Shown here: in pieces, positions 1 through 64,000 of the stretch
How the letters are laid out: every line of letters starts with the position of its first letter
Position numbering within the stretch: position 1 is the stretch's first letter
Virus record (IMG/VR): IMGVR_UViG_3300029305_005547
Coordinates: 160,001-224,000 of that record
Source of the DNA: a virus
Lineage: Duplodnaviria; Caudoviricetes
Direction: 5' to 3' (one strand)
Length of the DNA: 64,000 nucleotides
Notes under the pieces: model-generated
What the model saw: only the letters and a program-made list of their open reading frames with translations
Told to the model about the DNA's origin: nothing
Database searches by the model: none
Translations under genes and position numbers: made by a program

Positions 1-1239
1 TTTACTTTCAAGAACTGGAACGATATTTCCAAACATAATCTTGTAAAGTTCCTTATCTTTTCTAAACTCCTCATGAACGTTCTTCAATGAGAACTTACGA
101 TCTTTTTCATTATTGAAATAGAAGCTATTTTTGTTTCCGCCGGTAAGTCCAAGTTCTTTTGCATATGCAATACTAGATCTTACAGGATCAATTCCTCTAA
201 CCTTATCATACACAAGGCTGACAAATCGACCTGCTTGGTTTCCTCTAGATTTTACAATCATTACACGAATACCAAAACCATCAAATCCATCATCTTCCAT
301 TTCATATTTCTCTGATCCTACAGCTACAAATTTAAGTAGAATAGATGCATTAAACTGAGGACTTTTTCCTCCAGGAAGAGCTTCATTTTGTGCAAGATAC
401 AAAATCTCTGATGGTTCATGTACAAATCCAAGCTGTGGTTTGTCTTTAATTTGATTGATAGTAATCAAGATAATATTAGCTCTTCTAAGATAAGGAAGAA
501 CTTCATTAAAGAATCTTCCGATTTCACCGGTAATTCTCATACGTTCTGTTTGACTACCTACTTCTTCCAAACGAGCCATATCTTTTTTATCATTTTCATT
601 GAAACCTGTGCTAAGTGTAGCAATGGAATCAATGATAATTACAGTAGGTTCAAAGATTTCAATCTCTTCACCAAACTCATTTAATTTACCTGTTTTATAT
701 TTATACAGGTCAGGATGATCAACTTTCTGCTTGTAAATACGCATCAATGTAGCTTTAATATCATTAATAGTATTAAGCTCTTGACGAAGTATATACTTAC
801 CTGCAGCAATATCACTCATAGAGAACTTTGTTAAGTTCTGAATACGAGAATAATTCATTGCCTGTTCAAGGTCAAAGTGAACAATAAAACCATTCTTAAA
901 AGGTCTTACAATATTAGCAGCTACCTGTGCAGCTGTAGTTGTTTTTGCAGTTGATGGTTTTCCAATAAACGTAACCATAGAACCGCCAGTAATACCGATA
1001 GAAGGATATGAATCTATAACCTGATCATCTTTATCGTATACATTAACACGGTATCCCAAATAATAATCAAGCTGAGGAATACCTGTTTTATAGGTAACAA
1101 CTGACGCATTACCGTCAAAATAATCTTCATCTTTTTTATCTGTGCTTTTTAAAGCTTCAACGATTCCAATAGTCTTACGACCTTCAATATTACTCAAAGC
1201 TTCTTCAACACTAATAAGTTCAGTTTTCTTTGTTGCCAT
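1..1239 (-). CDS. recA: RecA/UvsX-like recombinase (3' end runs off the left edge; absent from the ORF track)
   Basis: Manual translation from ATG 1239: MATKKTEL...YKTGIPQLDYYLG...GITGGSMVTFIGKPSTAKTT (Walker A), HFDLEQA, VIIIDSIA (Walker B), ITINQIKD, PGGKSPQFNASILL, IVKSR. These are RecA motifs, and an AGAAAGGA RBS lies upstream. Confidence 0.9.
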   Translation of the reverse strand, partial: MATKKTELISVEEALSNIEGRKTIGIVEALKSTDKKDEDYFDGNASVVTYKTGIPQLDYYLGYRVNVYDKDDQVIDSYPSIGITGGSMVTFIGKPSTAKTTTAAQVAANIVRPFKNGFIVHFDLEQAMNYSRIQNLTKFSMSDIAAGKYILRQELNTINDIKATLMRIYKQKVDHPDLYKYKTGKLNEFGEEIEIFEPTVIIIDSIATLSTGFNENDKKDMARLEEVGSQTERMRITGEIGRFFNEVLPYLRRANIILITINQIKDKPQLGFVHEPSEILYLAQNEALPGGKSPQFNASILLKFVAVGSEKYEMEDDGFDGFGIRVMIVKSRGNQAGRFVSLVYDKVRGIDPVRSSIAYAKELGLTGGNKNSFYFNNEKDRKFSLKNVHEEFRKDKELYKIMFGNIVPVLESK

Positions 1240-1324
1240 ATTTGTCATTTCCTTTCTCTTTAATCAGATTAAGGGAATGTAAAAAATATAATTAGAAGTC
1301 ACTTTTATTTATATAAACTATATG

Positions 1325-1609
1325 TTACATCTTACCTACTGCAATCCATAATACACCTGGTTCTAAATCACCATCATTTGTATTGTGTACATGAAGTTCA
1401 AATCCAGTTTTATAAATATTTCCTATACAAATATTAAGATTTCCATAATTATAATCTTCTGAATTTGACATAAATGTTGCAAATACTTTAGGTACAACTC
1501 TATATTCTGTATCAAATTCTATATCAAAAGTTGTACGAGTTTTTGATGCAACAACACTATTTATTATTCTACCTGTTTGAATATAATTTATTTCTGCGTT
1601 ACTATTTAG
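1325..1609 (-). pseudogene. Silent tail-fibre tip cassette 1 (94 codons, no start codon; H-type-lectin/gp53-like C-terminal domain)
   Basis: Open frame LNSNAEINYIQTGRII...FDIEFDTEYRVVPKVFATF...NIYKTGFELHV...VLWIAVGKM* begins immediately after an in-frame TAG inside the 81-bp element. The IQTG / F..P.V / TGF / WIAVG pattern is typical of phage fibre-tip domains. Confidence 0.75.
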
Positions 1610-1679
1610 CTAAATAAGAAATCTGTAAGTCTCGAGAAATATCGAGACTTACAGAAATTTTACTTAACTAAATTCCGTC
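1599..1679 (-). repeat. 81-bp fold-back element, copy 1 (putative recombination site)
   Basis: 77/81 identical to 11782-11862 in inverted orientation. Perfect 14-bp inner stem TCTGTAAGTCTCGA/TCGAGACTTACAGA and a perfect palindrome TATTTAGCTAAATA at 1603-1616. Confidence 0.9.
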
Positions 1680-1705
1680 CCATACTAACATATGTGTATA
1701 CGAAT

Positions 1706-2359
1706 TTATTTAGGGAATGCTTCATTCCAACATAAAGGACCCCAAATATAATCATTAGGTCTTCCATGAGCAGCATTCCATTTTCCGATAGCTTCTTTCA
1801 TACCGGATCCACAAGACATATCAATAGCCTTTGTGTAATATCCTACAGCTTTAAGCTTTCTTTGAACAAGTTTAACATGACGACCTTTGGAACCATACTT
1901 AATAGATACATTAAAGTGGTTCACAGCAGTTGCATTCACGTTATTTTCAGTGTAGATTCCTCTACTATTTGTACCTCTGGTGTCAACATGTACGAAACCA
2001 GATCCGTTATCATCCCAAGAATAAACACCAATACGTCCTTTGAACCCACTGATGGTTTCAATAAAACGACCTACTCTCATAGGATGAACGCCTTTAACTA
2101 CAATATCAGCTGCATATCCCTTCATATGCTGACTGTTGGGGGATGCACCATTTACTCTACTATTATGAACAGGGCAACGATATCCACAGTTCAAATTAAC
2201 AGCAACACCAAAGTGATTTCTTACTTCCTGTAAAACTCTGACGAGTTCGTCATCAATAGGAGTTTCTGTGCAGCAGTTTTTACCATTACAATCAAATTCG
2301 GTACTTTTGAAATTTTTGGAAAGTTGTGTTACCTTCCCTTTCTTATAAGTTTTAATCAT
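1706..2359 (-). CDS. Endolysin: peptidase M15A domain plus C-terminal peptidoglycan-binding domain
   Basis: Motifs EFDC, GYRCPVHN, SQHMKGYAADI and FVHVDTR, followed by IKYGSKGRHVKLVQRKL...GPLCW. Start placed at ATG 2359 behind GGAGTGGTG. Confidence 0.85.
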   Translation of the reverse strand: MIKTYKKGKVTQLSKNFKSTEFDCNGKNCCTETPIDDELVRVLQEVRNHFGVAVNLNCGYRCPVHNSRVNGASPNSQHMKGYAADIVVKGVHPMRVGRFIETISGFKGRIGVYSWDDNGSGFVHVDTRGTNSRGIYTENNVNATAVNHFNVSIKYGSKGRHVKLVQRKLKAVGYYTKAIDMSCGSGMKEAIGKWNAAHGRPNDYIWGPLCWNEAFPK

Positions 2360-2440
2360 AATACACCACTCCGTTTCTATTAAAACTTTTAACAACTTAC
2401 TATAGTGTTTAAAAGTCTCAATTTACGGAGTGGTGTATTA
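2359..2440 (-). promoter_or_regulatory. RBS-sequestering hairpin with a late promoter in its loop
   Basis: Perfect 16-bp inverted repeat at 2359-2374 / 2425-2440 covering the endolysin SD and the A of ATG. AACA-ctatag-TA lies at 2409-2398 within the loop. Confidence 0.75.
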
Positions 2441-2556
2441 ATTAATCAATAGTTTCTACATCATAAGAAATCCACATAATTTCCTTTCCATAAAAATACA
2501 AAAAAAAGAAGATAAAACCAAACGGCTTTATCTTCTCTTCGTTTCGAAATAAATGC

Positions 2557-3090
2557 TTACATCTGTCCGGTAGAACCGAAAGCACCACGAGAGACATCTG
2601 ATAATTTTTTGACTGTGACTATGTTCAGATCCGGCTGGTTCTCAACGATTCTAAACTGAGCGATTCTAGCACCATAAGGGATAATCGTATCTTCTACAGC
2701 ATACGCTCTAAATCCCCATTCATCATTATCTCCACAGAAGCTTTGATCGATAACACCTTCAGAGTTTTCCATCCAGATGTTAATCTTTCGACATGTACTG
2801 CTTCTGGGAAGCAGTCTTGCTTCATAACCATCAGGAAGTTTCATTGCAACTCCTAACGGAATATCAACACGCTGACCTGCTTTAAGAACTATCTCCTTAG
2901 CAGCTCTAAGGTCAATCCAATCGCCCTTTGCGTTCTTTTCGATAATAAAATCAGGATCGTCAACTGTATACTTTACAAACAGATCGAGAGGTTTTTTCTT
3001 CTTATTAACCGATAGATAAGAAGCGATACCAACAACTACTGTAGATACAGTTGCTGAAATAATTGCAGTTTTCAAAATATTTTTTGACAT
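2557..3090 (-). CDS. dut: Trimeric dUTPase with an N-terminal hydrophobic segment
   Basis: All five dUTPase motifs: GDWIDL, PRSS, GVIDQSFCG, RIAQ, RGAFGSTG. Confidence 0.92.
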   Translation of the reverse strand: MSKNILKTAIISATVSTVVVGIASYLSVNKKKKPLDLFVKYTVDDPDFIIEKNAKGDWIDLRAAKEIVLKAGQRVDIPLGVAMKLPDGYEARLLPRSSTCRKINIWMENSEGVIDQSFCGDNDEWGFRAYAVEDTIIPYGARIAQFRIVENQPDLNIVTVKKLSDVSRGAFGSTGQM

Positions 3091-3105
3091 GTCGATTAAC
3101 CCTCC

Positions 3106-3660
3106 TTAAACCTTACGTCTTTCAACAAGGTATTTAGGGCAGCTGCTCTTAACGGTAAGAACTTTGTGAGCCTTCTTTGTAGTTTCAAAATTACCTAAAG
3201 AAGGACCGCCGGGTTTTCTCATTTCTGCAACCTTAGATTTCTCTTTAACATCTTTGAGTGCAATTGTAGCGTCGAAGTCTTCTTTCTTAGGGAAACTAAA
3301 TTTGTTTCCTTCAAGATAAAGCCAAAGAACTTCTGCAAAGAAATCATACATCCAGTCGAGATTTCCTACTGCAAAATCTGCAGATTCCACGATACCGGAT
3401 TCAGTACGATCAATTCCTGCTCTTTCAACAACACCTCTGAGCCACTTACGGAATTCCTTACCACATGCTACATCTTTGTAGCCCTGGAATTCACCCTTCT
3501 TAATGATAGCAACCTGAGAACTAAACTCAGGATCTGCCGCTGCTGCATTTATTAAACGATCAAAATTAGAACGGTTAAACTGGTTAAGCTTCTTTTCACC
3601 GTCTGCATTGATCTTAGCAGCAATGGATGACAATACTTCATTAATTGATTCTTTTGCCAT
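3106..3660 (-). CDS. Hypothetical basic protein, possibly HU-like DNA-binding
   Basis: GGAGG RBS before ATG 3660 (the frame is open further upstream). The C-terminus weakly resembles the HU beta-arm. Confidence 0.55.
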   Translation of the reverse strand: MAKESINEVLSSIAAKINADGEKKLNQFNRSNFDRLINAAAADPEFSSQVAIIKKGEFQGYKDVACGKEFRKWLRGVVERAGIDRTESGIVESADFAVGNLDWMYDFFAEVLWLYLEGNKFSFPKKEDFDATIALKDVKEKSKVAEMRKPGGPSLGNFETTKKAHKVLTVKSSCPKYLVERRKV

Positions 3661-4019
3661 TTTTGTTTCCTCCATTTTATTATTTTTATTGAAACGGCAT
3701 ATTGATGCCATTGCAACCTTAGTAGGTTCATGATTACCAAAGATACTTTCGAAAATATCCTCTTTAAATATATCAGGTAGTTCGTTTTCAACTTCTCTAG
3801 TAATCTTATTTCTATAATCTGTTATTGAAATTATATTTTCCATAATGATTATTAATGCCAAATTTGTTTAGTGTCTTTTTTGGCTCTCCTTTTCTTTAGG
3901 AGTATTTCCAACATTTCTGAAATATTGAAATCTTCGTACTTGTCGGTTACTTTCTTTTTCTTCTTTTTCTTACCACTCATAAGTAACACTCCTTTCTTAC
4001 ACGATTGTGAACTATAACT

Positions 4020-4484
4020 TTATTTTTTACGTGATAATTCTAAGTATTTATTAATATTGGAAGTAATATACTCATTAAATCTAGTCATATCATCTTCTGC
4101 TATATTCAAAACCTTACATGCATATGTAATGTTTTTGAGTTTAGGTATCAGGCGTTTATCTATTTTTAGAAACAATGTAGATTTACCAAATTTATGGGAT
4201 TGAGTAACTATCTTTTTATTCACTAAAATAAAATCATCAATCCAGTTTTTTACTTGAAGTTTATCATTTACCATAAATGATAAAAACTTATTAAATTCTC
4301 GTCTTTTAATATAGATAAACTCGTTATTTTCTGAATTTATAAATCCATTTGGTTTTTCATCTTCAAATACATATTGATGATATGATTGTGTGATATATGC
4401 AATATCATCAATGTAAACTGATAATAAGAATAAAATTCCTTTGTTTGTTTTAAGTTTATTAACAATTTCTTTATCGTGAGTCAT
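4020..4484 (-). CDS. Hypothetical early protein
   Basis: AAAGGAG RBS; TATATTAT promoter at about 4511-4530. Confidence 0.7.
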   Translation of the reverse strand: MTHDKEIVNKLKTNKGILFLLSVYIDDIAYITQSYHQYVFEDEKPNGFINSENNEFIYIKRREFNKFLSFMVNDKLQVKNWIDDFILVNKKIVTQSHKFGKSTLFLKIDKRLIPKLKNITYACKVLNIAEDDMTRFNEYITSNINKYLELSRKK

Positions 4485-4563
4485 ATAAATTATCTCCTTT
4501 GTATAATACCTAAAATATAATATATCTTTATTTTTAGCATTTTAAGCATGAAAAAATCATGGA

Positions 4564-4575
4564 AACAATTGTTTA
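4564..4575 (+). promoter_or_regulatory. Late promoter AACA-N6-TA (representative of 13 copies found)
   Basis: Exact matches start at 4564, 10045, 13008, 19896, 37960, 41485, 42181, 48704, 49102, 54253 and 60184 (+) and at 2409 and 48660 (-), each just upstream of a gene start. Confidence 0.8.
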
Positions 4576-4602
4576 ATACGTTAAAGAAATGAGGTCTAGA
4601 AT

Positions 4603-5826
4603 ATGAATTTAGAAGCTCAAAAAATGAGATTTGAACGTATTGATGAATGCTTCGCTGAACTTAAGAAAAATAGACGTAAACCGAACGTCATTCATTCTAT
4701 AGAAAGAAATTTATCTGAAGTATTTAATCAGACGTTTTCTATTACAATACTTGAAACTAAAAGAACTGACGCTTGCTTTGTAATGTCAGTATTTCCCGAA
4801 ATGGCTACTATTGATAAAATTATTGAATCTATCATAAATGAAAGCTCTAGTAGTGTAGTACATGAGTTATGGGCTAAAAATAACTCCTGGATCATAGAAA
4901 TTGACAGACGTATATTAGATGATACGATTGCTCCGTTATCTTCAAGAGAATGTACTGCTTTACTTCTTCATGAAGTAGCTCATACAATTCATAGTAATTC
5001 TGTACCTTCACGAATCAGTAGAGTACTTAAGTATGAATTTGCAAATATGAATACAGGAATTAAGACTGTTTTAAAAACAGATAGATTTAAGAAAATTCTT
5101 TCTTTACCTATAGTAGATTCTTGTAGTCTGAAATTTGCTAAATCAGATCTCAAAGAGGAAATTGCAGCTGATAACTATGCTAAAAATTTAGGATATGGAA
5201 TGGAATTATCTTCAGCACTTGATAAATTCATTAATCCTAGTGATCCTGACAAAGCTATGAAAACAGTTACCAATTTCTCAGTTGAAGTTATTGATAACTT
5301 TAGAGAAAGAAAAGCAAAACTCAATCAGCGTAATTTTGATAAATTAATATCAGTTACACCTAGTGCATTTATCGGTGGCGTTTTAAAAGATATCCGTCAT
5401 ACTTATACTGAAGGATCTGAAGATACATCTATGAATGATGAAGTTTACATGAATTATATTTGTGAATCTGTAAACGATATTATCGATAATTACTATACTG
5501 AATTTTTCTTTAGTAAAAAGAAACTCAAAAGACTTGATGAGTATGACATCGATTACATTACCGTGGAGATTGATAAGATTAGAACCAATGATGATAAGTT
5601 ATTGATCTTATCATATACAAGAAGTAAAATTGATACAGTTCAGTACTATATCGATATTCTAAAGAGTGATAAATACTCTAAAAAATACGAAGTTCCTCAT
5701 TCTATGGAATATCTTGTAGCATACAAGAATAAACTTGAGCAGTGTATAACAAGAGCAATTAATAAAAAAATTGAAGATAAATACATTGGGTTTAAAGTTA
5801 ATTATCCAGTTGGATACGAAGGATAA
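4603..5826 (+). CDS. Late, probably virion, protein with a zincin HExxH motif
   Basis: LLLHEVAHTIH plus downstream EIAADNYAKNLGYG; AACA-N6-TA promoter at 4564-4575. Confidence 0.7.
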   Translation: MNLEAQKMRFERIDECFAELKKNRRKPNVIHSIERNLSEVFNQTFSITILETKRTDACFVMSVFPEMATIDKIIESIINESSSSVVHELWAKNNSWIIEIDRRILDDTIAPLSSRECTALLLHEVAHTIHSNSVPSRISRVLKYEFANMNTGIKTVLKTDRFKKILSLPIVDSCSLKFAKSDLKEEIAADNYAKNLGYGMELSSALDKFINPSDPDKAMKTVTNFSVEVIDNFRERKAKLNQRNFDKLISVTPSAFIGGVLKDIRHTYTEGSEDTSMNDEVYMNYICESVNDIIDNYYTEFFFSKKKLKRLDEYDIDYITVEIDKIRTNDDKLLILSYTRSKIDTVQYYIDILKSDKYSKKYEVPHSMEYLVAYKNKLEQCITRAINKKIEDKYIGFKVNYPVGYEG

Positions 5827-5842
5827 AAAAGAAGGAAGTAGG

Positions 5843-6109
5843 TTATTCTACTTCCTTCTGTTTCTTTTCATTTTTAAGTTCTTCAAGACGTTTTTCAGCA
5901 TCTCTTATATCAGCCTCCAATGTTCCAATGGATTTCTCCATCATTCTTCTTGCTGATACAATTTCATGCTTTCCCATTACTATGGCAAGACCTGTTCTAT
6001 TAGATAAATCAATGAATTCTTTCTTGTACTGAACCAATTTTTGTTTCATTCCATTAAGCTCCTGTTCAAGAAGCATAATTTCCGTTTCCATTATTATAAG
6101 TTCACTCAT
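5843..6109 (-). CDS. Small coiled-coil hypothetical protein
   Basis: GGGAGG RBS before ATG 6109 (MSELIIMETE...). Confidence 0.65.
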   Translation of the reverse strand: MSELIIMETEIMLLEQELNGMKQKLVQYKKEFIDLSNRTGLAIVMGKHEIVSARRMMEKSIGTLEADIRDAEKRLEELKNEKKQKEVE

Positions 6110-6124
6110 AGTGTAACCTCCCAT

Positions 6125-6503
6125 ATAAAAAATTTCGAGATTATCCGACGGAAGGTGTAGCCCTGTTATGGCTATCTTTATAAACCTCCCATCGGATTCT
6201 CCTTTTGTTTTCCCTTTGTTACCAAAGGGGTTTGGCTTGATTCTCCCTTCCACTATTACCATGGTTAGGGCGCGTGCCAGTTCGAATACTTTCGTACTCT
6301 ACTTTACTCAGTTCTCATTGAAAGTCTTTCTCTTCCAACTACCTTTTCAACAGCCTAGGGGTGACTTTTAACAAACTCTATGGTTTGCCTATCTTTCGAT
6401 ATTTCGGTTACACCCTCCACCCATTCCCGTAGGGAGTAGGGTGGATATTGACACGCTTATACATTCAGATGAACAAGAGAATCATTTATGTAGAACTGAG
6501 ACC
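6125..6503 (-). ncRNA. Putative large structured RNA of unknown class
   Basis: GC-enriched intergenic stretch with GNRA-capped hairpins on the minus strand. Long-range pairings 6492-6500/6307-6315 and 6449-6456/6272-6279, and a terminal stem 6184-6196/6144-6156. Confidence 0.65.
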
Positions 6504-6941
6504 TTAGTCTTCAGTTGCTACCTCTTCATCTGCATCAGCTTCTTCTTCAAAAGCTTCTGCAACTTCTTCAGCGATCTCTTCGATCTTCTGAGATACTTCA
6601 GCTTCCATATGCTTCTTAGCAGCTTTTTCAGCTTTCTTAATTTCGTGCTGAGCCTTAATATCTTCAGCCTTATCAGATACTGCATTACTGATCTTACTAA
6701 TACCTTTCTTAACACCAAGGTATGCAGTTCCTACTGCTACACCGGTACCATGAGCAATAAGTCCAACAGTATCAAGTACCAATGTACTTGCCACGTTGAC
6801 ACCCACGTCATAACCGAAGTTCTTACAGGTCTTCTTGAACTTTCTTCTCTCGAAGTAATTCATTCCAGCTGCCTTAGTCATCTTATCGAAACCTGCGTTT
6901 GCTTTCTTGCTGATAGTTGCGATTGTATTAGTTTTCTTCAT
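6504..6941 (-). CDS. Early protein with basic N-terminus, hydrophobic middle and acidic tail; paralog of 40761-41054
   Basis: GGAGG RBS; shared motif KA.GM...RR.KKT.K...YDV.VNVA.T..LD. Confidence 0.75.
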   Translation of the reverse strand: MKKTNTIATISKKANAGFDKMTKAAGMNYFERRKFKKTCKNFGYDVGVNVASTLVLDTVGLIAHGTGVAVGTAYLGVKKGISKISNAVSDKAEDIKAQHEIKKAEKAAKKHMEAEVSQKIEEIAEEVAEAFEEEADADEEVATED

Positions 6942-7028
6942 ATAAACCTCCGGCTCTTGGCTTTCGCCTCCACCATAAAATTAATTTAATTGCCTCACTT
7001 TATTGTGAGCGCTATTTAGTTGTGTCTG

Positions 7029-7075
7029 CCTATAGATCACTATGAATATGTGCTATAGCGCTATGAAGTTTTTAT
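7029..7075 (-). promoter_or_regulatory. Conserved 47-bp leader hairpin, copy 1
   Basis: 42/47 identical to 43641-43687; lies between an early promoter and the gene start. Confidence 0.7.
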
Positions 7076-7153
7076 AAGGATAGACGATTTTTATTATCAT
7101 CATTTCCTTTATTTCACATAAATATTATATGTTTATAAATTCCGACTTTACGG

Positions 7154-7495
7154 TTAACCTCTTCTACATGGTTTAATACCAAGTAATTCATCCATTCTCT
7201 CAGAGAATATTTCATTGAAATCTTCTAATATCTCATTTTCATCTTCCGATATAGAACGAATCACAGAACCGTTTAGTCCGTAATTTATCATCTCTTTGTC
7301 TTTCCAACCGAGTTCAATAGTTTCATCCCGGTCGATAATATCTTGACAATGCATATAAAACTTACTATTTGTCGGATTTAATTTATCACATAAATTTACA
7401 TATGCATGAGATAATGAAACTTTTAGCTTGTAGCTTCTTTTCCTTCGTTCATCTATTGAAGGAGCTTTGGATTTTTCTTTATTTAGTTTTTCCAT
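7154..7495 (-). CDS. Hypothetical early protein
   Basis: GGGAGG RBS; TATATTAT promoter at about 7521-7545. Confidence 0.7.
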   Translation of the reverse strand: MEKLNKEKSKAPSIDERRKRSYKLKVSLSHAYVNLCDKLNPTNSKFYMHCQDIIDRDETIELGWKDKEMINYGLNGSVIRSISEDENEILEDFNEIFSERMDELLGIKPCRRG

Positions 7496-7601
7496 GAGCG
7501 TTACCTCCCTATATTAATTTGTCACTATAATAATATATCTATGAAAAGTTTAATTTTTCGTTGAAAGGACTTTATTTTAATGAAAGGAGGTAATCCATTA
7601 C

Positions 7602-8427
7602 ATGGGACGATTGAAAAAATATAATGGACGCCTTTATGATATAGGAACATCTAATGTGTCTTTTCTTCAGTTAGCTACTGACTTAAAGCAATTAGGTGTT
7701 AAGAACTACTATTTCATGCTTGAAGTATATGATCCTGTAGTTTTAACTATAGATCCTTATAAATGCGATGAAAATGGTGTTTGTACATTAACAAAAGATG
7801 AGATTGTACGAGTAGTTACTGAATGTAGAAGAAATCCATGGTATTATCTAAGAGAAGTATGTAGAATACCTGATCCTGGTAATCCTAAGGGAATTCCTTA
7901 TAAAGCAAATCGAGGAAATATAGCACAAGCATTTTTATTCTTACACGGAATAGATTCATGGCTTTGTTTACCTCGTCAGCAAGGTAAAACGCAATCTGCA
8001 CTTGCTATTCAGGCTTGGGGGTATTCATTTGGTACTACAAATACATCATTTATTTTTGTTAATAAACAACAACCCGACGCAAAGGAAAACTTAGCACGTA
8101 TTAAGACACAGATAGATTTATTACCTGAGTATTTGCGATTTGAATCATTCTTTGATGATGAAAATGGTAAAACTGTGAAAGCTATTAAAAACGCTACAGA
8201 AATGAGGCATCCTGTAACTAAGAACAGAATTTCTGTTCGTGCAGGTGCTGCTTCTAAAGCGAAAGCTATTTCACTTGCTCGAGGTTTATCTGCTGCTATT
8301 ATTCATTATGATGAGCCAGAGTTTACTGACTTTATAAAAGAAATTGTGGAAAACTCTGTATCAACTTATGAAACAGCTGCACGTGCTGCAGAAATGAATG
8401 GATCATTATACGGAAGAATCTTTACGT
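7602..8427 (+). CDS. terL: Terminase large subunit, exon 1
   Basis: NPWYYLRE, Walker A LPRQQGKT, ARG, Walker B IIHYDE. Ends GRIFT plus a T at the group I 5' splice site. Confidence 0.9.
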
Positions 8428-17158: not shown

Positions 17159-18058
17159 ATGTTCAATGTATTCGCTATGGACGAATTTGATCGTGAGATG
17201 ACGATCGCTGAAAAAGCATTTGATATTGCTATGGCTGAAGCAGCATATCTGGAATCTATGATTGATGCTAAGCTTAAGATTAATATGGCTAAGAGTGAGC
17301 TTAAGGTTATGACTGAAAGCACTACTGAAAGTGCTCAGGGTGACCTTGTATATCTCTTCAATGAAGCAGGTAAAGAAGCAGAAGCAAATAAGGAAGGTGT
17401 ATTCACTAAGGTTAAGAATGCAGTTATTTCTTTCTTTGTATCTGTATGGAACAGCATTCAGAAGTTGTTTACCAAGGAAGATACGGAAGCCTACAAGAAG
17501 CTTCAGGCTAGTAAGGAAAAGATTAAACTTCCTATGAATGTTAAGTTCCTTGCTGATAAGGGTGAAGCAATCGCCAATGCATTAGATACACAGGAACCTT
17601 CTGAAGGAAAGTTTGGTAAAGTTGCTAAGATTATCGGTGCTACGGTAGCTGTAGGTGGTGGTGTTGCTGGTGCAACTGCACTTATTAAACATATGGGTGA
17701 AGCTACTACTCAGGAAACTGAAATCACTAAGGGTGAAGCTGTCGGAATTCTTGAGAAACTTAAAAATATGCTTCCTAAGTTCCAGAAATCTGTACAGGGT
17801 GTAAATGATACCCCTAATGATGAAGGTGGTGCAACCGGTGTTCTTAATATCTTTAAGAAGATTGGTGAGTGGATTGGTAAGGCAGTTAAAGCTATTAAAT
17901 CTAAACTTACAGGAAATGATGTTACAGATACTGATGAGAAAAACTCTAATGAACCGGTAAAACCTGCTCGTATTCAGGCACACGATGCAACTGACGATGA
18001 AATGACTCAGGTTGAATCTGGTGATTCATCTGTAATTGGTGAACCTGTTACTGAATAA
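17159..18058 (+). CDS. Internal head protein (paralog family)
   Basis: FNEA...GVFTKVKNAVISFF; several xE(A/S) sites in an acidic N-terminus. Confidence 0.6.
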   Translation: MFNVFAMDEFDREMTIAEKAFDIAMAEAAYLESMIDAKLKINMAKSELKVMTESTTESAQGDLVYLFNEAGKEAEANKEGVFTKVKNAVISFFVSVWNSIQKLFTKEDTEAYKKLQASKEKIKLPMNVKFLADKGEAIANALDTQEPSEGKFGKVAKIIGATVAVGGGVAGATALIKHMGEATTQETEITKGEAVGILEKLKNMLPKFQKSVQGVNDTPNDEGGATGVLNIFKKIGEWIGKAVKAIKSKLTGNDVTDTDEKNSNEPVKPARIQAHDATDDEMTQVESGDSSVIGEPVTE

Positions 18059-18083
18059 TCCCTTTGAAAGAAAGGTAAAAAAT

Positions 18084-18902
18084 ATGGACGCAATTTTTCA
18101 GAATTCTATGGATTTTATGGTTAAACCATTAAGTTGGTTTGATTCATATATGGAAAGAGCGTCTCTTCAATTAAAAGTAGAACTTGAGGAGTATGTGGAG
18201 TCCACTTTAAACACCTCAAGTTCTATTTTTATTACTGAAGCAAGTGACTCTTTCTTAACAAAGCTTAAAGCTGCTATTGATTTAATCATAAAAAGATTGA
18301 AAGAATTTATTCACGATACAAAGATGAACTTTCAGAAATTCAGAAAAGAAAAAGCTGCTGAAGGACGACTTGAAAGATTACTTTCAGCAATAAATAAAGA
18401 TTCCAAACTTAAAGAATTAAAAGTTAAGTTTAAAGATTATACTCCTAAAGCACGATTTATTAAACGTGAAAAAGAAGCGTTTAAACGTTTAATTCGAAAG
18501 AAAGGAACTACTAAGGAAGAGCTTAAGATTGCATTTGATAGATATAAAAATGAACTTTCAGATTTTGAAAAAGCTGGAATCACTATATCATCTATTTTAG
18601 CTATTAAGTTTCTTTCAACCGAATTTTTAGATGGGATGTATGAAGTTATTAATTCTACGGACAAATCGGCAAATGATACAGTTGAGGATCTTGAAAATAT
18701 TGATTTTTCTAATACCGTTTTTGAATCTGCAACTGAAAAAACTGAAGTTACTGATATCACAGATGTAATGACAGTTTACGCTAGAATGCTTTCTGAAATG
18801 GCTACAGATGAAATCAAAGTTCAACGAGAAATTATGATTGAGATTGATGCTGTAATTCGTGAAATTGATAACGAAGTAAAGAAATCATTCAGAGGTGAGT
18901 AA
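18084..18902 (+). CDS. Internal head protein (paralog family)
   Basis: ITEASDSFLTKLKAAIDLII; likely start ATG (MDAIFQ) behind GAAAGG. Confidence 0.6.
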   Translation: MDAIFQNSMDFMVKPLSWFDSYMERASLQLKVELEEYVESTLNTSSSIFITEASDSFLTKLKAAIDLIIKRLKEFIHDTKMNFQKFRKEKAAEGRLERLLSAINKDSKLKELKVKFKDYTPKARFIKREKEAFKRLIRKKGTTKEELKIAFDRYKNELSDFEKAGITISSILAIKFLSTEFLDGMYEVINSTDKSANDTVEDLENIDFSNTVFESATEKTEVTDITDVMTVYARMLSEMATDEIKVQREIMIEIDAVIREIDNEVKKSFRGE

Positions 18903-19857
18903 AATGAATGTATTAGTTAATGAATACTTCGAATCCACACAAAATGATCTTGATGTTATTTATGATCAATTAAAGTTATGGACTAGACTTGATACGATTT
19001 ATTGCTTAGAAGCAACCGATGGAAAAAAAGAAGGTGTTATAACTAAGATTGTAAATTTCATTAAGAAAATTATCAATGAGGCAAGAGCGCTTATTAAAAA
19101 GGGAATTGATTCTTTATCAAACCACGTTCGTTATGGTTTGCTTTCTAAGAAACAGAAAGAGAAATTTAGACAATTCCAAGAATTTGTAAAAACAAATCCT
19201 AAAGTTAAAAATAAAAAAGTTACAGTTAAAGACTGGCAACGAATTATGCGTGAATATGACAAGATCGAAAAGAACATCGTTAAATACATGAACGATGACA
19301 CTGTAGATGCTAGAGGATTAAATATGAAAGCAAATGAAATGTTTACGAATTTAGCATCTTTAGCAAATTCAGCAACTGCTGCTGTTACAGTGGATCTTTG
19401 TTTATCATTAGCGAGAAAATCTCCTGAAATGGCACAAATGGTTCAAGCAGGTCTTAGTAAATGCAGTAGTGTTATTGCTAATATCGAAGATGAACTCGGT
19501 GAAGCAGAAGCCAAAAAGCTTCAAGATAAATTAACTAAGTTAACTAAAGAAAGTACTGCACAAAAGATTTTATCTGTTTTTTATCATAAAAAAGAAAAAG
19601 ATATTATCACTTGTATTACTGAAGTTACTGGAACATTTGAGAAGCTTATGAGTGGAGAAGCTGGAGTGATTGATAAGGTATCCGCTGCTGTAGAACACAG
19701 AGATTTTGTAAGAGCTGGTGCTAAAGCGTATGTTAGAAACTCTGCTACTAGAAAAGGGGTTAAACAAGTAGCCAACACAGTAAAAGGAATTAAGAGTGAT
19801 TCGACTGTTCAGTCAGCAATGAGTAGTGCGAAGGAATTCTTCAAACCTAAGGTATAA
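18895..19857 (+). CDS. Internal head protein (paralog family)
   Basis: CLEATDGKKEGVITKIVNFIKKII. Confidence 0.6.
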   Translation: MSKMNVLVNEYFESTQNDLDVIYDQLKLWTRLDTIYCLEATDGKKEGVITKIVNFIKKIINEARALIKKGIDSLSNHVRYGLLSKKQKEKFRQFQEFVKTNPKVKNKKVTVKDWQRIMREYDKIEKNIVKYMNDDTVDARGLNMKANEMFTNLASLANSATAAVTVDLCLSLARKSPEMAQMVQAGLSKCSSVIANIEDELGEAEAKKLQDKLTKLTKESTAQKILSVFYHKKEKDIITCITEVTGTFEKLMSGEAGVIDKVSAAVEHRDFVRAGAKAYVRNSATRKGVKQVANTVKGIKSDSTVQSAMSSAKEFFKPKV

Positions 19858-19954
19858 GAAGTGTTGGTTTTATCGAGACTTAAAAAGTAGTAGGGAACAT
19901 TTTTCTAAGAAATCATGAATAATAGGAAATATGAAAGGTAGGTAGAGATAGGAC

Positions 19955-21058
19955 ATGATTAAATCATCATATATCCATGAATATGCTCCACATGATCAAT
20001 TCATGTGTGAATCCTATTATCTTCTGCTCGAATCAAAAGATACCTTGAATGATCTTATTAAGTTAGAAAACATCATTGCTGAAAAAGAATATTTCGGTGA
20101 GAGTGTAGATAACGAGATCTTGGTATTGGAAGCAGAAAAGAAGAATATTTTTACAAGAATTGGAGAAACAATCATCAATATCTTCAATTCATTTATTGAC
20201 TTACTTAAAGATACCGGAAATGCAATTAAAGATGCATTGACTGGTGCTAGAAAGAAGTCTACGGATGAAAAATTTGCAAACGCTATGAGAAATGATCCGA
20301 AGTTAGCTGAGGACTTTTTGAAGGGCGTTATGAGTGGTAATATTAAGGCTCATGATGTTAAAGATATGAATAAGCTTTTAGATGAAGCTACTAAGATCAC
20401 TAATGATCTTATGAAAGGTACTATTGACAAAAAAACTTTCGGTGAAAAGATTGAAGGTGCTCTTGAAAAATTTGCAAGTGTTGCTAAGAATATAGCAGCA
20501 ATTGTAGGTGTAGTTAGTGCTGTAGGTGGCGCTGTTGCAGCTGTTGACAATTTACGTGATAGAAATAATTCTATAAATGATAGAAATACAAAAAGAGCAC
20601 GTGAAAATCGTAAATGGGACGATTATATTTCAGACAGAAATGACAGAACAACTGACAGAAATCAAGCTACAGAAGATCGTGAACGACGTATACGACGTGA
20701 AGATGAACAGGATACAAGAGCACGTGAAAAGCACGAATGGGATAGAGCAAAAAATGAATCTTTCCTTGATGAAGTTTCTGGTGATTATGTTACGGAATCA
20801 GTTTCTTTCAGTGATATATTCAAAAAAATTTCATCTTTCTTCTCTGCACAGATTGAGTTCTGTACCGGTGCTATCAAAAAGCTTTCAGATTTAAAGGATG
20901 ACCTTTTAAATAAAGCTAAAGGAGCAAAAGATTCCGAAGAGGGAGAAGTTGTTAATACTGCTTTATCTGGTATCCGAAAAGTCATGGGCGCTATTTCAAA
21001 AGAATTAAACACCATTAAGAATACAGCTAAAAAAGTTGAATCCGAATGTGGTGTTTAA
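19955..21058 (+). CDS. Internal head protein (paralog family)
   Basis: VLEAEKKNIFTRIGETIINIF; late promoter at 19896-19907. Confidence 0.6.
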   Translation: MIKSSYIHEYAPHDQFMCESYYLLLESKDTLNDLIKLENIIAEKEYFGESVDNEILVLEAEKKNIFTRIGETIINIFNSFIDLLKDTGNAIKDALTGARKKSTDEKFANAMRNDPKLAEDFLKGVMSGNIKAHDVKDMNKLLDEATKITNDLMKGTIDKKTFGEKIEGALEKFASVAKNIAAIVGVVSAVGGAVAAVDNLRDRNNSINDRNTKRARENRKWDDYISDRNDRTTDRNQATEDRERRIRREDEQDTRAREKHEWDRAKNESFLDEVSGDYVTESVSFSDIFKKISSFFSAQIEFCTGAIKKLSDLKDDLLNKAKGAKDSEEGEVVNTALSGIRKVMGAISKELNTIKNTAKKVESECGV

Positions 21059-21079
21059 ACCATAAGCAAATCTAAAAGA

Positions 21080-23791
21080 TTGGAGAATAATATTATGTTT
21101 GAATCTATTCTTTCAGTACAGCATGGTTTGATTATGGAATCTTCTGATAATGTAACTAACTATGATGTACAATGTGCAAAATTACTTGTTGAAAATGCTA
21201 TGGGTAATCCTGATGCTTCTAAAGTATTAGTTCCGGTAATCAACAACGTAAGTGATAAATATATCAAAAAGATTGATGATGCATTTGCAGTATTATCTGA
21301 TATTGCAGTTGACGCTGACCAAATGGCTGAATTCTTTACAAAGATTCAGCATACTGAAGAGTTGGATGAAATTCCTCTTTCTACACCTCTTAAGAATGTG
21401 AATGAAATTGGAAGATTGAAACCTGAGTATTTAACTCAGATTGCAAAATCTGCGGCATCTGAAATTAATAATATCGTAAACAGTAAAGTTTCGATGAGAG
21501 ATTTGATGACAACATTTACTCCTGATATGACTTCTAAGATCAAGAGACAGCTTGTCGTTTCAACAAAGCCTGTAACTGATATTAAAGGATATATTAAGTC
21601 TCAGGAAAGACCTAATATCGTCCCTATGGATTCTCAGGCTATTATGACTTTATGTATTCCATTCCTTCGTTCTTTCCCTGTAAAGAAGAGAGAACTTCAG
21701 GAAGAGATTGCTGCTGTTAAAGTTGCAATTAATACTTCAGTCGGTTTAATGAGATCATATACGGATACTGCTGTAGCTCTTAAAGATAAAGGGCAGATTA
21801 GTGGTGAAGTTGTTAATACGTTAAACTATTATCTGTTTAATCAGAACAGACTTATGGATGAACTCATCACCTATTTGGTATTTACTCTTATTACTAAGAT
21901 TGATACCTACACATTTAACGTAAATTCCTATATGGAGTTATACAGAAAAGTTCTTAAGTACAATCCGGAGGGAAGTAATGTATATCATGAATCAGTTTTT
22001 GAGTATTCATTAGCAGCAGCTGATATTGATACTACAGTAAACCATATCATTCATGGTGACGCGAGTTCCTTAATTGATTGGTCTAGAAGAACTTATGATA
22101 AAGCTAAAAGTACATATGAAAACAGTAGATCTGCTAAACAGACCTCTATTGATTTCATTATGGATCAGTACAATGACGACAATTATCCTTATGGAGACCT
22201 TTTCGATACTCTTGATAAGATTGAATCCGGTCTTGAAAGAATCGTTGTTGCAGTAAAAGATCAATATGCATCTCCTGAAGCAATTATGAATGCTGCAGGT
22301 ATTGGTGAATCTTTAACAGCTCGCTTCTCTATGATGATTTCAGAAATCAATAATATCTCTAGATATTTTGATGCTTTAAATGCAGGAAAATCAAAGACAG
22401 ATGTATTGTTTTCTATTCTTGCTGAAATGAGAGCTTCTGAAAAAAATATGATTGAATTGGGTGAAGAGATTAAAGATGTATATGACGAGATCGAGGAAAC
22501 TATTAAGTATCTTGAAAATAACATGGATAATGTAATCCCTAACGAATTAGTTCGTATGGAAATGATTAAACTTGTCAATGATTTCGAGAAAGATTACAGA
22601 AACTTCCTCGGTGTTGTTATTCAAAATATCATTCAGAGAGGAAAATCTCTGGAAGATGAGGTTTTGGTTTTGGTTGAAAACATGGATGAAGTTATCGATG
22701 TAACGGATAACGTTCCTTCAGGATCAAGTTACAATATTCTTGCAGTTGAGGCTTGTATTGAAATGGATGAAGTTTTCTCTCGTTTATTTATTGAAGGAGA
22801 GATGATTAAATTCCGCAATGCTAAGTTTGCTAAAGAATATGGACTTGTTTTGGAGGCAGAAGAACCTGCTAAACCTAATCAAACCACAGATCCTAATAAA
22901 AAGGAAGGAGCATCTCCTGAACTTACTGAAGATACTTCTAAGCAATCCGACGCTGACAAACAGCAGAATGCTGAAGCTGCACAGGAGGCTAAAAATGAAG
23001 ATAAGAAAGAAGATCCTGAAAAGAAAAAGAAACTTTCTGAAAGGATTAAAGAACTCATTGATAAAATTAATGGGTATTTTAACAAGATTCTTCCTGACTT
23101 CATTAAGGGTATTACTGCGCAGTTACAGAATAATACGGATTTCCTTAAGAACTATAAGGATCCTATTTTAAATCGCAGTTATAACGGTTTAACTTTGAAT
23201 ATTTACAATTACTTCAATTTGAAGTCACAGACAATTCTTGATGATATTGGCAAGGTTTCTGCATTTGTTTCCCAGATTAGTATTAAGGATCTGGCAGAAT
23301 ATGCTAAACCTGAAGTTATTCAGGAAAAGATGTTTGGTTTCCTTAAAGTTCCTTCTGACATGACTCTTGATGATTACATTCGCCTGTACTACAAGGTAGG
23401 TGCAAATCAAAAAGAGGTTAAGAAGATTGCAATCAGTAATTCCGAACTTAAAGTAAAAACCATTGAAATGATAGACTTCTGTGAAGATTATTATTTAAAT
23501 AACGGATATAAGAACGTTGAAAATGACATATCGTCATTAAAGAATTCTGTTACAAGTAAGATTAATTCTCTTAAGAACGAAGAACTTACTGATGAACAGT
23601 CTAAAGCTTTACAAGCAATTTCAAGAGAAGTTCTTGTATTCACAGGTGCAGTTCTTACTGCATTCAGAAATCGTGCTCAGCATTATATGTTTGCTATTAG
23701 AGCACTGCTTCCTAAGAACGTTAAGCCTGTAGAGGACGAAACTCCTAAGGAAGAAGGAACAGGTGAAAATCCTGAACCTGCAACAACATAA
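21080..23791 (+). CDS. Large internal head protein
   Basis: Many FES/MES/HES/LEA sites; C-terminal family-like domain after VLEA; end of the late operon. Confidence 0.6.
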   Translation: MENNIMFESILSVQHGLIMESSDNVTNYDVQCAKLLVENAMGNPDASKVLVPVINNVSDKYIKKIDDAFAVLSDIAVDADQMAEFFTKIQHTEELDEIPLSTPLKNVNEIGRLKPEYLTQIAKSAASEINNIVNSKVSMRDLMTTFTPDMTSKIKRQLVVSTKPVTDIKGYIKSQERPNIVPMDSQAIMTLCIPFLRSFPVKKRELQEEIAAVKVAINTSVGLMRSYTDTAVALKDKGQISGEVVNTLNYYLFNQNRLMDELITYLVFTLITKIDTYTFNVNSYMELYRKVLKYNPEGSNVYHESVFEYSLAAADIDTTVNHIIHGDASSLIDWSRRTYDKAKSTYENSRSAKQTSIDFIMDQYNDDNYPYGDLFDTLDKIESGLERIVVAVKDQYASPEAIMNAAGIGESLTARFSMMISEINNISRYFDALNAGKSKTDVLFSILAEMRASEKNMIELGEEIKDVYDEIEETIKYLENNMDNVIPNELVRMEMIKLVNDFEKDYRNFLGVVIQNIIQRGKSLEDEVLVLVENMDEVIDVTDNVPSGSSYNILAVEACIEMDEVFSRLFIEGEMIKFRNAKFAKEYGLVLEAEEPAKPNQTTDPNKKEGASPELTEDTSKQSDADKQQNAEAAQEAKNEDKKEDPEKKKKLSERIKELIDKINGYFNKILPDFIKGITAQLQNNTDFLKNYKDPILNRSYNGLTLNIYNYFNLKSQTILDDIGKVSAFVSQISIKDLAEYAKPEVIQEKMFGFLKVPSDMTLDDYIRLYYKVGANQKEVKKIAISNSELKVKTIEMIDFCEDYYLNNGYKNVENDISSLKNSVTSKINSLKNEELTDEQSKALQAISREVLVFTGAVLTAFRNRAQHYMFAIRALLPKNVKPVEDETPKEEGTGENPEPATT

Positions 23792-23796
23792 AAGAA

Positions 23797-23830
23797 ATCC
23801 CTAGTGACTAATTGTCACTAGGGATAATTT
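23797..23830. terminator. Bidirectional terminator between convergent operons
   Basis: ATCCCTAGTGAC / GTCACTAGGGAT stem with A/T flanks. Similar hairpins lie at about 40270-40315, 47976-48010, 50504-50533, 52880-52920, 59360-59395 and 60935-60978. Confidence 0.75.
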
Positions 23831-24274
23831 TTAAACGATGATATCAACTTCACCGTTTTCATCAAATATGAATTTCGGTCCATAATACTCTTCTAACACA
23901 TCTAAAAGCATTTCCGGTGTGTATCCAGTTACTCTCTCATTAAGTAAGGTGTAAACAATATTCAGACGATGTTTTAGCATTTTTTGTCTACGTCTAATCG
24001 TTGTTTCGGATACATTAAAAATTTCCGCAACGTCTTTCACTGAATATTCTTCTTTACTTAAATACCTTGAAGCTAATATATCTTTACTAACAGTCATTAC
24101 ACCTGTAAACTGGGATTCAATATCCTCCATAGCAAGACGTACTTCAGTAGTTATATAAGTAATTTTAGCAGGTGGGTTCGGTTGTTCGTTCTTACCAACC
24201 AATTCTAGCACCATGCAACGTAACCAATGCAAAAAAGAAAAAAGTTTATTAATCAATCGTTTCATTATTAACAC
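23831..24274 (-). CDS. Helix-turn-helix DNA-binding protein
   Basis: YSVKDVAEIFNVSETTIRRR. Confidence 0.7.
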   Translation of the reverse strand: MLIMKRLINKLFSFLHWLRCMVLELVGKNEQPNPPAKITYITTEVRLAMEDIESQFTGVMTVSKDILASRYLSKEEYSVKDVAEIFNVSETTIRRRQKMLKHRLNIVYTLLNERVTGYTPEMLLDVLEEYYGPKFIFDENGEVDIIV

Positions 24275-24343
24275 TTCCTTTCATAAAAAAGAACACCATG
24301 AAATTCTATTTGATTTATCATGGTGTTCTTCAAAAATCAGACA

Positions 24344-25054
24344 TTATTTAGTCTCTGTTTCGGTTTTATTCTTATGCTTGTTATAAAGATCTAGCATATG
24401 ATTAATAACTGTTCCCATTGCACTCTCAGTTAATGCACATCCTGTTATTGTTTCAAGATATTCATCACAAAGATACATAATATTGGATGTCTTTATAAGT
24501 TCAGAAACCTTTAAATCTGCAGTAAGATCATCACATATAGATACTATAGATGAAACCATATGAGGAATAAATCCTTCTTCAATATATTTCTGATGAGCTA
24601 TAAATGTCTTCTTACTCATACCGAAAGTTTTAGCAAGTTCAAATGCAGCTTTTTCACCACTTGTTGCATTGATTGAAAATAGAATCATATCTTGCCTTAT
24701 GGAATATTTAGAATCTTTTCTTTTCTCAACAATGATGAAATGTGCTCTCATAACTCTGTTAAAAGCGTTTGTACTTATGATATCGAACTTGTTGTTCTCT
24801 TTAACTGACGGAGTTATTTCACCGATCGCATGTTTACATCCGCCCTTCTTTGTACATAACCGCATATCACTGTACCGGTCATTCTCTTTTTTCAGGGTTT
24901 TAATCTTCTTATCTTTATTCTTAAATCTATCATAAATGATATCAAGAAGATCATCGCTGATTTTATCAACCAACGAATCACTGTCGTGTTTTAGATTATT
25001 GAATCTTTTCTTACCCAAAATATATTCAAGTTTCTCTTTCTTTGTTTCACTCAT
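24344..25054 (-). CDS. Hypothetical protein
   Basis: RBS present; packed in the minus-strand operon. Confidence 0.7.
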   Translation of the reverse strand: MSETKKEKLEYILGKKRFNNLKHDSDSLVDKISDDLLDIIYDRFKNKDKKIKTLKKENDRYSDMRLCTKKGGCKHAIGEITPSVKENNKFDIISTNAFNRVMRAHFIIVEKRKDSKYSIRQDMILFSINATSGEKAAFELAKTFGMSKKTFIAHQKYIEEGFIPHMVSSIVSICDDLTADLKVSELIKTSNIMYLCDEYLETITGCALTESAMGTVINHMLDLYNKHKNKTETETK

Positions 25055-25071
25055 GGTATTTTCCTTCTTTC

Positions 25072-25662
25072 TTATTTTGATTTCAAATGATCAATATGAT
25101 ATTTCAAGTTCTTAAGATCACCTATTATTTCATAGTATCGTTCTCTAAGATCTTCATGATCAGAATTATTATCAAACACGTAATCATCGATGGTTTTAAT
25201 ATCGCTGATAATAGCATTAAAATGCTGCTTATAAAACTGATCCTTAAAATACTCTTCAAGAGTAGGTAACTGAGAAGCATCTGTATAAAGTTTCCTCTCA
25301 TTATAACTCTGAATTAAATCTGTTAAAATAACAGGTGTTGGAACAGAATCAAAATGATCTGTGCTCTTACAAATACACTCTTCACACCCGAAATCATGAT
25401 AGAGTTCTCCTGTTATTCTAATTCGAGCAAGAATCTTTTCAGATTTATATATGAGATAAAAATACTTACTACCATCAATAATATCATAGATATATTCATC
25501 TTCAACATAATTTATTTTGCGGCATTTACTGAACTTTTCAGGGTCATGATTTACAATTATTGATAAAGCAAGATCTCTTTCGATCATACCCTGTTCGAAC
25601 GAGGATTTAATTGATTTTAAAAGTTGTTCAGCTTCATCGAAGAATGCAGTTCCGGTATTCAT
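25072..25662 (-). CDS. Hypothetical protein
   Basis: GAGGTG RBS; operon packing. Confidence 0.7.
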   Translation of the reverse strand: MNTGTAFFDEAEQLLKSIKSSFEQGMIERDLALSIIVNHDPEKFSKCRKINYVEDEYIYDIIDGSKYFYLIYKSEKILARIRITGELYHDFGCEECICKSTDHFDSVPTPVILTDLIQSYNERKLYTDASQLPTLEEYFKDQFYKQHFNAIISDIKTIDDYVFDNNSDHEDLRERYYEIIGDLKNLKYHIDHLKSK

Positions 25663-25671
25663 TTAATCACC

Positions 25672-26667
25672 TCATTTCTTTGCAATTTCAAATATTTTAT
25701 TAATTACATATTCAATGTCTTCATCAGTTTCGACTTCATCCCTACAAATAGAAATCAAAAGAGACTTTATTGTATCATGAACTAATCTTTCCGGATTATA
25801 ATCTATAGCAAGAGACGTCTTAGTTTTTGCATATTCAGAGTTAGGACTATTCGTATAATGATAAGTACCTAAACATAAAATCTCTAGAGGTAATATCGAA
25901 CAAGCAGATTTCATCGAATACGTTAAATTAGGAGTAATTTTAACAAGCGGTGATTTGAGAATAGACTTCTCATATTTACAATAAGCAACCATGTCATACA
26001 AAAATTCATCAAGTCTATAATCCATGTCCTTTGATAACACCGCATGATCATTAGCAAATACTGATGATAACGTAAGCGCATCCTGAATAGGATTTCTTAA
26101 TAATTCATCGCATACCATATTTTGGACCTTATTGATAATTTTAGCATCTAATCCTAGTGATATGAAAGAAGATGCTATCGAAGGGTGGTGATCCTCTTTA
26201 AGGTCAGGATCTACAATTATATGCGTAAATAAATTACGCATTAAATACGGATTTATATTGTACGGTGACAACTTTGTGAAACAAAATAAAACTTGATTAT
26301 TTAAAATATTAGGATAAATCCAATGCTCTACCGTAGTGCTTAAAAACTCAGTAAAAGTGTCAAAGAATTCAACTGCAACAGTTTCTTCATCGACGCGTCT
26401 ATAGTTTACATTAAATATCGTATCAACGACAAATGCTTCATCATTTGCTTTCCCCTCATGTAAAACTGTAAATAACTTATTAGGAAACTCCTTTTGATAT
26501 GAACTAATAAAAGTACCAACGAATGAATCATTAGCTAAATTTTCAGATAAACATACAAGTATTCTAGCAGGTTTACCTTCTAACTCATCCAAAAAGTTTT
26601 TCCCATCAGTGCTAATAACATGAGTCTTTTTGGTTACCAACCATTTAAATAAATTTAAAGTATTCAT
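25672..26667 (-). CDS. Hypothetical protein
   Basis: Start MNTLNLF behind GAAAGGAA. Confidence 0.7.
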   Translation of the reverse strand: MNTLNLFKWLVTKKTHVISTDGKNFLDELEGKPARILVCLSENLANDSFVGTFISSYQKEFPNKLFTVLHEGKANDEAFVVDTIFNVNYRRVDEETVAVEFFDTFTEFLSTTVEHWIYPNILNNQVLFCFTKLSPYNINPYLMRNLFTHIIVDPDLKEDHHPSIASSFISLGLDAKIINKVQNMVCDELLRNPIQDALTLSSVFANDHAVLSKDMDYRLDEFLYDMVAYCKYEKSILKSPLVKITPNLTYSMKSACSILPLEILCLGTYHYTNSPNSEYAKTKTSLAIDYNPERLVHDTIKSLLISICRDEVETDEDIEYVINKIFEIAKK

Positions 26668-26726
26668 GGTATTTTCCTTTCTTAAAAAAGAACCCCTAGT
26701 ACCAAAAGGCACTAGGGGAAATTTTA

Positions 26727-28214
26727 TTAATCTTCATCATCGTCATCATCGTCGTCGTATTCATCCGTATTCTTAAACACAGCCCCACCACCGACGCAAC
26801 TAAATTTTACAGGTGCAGGTATTTCATCATCGTCATCATCTTCAATTTTCATTCCTGCTGTATCTTCTGCAATAGTTTCGATATTACTTCCAGGTGCTTC
26901 TTCATTAAGATCAAGCTCTTCGAAACTTGCCTGCTTATTCTGATTACCAATTCTATTATCAACCAAAATAGCTCTGATAATATCCTGTTCAAGTTGCGCT
27001 GGATTAATAGGAAATGTTTTACCCTTAAGAATCTTATCCGGATCACAACCACGATTCTTACACATTTCAATTGCAAATTCTTCAGAGAGATCATCCATCT
27101 CTACCCAAACATCAAAACGACCAGATCTTCTAAGAGCAGGATCGAGTCTTTCAGGATAATTAGTTGTCGCAACAACCAAAGATCCATGACCCATAGAGTC
27201 CATAGCCTTAAGAAGATGAAGAAGACGTCTTGATGTTGTATTCTGATTCTGAACTTCTTCATGACTGGATGTTTGTCTATTCACAATCTGAGAATCGATC
27301 TCGTCAATGATATAAATAGTATTCGGCATTCCGAATGCATTGTCACCATTCTGTTTATCAAATACATCGAGATTGACACTCACGCATTCCATCTCATAAT
27401 ACTGAGGAAGGGAGAATGCAAATGCTGTTTTTCCTGTACCTGGTTTTCCTGAGAGTAAGAATCCCTTTCTGTAAGGTACAGCATATTCTTTGTAGATACT
27501 TTCCTTTCTCTTAAAGTCATTAATCTCTTTAAGTAAAGAATCCTTCGCAGGGAATGTGAGCATACTCATAGGTCTAACCTGAAGATCTTTTGCTTCTTCT
27601 CCATTAGATGACAAGCTGTTGTAACGGATACGATTATTATCCTGATTTGTTTTACTGATCGCTGATACAAGGTCATCAATCTCTCTTCTTACTTTTGTAA
27701 ACCATTTCTGGCGGTTAGGTCCAATAAAGAAAATGCTAGTACTAAAATGAACCACCGAACTTAAGATTCCATTATCAGAACGGTCATCCTTAGATAAAAT
27801 GGGCTCTTTAAGAACGATCATTCTTGTTCCTTCTTTATCCATCATCAAAGTATAGATGCCAGGAGCAATTGTCTTGTTAACAAGTTCGGGAAAACAAGTA
27901 ACTTTCTTCTTTACTCTTTCAATAGATGCGGAACATAAAGCAAATGAAGGATCTACATCTATAAGAGTACTACCGTACTTCTTGGACAAATACTTACCGT
28001 CCAAAATAGATACGCAACTCTTAGAAATATAAGAGTCATAATGCCCGGAAATATTGAAATAACTGCAGATATTCTTATCTACATATTCCATCAAACTTGC
28101 CTTAAGAGGACCAATTATTCTTTGAGCAGAATTACTTGCAACTGCCATTGCCTTTCCGATTACATTATTTGCAATAGCATAACTTACGGGGTTAAAATTG
28201 TTGTTAATAAACAT
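26727..28214 (-). CDS. AAA+ ATPase (BCS1-like) with acidic tail
   Basis: YRKGFLLSGKPGTGKT, IIDEID, TTNYPERLDPALRRSGRFD; start ATG 28214 behind AAGGAG. Confidence 0.88.
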   Translation of the reverse strand: MFINNNFNPVSYAIANNVIGKAMAVASNSAQRIIGPLKASLMEYVDKNICSYFNISGHYDSYISKSCVSILDGKYLSKKYGSTLIDVDPSFALCSASIERVKKKVTCFPELVNKTIAPGIYTLMMDKEGTRMIVLKEPILSKDDRSDNGILSSVVHFSTSIFFIGPNRQKWFTKVRREIDDLVSAISKTNQDNNRIRYNSLSSNGEEAKDLQVRPMSMLTFPAKDSLLKEINDFKRKESIYKEYAVPYRKGFLLSGKPGTGKTAFAFSLPQYYEMECVSVNLDVFDKQNGDNAFGMPNTIYIIDEIDSQIVNRQTSSHEEVQNQNTTSRRLLHLLKAMDSMGHGSLVVATTNYPERLDPALRRSGRFDVWVEMDDLSEEFAIEMCKNRGCDPDKILKGKTFPINPAQLEQDIIRAILVDNRIGNQNKQASFEELDLNEEAPGSNIETIAEDTAGMKIEDDDDDEIPAPVKFSCVGGGAVFKNTDEYDDDDDDDED

Positions 28215-28227
28215 TTTGTTATTCTCC

Positions 28228-28740
28228 TTAAACGATTTGATTTTTGCGAATGCGCTTCTGCATTCTTTCAATTTTCTTCTTTTCCCAGTTCTTGCAATCT
28301 TTATCCTTAATGAAGTTTTTGGACGCAAGAAACTCTATAGATAACTCGACCGCCACAATTGAGTCGATAATATCTTTTTTGTTATGACGACCTCTTACCT
28401 TTTTGCATATAACTTTCTGGAACTTAGCTAACTCGTAAACACAAGATTTCAAGTTAAATTCCTTATCATGATTTTTCATGTAATTGGTAAAAGCCGGTCT
28501 AGCTAATTTCTTAGCTTTCTTAATATCAGACGATTTGATTTTGAAAGTATTCATTATCAAACCAGTCATAATGTTTACATCTGCAACCTCTTCACATAAA
28601 TCATCGTAATTACCTTCGCCTGCAAGTACTAAAGAGATCTCAGTAATTAACTCCGAGATTTCTTCAACTGCCAGCGTACATGCCTGAGATTTGCGAAGCG
28701 ACTTTGTCACTCTGTTTAAAACCTTATTTTTGTTTTTCAT
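28228..28740 (-). CDS. MazG-like nucleotide pyrophosphohydrolase
   Basis: AVEEISEL...LCEEVADV, followed by a degenerate second repeat. Confidence 0.7.
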   Translation of the reverse strand: MKNKNKVLNRVTKSLRKSQACTLAVEEISELITEISLVLAGEGNYDDLCEEVADVNIMTGLIMNTFKIKSSDIKKAKKLARPAFTNYMKNHDKEFNLKSCVYELAKFQKVICKKVRGRHNKKDIIDSIVAVELSIEFLASKNFIKDKDCKNWEKKKIERMQKRIRKNQIV

Positions 28741-28750
28741 ATTTTCCTTT

Positions 28751-29614
28751 CTAAGCAAACTCGAATGCTCTTGTAAGAACAAAGTTTGCTCTTCGATCTA
28801 ACCAAGGTAATGCTTCTTTAAGATCATCATAATATTCTTTATCATCACCCCAATCATATTTTCCAAACGGAATAGTAACATCTCGTTTCCGTTTACGATT
28901 TTCAGTTAGCCATCCATCACTGGATATTGATGCGTGATATATAGTAACTTCATAAATGTCACCATACTCAAACTTTAAATCAGAAATATTCACGGATTCA
29001 ATTTTACAATCTCCAAACAATGAACCTTTCAAATTCATAAGTTTACGATAAGATCGATTTACACTCACTGAAAACTTTTCACCTTTAAATACTGGTGAAA
29101 ATGGGACTTCTTTATAAAATTCAACGAAGTTTTTATACTCATCAGATTCCTGTACTACGCATTCGTCATCAACATCATAATTCGAATATTTGATTCTGCG
29201 TATAGATGCAGTTGAACCATTTACTCTATACGTTATTCCTGTATTACCAGAAAACGATATAGTTCCGGTAGTAAGTGATGTGGATGTAGTATCTATCCAT
29301 GTATTTACAGTACGAAACGAACTAGATGTACTTGCAAGTTCTTCATCAGAATGAACCTCAATAAGTTCATCAAATAAAGAATCATCTATTAATATATCTG
29401 CATCATTGAATGCTATATTAGATATCCATGTATTTATTCGTGAAGACGACGAACTCAGGTAAATTCCAGAAGAATTACCTGAGTCCCAAGGTGGATTATT
29501 TTTCAATTCCTTCCCTCTATCATGAACGAATCGTCTTGTATCACGAAATACTTCGTCATCAGTGAGATCGATATCTCCAGGCAGGAAGCTCTGAATCTCA
29601 CCTAATCCAAACAT
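28751..29614 (-). CDS. Hypothetical protein
   Basis: Operon packing; Ser/Thr-rich middle. Confidence 0.7.
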   Translation of the reverse strand: MFGLGEIQSFLPGDIDLTDDEVFRDTRRFVHDRGKELKNNPPWDSGNSSGIYLSSSSSRINTWISNIAFNDADILIDDSLFDELIEVHSDEELASTSSSFRTVNTWIDTTSTSLTTGTISFSGNTGITYRVNGSTASIRRIKYSNYDVDDECVVQESDEYKNFVEFYKEVPFSPVFKGEKFSVSVNRSYRKLMNLKGSLFGDCKIESVNISDLKFEYGDIYEVTIYHASISSDGWLTENRKRKRDVTIPFGKYDWGDDKEYYDDLKEALPWLDRRANFVLTRAFEFA

Positions 29615-29616
29615 AA

Positions 29617-30438
29617 TTAAATACCTGCCTCTTTCTTAAATTCTTCCTTGGTTGTAACCGGCTTAATTTCCTTAACAACTTCAGACTTATCCATTTTGAG
29701 TTTTTCTGCCATAGCTTCGATCATCTTGTCAAATGTCAGGTCGCAGTAATCATCGACCCAATCAGCGACAAAATACATCTTTTCATAAGTATTATTCTTA
29801 AGAGATGAAACAGATTTGTCAACTTTAAGAATACCGAAGAGAATAGGATCTTTCTCTTTTCTCTTCTTCTCGACTGCTGCAGCAGTCGATGTTTTTCCAG
29901 ATGCAGCAGCGGCTGTATTCTTCTCTTCAGTCTTCTCAGTGTAATCTGTGAAAACTACGTAGGCACCATCAAAACATTCTCGTACTGCCAACCATTTATC
30001 CATTACATCATCTGGAATTTCTCTAGGGAAATTCTCAAGCTCGATAAGCTTTACGGAATGACCAGAAATCTCTTTAAGATACTTGGTAACATTATCAATA
30101 TGAACGTACTGCTTAATTCCTTTCTCGTAGAGTTCAAGGTCCCGTTTCAATACATCGAAAGCATTCTTTGCTTTCTTTGCAGCTTCCTTCTGACCAAGGA
30201 TTTCAAACTTCTTAAGCAGACTCATACAAACATCTGCAGTTCGTTTTACTTCTTCAGAATCAGTTTCTTCTTTCATTCCTTTTACATAGTTGAAGTAATC
30301 GGAAACTGACAACTCTGCAGGTTCGGGTGCTTCTTCCACCTTTTCAGTAGGTTCTGTAGCTTTGTCTTTTACAACCTTTTCCTCTTCAGGTGCTACATAA
30401 GTTGATTTCTTTGATCTTGTTGACTTCTTTTCAGCCAT
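29617..30438 (-). CDS. Hypothetical early protein
   Basis: AAGGAGG RBS; early promoter at about 30471-30490; KDPILFG...YFVADWVDDYCDLT C-terminal domain. Confidence 0.75.
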   Translation of the reverse strand: MAEKKSTRSKKSTYVAPEEEKVVKDKATEPTEKVEEAPEPAELSVSDYFNYVKGMKEETDSEEVKRTADVCMSLLKKFEILGQKEAAKKAKNAFDVLKRDLELYEKGIKQYVHIDNVTKYLKEISGHSVKLIELENFPREIPDDVMDKWLAVRECFDGAYVVFTDYTEKTEEKNTAAAASGKTSTAAAVEKKRKEKDPILFGILKVDKSVSSLKNNTYEKMYFVADWVDDYCDLTFDKMIEAMAEKLKMDKSEVVKEIKPVTTKEEFKKEAGI

Positions 30439-30505
30439 TGTAGTATCCTCCTTGTATTTATTCTACATATATTAAAATAATATATCTTTATAATTTCTAT
30501 CATTT

Positions 30506-30844
30506 TCATAAAGAATTTATGATAGATCTTGCGTATTCACAAATTTCTTTTTTGAAATCTTCCTCTTCCATTTCAATCAATGGAATTACACTTGCTACTG
30601 AAGGGAGTGCATCAGGGTCATTAGCCGAAACGATCATTGCTTCAACTCCACTAAAAATAATTTCATCATTATCATCCATATGCATTACACGAATGACGCA
30701 TTCTTCTTTTTCTTCTACTGCAAGTACAGTAAACTCGTATAAAGTTCCTGTTCTACCTGTAGATTCTGATTTAGCATTAAAAGACTGGTAATCTATTTCG
30801 ATTTCCAATTCTTCTCCATTTATAATTTTCTCAATAGCTAACAT
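30506..30844 (-). CDS. Hypothetical acidic protein
   Basis: GAGAGG RBS. Confidence 0.65.
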   Translation of the reverse strand: MLAIEKIINGEELEIEIDYQSFNAKSESTGRTGTLYEFTVLAVEEKEECVIRVMHMDDNDEIIFSGVEAMIVSANDPDALPSVASVIPLIEMEEEDFKKEICEYARSIINSL

Positions 30845-30861
30845 AATTTACCTCTCTTAAA

Positions 30862-31164
30862 TTAAGTTATATTTTCAAGTTGATAAATGAAATTTTTGAG
30901 CATATCTATTATTTCACTTTTCTTACCATCAGGATGTGAAAAACGTATGCATTCTGTGTGGATTCCAAAAGTCTCACAGAATTCCTTTCCGAAATCATGT
31001 GGTCGCATTAAATACTGGCATAAGAGATTAGCTTTACCTTCATCTGTTACGGTAAACTCAATATAATATCTATTATCACCTGTATGTACAAACCGTGGAA
31101 TACTATCATCATTATTTATTTTATCAATATAACTTTGATCATCTTCATTTATAATAACTTGCAT
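30862..31164 (-). CDS. Hypothetical protein
   Basis: Start MQVIIN behind AAGGAG. Confidence 0.6.
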   Translation of the reverse strand: MQVIINEDDQSYIDKINNDDSIPRFVHTGDNRYYIEFTVTDEGKANLLCQYLMRPHDFGKEFCETFGIHTECIRFSHPDGKKSEIIDMLKNFIYQLENIT

Positions 31165-31165
31165 G

Positions 31166-31489
31166 TCATGTCTCCTTTTCGTAAAATGAAACTTTAGCAC
31201 AACGAGTTTCATTATAATTTTCAGGGAAAATTAATTTCTCTACTTCTTTACCCTGAATAAACACTGATTTTATTTTTGTACGATCTACCCATTTATCTCC
31301 TGTCCATGCTCTTGTAAATGGAATTTCTTTTCCATCTATTATACGAATTATTTCAGTTCTTCTTCCTAGTTCTAGTGTAAGTTGTTTCTTGTTTATTTTA
31401 AAAGGATCATCGTGGATACTGGTAACATCAATGTCAGTATCCACTTCACCAAAGTCAAAACTAATACCGTGAATACTACAAACGGTCAA
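31166..31489 (-). CDS. Hypothetical protein
   Basis: Overlapping stop/start packing. Confidence 0.55.
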   Translation of the reverse strand: MTVCSIHGISFDFGEVDTDIDVTSIHDDPFKINKKQLTLELGRRTEIIRIIDGKEIPFTRAWTGDKWVDRTKIKSVFIQGKEVEKLIFPENYNETRCAKVSFYEKET

Positions 31490-31986
31490 TTTTCTAAATA
31501 CCCGCCTTCACATGAGTTAGCTACAACTTTTCTAGATATGGCTGAATTGTCATGAACTTCTGTTTCAACCAAACATCCTTTACTCATAAACTCTTTACTA
31601 CCATCAGCTCTAAGAAGAAATGTACCTGCATTACCATTAGGGTATGGACACGGTACATCTTGTACTATACCATGATCAATATCATAATTCGGTATTTGAT
31701 TTATTATTTGTAAAGACATGCGACTTTCATAAAACTTGCAAGTAATTGGAGATAATATAAAAGCATCAGGAAATTCAGCTTCAAATATTGTAACACCCTT
31801 TAGTGTATCAGCATTCGCTTCAAGAATATCCTTAATGTTTTTAGTGACTTCAATCATCCTTTCTTTATGAGCACATACATCGAAATGAATACAAGACATA
31901 CATTTAGTATTCTTATATTTTTCTTTTCTAGGATCTACATATCGTATACCGTCAACACCTTTAATTTCATAATAAGCTTCGCTCAT
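31486..31986 (-). CDS. Hypothetical Cys-containing protein
   Basis: AAGGAGG RBS before MSEAYY; CxxCxHxxxC motif. Confidence 0.65.
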   Translation of the reverse strand: MSEAYYEIKGVDGIRYVDPRKEKYKNTKCMSCIHFDVCAHKERMIEVTKNIKDILEANADTLKGVTIFEAEFPDAFILSPITCKFYESRMSLQIINQIPNYDIDHGIVQDVPCPYPNGNAGTFLLRADGSKEFMSKGCLVETEVHDNSAISRKVVANSCEGGYLEN

Positions 31987-31999
31987 TTGTACCTCCTTC

Positions 32000-32356
32000 T
32001 TATTTATAAGTACCATTAAGTACTCTTTCGTTCAAACTTTCAAGTTTAATTCCTATCATTTTATTCAAATCTTCATCTGATATATAGCATATCATCTTAA
32101 GATATTCTGTACAAATTAAAACATCCGCTAATTCTTCAGTTAAACCTAATTTATTTCCTTTACCACGAAGTTCTTTAGTAACTTCCTGAGTAAGTTCAGA
32201 TAATTCCTCAGCTGTAATAATAAGCTGTTTATGACCCATAGGATTTCCATCTCCCATAGTAGAAATTATTGACTGCTGTAATATAGCAAATATCTGTTCT
32301 TTACTATAAATTTTAGCAGGCTCTTTCATTTTCTGTTCTAAAATTTGTCTGTCCAT
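32000..32356 (-). CDS. MazG-like nucleotide pyrophosphohydrolase
   Basis: AEELSELTQEVTKELRG...LTEELADVLIC. Confidence 0.78.
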   Translation of the reverse strand: MDRQILEQKMKEPAKIYSKEQIFAILQQSIISTMGDGNPMGHKQLIITAEELSELTQEVTKELRGKGNKLGLTEELADVLICTEYLKMICYISDEDLNKMIGIKLESLNERVLNGTYK

Positions 32357-32597
32357 ATTCAGTTTAATCCTTCCATATTTATTTTGCACATATATTTTTC
32401 ACGAATTTCATATTCTAATTCATGAATCGATACATCTCCTATTAGAATTGATTCTACTAAAGATGTAGTAATTTGATTCATCATATTTTCGATAGCAGAC
32501 ATTTTAGTGCTATCGGATTTATCACTCAAATCTACCACTTCCTTTCCAAAACGATTATGTTAATGTGAAATAGATAATGGTAGTTTAGATTAATACT

Positions 32598-33425
32598 TTA
32601 TTCAATTATAGATAGATCTCTAACTTTTACATTATCAGAAATGATTGTTTCCCACGACATACAATCACGTGTTCTAGCAGCACCGCAATGGGAGCATGAG
32701 TTATCAGCATCGTCATTCATACCTTCACAATACTTACATTCCCATTTACCCTTGGGTAGCATACCTATATTTATCTTTGTATAATCAATAAGTATTTCTT
32801 TAATTCTACCCATGAAAATACTATCAAATCTTGGTCCAAATGGACTGGTGACAAAGAAATCAGAATGATTCTCTCTAAATTTCTTTCTAAGTATAGATTT
32901 GATAGATTCTTGTATTTCCGTAAAATCAGGTTGGACTGTATGTACATCCATTAACATATAATCTACCACTATAATAATGCGAATGATTTTATTAGGTAAT
33001 ACTTTATAATGAGGTTCGGAATCGCAGTATCTAGGGTCAAAACGATATCGAGTGAAGTCTATACACCAATCATGATTATCCAAAATTCTTTCATGATAAA
33101 TAGCCTGATTTAAGAATGTATTTAATTCATTTTCTGAAAGTCTTCTAAGCATATACGGTTCTTCACATGTTGGTGCTAAAACTTTAATTAATGAATCAGT
33201 ATTTTTAACCTGATAAACTCCATTTACTACACTAAAACTATTATCTTTAAATAAAAGCATTATTGATTCTAGAGTATTTTCACAATACTTTTGCTCATCA
33301 AGTCTACTGTCTATATTTAAAGGTAACGGAATATCAAAAACTATATTGATATTACTATCATAATTATTTGACTGACCTACAGTAAATTTTTTATATTGAA
33401 TTTTTGAATTATTCATGAATATCAT
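32598..33425 (-). CDS. Hypothetical protein with C-terminal zinc ribbon
   Basis: WECKYC...CSHCGA. Confidence 0.7.
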   Translation of the reverse strand: MIFMNNSKIQYKKFTVGQSNNYDSNINIVFDIPLPLNIDSRLDEQKYCENTLESIMLLFKDNSFSVVNGVYQVKNTDSLIKVLAPTCEEPYMLRRLSENELNTFLNQAIYHERILDNHDWCIDFTRYRFDPRYCDSEPHYKVLPNKIIRIIIVVDYMLMDVHTVQPDFTEIQESIKSILRKKFRENHSDFFVTSPFGPRFDSIFMGRIKEILIDYTKINIGMLPKGKWECKYCEGMNDDADNSCSHCGAARTRDCMSWETIISDNVKVRDLSIIE

Positions 33426-33561
33426 CCTTTCATAATATCACTTATAGTTAATATAATAGGTGTTATAGCTAAACCTATGATAGAACCGCATAATGCATCA
33501 TAAACTATATACAAAACACAATCAAGTATGAAATGAAATATTTCATTCATGGATTTCATGT

Positions 33562-33936
33562 CTAGTTATCCTCCAATGGTATAACAGAATCAAGTGTATA
33601 AGGTATTTCAAGAAAATCGAGAAATGAACTAATTTCTTTGAAACTAGTACCAATACCATAACCTTCTGTAATAAATCTCATGCTAGTACCATCTGTTTTA
33701 AATACATGAGTTTCGTGTTCTTCTTCGATATCTCCTTTAACTACAATTCTAAGAGGCGCTTCAACAATGGATTCTCTTGCAGGTGCATAATAAGATGATT
33801 CCATCTGAGAAGTAGTTGTAGCAAATATATGTTGTTCAAGAGGGTTGTCTACATGGCTACTTTCACTTTCTGGTACTAAAAGTGTTGTAGATGTAGATTT
33901 TTCATTTGGATTAGTATCTGATATAATATCTAACAT
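33562..33936 (-). CDS. Hypothetical protein, paralog of 33948-34217
   Basis: Shared C-terminal G.GIGT....I...LD...(I/V).Y motif. Confidence 0.65.
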   Translation of the reverse strand: MLDIISDTNPNEKSTSTTLLVPESESSHVDNPLEQHIFATTTSQMESSYYAPARESIVEAPLRIVVKGDIEEEHETHVFKTDGTSMRFITEGYGIGTSFKEISSFLDFLEIPYTLDSVIPLEDN

Positions 33937-33947
33937 AATTAATCTCC

Positions 33948-34217
33948 CTATATTTTGTATCGTGTTTCATTAGATTTATAACTTACATTGCATAGGTCTA
34001 AAACCCTCTTTATATCTTCAGGATCAGTTCCTATACCTGATCCTCTGTCGTATTCAAAATTGACAGATATCAGACCTCCTTCTCGTCTGATATCTGTTTT
34101 AGTTATTATTTTACCGCAACGAAGTTCATCTTCTATAGTGAGAACTATTTTTGTATCTCTTTGTGTATTTGAATTATTTTGATCGATCTTACTCGCCATA
34201 TATTTTCTCCTATTCAT
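33948..34217 (-). CDS. Hypothetical protein, paralog of 33562-33936
   Basis: GSGIGTDPEDIKRVLDLCNVSY. Confidence 0.65.
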   Translation of the reverse strand: MNRRKYMASKIDQNNSNTQRDTKIVLTIEDELRCGKIITKTDIRREGGLISVNFEYDRGSGIGTDPEDIKRVLDLCNVSYKSNETRYKI

Positions 34218-34410
34218 CTTCTTTTCTAATTGATCCTAGTCCTTTACATTTCCAACAAGGTCCATCAAGACTTCTATTATCTTTACCGGTACCACTACAT
34301 TCAGGACATTCTACATACGTACTAATTGTATCTCCACTAAAGTCTAAATTTCTAGAATATGTATCGATTCCACACTGCCAATCTATTCCACCCATTTTTA
34401 TGTCCTCCAT
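34210..34410 (-). CDS. Small DnaJ-type zinc-finger protein
   Basis: CPECSGTG...CWKCKGLG. Confidence 0.7.
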   Translation of the reverse strand: MEDIKMGGIDWQCGIDTYSRNLDFSGDTISTYVECPECSGTGKDNRSLDGPCWKCKGLGSIRKEDE

Positions 34411-34601
34411 TGTTATAAATACTTTTCACCATCTGTTACTTTATAATCATTCACTTCTATTATACCACTAAGATCGGAATGATTAATACTCATATGTAGT
34501 TCATTAAGAGTATCAGCATTTACAATATCATATTTATCATCAATTCCAAATGCTGTATCAATCGTAGGTTGAATAATTACATTTGTCATTATATAACCCT
34601 C

Positions 34602-35126
34602 CTATTCTTTTCCTTTAAAATATTCAATTGGTGTATCAGGAAAATAATCAATAAATAAATCTTTAAAATCCTGAAGATTTTCAATAACTCTATCTTCAAA
34701 ATCAGTATCATCAAAATTTCCAACTCTAAATTCAATCGAAACAAGTTGATCAAAACCATCAGTACGCCTGTTATTAACTCTAATAAGTTTAAAACCTATT
34801 GAGTTTGCTTGAATAAATTCATCGACATTACGTAATGAGTAAATATAATTAGAGCCTATATGTACATAAGGTTTGTTTATATCCATGGTATCATCTTTAG
34901 GGCATGAAACTTTAGTATCGAAATTTGTCGTCAAATTGTAAATCTTTCCATATACAATTTTTGCGCATGACTCACATAATTCAATGTCAACTAACTTCTT
35001 ATTTATGTTATCTCTCCACATACATCCAGCAGGTCTAAATTTATCACCGCATAATTTAAAAGTTGCTATTTGTGCTTCTGATATTTCTTTACCACATTTA
35101 TTACATGTTATTTTATATTCTCTCAT
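34602..35126 (-). CDS. Hypothetical protein with N-terminal zinc-binding motif
   Basis: CNKCG...LCESC. Confidence 0.7.
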   Translation of the reverse strand: MREYKITCNKCGKEISEAQIATFKLCGDKFRPAGCMWRDNINKKLVDIELCESCAKIVYGKIYNLTTNFDTKVSCPKDDTMDINKPYVHIGSNYIYSLRNVDEFIQANSIGFKLIRVNNRRTDGFDQLVSIEFRVGNFDDTDFEDRVIENLQDFKDLFIDYFPDTPIEYFKGKE

Positions 35127-35127
35127 A

Positions 35128-35763
35128 TTATTCTCCTTGAAATCTTTCTAAAATATAATCTGGATCATTTAATACTTCTTCAGGGTCAAGACCTAAATCA
35201 TATAAATAATCACTTATTTCTTTTAGTGTATCCGTTGTATTATTATTTTTACAATGGTCAATAAAACCTTCAACCATTTTCTTTAATTCTGCAACATGAA
35301 TTACAAAATCAGAATCAACTGGATCGTCAGGTCTATCAATTTTACTGCCTGAAAATCCTTGTGACTCATAATATTCTTTACGAGTCATCATCATATTTTC
35401 ATTAGCAAATGCCTTTAATTCTACAGCTAATTCTTTTAATCGTTCTTTTTCAATTTCAGTACTCAAAGGTGATTTTTGCGTATCATATAACATCACTTTT
35501 CCTTCAAGACTTAATAATATAACATCCCCAAAAGCATCCAGTCCGATAGTACTTACTATACTTGACGGAACTTTGCAAATTCCATTATCTAATTCATCAA
35601 TACAAATAAGTTTACATCCTGTGATGAATTGATCTACGTTTTCTAAAGGATATCTGATTATACTTACATACTCAGTATTAAGTAAATCAAAAATTTCCTT
35701 AGATACGCCTATAGTTTTATCTTCCATAGATGTTTCTAAATCCATACATAATTTGATTTTCAT
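35128..35763 (-). CDS. Hypothetical protein
   Basis: Start MKIKLC behind GAAAGGAA. Confidence 0.65.
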   Translation of the reverse strand: MKIKLCMDLETSMEDKTIGVSKEIFDLLNTEYVSIIRYPLENVDQFITGCKLICIDELDNGICKVPSSIVSTIGLDAFGDVILLSLEGKVMLYDTQKSPLSTEIEKERLKELAVELKAFANENMMMTRKEYYESQGFSGSKIDRPDDPVDSDFVIHVAELKKMVEGFIDHCKNNNTTDTLKEISDYLYDLGLDPEEVLNDPDYILERFQGE

Positions 35764-35831
35764 AGTATTTTTATTTCCTTTCATAAAAAGAAAAGTGTAG
35801 TGAGAAATAAATCTCACTACACTCTCAAATT

Positions 35832-37250
35832 CTACATATGACAGAAATTAAATACGTCAATCTTCTGTCCTTTTGTTACAGCAAAATAATCGTTAAGCAA
35901 TCCTGAGTCACGTGATGTAATCATGTGTTTTACAGGATCAAACTTACGAAACATTTGTTTTACTGCTTCATCCATTATACCTATGATATTGAGGATGTCC
36001 CCGTCGAAATCGGCGTTTAATCCAGGCAATATCGATAGAGGTACTGCTAATGTATAACACTGACTATCAGGTACTACTCTTCTGATATTCATAAGAATAA
36101 TGGAATAATAATTTAGCGTCGGATTTCTGTTAATTACAACAGAAGGTTTCTCCACTTCAATAATAAGTTTCATGATTTCATAAATACGAGGATCAAAATT
36201 ATATCCTTGCTCCCAAATAGTATTAGCCTGAGCTAATGAAATATCATGAATCTTCATGAGGTAGTGAATGATCTTTAATTTAAACATTACATAGAAACAG
36301 CTATAACCCAAATCTACTTCGTTATCAAGTAAAGTAGGATCAGGTACGATTACATTACGTGCTGTGAAATTTAACGATCCACCAATGAGCTGATCACGAA
36401 TCAGTCCATCTTTAGTATTCAAGAGTTCAAAGTTAAACTCCCAAATCTTGTTGGCACGTGACTGAATTCTGTTAAGAATTACAGGTGTTTCGATTTCTTC
36501 AGAATCTCTTAAATTTCTTGCAAGATTCGTACAGGTATTTATATCCTTATCGATACCTGTGAAATAAAAGTTTTCTGAAGTTACTGACTGTTGTCTAAGT
36601 AATGTAGTGTAAACAGGAATATGTGACGTGAATACCTTAAGTCTTTCGTTCTTAAGCATATCAAACGTCTTAGCCTTATTGGGCTTCTTTTTCTTATAGA
36701 AATCTATGATTTCGTCATACCTCATTCGAAACTCTTCGATACCAATACCACAGAATGGGCTCTTAGGATCAAATTCCTTCATTTCTTCTTCCGTTAAATC
36801 AACACGTCTACCATCACGGTCTACACGTTTCTTTAAGAAGATGATCTCGGGAAATTCTTCTCTACCAATAGCTTGCTGAAGTAGTCTGTAATAATGAGGT
36901 GCAATGATTTTCTTATTACCAAGAGGAATCCATCCTGTCATCCTCGGATCTACATCTCTAAATTCAATTTTAGTACCACATTTAGGACAAATTTCATCCT
37001 CAAAAATAGTACCTTTAAATTCTCCACATTTACAACGGTAACGTTCCTGAAAACTTTGTTCATCAGAAAACGTGGTACCATAAAGAGGAGATTGAGGACC
37101 ATACAAAGCTTTCTTTCTTGATTCATCAATCTCTACCTCAGGTGGGTCTGTAATAAAAAACCCTCTTCCTGTAGAAATATCTGAGAAAGCACATGCGTCC
37201 CAATTGAGTCGTTCAACTTGAACTCTTCGTTTTCCCATTGTGTTAATCAC
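35832..37250 (-). CDS. Multisubunit RNA polymerase beta' subunit, N-terminal half (probably the non-virion RNAP)
   Basis: Zinc finger RCKCG...CPKC, RNVIVPDP, INRNPTL and catalytic NADFDGD; downstream of an early promoter. Confidence 0.93.
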   Translation of the reverse strand: MINTMGKRRVQVERLNWDACAFSDISTGRGFFITDPPEVEIDESRKKALYGPQSPLYGTTFSDEQSFQERYRCKCGEFKGTIFEDEICPKCGTKIEFRDVDPRMTGWIPLGNKKIIAPHYYRLLQQAIGREEFPEIIFLKKRVDRDGRRVDLTEEEMKEFDPKSPFCGIGIEEFRMRYDEIIDFYKKKKPNKAKTFDMLKNERLKVFTSHIPVYTTLLRQQSVTSENFYFTGIDKDINTCTNLARNLRDSEEIETPVILNRIQSRANKIWEFNFELLNTKDGLIRDQLIGGSLNFTARNVIVPDPTLLDNEVDLGYSCFYVMFKLKIIHYLMKIHDISLAQANTIWEQGYNFDPRIYEIMKLIIEVEKPSVVINRNPTLNYYSIILMNIRRVVPDSQCYTLAVPLSILPGLNADFDGDILNIIGIMDEAVKQMFRKFDPVKHMITSRDSGLLNDYFAVTKGQKIDVFNFCHM

Positions 37251-37260
37251 TCCTGTTCAT

Positions 37261-37596
37261 TTATTTTAATATTTTCACTTTATAGATTAAGCAAATAAAT
37301 CTTTCAATCCAACAACCTTTTGCTTTCATCCAATGTGTTGGAACAAAATATACAGCATTGCAAGAATCAAGTATTTTAATAGATTCTCCTAAATGCCATA
37401 ATCTACCAGCGTTGACTGGTACATTGTGATGGTGGTAATTATCGACAAATGTAATTTCGTATTCTTTACCATACTTAGCACGAACTTGATGCTTTGCATT
37501 GATACGAATTTGATGTACTTGATGCTCTGATAATCCACTCATCTTGTGACTTAAGAATACTCTAAGTCGTGGTTTTTGTTCATCAGTAATTTTCAT
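37261..37596 (-). CDS. Nucleoside 2-deoxyribosyltransferase-like (DUF4406-type) protein
   Basis: VFLSHKMSGL...IKILDSCNAVYF...WMKAKGCWIE. Confidence 0.7.
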   Translation of the reverse strand: MKITDEQKPRLRVFLSHKMSGLSEHQVHQIRINAKHQVRAKYGKEYEITFVDNYHHHNVPVNAGRLWHLGESIKILDSCNAVYFVPTHWMKAKGCWIERFICLIYKVKILK

Positions 37597-38005
37597 GTCA
37601 TAGGCTCCTTTCTGTAAACATACTAAAAAATAATATATCTACAAAAAAGAATTTTGGGTAAACAAAACCCAAAAATCCTTTAATGTCTAAATGGCGGAAC
37701 CACCGCCATTCAAACGTCTATACTCAAACAATTTTAACATACCATTTTCTAATCAAGTTTGGTATTACAAAAGACTTTAACATCTTTTGTAATTTGTTAA
37801 TAAACGTCATAAGTATACTTTCAAAAATATTTTGACTTTAAGATTACGTTTCCGGATAAATTAAATCCTAAAACATGTATATGTATTTAAATACATAAAA
37901 ATAATATACGTTTATTTTTTGGAACTTTATTTTTCTTTTAGTTGTAAAAATCGCACAAAAACAATACTCTAAACAGATAAATTTAAAAGAAAGGTGGTTT
38001 AACCT

Positions 38006-38929
38006 ATGATGACTGCAACATCATCTAAAATTTTCTGTAATCAGAGTGCTGGAAATATTGGTCTTATGTATATTTCTGAACAGGTTTCTCCGTCAGATAA
38101 TACTATCTCCAATTTGAAATATAACGACAGTGCCAGTACGAGATATGCGGAATTCGATACGGTTTTACAAACCTTCAGATGTATAAATCGAAACGGTAGA
38201 AAATATTGGGGTCCCAATATTAATGATATGCTTAAGGCAGAGCGAATTGTAACCATGTTATCAACTAATAGTTGGTACGGTGAAATGGATCATCCATACG
38301 CTCTTCATAAAAACCAGGATTTATCTTCTGAAAGAATTCAAACAATTGAAATGTCCAGAAGATCTCATAAAATATTATGCCCTGAAGTTCATGGAGACAT
38401 TCTTAGAGCTAAGATTCAGACTGCATCTGGTACTGAAGCAGGTAGAGGTTTCTGTGATGAGATTATTCAAGGTCTCATTCCATCCTTTAGTTGTAGAGCA
38501 ATTGCTGGTATACAGATGATTGAAGGTGAACCTTATGTAATCGTAAGAAAACTTATAACTTACGACTGGGTTTTATATCCTTCTCATAAAGAGGCTAATA
38601 TGGATGGCAAACCTAAGTTTATCATGAAGTCTTCTGCTTTGGTATCTTTAGAATCTGCCGGAATTGACAGAGCTAGAGAAATTGAAGATATCAGAAACCA
38701 GTATACTCAGGATGTATTAATTCCTCTTAAGGAGATTCTGGAATATACAGGTATGAAAGATCCTAACACTCAGGTTATTTTGGAAGCATTTGATTTATCT
38801 CTTGATGATATTGTAGGATTTGACAATAATCTCAATCATGCAATTATTAGAGATGGTGATAACACAATCTATGCTAATATTTCTCCCAAAACAAAACATG
38901 AAGTTAGTAATTTCTTAAGTTCATTTTAA
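38006..38929 (+). CDS. Prohead core protease (T4 gp21 / phiKZ gp175-like)
   Basis: NRNGRKY, GEMDHP, SHKI, PSFSCRA, TYDWVLYPSH; late promoter at 37960-37971. Confidence 0.88.
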   Translation: MMTATSSKIFCNQSAGNIGLMYISEQVSPSDNTISNLKYNDSASTRYAEFDTVLQTFRCINRNGRKYWGPNINDMLKAERIVTMLSTNSWYGEMDHPYALHKNQDLSSERIQTIEMSRRSHKILCPEVHGDILRAKIQTASGTEAGRGFCDEIIQGLIPSFSCRAIAGIQMIEGEPYVIVRKLITYDWVLYPSHKEANMDGKPKFIMKSSALVSLESAGIDRAREIEDIRNQYTQDVLIPLKEILEYTGMKDPNTQVILEAFDLSLDDIVGFDNNLNHAIIRDGDNTIYANISPKTKHEVSNFLSSF

Positions 38930-38944
38930 AGGAGAAAGATAACT

Positions 38945-40267
38945 ATGTTTGGTAAAAAAGAATATATAAAAACTACTGCTAAAGACGGCAGTACAATTTA
39001 TACAACTAAAAAGCAGTTTGCAAAAGCTGCTGAAAGAGAAAGAATTCGTAGAGAAAATTTACCTACAGGAAGTCCTGACGGAACAGTTAGTGCTGAAGTT
39101 GGTAGATTAATGAATTTACTTGGCGACAAAGTTAAATATCTTAAACGTATCCAGATGGAGGCTTCTGATCCTAAAAAAAGACAGGAAAAAGGAACCCAGT
39201 TTAATGGACGTATGGATGATATGAAAACTACCAAAACCGATATTGACAAATGCGTTAAGGATTTATATTCCTTAGGTGTTAAAGTTAATAAAGACGCGTT
39301 AAAACGCGGTAAAGTTGTTTATGAAGGAGGACATGATATCATGTTGACTACTAACGAAATAAAATCTATGAAGCTCGATGTTTTTGAAGAGAACAGCAAG
39401 GGACTCATCAGTAATGAACTTAGAGATTATATGCTCACAGTTCTCGAGTCTGTTTCTGGTGAAATTGAAAGACTTAGAGTATTCAATGAAAAGGTAAATG
39501 AAAAGATTGATGCTCAGAGAGAAAGATTCAACCATTTCATTACTGAATCATTTAATGCAGGTCTCATTACTTCTACACAGTATGAAGTATTTGCAGAAAT
39601 GGCTAATGACAATTTCTTGTTTGATGTTGCTATGCCGGATCAGCTTCCTGGTTTAGTTTCCTCTTATCTTGAGGCCGCTAAGGAAAATGATGAAGTTAAG
39701 AAGGCAGAAATTAAGGCTAAGATCGATGAAGCAAATGAGATGAAAGCTCTTGAATCTGGTAACGATGTTGTAACTGAAGGAGCTGATTGTTCTATCGTTG
39801 AAAAGCTTGAATCTTTGAAGATCAAGTTATCTGATGAAGAGAAAGAGATGGCGGAGAAGTTCGACCAGCTTATTGCGGATGCAATGAATAAAGATGATAA
39901 AAAAGAAGAGCCCGCATCTGAAGAACCTGCAGAAGGTGAACCTGCTAAAGAAGAACCTGTAAAAGAAGGTGCTGAAGAGAAGGTTGAAGAACCTAAGGCA
40001 GATGAACCGGCTAAAGAAGATAAGGGTGGTAAAGGTGAAGAAGAACCTGTAACAGAAGAACCCGCCGGAGAAGAGCCTTCAGGTGAAGAGCCTATTGAAG
40101 AAGGCGTAGAAAATACTATTGTGTCAGGTTTTGACGCAGTTGTTTGTGAATCTTCTTTAACTGAAGACGAAGCAAATGATGTTATCAGTTTCATGACTGA
40201 AGCAGTTAATGATAACGTATACTCTGAAGACGATCTTGCAAGAGTTCGTAAAATGATAGGAGTTTAA
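38945..40267 (+). CDS. Putative head core/scaffold-like protein
   Basis: Follows the protease; many LES/TES/TEG sites and a Glu/Pro-rich EEP repeat region. Confidence 0.6.
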   Translation: MFGKKEYIKTTAKDGSTIYTTKKQFAKAAERERIRRENLPTGSPDGTVSAEVGRLMNLLGDKVKYLKRIQMEASDPKKRQEKGTQFNGRMDDMKTTKTDIDKCVKDLYSLGVKVNKDALKRGKVVYEGGHDIMLTTNEIKSMKLDVFEENSKGLISNELRDYMLTVLESVSGEIERLRVFNEKVNEKIDAQRERFNHFITESFNAGLITSTQYEVFAEMANDNFLFDVAMPDQLPGLVSSYLEAAKENDEVKKAEIKAKIDEANEMKALESGNDVVTEGADCSIVEKLESLKIKLSDEEKEMAEKFDQLIADAMNKDDKKEEPASEEPAEGEPAKEEPVKEGAEEKVEEPKADEPAKEDKGGKGEEEPVTEEPAGEEPSGEEPIEEGVENTIVSGFDAVVCESSLTEDEANDVISFMTEAVNDNVYSEDDLARVRKMIGV

Positions 40268-40331
40268 TTTAAAAAAAAATAAGAGTAGTTGGGTAATCCA
40301 ACTACTCTTATCTTTATTTATAATTGGTGAA

Positions 40332-40511
40332 TTATTCACCTTCTTTAACATCAGTGAGCTGATCTTCTGTCTTGCCGGAATTCTTTTTCTTGGTAACACC
40401 GTATGCTGTTGCAACAGCAGCACCAATACCGGTAAGTACACCTGCACCGATACCAACATTCTTCATTAATTCTTTTTTCTCTCTTTTAGCTTTTCTCTGG
40501 CTAGGTCTCAT
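40332..40511 (-). CDS. Small membrane-anchored early protein
   Basis: MRPSQRK...VGIGAGVLTGIGAAVATAYGV; AAGGAGG RBS. Confidence 0.6.
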   Translation of the reverse strand: MRPSQRKAKREKKELMKNVGIGAGVLTGIGAAVATAYGVTKKKNSGKTEDQLTDVKEGE

Positions 40512-40524
40512 TGTTTTATCCTCC

Positions 40525-40719
40525 TTATTCTTCACTGGGCGTCGCATTTTCATCAAATGATTCATAGTAGCATTCACCGGTTTTTGTTTTACCGGTATCG
40601 CATACCATCTTCATTACCTGATAGAAAAGATACATAAAAATGCCAATAATAATATAGGTACCGCTGTTTCTTTTTACGTGATCAGCAACACGTTTAATAT
40701 TTTCAAAATATTTTCTCAT
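40525..40719 (-). CDS. Small membrane early protein
   Basis: One TM segment YIIIGIFMYLFY; AAGGAG RBS. Confidence 0.6.
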   Translation of the reverse strand: MRKYFENIKRVADHVKRNSGTYIIIGIFMYLFYQVMKMVCDTGKTKTGECYYESFDENATPSEE

Positions 40720-40760
40720 TTTGTAGATCTCCTTTTCGTTTTGTAAAGACAGTGAGGTTT

Positions 40761-41054
40761 TTACGCCTCACTGTCTTCTGTAGCTTCTGCAATGTCTTCT
40801 TCGATAGCAGTAACTTCGCCCTTCTTGGAAGGGATCAAAGATGCAACCTTAGAAGCAACCAGGCAAGCGCCTGTAGCAGCAGCATCTGCAGCTGTATAAA
40901 TAATATCCAATGTAATAGTAGTCGCTACGTTAACTGCTACATCGTATGACATAGCCTTAACTGTCTTCTTCAGACGACGGGACTGCATGCTGGACATACC
41001 AACTGCTTTAGTTGCTTTCTTAAAAGTCTTTCTTGCTTTCTTAACAACTTTCAT
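40761..41054 (-). CDS. Early protein, paralog of 6504-6941
   Basis: KAVGMSSMQSRRLKKTVKAMSYDVAVNVATTITLD; early promoter at about 41171-41190. Confidence 0.72.
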   Translation of the reverse strand: MKVVKKARKTFKKATKAVGMSSMQSRRLKKTVKAMSYDVAVNVATTITLDIIYTAADAAATGACLVASKVASLIPSKKGEVTAIEEDIAEATEDSEA

Positions 41055-41215
41055 ATCCTAAAACTCCTTTCCTCTTAGTTTTGTTTGACACATCGTTCTA
41101 AGATATTTTAAATTTTTGTATATGCTTTAATATTTTATTATATCAATACCAAAGTCATTTACAATTATTCACTATAATAATATACGTTTATTTTTCTTAA
41201 CGAAAATACGTACTT

Positions 41216-41395
41216 TTACAGATATTCTCTACCTGCAATTATTACCAAATCGTTATCGTTTATATATTTTTTAATTTCTTCTATAGAACTATTTTGAAGA
41301 AATATTTCTCTAGTTTTTGCGTTTATTAAATTATATTTTGGATTATCAGATAAATCTGATATTAATGATTTTGATACATAGGCATAGGTTTTCAT
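41216..41395 (-). CDS. Small hypothetical protein (59 aa, not in the ORF track)
   Basis: MKTYAYVSKS...IIAGREYL*; GGGGTGAG RBS. Confidence 0.45.
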   Translation of the reverse strand: MKTYAYVSKSLISDLSDNPKYNLINAKTREIFLQNSSIEEIKKYINDNDLVIIAGREYL

Positions 41396-41546
41396 AAATA
41401 CTCACCCCATTTCAAATTAGACACATATTTTCTTTTCCATCTAATTGTTATTTCTTATTTTATTTTCAGTCTTTTAATTAAGAAAACAATTTTGTAACCA
41501 GTTTGGTTTATATTACCAAAAATCCAACGAAAGGAACATATAAAAT

Positions 41547-42167
41547 ATGAAGACAAAAGACAGTTTGAAACTTAAAGTTTTCGAGAGTTCTCTTCCCAAG
41601 GAAGATGTTACAGATCTTATCGCTATGATTGAATCTGCTTCAACTATCGATGATATTGATCATATTCAGGAAGTATTTAACGAAAAGGTTAAAGAAGTAC
41701 CTTATTCTGAAGCAGCAATTATCGCTTCTAATAAGAAGATTCTTGCAGCTCTTAAAGAGTCTGAAATTGCATCCGAATGTAAGGATGTTATTGCAGCTAT
41801 GGAAGAGTACAATAAAGAACTTCTTAATCTTTGGAAGAAAGGTGTAGAAGATATGCAGAAGTATGATGATATCTATTATCGTTTTCAACATAAAGCCGAT
41901 GAAGCTATGGATAAGATCGAACTGAAAATTAAAATGAAATTAGCTGAAATTGAAGCTAAAAACTTTAACGTTAGTTCTGATGAAGTTGATGAAGTTAAGA
42001 AGCAACTTGACATGGCTCTTGATTTTAAGAAGAGAGTTAAAGAAGCATTCAAAGATATGAAGAGTAATCTTACAGAGGCTGCTGAGAAAGTAGCTAAGGC
42101 TACTAAATCTAAAGCAGATGAACTTAAGGAAAAGATTGATAACCTTAAGAAGAAAGATGCTGAGTAA
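41547..42167 (+). CDS. Putative head protein (coiled coil)
   Basis: Late promoter at 41485-41496; FES/IES/SEA sites. Confidence 0.6.
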   Translation: MKTKDSLKLKVFESSLPKEDVTDLIAMIESASTIDDIDHIQEVFNEKVKEVPYSEAAIIASNKKILAALKESEIASECKDVIAAMEEYNKELLNLWKKGVEDMQKYDDIYYRFQHKADEAMDKIELKIKMKLAEIEAKNFNVSSDEVDEVKKQLDMALDFKKRVKEAFKDMKSNLTEAAEKVAKATKSKADELKEKIDNLKKKDAE

Positions 42168-42233
42168 GTTCTAATTTGAAAACAATAATTTAAATTAGAG
42201 AAATCTAAAAATCTTTTAATATATGGAAAGGAA

Positions 42234-42929
42234 ATGACGACTATGAGTTTTTTAGACGCATTAAGAAATCCCCTTCCTTCAACTGTTGTTACTGAGGCTC
42301 CCGTTGCAGAGGAACCTGTAAATACCCCTGCTGAGCCCGTTGCTGAACCTGTTGTGGAAGGTGCAGAAGATATAAATAATATCGTAATCGATGATGGCGA
42401 CGATGATACCATCGAAGGTGAGTTCGTTGATGATCTTGAAAAGCCGGACAGTTTGGATCTTACTCCTGAAGAGGAAGCTGAAGCTGATTCCATTATCAAT
42501 ATTGCAGCAACTCCCGTAATTTTGAAAGAGGTTCTCACTCAGGAAGCTGTAGATGCTTTTGTTGAATCCGCTGAGTTCGATCTGGCTATCGAAGAAGGAT
42601 TTGCACTTGAAGGAACTAAAGATAACTTCGGTTCATTCACTGGTGAGCTCTTTACTGAAGCTAAGTTCTATAACAAGAACCAGGTTCGCTTCACTAAGGA
42701 AGCAAGAACAAACCAGTTGTTCGAAATCTGTGTACAGGCTATTGCCCGTGCTAAGAATGACCCTGTATACTTCAAGCTTGCTAAGGTACAGGTTCTTAGA
42801 AGAAAGCTGAAAGCAACTCTTCGCCAGAGATATAAGGCTCCGGCTATGAAGAAAGCTAAGGAGTACATTGTACGTTTGAGACGTTCTAAGGCTCCTACGA
42901 TTGCTAACGCAGCAAAAAAGATTGGTTAA
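42234..42929 (+). CDS. Putative internal head protein with acidic propeptide and basic C-terminal domain
   Basis: Late promoter at 42181-42192; acidic N-terminal part ends at FTEA, then a strongly basic domain follows. Confidence 0.65.
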   Translation: MTTMSFLDALRNPLPSTVVTEAPVAEEPVNTPAEPVAEPVVEGAEDINNIVIDDGDDDTIEGEFVDDLEKPDSLDLTPEEEAEADSIINIAATPVILKEVLTQEAVDAFVESAEFDLAIEEGFALEGTKDNFGSFTGELFTEAKFYNKNQVRFTKEARTNQLFEICVQAIARAKNDPVYFKLAKVQVLRRKLKATLRQRYKAPAMKKAKEYIVRLRRSKAPTIANAAKKIG

Positions 42930-43131
42930 GAGTTTTATCTTAGATTTGGTGAATATTCCATAACGATTATACCTATTTCCTGCTTTCATGTTGGATCCGT
43001 GTTATGCGTTATTAATCCTCCATTTCTTTAAACTTATAAACCAAAGGTTTACCCTAGGAGTCATTTAGCTCCTAGGGTAACTTTTATACAAAAAATAAGA
43101 GGAAGGTGTATAAATCACCTTCCTCTATTCT

Positions 43132-43608
43132 TTATTCCAATCTTTCAGCGTAACCAATAGTTACACCATCCTGACTTACCCTAATACCAGGAGTAGGTAA
43201 ACCGAACTTTCTAGCTCGGTTATATTCCTGGATATGGTAAATGTATCCAGTCTGGATGTGGAAATAATCTGCGTTACATTCATCCGCATACTCATAGATA
43301 TCAAATTCACTTCCAGTTTTTCTAGAAGCTTTCATTGATTCAGTAAGCATTCCGCTTAAAGTACCAATAATGTCACCAGCAAATGCTGATACCTGACGAA
43401 CATCAAGATCAAGTAATCCCGGAATTTCATCAAGTCTCTTTAATTCATTAATGTATGCATTATACACTTTTGCATATGCACTATCTTCTTCCATAGGAAT
43501 AAGACCTGTTAAAGGAAGAAGAGAGCTAATAACTTCTTCAGATACACCAAGAGTTTCAAGAATAGTTGCAGGATACTTTTCGATAGTCATAGAAATTTTG
43601 TTATTCAT
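43132..43608 (-). CDS. Hypothetical early protein
   Basis: AGGAGGG RBS before MNNKIS; early promoter at about 43691-43710. Confidence 0.7.
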   Translation of the reverse strand: MNNKISMTIEKYPATILETLGVSEEVISSLLPLTGLIPMEEDSAYAKVYNAYINELKRLDEIPGLLDLDVRQVSAFAGDIIGTLSGMLTESMKASRKTGSEFDIYEYADECNADYFHIQTGYIYHIQEYNRARKFGLPTPGIRVSQDGVTIGYAERLE

Positions 43609-43640
43609 AATGACCCTCCTTATGAAGTTTATTTTTTGCA

Positions 43641-43687
43641 CCTATAGATCACTGTAGTTATGTGCTATAGCGTTATGAAGTTTTTAT
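43641..43687 (-). promoter_or_regulatory. Conserved 47-bp leader hairpin, copy 2
   Basis: 42/47 identical to 7029-7075. Confidence 0.7.
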
Positions 43688-43690
43688 TCA

Positions 43691-43710
43691 CTAAAATAAT
43701 ATATCTTTAT
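43691..43710 (-). promoter_or_regulatory. Early promoter AAA(G/C)RTATATTATWWTA (representative of about 13 copies)
   Basis: Similar motifs at about 4511, 7119, 7521, 8911, 30471, 37621, 37891, 41171, 54209, 59728 and 60090 (-) and 43733 (+), mostly heading accessory or RNAP operons. Confidence 0.75.
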
Positions 43711-43777
43711 TTTAACTCAAAATACGGTTTTAGAAGTATATTATTTTATAAGATAAAACAGAAAGGAAGGATTCAAA

Positions 43778-43963
43778 ATGGGTAATTGTTTTGTTTGTGG
43801 AAATGAAGTAAAAGACGATGAAGATTTTGAGTGGCATGGTTGTGATGGTGACAAAATTCATACCAAATGTAAACCCCATCTTCAACTGGCATATAATAAA
43901 ATCAACAATATGTCTGATAAAGAATTTGAAGATTATCTTCTTGGAAAAAGTAATTTATTATGA
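43778..43963 (+). CDS. Small zinc-binding protein
   Basis: CFVC...HTKC; follows TATATTAT at about 43737-43744. Confidence 0.6.
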   Translation: MGNCFVCGNEVKDDEDFEWHGCDGDKIHTKCKPHLQLAYNKINNMSDKEFEDYLLGKSNLL

Positions 43964-43978
43964 AAGGAATAAGTTAAA

Positions 43979-44266
43979 ATGGGTAAGATTAAAAGTGAAA
44001 ACGAAATCATTGCAGCTATCAAACCTGAAAAACTAAAAGAGATGGCAGATCAAATCGACAACTTTTTAGACTTTGTCGACAAGTTTTTATTTATTGAAGG
44101 ATGTACAAGTGAAGAGTATGAAAAGTACATGAAGAAAGCAAGGAAAGCTGCTAAAAGATTAAGAAAAGGAAAAGATCTTGATTTGGTATTTGATGCAGAT
44201 AAGATTGAAGAGTGTTGCCAAAATGATCCAAATTTTGCATCTGAATACCTTGATGAAGATTGGTGA
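43979..44266 (+). CDS. Hypothetical protein
   Basis: RBS present; operon leading to the RNAP gene. Confidence 0.65.
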   Translation: MGKIKSENEIIAAIKPEKLKEMADQIDNFLDFVDKFLFIEGCTSEEYEKYMKKARKAAKRLRKGKDLDLVFDADKIEECCQNDPNFASEYLDEDW

Positions 44267-44272
44267 TATTAA

Positions 44273-44794
44273 ATGAAGTTTTATTTATTCTTTTTAAAAT
44301 ACGATAGAAGTCTCTACGCATTCACTACAGTAAAAGAATATGCTGAAAAGTTTCTAAATGAAAGAAACCCTAATTGTTTCAAAGTTAAAGAAAAGAAGCT
44401 TAAAGGTGAAGCAGAAAAGATTTTTATGTATACAAATAAATTACTTCAACTTAATAAGTACCCTTATCAAACTGGAGTTGGTTCTAATGAATATGTAGAA
44501 CTTATTGCTACAGGAAAAGAAGATGATAAAATAACATATGAAGTTGAAGCAATGGAAAACATGGTTGGTGAAATAGACCAGATACTAAGACAATGGCCTC
44601 TTAAAAAGAAATATGAAGAGGTTATTGATAGAATGACTCAAATACATGACAATTCAGGTCATATAACTATCGATACATTATCATTATTTGTAGACATTCA
44701 CAAAGATACATTTATCGAAAGAGAACCAATAAAACCTTATGAGAAATCAGTTTGGGAGTCACAATCCGATAATATGTGTCTTGACACATTTTAA
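44273..44794 (+). CDS. Hypothetical protein
   Basis: Operon packing. Confidence 0.65.
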   Translation: MKFYLFFLKYDRSLYAFTTVKEYAEKFLNERNPNCFKVKEKKLKGEAEKIFMYTNKLLQLNKYPYQTGVGSNEYVELIATGKEDDKITYEVEAMENMVGEIDQILRQWPLKKKYEEVIDRMTQIHDNSGHITIDTLSLFVDIHKDTFIEREPIKPYEKSVWESQSDNMCLDTF

Positions 44795-44817
44795 GATTTA
44801 GAAAGAAGGAATCCGTA

Positions 44818-46920
44818 ATGAGTAAACAACAAGTATATGAAATTCCGGTTATCAACTCTACAGATGATCTTAAAGAACTTCTTATGAGTTGTTATACTTT
44901 GGAGTATTTCATGGCTACAGAGGAAATCTATGAAGATTTCTTTGAAAAACTTTATGCGATTATCAAAGGGTGTATTGAAAAGAAAGAATGTAGAGAGTAT
45001 CCTGTTAAGTTTAAATTTTATAACGATGACAAGAATACATATGAAATGCAGTTACGTCATTTCATAATTAATCTCATTTTGTGGGAACCCTTTGTCCATG
45101 TTAATTCCATCAAGTTTTTAAATGATAGATATATCATGGATGGAACGAAAATTATTGTTGAAGAACAGTATGATCTTGATTACTGGATCAATACAAAAAT
45201 CATAACTGTTCTCAGAAATTACAATGTAAAAGAAATAACTATTAACAAAAGTATTTCGAAAGTTTGTAACAGACTTCGAAATATTTCGTTGGATTTCTCG
45301 TTAATTATGAATCTCAATTTCTCATATTTCACGTTCATTGAGATGTATCAGAAGAACCCTCGAATTAAAGAGATTATGGAATGTACTTTTGATGAAACAA
45401 TGCAACCTAGAGATATTGAGATCACTATTGATAAATATTTACAAGAAGAGCTGGAAATCTACATGAATGATCCAGGAAACCCTATCGGTACAATATTACG
45501 ATCAGGAACTGGAATTAAGCACAAACAGTTTGCTGAATTTACAATAGCTCAAGGATTAAAGCCTAGTTTGGATGGTGTTATTATGCCAGTACCTATTGAA
45601 AATTCTACATTAATTCGTGGTTTGGATCGTCCTTCTTATGTATATATAGATGCTTCAGCAGCAAGAAAATCCTTAATTTTGAATAAAACTGTTATGGGTA
45701 CTGCTGGTAACTTTGGTAAGCTTACATTACAGCTTGCTAAAACACTTGGATTATCCCGTACTATTTCGGATTGCGAGACAAAGCATTTACTTAATATTAC
45801 TATTAATAGTAAGAAGATGCTTAAGAAATTCAATAATAGATATTATAGACTTCATGAAAATGATAGTTTAAAATTATTGGATTCCGATAATGATACGCAT
45901 CTTATAGGTGAAACAATTCAGCTCAGATCTCCTGTAACCTGTGCACTTGGTGACCATGTATGTGCTAAGTGTTTTGGTAGAACAGCTGGTCTTAACTATG
46001 ATATCGCTGATGGTGTTGCCGGATTCGAATCCGAAGAAATTACAAAAGAGCTTGAGCAGAACGTTCTTTCATCTAAGCATTTACTTACAACAAAATCAGA
46101 AGTGTTGGAGTTTAATGACGCTTTTGATAAATACTTCACTTTAACATCTGGAGAAGTTTATCCGTTGGTTGATGAAAATGATAGTGTAGAAGATATTAAT
46201 AATTACGCTATTTATATTGCTCCAAACACAATCGAAAAGGTTGATGAAATGGACGATGAAAATGGTTATAATACATTCATTGCGGGTGGAGTATTCTATG
46301 TAGTTGATATGACTACAGGTGAGATGGAAGAAATTAAACTTAAGAATGAAGGAAAAGAAATATTTATTTCTGATGAAGCACTTGAACTTATGAGACATGG
46401 TCGTGGATATATTAAGTTCAAAGAGTTGTCCGATGATGTAAAGGTATTTGAAATGAATATCTTAAATAACGAGCTTACAAAACCTCTCTATGAAATGATG
46501 GGTCTTTTGAACCGTAATAGAAAAGAGGGTGAACCTCAAACAATTGATGAAGTTACACAACGCTTTGTAGAACTTCTTGTTGTTTCTGGTATTAAAGCGT
46601 CATCTCTTGCAGGTGAATGTATTATCAATCGTTTAGTACGAAGTGATATAAACATTTACGACAGACCTGATTTTACACGTACGAGATTAGAACCTTATAC
46701 AATTATTACAATTCGTAAGGCTCTTGAAGATAATAAATCTCCTGGACTCGGTCTGTCTGTTCAATATATTAAGAGACAGCTTCTTAGTGATGAAATTGTC
46801 ACGGAAAGAACTGGAACATCTTATATTGATCCGTTTTTACAGACAAAGGTTCCTAACTTGAGTGAAATTTACGGAACAACAAAACGTAAGAGAACACGTG
46901 AACCTAAAGGACTTATGTAA
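44818..46920 (+). CDS. Multisubunit RNA polymerase beta' subunit, C-terminal half (probably the non-virion RNAP)
   Basis: Bridge-helix-like ARKSLILNKTVMGTAGNFGK, zinc site DC...RSPVTC...VCAKCFG, trigger-loop-like EQNVLSSKH. Confidence 0.88.
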   Translation: MSKQQVYEIPVINSTDDLKELLMSCYTLEYFMATEEIYEDFFEKLYAIIKGCIEKKECREYPVKFKFYNDDKNTYEMQLRHFIINLILWEPFVHVNSIKFLNDRYIMDGTKIIVEEQYDLDYWINTKIITVLRNYNVKEITINKSISKVCNRLRNISLDFSLIMNLNFSYFTFIEMYQKNPRIKEIMECTFDETMQPRDIEITIDKYLQEELEIYMNDPGNPIGTILRSGTGIKHKQFAEFTIAQGLKPSLDGVIMPVPIENSTLIRGLDRPSYVYIDASAARKSLILNKTVMGTAGNFGKLTLQLAKTLGLSRTISDCETKHLLNITINSKKMLKKFNNRYYRLHENDSLKLLDSDNDTHLIGETIQLRSPVTCALGDHVCAKCFGRTAGLNYDIADGVAGFESEEITKELEQNVLSSKHLLTTKSEVLEFNDAFDKYFTLTSGEVYPLVDENDSVEDINNYAIYIAPNTIEKVDEMDDENGYNTFIAGGVFYVVDMTTGEMEEIKLKNEGKEIFISDEALELMRHGRGYIKFKELSDDVKVFEMNILNNELTKPLYEMMGLLNRNRKEGEPQTIDEVTQRFVELLVVSGIKASSLAGECIINRLVRSDINIYDRPDFTRTRLEPYTIITIRKALEDNKSPGLGLSVQYIKRQLLSDEIVTERTGTSYIDPFLQTKVPNLSEIYGTTKRKRTREPKGLM

Positions 46921-46973
46921 TAAATGTATAGGGTAGATTAGTTTCTACCCTATATTTTTTAAAAGGAGAAGAA

Positions 46974-47972
46974 ATGAAATTTTTTAGGAAAACAAATACT
47001 GAATCATGTAAGAATGTAAATATGTCTATTCGTAAATATATAAATAACAATTTTTCATTCACCAGTGCAGTTATCGAATTTATTGATACCTTACACTATC
47101 AACCAATATCATCATTAGATGACATTGTTAATATGTTAAATCTTATTTTCGAAGATAAAACTACAATGAAAATATCTGAAATTGAAAACGTCATACATTC
47201 AATGGGTGATGAAGGTCAGTGGATGAGTAAAATTGCAAATTTTACTAAATTAGCAAATTATCATCCATTATTTGATTTTGGATCTTTGTTTTTAAATGAT
47301 TTAGTGGAAAATAACGATGAATATTTTAAAGAATTTTTATTTGTATTTTATGATACTATAGTTGGAGTTAATGGTGACCTTCCGTCTGGGATATCATATA
47401 CACGGTGGCAAGATAAACTTAGAGATCGTGAAAATAAATTTAAGTTTGAATATGACAGAGTTAAATTCGCAGTATCATCCATTACAGAACCTCATGTATT
47501 TAAAGGTTATACGATGGCGTTTACTAAATTGAATGATGATATTTTAACTATAATTAATACAAACGGAATAAAATATCTTGAGTTATTATCGAAGATAATA
47601 ACTAATCAAAGTGGTAAATGTGTAGATTATGCTACAGATTACAAAAACGTAATAAGAAGTATTCAAGACGAGTTTTGGTGCAAATCAATTCCTAAATTTG
47701 TGTTAAAAAATAACAAACTTGAATATAATCGTAATCGTAAAATATCATTTGATGAAATGTATTTTGCATCATCTGAAAATGGATCTATACGTATACGAAT
47801 AAATGATGAGTCTAAATATATAAGTTTTAATGAAATTTTGTATGTATTGACATCTTTAACCGAAAATCCGTTTGTCGAACACGCTTCTCCGAATGTATTA
47901 TATACAGCTGCTGTATATATTTATTTTATGAGAGAAGCTGAAAATGTTATTAAAGATCTTATTTTCGAATAA
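46974..47972 (+). CDS. Hypothetical protein
   Basis: AAAGGAG RBS; 332 aa. Confidence 0.7.
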   Translation: MKFFRKTNTESCKNVNMSIRKYINNNFSFTSAVIEFIDTLHYQPISSLDDIVNMLNLIFEDKTTMKISEIENVIHSMGDEGQWMSKIANFTKLANYHPLFDFGSLFLNDLVENNDEYFKEFLFVFYDTIVGVNGDLPSGISYTRWQDKLRDRENKFKFEYDRVKFAVSSITEPHVFKGYTMAFTKLNDDILTIINTNGIKYLELLSKIITNQSGKCVDYATDYKNVIRSIQDEFWCKSIPKFVLKNNKLEYNRNRKISFDEMYFASSENGSIRIRINDESKYISFNEILYVLTSLTENPFVEHASPNVLYTAAVYIYFMREAENVIKDLIFE

Positions 47973-48009
47973 TTATGAAGAGATAAGCAAATGCTTATCT
48001 CTTCATTTT

Positions 48010-48624
48010 TTATCGTGTTTCTAAAAATTTATTGAATTGACGAATCAATTCATTTGTTTCTGTATTATCTGTGGTACATAATTTTTCTTGTTCGGGTTCC
48101 AAAAATACAACTTTATTATGAGCAAGAGTTTTCTTAATATCAATTACTCTCTGATTTGTAGATCCTACCCAATGATAGTCTTTATCATTTTTATCATTTT
48201 CATATTTACCATCACAAAGCACATCAATCCCAAGAAGGATTCCACAATATGTATCAATCACTTCTCTATCTGTATTAGATAATATAGTTTTGATAATCCA
48301 ATCTAATGTGAATCCTGTATATAACCAAATGGTTTTTTCATCGCCATAAGTTTCATTTACTTTTTTGATTACTTCAACGACATCTTCAGGATAATATGTA
48401 AGAGGATCACCGCCGCTTAAAGTTAAACCGTGAATATAATCATGATTTAAATCATCAAGAATCTCTTTCATAGATTCTTCATCAAATAATACCCCATCTT
48501 CAGGATCATGCGTAACTGGATTATGGCAATCTTTACAATTATGAAAACAACCGGAAACCCAAAGAACAGTTCTTATTCCTGCACCATTTTCAATATTATT
48601 AGGTTCAATATTATGAAATCTCAT
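48010..48624 (-). CDS. nrdG: Anaerobic ribonucleotide reductase activating enzyme (radical SAM)
   Basis: NGAGIRTVLWVSGCFHNCKDCHN, GLTLSGGDPL, IWLYTGFT, DVLCDGKY, GSTNQRVID. Confidence 0.93.
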   Translation of the reverse strand: MRFHNIEPNNIENGAGIRTVLWVSGCFHNCKDCHNPVTHDPEDGVLFDEESMKEILDDLNHDYIHGLTLSGGDPLTYYPEDVVEVIKKVNETYGDEKTIWLYTGFTLDWIIKTILSNTDREVIDTYCGILLGIDVLCDGKYENDKNDKDYHWVGSTNQRVIDIKKTLAHNKVVFLEPEQEKLCTTDNTETNELIRQFNKFLETR

Positions 48625-48745
48625 ATTTTACCACCTTTCAAATTCGTTTAACTTTTTGTTAGAATAACTATTAAAAATATTTACGCTTTCTTTATTGAAA
48701 AGAAACATTTAACTAATGATCAATAAGAAAGGAAGGGTGTCAAAT

Positions 48746-49072
48746 ATGGGAACCATTATTGGCAGACAATATACACCTCAGGATGAACAAGGTAACCGCG
48801 ACGTTATCCATCCTGAAACTCAAATAGATGCAGTTCTTGATCCGATTACTGGGAAACCATTACGTGCTCAATTAGAAAGCATTAGTGATAAATTAGTACC
48901 AGTAAATCCTGAGACTGGAGAACCTGGATTTATCACCCCCGAAATGGTTGAAAAATATAATCATATGGCAGAAAACTCAATTGTAGTAGATTCAGTTAAG
49001 CCTACTTTCGCAAATGGAGGTTACTGGTTTAATGTATATGATCCTACAATGACATCTACCGATGTAGAATAA
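48746..49072 (+). CDS. Small putative tail/baseplate protein
   Basis: Late promoter at 48704-48715 places the start at MGTIIG; IHPETQIDAV motif. Confidence 0.55.
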   Translation: MGTIIGRQYTPQDEQGNRDVIHPETQIDAVLDPITGKPLRAQLESISDKLVPVNPETGEPGFITPEMVEKYNHMAENSIVVDSVKPTFANGGYWFNVYDPTMTSTDVE

Positions 49073-49180
49073 TACCGTAATTATCGGGGATAAATAAATT
49101 GAACATTAAAATAATTGAAATGGGACCACCCCTATCAATATAACTAACCTACAAAAAAATCGAAAGAGAGGTAAATTGTA

Positions 49181-49930
49181 ATGGCATCTAAGAATGTTAT
49201 TATTAAGCGTAAAATCGCTGACGAAATTTTCGAATTACTTCCTAAGACATCTGGTGCACAGGTAGAGGTTACTTACGGTACCGAAGTTAAGGCTTTGGCT
49301 GATGTATTGTCTACTGTTTACACTGATTTGGAAGCATGGAATACTTTCAAGAAGGATGTTGATTTTGCTGGTACTGACTCTGCACTTGATACTCTGCGTG
49401 AGTTGATCGACTACTTGAGTCAGGAAGATGTTGCTACATCTATCGCAGGTCAGTTATCCGCTATTAAGGATCGCCTTGACGCTGTTGAAGCTAAGGCTGC
49501 TGCTAACGAAACCGCTATTGGTGAGTTGACTCAGACCGTTGCTGCTAACAAGAAGGCTGCTGAAGATGCAGTTACTGCATTGACTCAGACTGTAACTGAT
49601 AACAAGACTGCTGCTGATGCTACTGAAGCTAAGGCTGAGCAGAATAAGACTGATATCGCTGCATTGACTCAGACTGTTGCTGCTAACAAGACTGCTGCTG
49701 AAGAGGCTATTGCCGCTGTTGATGCTAAGGCTGTTAAGAACGCTGAAGACATCGCTGCTAACAAGACTGCCGCTGAAGAGGCTGTTGCCGCTGTTGATGC
49801 TAAGGCTGTTAAGAACGCTGAAGACATCGCTGTATTGCAGGGTGTTGCTGCAGCTCAGGCACGTGTTATCGTTGCTGAAGAGATTCCTGCAGATCTGTCT
49901 GAGACCGATCTCATGTTGCAGATTGTTTAA
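49181..49930 (+). CDS. Fibre-like coiled-coil virion protein with internal repeats
   Basis: Late promoter at 49102-49113; ALDTLRELIDYL fibre motif; Ala-rich heptad repeats. Confidence 0.7.
   Translation: MASKNVIIKRKIADEIFELLPKTSGAQVEVTYGTEVKALADVLSTVYTDLEAWNTFKKDVDFAGTDSALDTLRELIDYLSQEDVATSIAGQLSAIKDRLDAVEAKAAANETAIGELTQTVAANKKAAEDAVTALTQTVTDNKTAADATEAKAEQNKTDIAALTQTVAANKTAAEEAIAAVDAKAVKNAEDIAANKTAAEEAVAAVDAKAVKNAEDIAVLQGVAAAQARVIVAEEIPADLSETDLMLQIV
49679..49828 (+). repeat. Two tandem 75-bp (25-aa) near-identical repeats
   Basis: AANKTAAEEA(I/V)AAVDAKAVKNAEDI twice, nearly identical at the DNA level. Confidence 0.85.
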
Positions 49931-50011
49931 TCTGATAATTCAGTTAAACGTAATGACAGGTACTAGGAAACTAGTACCTGTCATATTATGTTTATTAGGA
50001 GGAACAAATAA

Positions 50012-50497
50012 ATGGACAAATATTTAGAAAAAGTTTTAAATCATGTAATTAAACTTTTAGCTCTTTTTATTGCAGGAGGTATTGTATACCTCGGTGTAGA
50101 AATACTATGGAGAGGTCATACACATTGGTCTATGGGAATTGTAGGAGGTTTGTGCTTCATTCTCGTAGGTCTTATTAATGAAGTATTCACATACAAAATG
50201 TATCTTGAAATTCAGGCTGTTATAGCATCTGTAATTATTACTGTCGTTGAATTTTTTGCAGGTTTATTAATAAATGTAAAACTTGGATGGGATGTATGGG
50301 ATTATTCTAACTTGCCATTCAATATCATGGGACAAGTTTGTTTATTATTTATGATTTTATGGTTCTTCTTATCATTTGTTGCTATTATATTTGATGATGT
50401 TTTAAGAGCAATTGTATTTGGAGAAGAGAAACCAAACTACAGAGTTTGGATTATTGAAAATGTAAAGAAACTTGTTGATAAATACCATGGGTTATAA
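50012..50497 (+). CDS. Multi-pass membrane protein (putative ABC-permease-like family common in Firmicutes phages)
   Basis: GGIVYLGVEILWRGHTHWSMGIVGGLCF...VWDYSNLPFNIMGQVCL. Confidence 0.75.
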   Translation: MDKYLEKVLNHVIKLLALFIAGGIVYLGVEILWRGHTHWSMGIVGGLCFILVGLINEVFTYKMYLEIQAVIASVIITVVEFFAGLLINVKLGWDVWDYSNLPFNIMGQVCLLFMILWFFLSFVAIIFDDVLRAIVFGEEKPNYRVWIIENVKKLVDKYHGL

Positions 50498-50582
50498 GAC
50501 AGCGTAATGGAGTAGCACATGCTACTCCATTACATTGCCGATTTAAGAAGGAAACTTTATACAATGAAAGAAAGCGGTATTT

Positions 50583-51047
50583 TCACCGAATCTTAGTCTG
50601 AAGTCCTGTTAATAATGATTCAGTTTGATCTGTAACGATATTATGTCTCATGCACAAAGCCACATAGTAATAATCTGAATGAAGCGTTGCCTCAGCTGTA
50701 ATACAATTGCAAATTATCTGAGAGTCTTTATTCATTAATCGTTGCGTCATTTTATATGAACATGAAAGTATCGCTTTATTATTTGAATCATAATACACAT
50801 CTGTTGTGTTAGCAGATGAAGATTTTAAAAGTTTGATTAATGGATTAGATATTTCTTTATCCATATCAACAAAATTTTCATTAGATGAAAACATTTTCTT
50901 TTTTAATTTAGAAAGTGGTATTACATTTGTCTGTTTTTCATATTTTCTTAAAGTAATTTTAGCCTTAGCATAATCTTTGCTAGCTTTTATAGGACTAATT
51001 ACTTTAGCCTTTATAATTTTACCAATTGGTAATGCGATATCATTCAT
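50583..51047 (-). CDS. Hypothetical protein
   Basis: GAGGTG RBS before MNDIAL. Confidence 0.6.
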   Translation of the reverse strand: MNDIALPIGKIIKAKVISPIKASKDYAKAKITLRKYEKQTNVIPLSKLKKKMFSSNENFVDMDKEISNPLIKLLKSSSANTTDVYYDSNNKAILSCSYKMTQRLMNKDSQIICNCITAEATLHSDYYYVALCMRHNIVTDQTESLLTGLQTKIR

Positions 51048-51138
51048 AAAAGTCACCTCTAATTTTCTATTAGAATAATGTCTTATTTTTCTTCCAACAG
51101 AAATATTAACTTAGTAAAGAGAAAAGGAAACTTGTTTT

Positions 51139-52878
51139 ATGGCAAAGAATATGGAATTAATTCAACATAAAAAAGAGAACGACGTTTCCCTTAAGTTGAA
51201 AGAGATAACTAACTTTCAACAACTCAAATTAAAGAAAATCAACTTAAAGCTAGAAATATTCACACTCGATTCTATAGTTGCTTTTCTATATAAAGATAGT
51301 GTATTAAAAACACAAAAGTTGTTGAAGAATATTTTTAAATTATTTTCAAATATAAATCCAGAACCTTATTATGCGAATCCAGATTTACGAGTTAGGTTCT
51401 GGGTAATTTTAAAGTCTTTACATCTAATGGTAGAGACTAGACTTGAATCATATAATGCTATCAAATCTGAGCTTATGGATGATAGTGAGTCTGATGAACT
51501 TATACATGATTATGTTAAGAATATAGATTCACTTAATATAGGTTACGAAGATAGCAAGAAACTTATTCGTAAACTTGATGATAGACTTCGTTTTGGTTAT
51601 GTAATAACTATAAAAGAAGTTTTACAAGAATTTTTAAATGCAATTGATGATGAAGAATATTCATCATATAAAGATATTGCAGATGATCTTGAACAACTTG
51701 CAATATCAATCGTTAATATAAGACGAAATACTAATAGTTTAGAAAGTGATGAAAAATTCACTTTGGATCCTGATAAGTTTGATGAAATGATTGTATCTGC
51801 TGTAACGAAGTTACAAGATAGAATGAAGATTTTCAAAACTGGTATTCAGGGATTAAATGCTTTATTAGCACCAGGATATATGTCTAAGAGACTTTATATG
51901 TATCTTGCATTCCCTGGTGGTGGTAAATCTCAAATACTTCTTAAATCAGCTCTTGATATTAAGAAATATAACGGTCATGTAAAAGCAAAAGACCCAGAGA
52001 AAAGACCTGCAGTGTTATATATTACAATGGAAAATTCAATCGAAGAAACTATTGAACGTATATTCAATATGATGGTTTCAGCAGATGATATTCGTAATTA
52101 TACACCTAAGCAGATTATAAAGAAATTAAAAGATGGTGGTAACTTAACCCTTACAGATAATAACAACGTTAATATCATTATTACATATTATCCAAATAGA
52201 TCTATTACCACGGATGATCTCTATGGTATATTTCAAGATTTAAATGATGAGGGCGACGAAGTTATTGCATTAATTCTCGACTACGTAAAAAGAATAGCAC
52301 CTGCAGAAAAAGCTGCAAGTGAAAAAGAAGAACTTAAGAATATCACAAATGAACTTAAGAATTTAGCAACACATTTTGACGTACCTGTTATAACAGCGCA
52401 ACAGCTTAACAGAGTTGCATCTTCTGTAGTTGATGCTGCGTTACAAGCTAAAAAAGAAGATGTTACAAAGTTAATTGGACGTGATGGTGTTGCTGGAGCA
52501 TGGGAGATCATAGAAAATTCAGACTGGGTTTGTGTTTTGAACCAGGAGGTTAAAACAGAAACTCTTGAATTATTTATGACATTCAAACTTCTTAAACGAA
52601 GATATAGGTCAAGCGATGAAAATGACAAGATGAGAAAACTCGAATATTTCAATCATCCTTATGAACCTGGAAATGAAATCAGGTTAATTGATGATGTTGA
52701 ACTCGATAGACCTCTGATGATGCTTGGTATGAGTAATCAAATGTCTGCGTTAGAAGATATGAAACGCGGTAAAAAGAATGCAGTTGAAAGGGAAGAAAAA
52801 ACTGCCATAAATAAGAGTATTTATCAAATGGTAGAATTCGATCCTTTTGATGATTCTCAATCGATTCAATATACGTAA
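51139..52878 (+). CDS. dnaB: DnaB-like replicative helicase
   Basis: FKTGIQGLN, AFPGGGKS (Walker A), YITMEN, ILDYVKRI, PVITAQQLNR. Confidence 0.9.
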   Translation: MAKNMELIQHKKENDVSLKLKEITNFQQLKLKKINLKLEIFTLDSIVAFLYKDSVLKTQKLLKNIFKLFSNINPEPYYANPDLRVRFWVILKSLHLMVETRLESYNAIKSELMDDSESDELIHDYVKNIDSLNIGYEDSKKLIRKLDDRLRFGYVITIKEVLQEFLNAIDDEEYSSYKDIADDLEQLAISIVNIRRNTNSLESDEKFTLDPDKFDEMIVSAVTKLQDRMKIFKTGIQGLNALLAPGYMSKRLYMYLAFPGGGKSQILLKSALDIKKYNGHVKAKDPEKRPAVLYITMENSIEETIERIFNMMVSADDIRNYTPKQIIKKLKDGGNLTLTDNNNVNIIITYYPNRSITTDDLYGIFQDLNDEGDEVIALILDYVKRIAPAEKAASEKEELKNITNELKNLATHFDVPVITAQQLNRVASSVVDAALQAKKEDVTKLIGRDGVAGAWEIIENSDWVCVLNQEVKTETLELFMTFKLLKRRYRSSDENDKMRKLEYFNHPYEPGNEIRLIDDVELDRPLMMLGMSNQMSALEDMKRGKKNAVEREEKTAINKSIYQMVEFDPFDDSQSIQYT

Positions 52879-52940
52879 TTTAAAAAAAAATCCATACACT
52901 CTTTTGAGTGTATGGATTTCTTATTTCTGTAATCCATATA

Positions 52941-53585
52941 TTATATTGAATAATGAGAAGATACCATTTCATCATATCCATTCAATTCACAAAGTTTTTT
53001 GTATATATCAATAGGACAAACTGGAGTTTCGGGATCTTCATTCTCTGAATCATATATGTCATCTATATCACCATGATCACTAGTTTCTAATTTTAATCTA
53101 AGACCAACTTCCATCATAATTAAACTAGATGAAATATTATTCTTTTCAAATCCCATCGTTGAATATAATCGTTGTAATCGTTTCGTAAGGCTTTCTTCTC
53201 TATGTTCACCGTATTTATACCATGGATGTTTAGGAGTTCTAATAGTCGTCATACTTATATAATCTGGATTATATATAAGATTATGAAGCGAATCAAATCT
53301 ATAATTATCAAAAGAACTATTAACATCAAGAACAGGACAATGAAGAATTTCTCGTACCCACCTGTTATATAAACATTGGAAATAACTTCCGGAAAGAATT
53401 TTTGAAACTTCTATATATTTATCAATATTCTCATCAAATTGATTAATGGAATCATGTTTCTCTTTTTTAGCATGGTAGTCATTTACATCCTGCATTAACA
53501 TCATATTACGTTCTGAAACAGATATCGTCCATTCTCCTGTTATAGTATTATTTCTAATATCTTCATATCCTCTTATTAACTCCAT
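52941..53585 (-). CDS. Hypothetical protein
   Basis: GGAGGAGG RBS; coupled to the upstream gene. Confidence 0.7.
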   Translation of the reverse strand: MELIRGYEDIRNNTITGEWTISVSERNMMLMQDVNDYHAKKEKHDSINQFDENIDKYIEVSKILSGSYFQCLYNRWVREILHCPVLDVNSSFDNYRFDSLHNLIYNPDYISMTTIRTPKHPWYKYGEHREESLTKRLQRLYSTMGFEKNNISSSLIMMEVGLRLKLETSDHGDIDDIYDSENEDPETPVCPIDIYKKLCELNGYDEMVSSHYSI

Positions 53586-54190
53586 CTATTATATAACCTC
53601 CTCCCTCTATAATTAGAAACACTTTCAGTTTTAAATTGCTTCAATTCAAATTCTTCAGACGAGAAATCACTTGATAGAGTGTCATATGCTTTAACAGTAG
53701 CAGGTCTTCTACCTCGAGCATAATATGGTATAAATTGATACATATCAATATGCTCTATATCAGAACTATCTCTTCGTTTTATTTCCATATCACGAATATG
53801 ATCTGCGCATGTATAATGACCCATACGATTTTCAGTCCATCCTCCTATTGCATAATAATCAGGATATAAAATAGTCCACGGTTTAGATATTATAGCATAT
53901 ATTAAATCATTGATATTATTATCTATAGAAAAATCATCGTCTCCACAAGTCATATCTTCATAAACATCTGATAAGAAACTTTTTGCTATTTCAGGGTATA
54001 CAATATTGGATAATTCTAATAGAAAATCTACATATTGACTCGCTCTAGATATATGATCTGTTCTCCATGGAGGAAAACTTAATCCATCAACACTAGTTTG
54101 TCTCACAAATCTATCGTATATTTCACGTTTAATTAATTCATTTGATATATACGTGTTATGATCGTTATAAAAATGAACCATGATTTTCAC
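53576..54190 (-). CDS. Hypothetical early protein
   Basis: Early promoter at about 54209-54230. Confidence 0.7.
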   Translation of the reverse strand: MKIMVHFYNDHNTYISNELIKREIYDRFVRQTSVDGLSFPPWRTDHISRASQYVDFLLELSNIVYPEIAKSFLSDVYEDMTCGDDDFSIDNNINDLIYAIISKPWTILYPDYYAIGGWTENRMGHYTCADHIRDMEIKRRDSSDIEHIDMYQFIPYYARGRRPATVKAYDTLSSDFSSEEFELKQFKTESVSNYRGRRLYNRWS

Positions 54191-54287
54191 TCCTTTATAT
54201 TTATATACATAAATAATATATGTTTACAAACCCAGGGTAAAATCAACGAAAAAACATTATTCTAATACTGAAACTAAAAGAAAGTAG

Positions 54288-57200
54288 GTGTTAATAATGG
54301 CTCCAATTAAAGACTGGAAACCAGTGTTAGGGCTTCCTGATACGTTAGAGAAGCTTCTTAAAGAAACTGAAATTAACAACTCTTTTAGAGAAAGTGCAGT
54401 AACAGATACATTGAAAGAAACAATGGAATCGTCTTATGCATATCTTTATAGATTGCAAAGAGATTCCGTTAATTATTCACGTTTTCACTTTCAAACAAGA
54501 GAGTATTTGTTAAATACAACCTATAACGATATTAAAATGGGTCTTAAGGAAAATGGCGATAAATTGATGGAACTTGAAAAATCTGAAAATCCTGACCCTA
54601 ACGAAATTGCAAGACTTAAAAGAATACTCGCTGAATATGGTGAGGTTCGATTCGGCGACTTATATCTTGATAATAAGAGGAGAGTCTGTGTAAATATTGA
54701 TCATGACATAATAGCTCCTGAAGTAAAGGAAACATTCAGGAATTCTAAATATTACAGAACTGATATTCCTCTTACTGAGATCATGATCAATAAAAAGTTG
54801 TTTAGAGAACTTCCTATCGGTATTATGGATAATGAAGTTCGAACGGATATTAGCATTTATCCTCTGGAACAGGGAACGAAAATAATTTTTCATCATATGA
54901 CTGCAAAGGATTTATACAACGTATATGAATCTCAGAAATTTCATGATGTTTGTATTATGTGTATCCCTAACGTAGTTATCAAATTTATATCTATGACTAA
55001 GGATGATGCATTAAAAGGGATCATTCCTTTGGAGGATCCCAATAATCTCAAAGTTGGAACTTATTTCGTATCATTTAAAAATGAAAAGAATTCAACTAAC
55101 CTTATTCCAACTAAGGTAGAAGAAAATACCATCGTTGCAAAAATTAACAAAAATGCAACAAAAATTATCAATGATTCACAGGGAAATATTGAGGTTGCGA
55201 TCATATTTTTCCAAGATTTAAGAAAGTATGACTTTACTCTTTCTGCTGATGGAACTGTACCTACAGTTAAAAGAGTTTATGTCACAGAAGAAACTTATGA
55301 AGAAAGACCTGAATCTAAGTTGTTTATTCCTATTTTAGATGGCTCAGTTCTTCCTATGCCTGTACCGGAAGAAAATGTATTGATTCTCAAATCAATATAT
55401 GAAGGTACGTCAATCGATAGGTATGAACAAGCATATGAATGTACAACTAAATTATATTATCCTAATATTTATCAGATAGATGATAAGAATCATAAGATCG
55501 AAGATAGATATGAGGTATATTACTTTTACAAACATAATGAAAATATGAGGTATACACCTCTATTTGATTTTTATTATGATTATCTTAGATCTCGTTTTAA
55601 TAATAAACTTTCCTTAGAAGAAGTCCTTAATAAGATATATTTTAAGGAAATTGGTTATAATGTAAACGAGACTATAGATGAAAACGAATCTGATCCGGAT
55701 GTATTTAGACTTCGTGTTCTTGAAAACGAATATTTGGAAGCATTTTATACCGTATTTGAAAAAATGCTTAATTATCAAGATTACAAATATAAGTATGGTA
55801 CTCCTGATTTTATTTGCGATTACCAGGGAGATGAAATTCCTCTTCAGTATAAAATTGCTAGAATGATGGAATTTATACGAGCTGATTGGAACGTTCTTCC
55901 GGAATATGTCATTAAACAAAGAAGAAAAGAAACTCTTTTTCATTTCTTCACCAATACTATCAATTTGTCTGGACGTATAAGAAGATCTACACGTCTTGAA
56001 GACAGAGAAAATGATATTATATCATTTGCATCTTCTGCTAATATAACTGATGATTCAAATCCAAATGCATATATTGTAACGGATTCGAAATCATATGACA
56101 TCAACAACGAAGTATATATTGATGATATTAAATTATTAATTCCTTCAGTTAAGGTTGGGGATTTTGTAGAATTCACTGATCTTACTGATAGATATGTATT
56201 TGCATTCAAAAATCCTGGTAAAGATTATTTAGCATTAAAAATCTTTATCGATGGAATCTTATGTACTGATGTCATAACTATAAATAGTCTTGGAACGGAT
56301 TATTTATATTTACCTACAAATATGGTAAATGAAAATAGTTATATCATGATGGAACTTGAATGGACAACGGAAGATCCTCAGGTAGAAACACTTAAATTTG
56401 AGTCTTCTGACGATATTCATGTTATTCATTTAGTTGATGTCGATCATGTTGAATATACTATGAGTGATATTGTACTTAAAGTGAATGGAATTACAGTTCC
56501 TGAAACTGAATACACGATGTTACTTAGAAGAAATGATGTCGATTATTCAATGGAAGATGAAAACCATAATATTGTGAATAAATATGGTATCGTAACTGAT
56601 GTTTCAATACAGTTTACAAATACAACAAGAACTTTCCCTATAAATGTAGATGTGCAAGTAAACAAAACGTCATTCGTTTCTGCAGGTGTTGCACATAGAA
56701 ATGGGTATCCACGATTTGATTTATCTGAACTTAAATTAAATCCTGAGGTTTCATATGCAAGAATGTATTACAATGGAAGAATAACACCAAGTAATACATT
56801 TAGGGTAGTAGATTCACAAGGAAGATCCTATGTACAATCAAGGGTATTTTGTAAAAAAGGAGATCAATACATGTTTGAATTTTCTCCATATACAAAAGAA
56901 CTTATTTGCACTATGGAAGAGTTCGATCCAGATGCAATCATAGACTTCTCTGAATATATTGATAAACCTTTGAGACCTGAATATTACGAAGTATATGTAA
57001 ATGGTAGAAGACTTGGTCTTCCTAACTTATTTGCATTTGGACCTACGAAATCTGTGTTTAGAGGTCTTAAAAGTAAGTATTTACTTACTATTTACGAAAA
57101 AGAAAGAGACTTTGAATATTTCGGTTATTCAAAATCCGTTGGCGATGACAAATACTTCTATTTGGCAACAGATCTTACAAATGAGATCTTTTTAAGTCCT

Positions 57201-57602
57201 AAGGAAGTTGATGTTATTATCGATAAATATATAGAATCAATTAAAAATGAAAATGCTATCATACTTCCAAATGAACCTACTGAGGAAACAATCATATTTG
57301 ATGTTGAATATGGTTTAATTGAAGAAATGAAAATCTTTTTCTTTGAAGAGTTGTTACCTCTTGGTCTTGGAAACCCTGATACATTACAATTTAATAAGGC
57401 TTACTTCTCTGAAGTTTTCCCTGATTTTACTAAAGAATTCATGATTGAATCGGATGATGGTGAATCTCAAGTTATTTATTTAGATCCAGATGTTACTGCT
57501 AGAATCTATGATAGATACAAAAATATATATGAGATAATTGACACTGCAGACGCTGATCCTGAAAAATCTTTTGTAATGTTAACGGGAGAAGCTGGTGTAT
57601 AA
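54288..57602 (+). CDS. Large virion structural protein (tail/baseplate candidate)
   Basis: 1104 aa; late promoter at 54253-54264; repeated beta-strand motifs IFIDG, YYNGR, VYVNGRRL. Confidence 0.6.
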   Translation: MLIMAPIKDWKPVLGLPDTLEKLLKETEINNSFRESAVTDTLKETMESSYAYLYRLQRDSVNYSRFHFQTREYLLNTTYNDIKMGLKENGDKLMELEKSENPDPNEIARLKRILAEYGEVRFGDLYLDNKRRVCVNIDHDIIAPEVKETFRNSKYYRTDIPLTEIMINKKLFRELPIGIMDNEVRTDISIYPLEQGTKIIFHHMTAKDLYNVYESQKFHDVCIMCIPNVVIKFISMTKDDALKGIIPLEDPNNLKVGTYFVSFKNEKNSTNLIPTKVEENTIVAKINKNATKIINDSQGNIEVAIIFFQDLRKYDFTLSADGTVPTVKRVYVTEETYEERPESKLFIPILDGSVLPMPVPEENVLILKSIYEGTSIDRYEQAYECTTKLYYPNIYQIDDKNHKIEDRYEVYYFYKHNENMRYTPLFDFYYDYLRSRFNNKLSLEEVLNKIYFKEIGYNVNETIDENESDPDVFRLRVLENEYLEAFYTVFEKMLNYQDYKYKYGTPDFICDYQGDEIPLQYKIARMMEFIRADWNVLPEYVIKQRRKETLFHFFTNTINLSGRIRRSTRLEDRENDIISFASSANITDDSNPNAYIVTDSKSYDINNEVYIDDIKLLIPSVKVGDFVEFTDLTDRYVFAFKNPGKDYLALKIFIDGILCTDVITINSLGTDYLYLPTNMVNENSYIMMELEWTTEDPQVETLKFESSDDIHVIHLVDVDHVEYTMSDIVLKVNGITVPETEYTMLLRRNDVDYSMEDENHNIVNKYGIVTDVSIQFTNTTRTFPINVDVQVNKTSFVSAGVAHRNGYPRFDLSELKLNPEVSYARMYYNGRITPSNTFRVVDSQGRSYVQSRVFCKKGDQYMFEFSPYTKELICTMEEFDPDAIIDFSEYIDKPLRPEYYEVYVNGRRLGLPNLFAFGPTKSVFRGLKSKYLLTIYEKERDFEYFGYSKSVGDDKYFYLATDLTNEIFLSPKEVDVIIDKYIESIKNENAIILPNEPTEETIIFDVEYGLIEEMKIFFFEELLPLGLGNPDTLQFNKAYFSEVFPDFTKEFMIESDDGESQVIYLDPDVTARIYDRYKNIYEIIDTADADPEKSFVMLTGEAGV

Positions 57603-57625
57603 CTTAAGAAAGGAAGAGAAGAAAC

Positions 57626-58873
57626 ATGGCAAATCAAACATACGATGCAGATGTTAGATATGGTTCTAGTTTTCTAAGCATCGACAAAAATAAACAAAGT
57701 GTGTCTGGAGAAATAATGACTGATAAACTTACGGGTGAGGTTTATATTAAAAGACCTCACGATGGAAAGATAATCAGTTTCCGCCAGAAATCACATAGTG
57801 TATATGAAGCTATCCAAGAATTCAATATTCAGTTCCAGTCATCTATCGGATTCACATATCCTGAAGATCCTGGTTCATATCTTCTTGGAACAAAAGTAGA
57901 TGTTGATGAGTTCGTCTCTATTGAAGAGAAAACTGACATTTTATTGAAGAATCATGAATTCAGTAAAAACTACGGTGATAAAAAAGATTTCCGGTTTGAA
58001 GTTTCAGGTAAGACTAATGGTTTTTATATCAAACCTATTACACGTCTCGGTGACAGAACTGTTAATGGATATCTTACTGGTCAGTTTGCTGAACATGAAT
58101 ATGTTAATTTTGGTACTACAGTAAGAACCTTTACTGAATGGCTTGATATTTCCACTCTTTATTCGTCACCATATCTTTATACTGAATGGAGAGATGAAGA
58201 AAAATGGGCAGCATCAAATGCTATTGTTGATTGTACTATTACAGTCACAGGTTCTGATGCTAATGGAAATTCAGTAACGAATGTTAAAGACATTACAACT
58301 GTTATTCAGCTTGATGAATTTAACTTTGTCCATTTTCCTGATGATTATGATGAGGAAATGGAACACATTACAACTATAAATGTAGTTGTTACAAAAATTT
58401 ATGCACCTAAGTTGCAGTATGAAAGATATCTTGCAAATGACAGTAATGCAACATCTGGAATCAATCCAATCGTAGATAGGATGATGGAAGCTGATGATAG
58501 AGTAGTTTTACAGTCAGTTGATTTGTTTTATTTTATTTCTGGAGCATCTCAACTTCCTACAAATGAAAACACTTTAATCAATCATTGTTATGATGTTGAA
58601 TTCCTTGACCAAGCTATTGTATACTTGTCTACAGCAAGTGGTGCAAGATCAATTCAGTCGCAGGTTGAAGAACCTTCAGCGTGGCCTGTAGATACTATAT
58701 GGGCAGAAGAAATTCGTGACATTCAGTATGGAGGTGCTGTGAAAGAAACTGCGTCTGTAAATAAGTTTTCTGATCTTGAAAGAGCATTGTATCAGGATAC
58801 ATCCGACAACGTTGAATATACGGATCAGTTAGCTAATGCTGAAAACCTTCTGGTTATTGGCAGAAATTTGTAA
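57626..58873 (+). CDS. Putative virion structural protein
   Basis: Same late operon. Confidence 0.55.
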   Translation: MANQTYDADVRYGSSFLSIDKNKQSVSGEIMTDKLTGEVYIKRPHDGKIISFRQKSHSVYEAIQEFNIQFQSSIGFTYPEDPGSYLLGTKVDVDEFVSIEEKTDILLKNHEFSKNYGDKKDFRFEVSGKTNGFYIKPITRLGDRTVNGYLTGQFAEHEYVNFGTTVRTFTEWLDISTLYSSPYLYTEWRDEEKWAASNAIVDCTITVTGSDANGNSVTNVKDITTVIQLDEFNFVHFPDDYDEEMEHITTINVVVTKIYAPKLQYERYLANDSNATSGINPIVDRMMEADDRVVLQSVDLFYFISGASQLPTNENTLINHCYDVEFLDQAIVYLSTASGARSIQSQVEEPSAWPVDTIWAEEIRDIQYGGAVKETASVNKFSDLERALYQDTSDNVEYTDQLANAENLLVIGRNL

Positions 58874-58891
58874 GAAAGGATGGTAATATAA

Positions 58892-59107
58892 ATGGCTACA
58901 TTATTAACTCCATCTAAATCATTATACATCGATAACTGTCAGTGTCTTCATATGAACGATAAAGTAATTGGAGAGCACCCTGCAGGATTTGATGAATATC
59001 CTCAACACTTCTTATTTGAAGTACTTGATGAAACGAGGGTTGATACTGAGGTTCCAAGTAATAATAATCCTCTGTCTATCAATTTGACTGGAAATATGAA
59101 GAATTAA
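58892..59107 (+). CDS. Small late protein
   Basis: RBS present; same operon. Confidence 0.55.
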   Translation: MATLLTPSKSLYIDNCQCLHMNDKVIGEHPAGFDEYPQHFLFEVLDETRVDTEVPSNNNPLSINLTGNMKN

Positions 59108-59125
59108 AGGAAGGAGAATAAGATT

Positions 59126-59359
59126 ATGTTTCCACATCCAAAAGATGTAATTTTACATGTAAAAAATAAAATCGCTGGTATTGGTACAGTTAAAAAGACA
59201 ATTTACCCTGTTACAAGATGGGAAAATGTTTTAGGCGCACCAAGACTTTTAGATCAGTCATCTTTGGAAGATGCGTTCCCTTCCGAATATGCAATTTATG
59301 ATTATAGAGACATCTCTATTTCTGATGAGGAATATGAAGCTTGTTTCGGAGAATTATAA
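59126..59359 (+). CDS. Small putative tail protein
   Basis: IYPVTRWENV motif resembling the one in 48746. Confidence 0.55.
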   Translation: MFPHPKDVILHVKNKIAGIGTVKKTIYPVTRWENVLGAPRLLDQSSLEDAFPSEYAIYDYRDISISDEEYEACFGEL

Positions 59360-59396
59360 AAAATAAGGGTAATCCAATTACGGATTACCCTTAAAT

Positions 59397-59660
59397 TTAT
59401 TTCATCATAATACCTGCTTTAAGTAATGCATCCTGCATTGGTACAACACATCTTAATGCTTTCGTGCATGATTGTTCGGTCGCAGCTACAGCCCGTTCAA
59501 TATTATCAAGTCGGTCACTTACTTCTTTTTCATGTTTGTTCTCCTTCACAAGAGCAACAGTTCCAATGGTTACTCCAGCTACACCGGTTACAACACCTGT
59601 ACCTGCAACTACCATCATTTCAGTTTTCATCTTTTTCATTTTTCTTTTTGTTACAATCAT
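59397..59660 (-). CDS. Small early membrane protein with coiled coil
   Basis: GGAGG RBS; Gly/Val TM segment; early promoter at about 59728-59745. Confidence 0.7.
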   Translation of the reverse strand: MIVTKRKMKKMKTEMMVVAGTGVVTGVAGVTIGTVALVKENKHEKEVSDRLDNIERAVAATEQSCTKALRCVVPMQDALLKAGIMMK

Positions 59661-59887
59661 TTTTTGTTTCCTCCATTTATTATTTTTAATTACAAGTAGG
59701 CATTGAACTCTTTTGTAATTATTCTAATATAATAATATATCATTGAAATTTTTAAATATTTATGCGGGGTTTAACAAAAAAAATAAGAGAGTGGTACCAG
59801 GTGTTCCACTCTCTTATAGTTTATCGTAAATAACTATAAATACCAACCTGGACTAAGTATTATAGTAAATCAGGTTTGATGTGTATG

Positions 59888-60061
59888 TTATAAACCTAAT
59901 TCGTTTCGTTTGGCTTCAAGAGCTTTTAAACGAAGAGACATTAGGTATGTAACTGAATTTGGATCTTTCGACCAAGTAATTAATACTTGTTCGTCAGACA
60001 CAAATCCAAGATTGATAGCTGCATACCACAAAGCAGCTATCAATCTGTCTGCGTAACTCAT
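59888..60061 (-). CDS. Small hypothetical early protein
   Basis: GAGG RBS before MSYADRL; promoter-like motif at about 60090-60110. Confidence 0.5.
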   Translation of the reverse strand: MSYADRLIAALWYAAINLGFVSDEQVLITWSKDPNSVTYLMSLRLKALEAKRNELGL

Positions 60062-60228
60062 ACAAATAACCTCACTTTCATTTATATTCACTAATATGAT
60101 ATATAAATGAAATAAGTGACTTTTACATCCTTTTGTTCAAATTTATATTTACGGATAGAGCACCAGTTATCCTTTCTATTTCTAACATTTATCTAATGAT
60201 ATTATTAAATGGAAAGGACGATGATCAA

Positions 60229-60936
60229 ATGGAAACACTACCAGAAAACACAGTAGATAAAGTTCTGGAAAAAATGATGGAAAGTCCAATTGGATTTATC
60301 ATAGTATGTATCATTGTCGTTATAATTGCACTTTTACCATTTTGGAAATGGTTATATAGTGTATATAAAGACTGGAAAGATAAACGTGATGCAAAACGTG
60401 AAAAGGAACTAAAAGAGGCTAAAGAATTGCAAGATAGTATCAAACAAATTGCAAAGCATCTTCCTGAGCTTGATCAGCAAGTTCTTTCTCTTTCAAATGA
60501 AGTTTCTTCGTTTAGAGATTTAAAAGATGAATGGATTGATACGACTAGATCACTACATAATACTGTGGTTGAAATGAAAGCAGATATATCTTCTTTAGCA
60601 AATAAATCACAACATGATGATGATGAACTTGCTGAAAGACTCAAGGAAACACAAGAAATAGTTAGTGATATGAGACAATCAACCAAAAAAATTGAAACTG
60701 ATATGGGTGTTCTCTTTGAAGGAGAGAACAACGAGTTTCGCATTTATTTGACACAACTCCATGAACGACATATCACAAAAGGTGAACCGATGACTCGTGA
60801 AATAAGACAACGTCTGAGGATCAAATTTGAAAGTTATGAAAAACGTGGAGGAAATGGATGGGCAAAAGAATTATATTTAGATTTGATGAGTCTACCTATA
60901 GAGTCTTATGTGTTGCCAGATGACAACAATAATTAA
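60229..60936 (+). CDS. Late membrane protein with coiled coil (holin-like candidate)
   Basis: Late promoter at 60184-60195; one TM segment; C-terminal YEKRGGNGWAKELY..L..LP motif seen in Firmicutes phage lysis-region proteins. Confidence 0.6.
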   Translation: METLPENTVDKVLEKMMESPIGFIIVCIIVVIIALLPFWKWLYSVYKDWKDKRDAKREKELKEAKELQDSIKQIAKHLPELDQQVLSLSNEVSSFRDLKDEWIDTTRSLHNTVVEMKADISSLANKSQHDDDELAERLKETQEIVSDMRQSTKKIETDMGVLFEGENNEFRIYLTQLHERHITKGEPMTREIRQRLRIKFESYEKRGGNGWAKELYLDLMSLPIESYVLPDDNNN

Positions 60937-60977
60937 AAAAGAACCTAACGCTTATTTCGTCGTTAGGTTCTTTTATT

Positions 60978-61538
60978 TTACAGCTTACACTCAATAAGTA
61001 TAGATTCAGTTAAAACTCCATTATTTTCTTCAGAGAGTTTATCAAGTTTCTCAAGATCAAACTCTTCTTTCTGAAATTTAAACTGAATCCATGTTGGTTC
61101 GAATTCTCTGTAATCTAACCATGATTTAGGGTTTTCGTTACCAAGAACTTTCTTAACCATTTCAAGAAGTCTTTCACCTGCAGCTTTAGATTTAACAAAG
61201 CCTGATAGATCATATCCAATACCTCTTGATTTCCAATATTCACCTTCTTCAGGTCTGGGATCTGGTTGAACCCATGGATGCCAAGGAATTCCTTTTCTAG
61301 GATGCTCTTGTAATTCAGGATATTCGAATATAATTTTACCTTCTTTATCTTTCATATCTGTGCCAAACCCTATTGATGATTTTTTCACTCCATTGGCTAA
61401 TAAACAAAATGTAGTTCCGCATTCTCTACAGGTTCTAGTCCCACAACCTCCACCAGAAACAGGTCCACCATAAGATGAATCACAACCACAATTCACACAA
61501 CCAAATTTTAAATAATCATTCCATGAAATAGCTATCAT
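60978..61538 (-). CDS. Hypothetical protein with zinc ribbon
   Basis: CVNCGC...CRECG. Confidence 0.7.
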   Translation of the reverse strand: MIAISWNDYLKFGCVNCGCDSSYGGPVSGGGCGTRTCRECGTTFCLLANGVKKSSIGFGTDMKDKEGKIIFEYPELQEHPRKGIPWHPWVQPDPRPEEGEYWKSRGIGYDLSGFVKSKAAGERLLEMVKKVLGNENPKSWLDYREFEPTWIQFKFQKEEFDLEKLDKLSEENNGVLTESILIECKL

Positions 61539-61861
61539 TTTTCATTCCCTCTCTTAAATCTTCTACATGCTCTTTCACCATTAACTTTTTTGCATTTCCG
61601 AACACAATTATCACAATTAACATGGCAATTTAATTTAGATCCGTACATACACGTACAATCAATATTGTTATGATCACACCCTCTAGCATAACACTTAATA
61701 TCTGTAAGTAATCTTCGCATAGTAGGATTCTTTGAAATTATAATCATTCCAGATGTTTTATTTGGATCACAAGTATACCATTTACCTTTCTCATAGAACA
61801 TGCTTTTATCACATTCCTCACATCTACCTGAGCATCTATGATGAGGAAGTTTACCACTCAT
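61535..61861 (-). CDS. Cys-rich hypothetical protein
   Basis: AAGGAGG RBS before MSGKLP; many Cys residues. Confidence 0.65.
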   Translation of the reverse strand: MSGKLPHHRCSGRCEECDKSMFYEKGKWYTCDPNKTSGMIIISKNPTMRRLLTDIKCYARGCDHNNIDCTCMYGSKLNCHVNCDNCVRKCKKVNGERACRRFKRGNEK

Positions 61862-61874
61862 AATACCGACCTCC

Positions 61875-62222
61875 TTAGTATTTAACACCAAACATAGTCT
61901 CTACCATATTAATAATTGCAGGATTATGTTTTCTATGGTATTCTCTAATTTGTTCTTCGTATTTAGCATATTCATCTTTATCTTCATCCGGGATTTTCCA
62001 GCTATTACTATACTGGCATTTTTCTTCATGGCATAAAACACAGCTATAATTCATTATAGGACTTCCATCTTCTTTATATCCTAAGATGTAATTACAAGGT
62101 TTTCCATCTTTCATAGGAGGATACAATTTATCCCATTTCTCTTTTAACGGATTTACAGGAAAATCAGAAGTGTCAGTTCCATCTTCATTTATCACTGTTT
62201 TAACGCATGCTTCTTTTTCCAT
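61875..62222 (-). CDS. Hypothetical protein
   Basis: AAGGAG RBS before MEKEAC. Confidence 0.6.
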   Translation of the reverse strand: MEKEACVKTVINEDGTDTSDFPVNPLKEKWDKLYPPMKDGKPCNYILGYKEDGSPIMNYSCVLCHEEKCQYSNSWKIPDEDKDEYAKYEEQIREYHRKHNPAIINMVETMFGVKY

Positions 62223-62223
62223 G

Positions 62224-62697
62224 TTAGTTCTCCTTCTCAAAAGCTTCAGGCGCTTCCTGATATGCTAAAATTACATAAGACTCATTGATGTCTAATGTTT
62301 CATCGATACAGAAACCTGTATCATGATAATCTAAAAACTCTATTGTTTTATAGCTATCTGATATTTCGCCATTATCAGTTTCAGTAATGAATTCAATCGT
62401 TAAAATATAAGTCTTCTCTGGAACAAAAGGATTTTCAGACTCCGGATTAAATTTAATCCAATCACCGTTATCTTCTTTACTTTCATCATAAATTTCAGGA
62501 AGTTCATCCCATGCAATAACACGATATTCATCGCTTTCGGATGATGTTTTCCAAATAAAATTTCCATCACGAGTTTCTTCATAAATATCCTTACTTACAA
62601 AATTAGGTTCCATTAAAAGAGAACCGTCAAATGTTACGGTATACCATTTTTCAGGAATAGGATTTTCAATTGAAGCGTCTTTCCAATTAGATTTCAT
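62224..62697 (-). CDS. Protein with two DUF551-like repeats
   Basis: W...P...VIAWDELPE and W...P...ILAYQEAPE. Confidence 0.65.
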   Translation of the reverse strand: MKSNWKDASIENPIPEKWYTVTFDGSLLMEPNFVSKDIYEETRDGNFIWKTSSESDEYRVIAWDELPEIYDESKEDNGDWIKFNPESENPFVPEKTYILTIEFITETDNGEISDSYKTIEFLDYHDTGFCIDETLDINESYVILAYQEAPEAFEKEN

Positions 62698-62761
62698 TTT
62701 TTTAATCTCCTTTACGAAAATAATATAAGACTAGGTAAATTATTTACCTAGTCTTATTAAT

Positions 62762-63538
62762 CTACATAAGTCCCTTAATCTGTTCGATTTTATCAACACA
62801 TTCGCACATATATTTATATTGATCTTCATCAATTAAATACAATTTTGCATTCTTCATAAGTAAACGATACTGATCAAGTTGTTTACCTATTGAATCTAGT
62901 GCACTATTCTGGAGTTTTTCTAATATAATTAACTCTCTTTTTAAAGTTGATAATAATGCTCCACGAGTTTCATCATCAAGTGTTGAATCTTTGTCAGATT
63001 CCAGTTCAGCAATCTTATCAACTACCATACGATAACAAACCATTTGCGATTCATACCATATATTACGTTTTTCGATCCCAGCTAATTGATATCTTTTAGG
63101 ACCTGCTAATCCACACATATTCTTCACAAATGTGTTTAAATTATCCATAATTCTGGAGAACTCCATAGTTCTAGGATAAACATATTTTTGTATATTTCTG
63201 TTACTGCAGTTTTCTGAGAAATTACGAGATATCACTTCACATTCAGGTGCTGAGTATGCAGGGAATGCAATCAATTTATCAGGACACATTGCCACAATAT
63301 CAATCCCATTCTCGATAAGTTTATCAATTACTGCAAATGAATCAACTTCGATAATAATAAGATCTAAGTTTTCTATAGCCATATTCAAAAATTCAACATG
63401 ACTTGATACTAAAGAATCGGGAATACCTCGAATGTAATGAAATAAAACATTACAGCCTTCATCTATTAATTTATACGAATCCTGCAAATAACCTTGTAAT
63501 GAACCTAAAGGACATATAACAATTTTTATTTTATTCAT
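62762..63538 (-). CDS. Hypothetical protein
   Basis: Start MNKIKI behind GAAGGATGG. Confidence 0.65.
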   Translation of the reverse strand: MNKIKIVICPLGSLQGYLQDSYKLIDEGCNVLFHYIRGIPDSLVSSHVEFLNMAIENLDLIIIEVDSFAVIDKLIENGIDIVAMCPDKLIAFPAYSAPECEVISRNFSENCSNRNIQKYVYPRTMEFSRIMDNLNTFVKNMCGLAGPKRYQLAGIEKRNIWYESQMVCYRMVVDKIAELESDKDSTLDDETRGALLSTLKRELIILEKLQNSALDSIGKQLDQYRLLMKNAKLYLIDEDQYKYMCECVDKIEQIKGLM

Positions 63539-63542
63539 TTCT

Positions 63543-64000
63543 TTACCATCCTTCTTTAATATTAGTAATTCCATGATCTAATATTTCAATATCAGATATT
63601 TCTTTTGCAACACGTTCAAGTTCTTTTGTATGAGCAGTTTTTACTGTTTCCATAAATGGAATATTGATATCAATCAAATCATAAAAATAGGTATCATCAC
63701 CTTTAAACCTATCCAATCTACCTTTTAACTGATGAGTCATTATTCTTGATGAATGCGGCTCAATACAAATTATAGTTTGTAAATTAGGTGGATTAAATCC
63801 AGTTCCACATGATTTAATCGTTGAACTAATGATATCACAGTTCTGGTTCTTGAAATTGATTTCTTCACTATTATCGGAAAATATAGTTCCTATACTGCGA
63901 GATTTACCGACAATCTCGGACAAGAATTCTGCAATAAATGTTACAGATTCCTTCTTTGGCGTTACTATTAATATCTGTCCATCACGATCTAAGCATTCAT
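63543..64000 (-). CDS. SF2 (UvsW-like) helicase, C-terminal part; the 5' end lies beyond the right edge
   Basis: The frame stays open to the edge; IISSTIKSCGTGFNPPNL (motif V) and QLKGRLDR (motif VI), YFYDLID. Confidence 0.8.
   Translation of the reverse strand, partial: ECLDRDGQILIVTPKKESVTFIAEFLSEIVGKSRSIGTIFSDNSEEINFKNQNCDIISSTIKSCGTGFNPPNLQTIICIEPHSSRIMTHQLKGRLDRFKGDDTYFYDLIDINIPFMETVKTAHTKELERVAKEISDIEILDHGITNIKEGW

Follow-up and report, generated by a model that had tools for sequence, protein, structure and literature searches.

A group I intron core that interrupts no gene is conserved in an operon spacer of a jumbo phage and its relatives

An intergenic RNA in the genome of a jumbo phage is, judged by homology and base pairing, the catalytic core of a group I intron, comprising P3 to P9 with a P7.1/P7.2 extension and conforming to the subgroup IA2 type. 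The core interrupts no gene, conserved splice sites are absent and the fold is kept in related phages, which together point to an RNA that has probably taken on a new job. The DNA analyzed here, called the window, is a stretch of 64,000 nucleotides (positions 160001-224000 of a 278,849-nt source record, a ~279-kb jumbo phage whose terminase is of the phiKZ/AR9-like jumbo-phage type). Within it, the group I-derived element belongs to a three-gene operon on the minus strand, where it occupies the 394-nt spacer separating genes of 145 aa (6941-6504) and 88 aa (6109-5843), both of unknown function. The operon is headed by a repeated phage promoter-like motif (7539-7529, minus strand; 20 copies in the genome), which we infer to be of the early class, and ends at a bidirectional terminator-like hairpin (5830-5859). 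As translated, the upstream gene has an acidic tail and keeps its own stop codon, and the downstream gene has its own Shine-Dalgarno site (6121-6117); the element begins past the complete stop codon and finishes before the complete Shine-Dalgarno site. Both flanking genes are complete and also stand as separate genes in alleles without the core, and the element contains no endonuclease gene. GC content in the element region is 40-43%, compared to 32% for the genome, and the upstream gene is equally GC-rich.

The minus strand of 6125-6503 folds strongly (-120.1 kcal/mol, z -6.18 against shuffles), as the first-pass annotation of this DNA had proposed, and the plus strand less well (z -4.07 against shuffles). 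The three GNRA hairpins and the two helices named in that annotation exist in the sequence where they had been placed. Its broader description, a large non-coding or ribozyme-like element in the style of the ROOL and GOLLD RNAs, holds in that the RNA is large, non-coding, folded and ribozyme-like; the likeness to ROOL and GOLLD gives way to group I homology. With ROOL, GOLLD and raiA the element has in common that it is a large, multi-stem, phage-associated non-coding RNA of unknown function, whereas group I homology explains its fold and ancestry, and a search of the element against Rfam, at the gathering threshold and at E up to 10, found nothing, these three families included. ARAGORN found no tRNA or tmRNA in the window or the genome. 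Translation of the region as an N-terminal extension of the downstream gene is ruled out: the 139-aa long reading (ORF 5843-6262) is open in the window only; in each of the six homologues tested it is interrupted by a stop codon or a shift of frame.

To place the element, a covariance model was built from the aligned 3' halves of 14 canonical introns of this phage and others, with the element itself left out, and the window was searched with filters off. The element was matched at 6368-6209 over the full model with 77.7 bits (E 6e-19), compared to 16 bits for the best background match, the canonical set having been gathered with R and S patterns, which accounts for part of its conservation at those strands. 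Scores were 168 and 142 bits for the two terminase introns and 64-90 bits for the homologues of the element. A BLAST search of phage genomes gave a sole match, to a phage H101 group I intron in its P7.1/P7.2 region, and a weak self-match of the element fell in an intron of its own genome. Mapping by hand recovered a full core (P3, P4-P5, P6, P7, P7.1, P7.2, P8 and GNRA-capped P9), with helices P3, P4, P6, P7, P8 and P9 in canonical order and the P3/P7 pseudoknot in place. The earlier statement that group I P, Q, R and S elements are absent was therefore wrong; all four are present, though diverged.

The conserved element, as bounded by the model match and by homologues in the related phage sequences L028-L032, L084-L088, L200 and L202, spans ~245 nt (6456-6212, minus strand like all parts below). 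It opens with the 5' strand of P3 (6456-6449) followed by J3/4 (6448-6446); the P3 3' strand (6279-6272) pairs with it in all full-length homologues, so that the 8-bp pseudoknot seen in the first reading is conserved and corresponds to P3 of the group I core. The next segment (6445-6416) contains P4 (6445-6439/6422-6416), P5 (6435-6432/6428-6425) and between them J4/5, a 3x2 loop (6438-6436/6424-6423) that is not A-rich, with two-sided changes at four of the seven P4 pairs and three of the four P5 pairs. The P6 region (6415-6359) consists of an invariant 5-bp P6 (6415-6411/6363-6359) and variable P6a and P6b hairpins, in place of which L200 has a single short hairpin. J6/7, one nucleotide long if P6 has 5 bp, and the 5' strand of P7 (R) share 6358-6351, in which G6355 is the equivalent of G264 and the bulged base 6356 that of position 263. 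Between P7 and P3 lies the P7.1/P7.2 extension typical of IA2 (6350-6280; base stem 6344-6343/6311-6310, P7.1 6338-6318, P7.2 6299-6284), which matches the H101 intron and this phage's own introns and carries compensatory changes. P8 (6270-6245) has the loop typical of canonical relatives, shows covariation and contains 13 consecutive bases identical to P8 of the canonical intron L092 of relative G001. A shortened and altered J8/7 (6244-6238), with a 3-nt deletion relative to the canonical model, leads into the 3' strand of P7 (6237-6233), in which C6234 is the equivalent of C311, the two together filling 6244-6233. The G-binding pair G264-C311, with 263 bulged, is accordingly found as G6355-C6234 in the window family and in L200, and C311 is also kept in L202. 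P9 (6229-6212) is capped by a GNRA loop in all lineages (GUAA, GCAA, GCGA) and has a two-sided change. A GUAA L9 loop is expected to dock at a CC:GG step, and by our reading of the sequences such a step occurs in the window and in L200 at equal distance from the start of P4.

Two further hairpins flank the core. A 13-bp, P1-like hairpin round the upstream stop codon (6521-6490) occurs in close relatives only and is invariant save for a bulge across 7 sequences; L200 has a different 7-bp stem there. The long hairpin before the next ribosome-binding site (6195-6145), reported before as a terminal stem, is real and lineage-variable, with unrelated hairpins taking its place in L200, L202 and core-less alleles. 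It probably lies outside the ribozyme, because it is unrelated in L200 and L202 and because a hairpin and U-rich linker precede the gene in the empty alleles as well.

The element can be shown by this homology to descend from the IA2-type introns that also split the terminase and RNA polymerase genes of this phage, a type to which we take the T4 td, nrdB and sunY and the Twort introns to belong. The genome contains five canonical introns and a sixth, divergent core, namely the element, and the genes split include RNA polymerase-like genes whose identity was read from translations. The terminase large subunit gene (window 7602-11629) is interrupted by two group I introns; in the second, L1 contains an HNH ORF. 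The first (~8428-9105) has a GC-rich, ORF-less insertion in its P6 region (window 8600-8830); in the close relative L085 the spacing between called genes is 143 nt compared to ~700, which suggests that this insertion is apparently absent there. Three more canonical IA2-type introns lie in RNA polymerase-like genes at G000 228712-229917 (L082) and 155095-156000 (L002/L083), and an Rfam search of the genome listed one of these three, under its cut-off. Pseudoalteromonas phage H101 (L001 780-3290; KR534323 8015-10525) has five group I introns in close succession within ~2.5 kb, of which only the last has an HNH gene and none is annotated as an RNA feature in the record.

Comparison of homologues shows that helices P3-P9 are kept by purifying selection. 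In a MAFFT alignment of 7 close sequences, 99.8% of cells in 81 pairs were paired, with six two-sided changes, whereas slid controls reached 33-44%; only 2/500 shuffles attained this result, in a test that relatedness inflates. Upon adding L200 and L202 by hand, 20 of 54 core pairs were changed on both sides and none was broken, a count that leans towards the model since the 54 pairs were hand-picked by the author; the two-sided pairs include members of P4, P5, P7, P7.1, P7.2, P8 and P9. Core columns of close relatives differ from the window by 3-8%, compared to 30-39% at fourfold-degenerate sites; for L200 the difference from the window is 14% in ungapped core segments, compared to 46% at silent sites.

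The two long-range helices proposed in the first-pass annotation fared differently from its pseudoknot in this comparison. The 9-bp closing helix (6500-6492/6315-6307) has an invariant 5' strand and two different pair-breaking changes in its 3' strand (L085/L088 and L031/L032), so that it is broken without compensation in two separate lineages, and its 5' strand is missing from a third, L200; the L031 change forms one side of a compensatory replacement of A-U by G-C in the base stem of P7.1. Strands 6483-6475 and 6247-6239 pair perfectly in the window only; close relatives are one pair short, and in L084 the pairing is largely gone.

Homologues were found by way of the flanking proteins. The element lies downstream of the same gene in the close relatives L028-L032 and L084-L088 and in L200 (neighbour 83% identical, downstream gene different), and L202 (neighbour 75% identical) has the 3' half of the element upstream of the downstream-gene homologue, its 5' half missing. 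Carriers thus have neighbouring proteins 75-100% identical, and more distant relatives are without the element: L201 (74%), L033-L035 and L006-L009 (67%) have both genes and a short spacer with no core, and L010 has two upstream-gene paralogues and no core. In a tree of the neighbour protein, two empty alleles were joined (99/99) and the carriers were not resolved as one clade; a single gain of the element is likely. Some five independent lineages were found. Scans of viral contigs, metagenomes and genomes with narrow patterns brought no new member, their matches being canonical introns or chance, and given this narrowness the element may be more widely distributed. The other genomes surveyed contained no look-alike sequence, and among the inspected matches in whole records of 18 related phages there were only canonical introns.

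Group I splicing relies on P1 with its guide, a wobble receptor in J4/5, a J8/7 that holds P1 and binds metals, and a terminal G (PMC3984707, PMC2219692), J8/7 and J4/5 being the strands with roles in substrate docking and metal binding (PMC2219692). With respect to P1, docking strands and host gene, the element, as compared across its homologues, fails as a splicing intron: it interrupts no gene that splicing would restore, and a search for P1 and its guide at every position gave candidates in single lineages and none common to the window family and L200. Five P1 candidates were rejected because none is common to the lineages: the stop-codon hairpin with U-G or with C-G at the splice site, a guide just before P3, the pairing 6489-6484/6185-6180 and a permuted 3' hairpin. 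The best candidate is the 13-bp hairpin whose loop starts at the stop codon, invariant in close relatives; in L200, only 17 nt separate the stop codon from P3 and this hairpin is absent. A plausible terminal G (6122) and P9.0 are present in L031/L084, neither is in L200/L202, and no P10 was found. J4/5 is a pyrimidine-containing 3x2 loop, compared to the purine-rich strand of canonical relatives, so that an A-rich receptor is lacking. J8/7 is 1-4 nt shorter than full length depending on register, and counted with position 307 it has 7 (window), 6 (L200) or ~5 nt (L202), compared to 8-9 in canonical relatives. J6/7 is one base long if the perfect, invariant 5-bp P6 forms, and position 263 is A, G or U across homologues, with three different bases also at position 305. 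G264-C311, U262-A312, C260 and the P3/P7 pseudoknot are invariant, and the non-canonical core bases are largely common to the window and L200. Pair 265-310 is G-C in the window, U-A in L200 and A-U in most canonical introns; since intron-like elements at L046 7440-7579 and L050 ~3640-3790 also have G-C at this P7 pair, the swap alone is not unique to the element.

Set beside the phage IA2 introns (the five in this genome, L092 and L105 of G001, and those of H101), the element has the same P3-P9 order and pairing, P7.1/P7.2, P8 loop, GNRA-capped P9 and G264-C311. Unlike them, it interrupts no gene, has no conserved P1 or guide, P10 or P9.0 and no endonuclease ORF, has its R and S strands, J4/5, J6/7 and J8/7 rewritten, and goes unmatched by Rfam RF00028. 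As a rule, group I introns persist since they must splice out of an essential gene. On the evidence above, this element cannot be retained for splicing; its active-site periphery is rewritten, it is still selected, and close splicing relatives reside in the same genome. As neither protein needs splicing and no endonuclease is there to spread the element, selection must therefore act on the fold or on a new activity.

The explanation we favour, at slightly less than an even chance, is that a group I ribozyme core has been domesticated as a non-splicing element acting in cis on the early mRNA, probably through its fold rather than as a catalyst. The element would be transcribed inside the polycistronic early mRNA and adopt the compact group I architecture, with the P3/P7 pseudoknot, an L9-P5 contact and the P7.1/P7.2 brace. 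The fold would then serve mainly as a nuclease-resistant block in cis, giving each of the two flanking cistrons a stability and processing of its own, and a stable fragment might persist. The strands for substrate docking and metal binding underwent a burst of change, after which the fold as a whole was conserved, a pattern that we read as domestication of the fold. Against a fold-only reading stand the invariant G264-C311, U262-A312, C260 and P3/P7, which are as a G-binding or catalytic role predicts; moreover, in GIR1 a shortened J8/7 and an altered J5/4 can accompany new chemistry, not loss of it (PMC2219692).

This precedent underlies the first alternative, which we consider unlikely: an active GIR1-like ribozyme whose P7 pocket would bind a downstream G, with hydrolysis or branching cutting before the next ribosome-binding site to give the mRNA a new 5' end. 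GIR1, the lariat-capping ribozyme of Didymium and Naegleria, likewise has a core of group I ancestry that lies upstream of a coding sequence and lacks a 5' exon, with a shortened J8/7 equivalent and an altered P4/P5 junction; there, the branching reaction accompanied the disappearance of the 5' exon and the shortening of J8/7 (PMC2219692). Retention of G264-C311 while pair 265-310 covaries, together with the shortened J8/7 and non-standard J4/5 (as in GIR1; PMC2219692), is consistent with such a ribozyme, as is the observation that, beyond the 3' hairpin, the first G in the six close homologues and L200 is preceded by a U and lies at the border of the Shine-Dalgarno site (in the window an additional G, 6136, lies upstream). 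Any AU-rich linker, however, would be expected to have its first G at the Shine-Dalgarno site; P9 and the next start codon lie 68 to 106 nt apart, P9.0 lacks conservation and no UG occurs there in L202. In the window, 6483-6475 could pair in the manner of P15 with J8/7 and the 3' strand of P8 (-11.7 kcal/mol; 6/300 shuffles as good), but in L031, L084 and L200 this pairing does not exceed the shuffle level, so that no conserved P15 emerges. The element also differs from GIR1 in being IA2-derived rather than IC3-like and free-standing in a phage operon rather than inside a splicing intron; conserved P15, P10 and the three-base lariat junction were not found.

A related reading, also unlikely and ranked behind the last, is that a phage ribozyme arose from an IA2 intron independently of GIR1, through loss of P1 and shortening of J8/7, and performs a new reaction such as G-directed cleavage, branching, modification of the mRNA end or action in trans. 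If this is true, the lariat-capping ribozyme would have a counterpart in a prokaryotic virus.

We judge it improbable that the element is an intron still splicing at the stop codon, with a 5' splice site after C6507 in the stop-codon hairpin and 6122 as terminal G, so that in L031/L084 the joined product would regenerate the stop codon fused to the Shine-Dalgarno site. The 13-bp P1-like hairpin, with its loop starting at the stop codon, is invariant even at silent sites (0-1/21 changes), an RNA polymerase intron of this phage has, read by eye, a C-G at its 5' splice site as well, L031/L084 could form a 2-bp P9.0, and such introns often have an in-frame stop behind the 5' exon (PMC3984707). Set against these, the hairpin is absent in L200, P10 is lacking, the loop would have only 2 nt with a U-G splice pair, and the docking strands have changed; furthermore, in L031/L084 splicing would leave both proteins as they are, and therefore cannot by itself account for the selection.

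To the same degree improbable is a riboswitch-like element that would sense a guanine nucleotide through the retained P7 pocket and control the downstream gene. The retained G-binding pair and the position directly upstream of a gene fit this role, and the c-di-GMP-controlled group I ribozyme in a 5' UTR of Clostridioides difficile, which also lies outside coding sequence and beside a ribosome-binding site, offers a precedent (PMC3984707). That ribozyme has an aptamer and working splice sites, whereas our element has no Rfam aptamer match and no conserved splice sites. Nor does it have a conserved expression platform, as the predicted accessibility of the Shine-Dalgarno site varies between lineages, from 0.21 to 0.73; no U-tract directly follows the 3' hairpin, and the downstream gene differs in L200.

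More doubtful again is a circularly permuted or trans-acting ribozyme, whose P1 would lie on a separate RNA or else behind the core, where the 3' hairpin has a U6191-G6149 wobble. The wobble is kept between the window and L031/L084 while its neighbour goes from A-U to G-C, but these are two independent versions only, L200 and L202 have unrelated, fully paired hairpins there, no G past P9 lies at a conserved distance, and no P1 or terminal G is conserved. Lastly, a neutral, decaying intron relic is very improbable and largely refuted by sequence comparison: the many departures from canonical R and S, the lack of a homing endonuclease and the absence from other relatives would suit it, yet compensatory changes occur, the core diverges several-fold slower than silent sites, and the non-canonical core bases recur in the window and L200.

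With the domesticated fold preferred and a new reaction as its chief competitor, the element is a compact natural test of how a ribozyme becomes repurposed or gives up catalysis while the fold stays, and its 245-nt RNA with two natural variants (window and L200) can be directly assayed in vitro. The result also shows that there are diverged group I cores among the Rfam-negative, ornate phage RNAs, where a lineage-specific model can uncover them. Literature searches, with most subscription papers outside their coverage, gave no report of such an element.

The surrounding locus shows some further variation. In the more distant relative L010 (2200-3970), one of the two paralogues of the 145-aa gene is lengthened to 338 aa. 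A short motif past the stop codon is common to all alleles and is not enriched in intergenic DNA genome-wide. In core-less relatives (L033 1216-1402; L008 12875-13060), a 10-11-nt motif occurs three times in the same spacer, at an exact spacing of 39 nt and with hairpins between the copies, and part of this motif remains just past the stop codon in the window (6505-6497); the array could be a small repeat RNA or a set of tandem binding sites. Finally, a 10-nt stretch in the 3' hairpin (window 6190-6180) equals the ribosome-binding region of the upstream gene (6951-6942) and has four copies in the genome, possibly as the relic of a duplicated start region.
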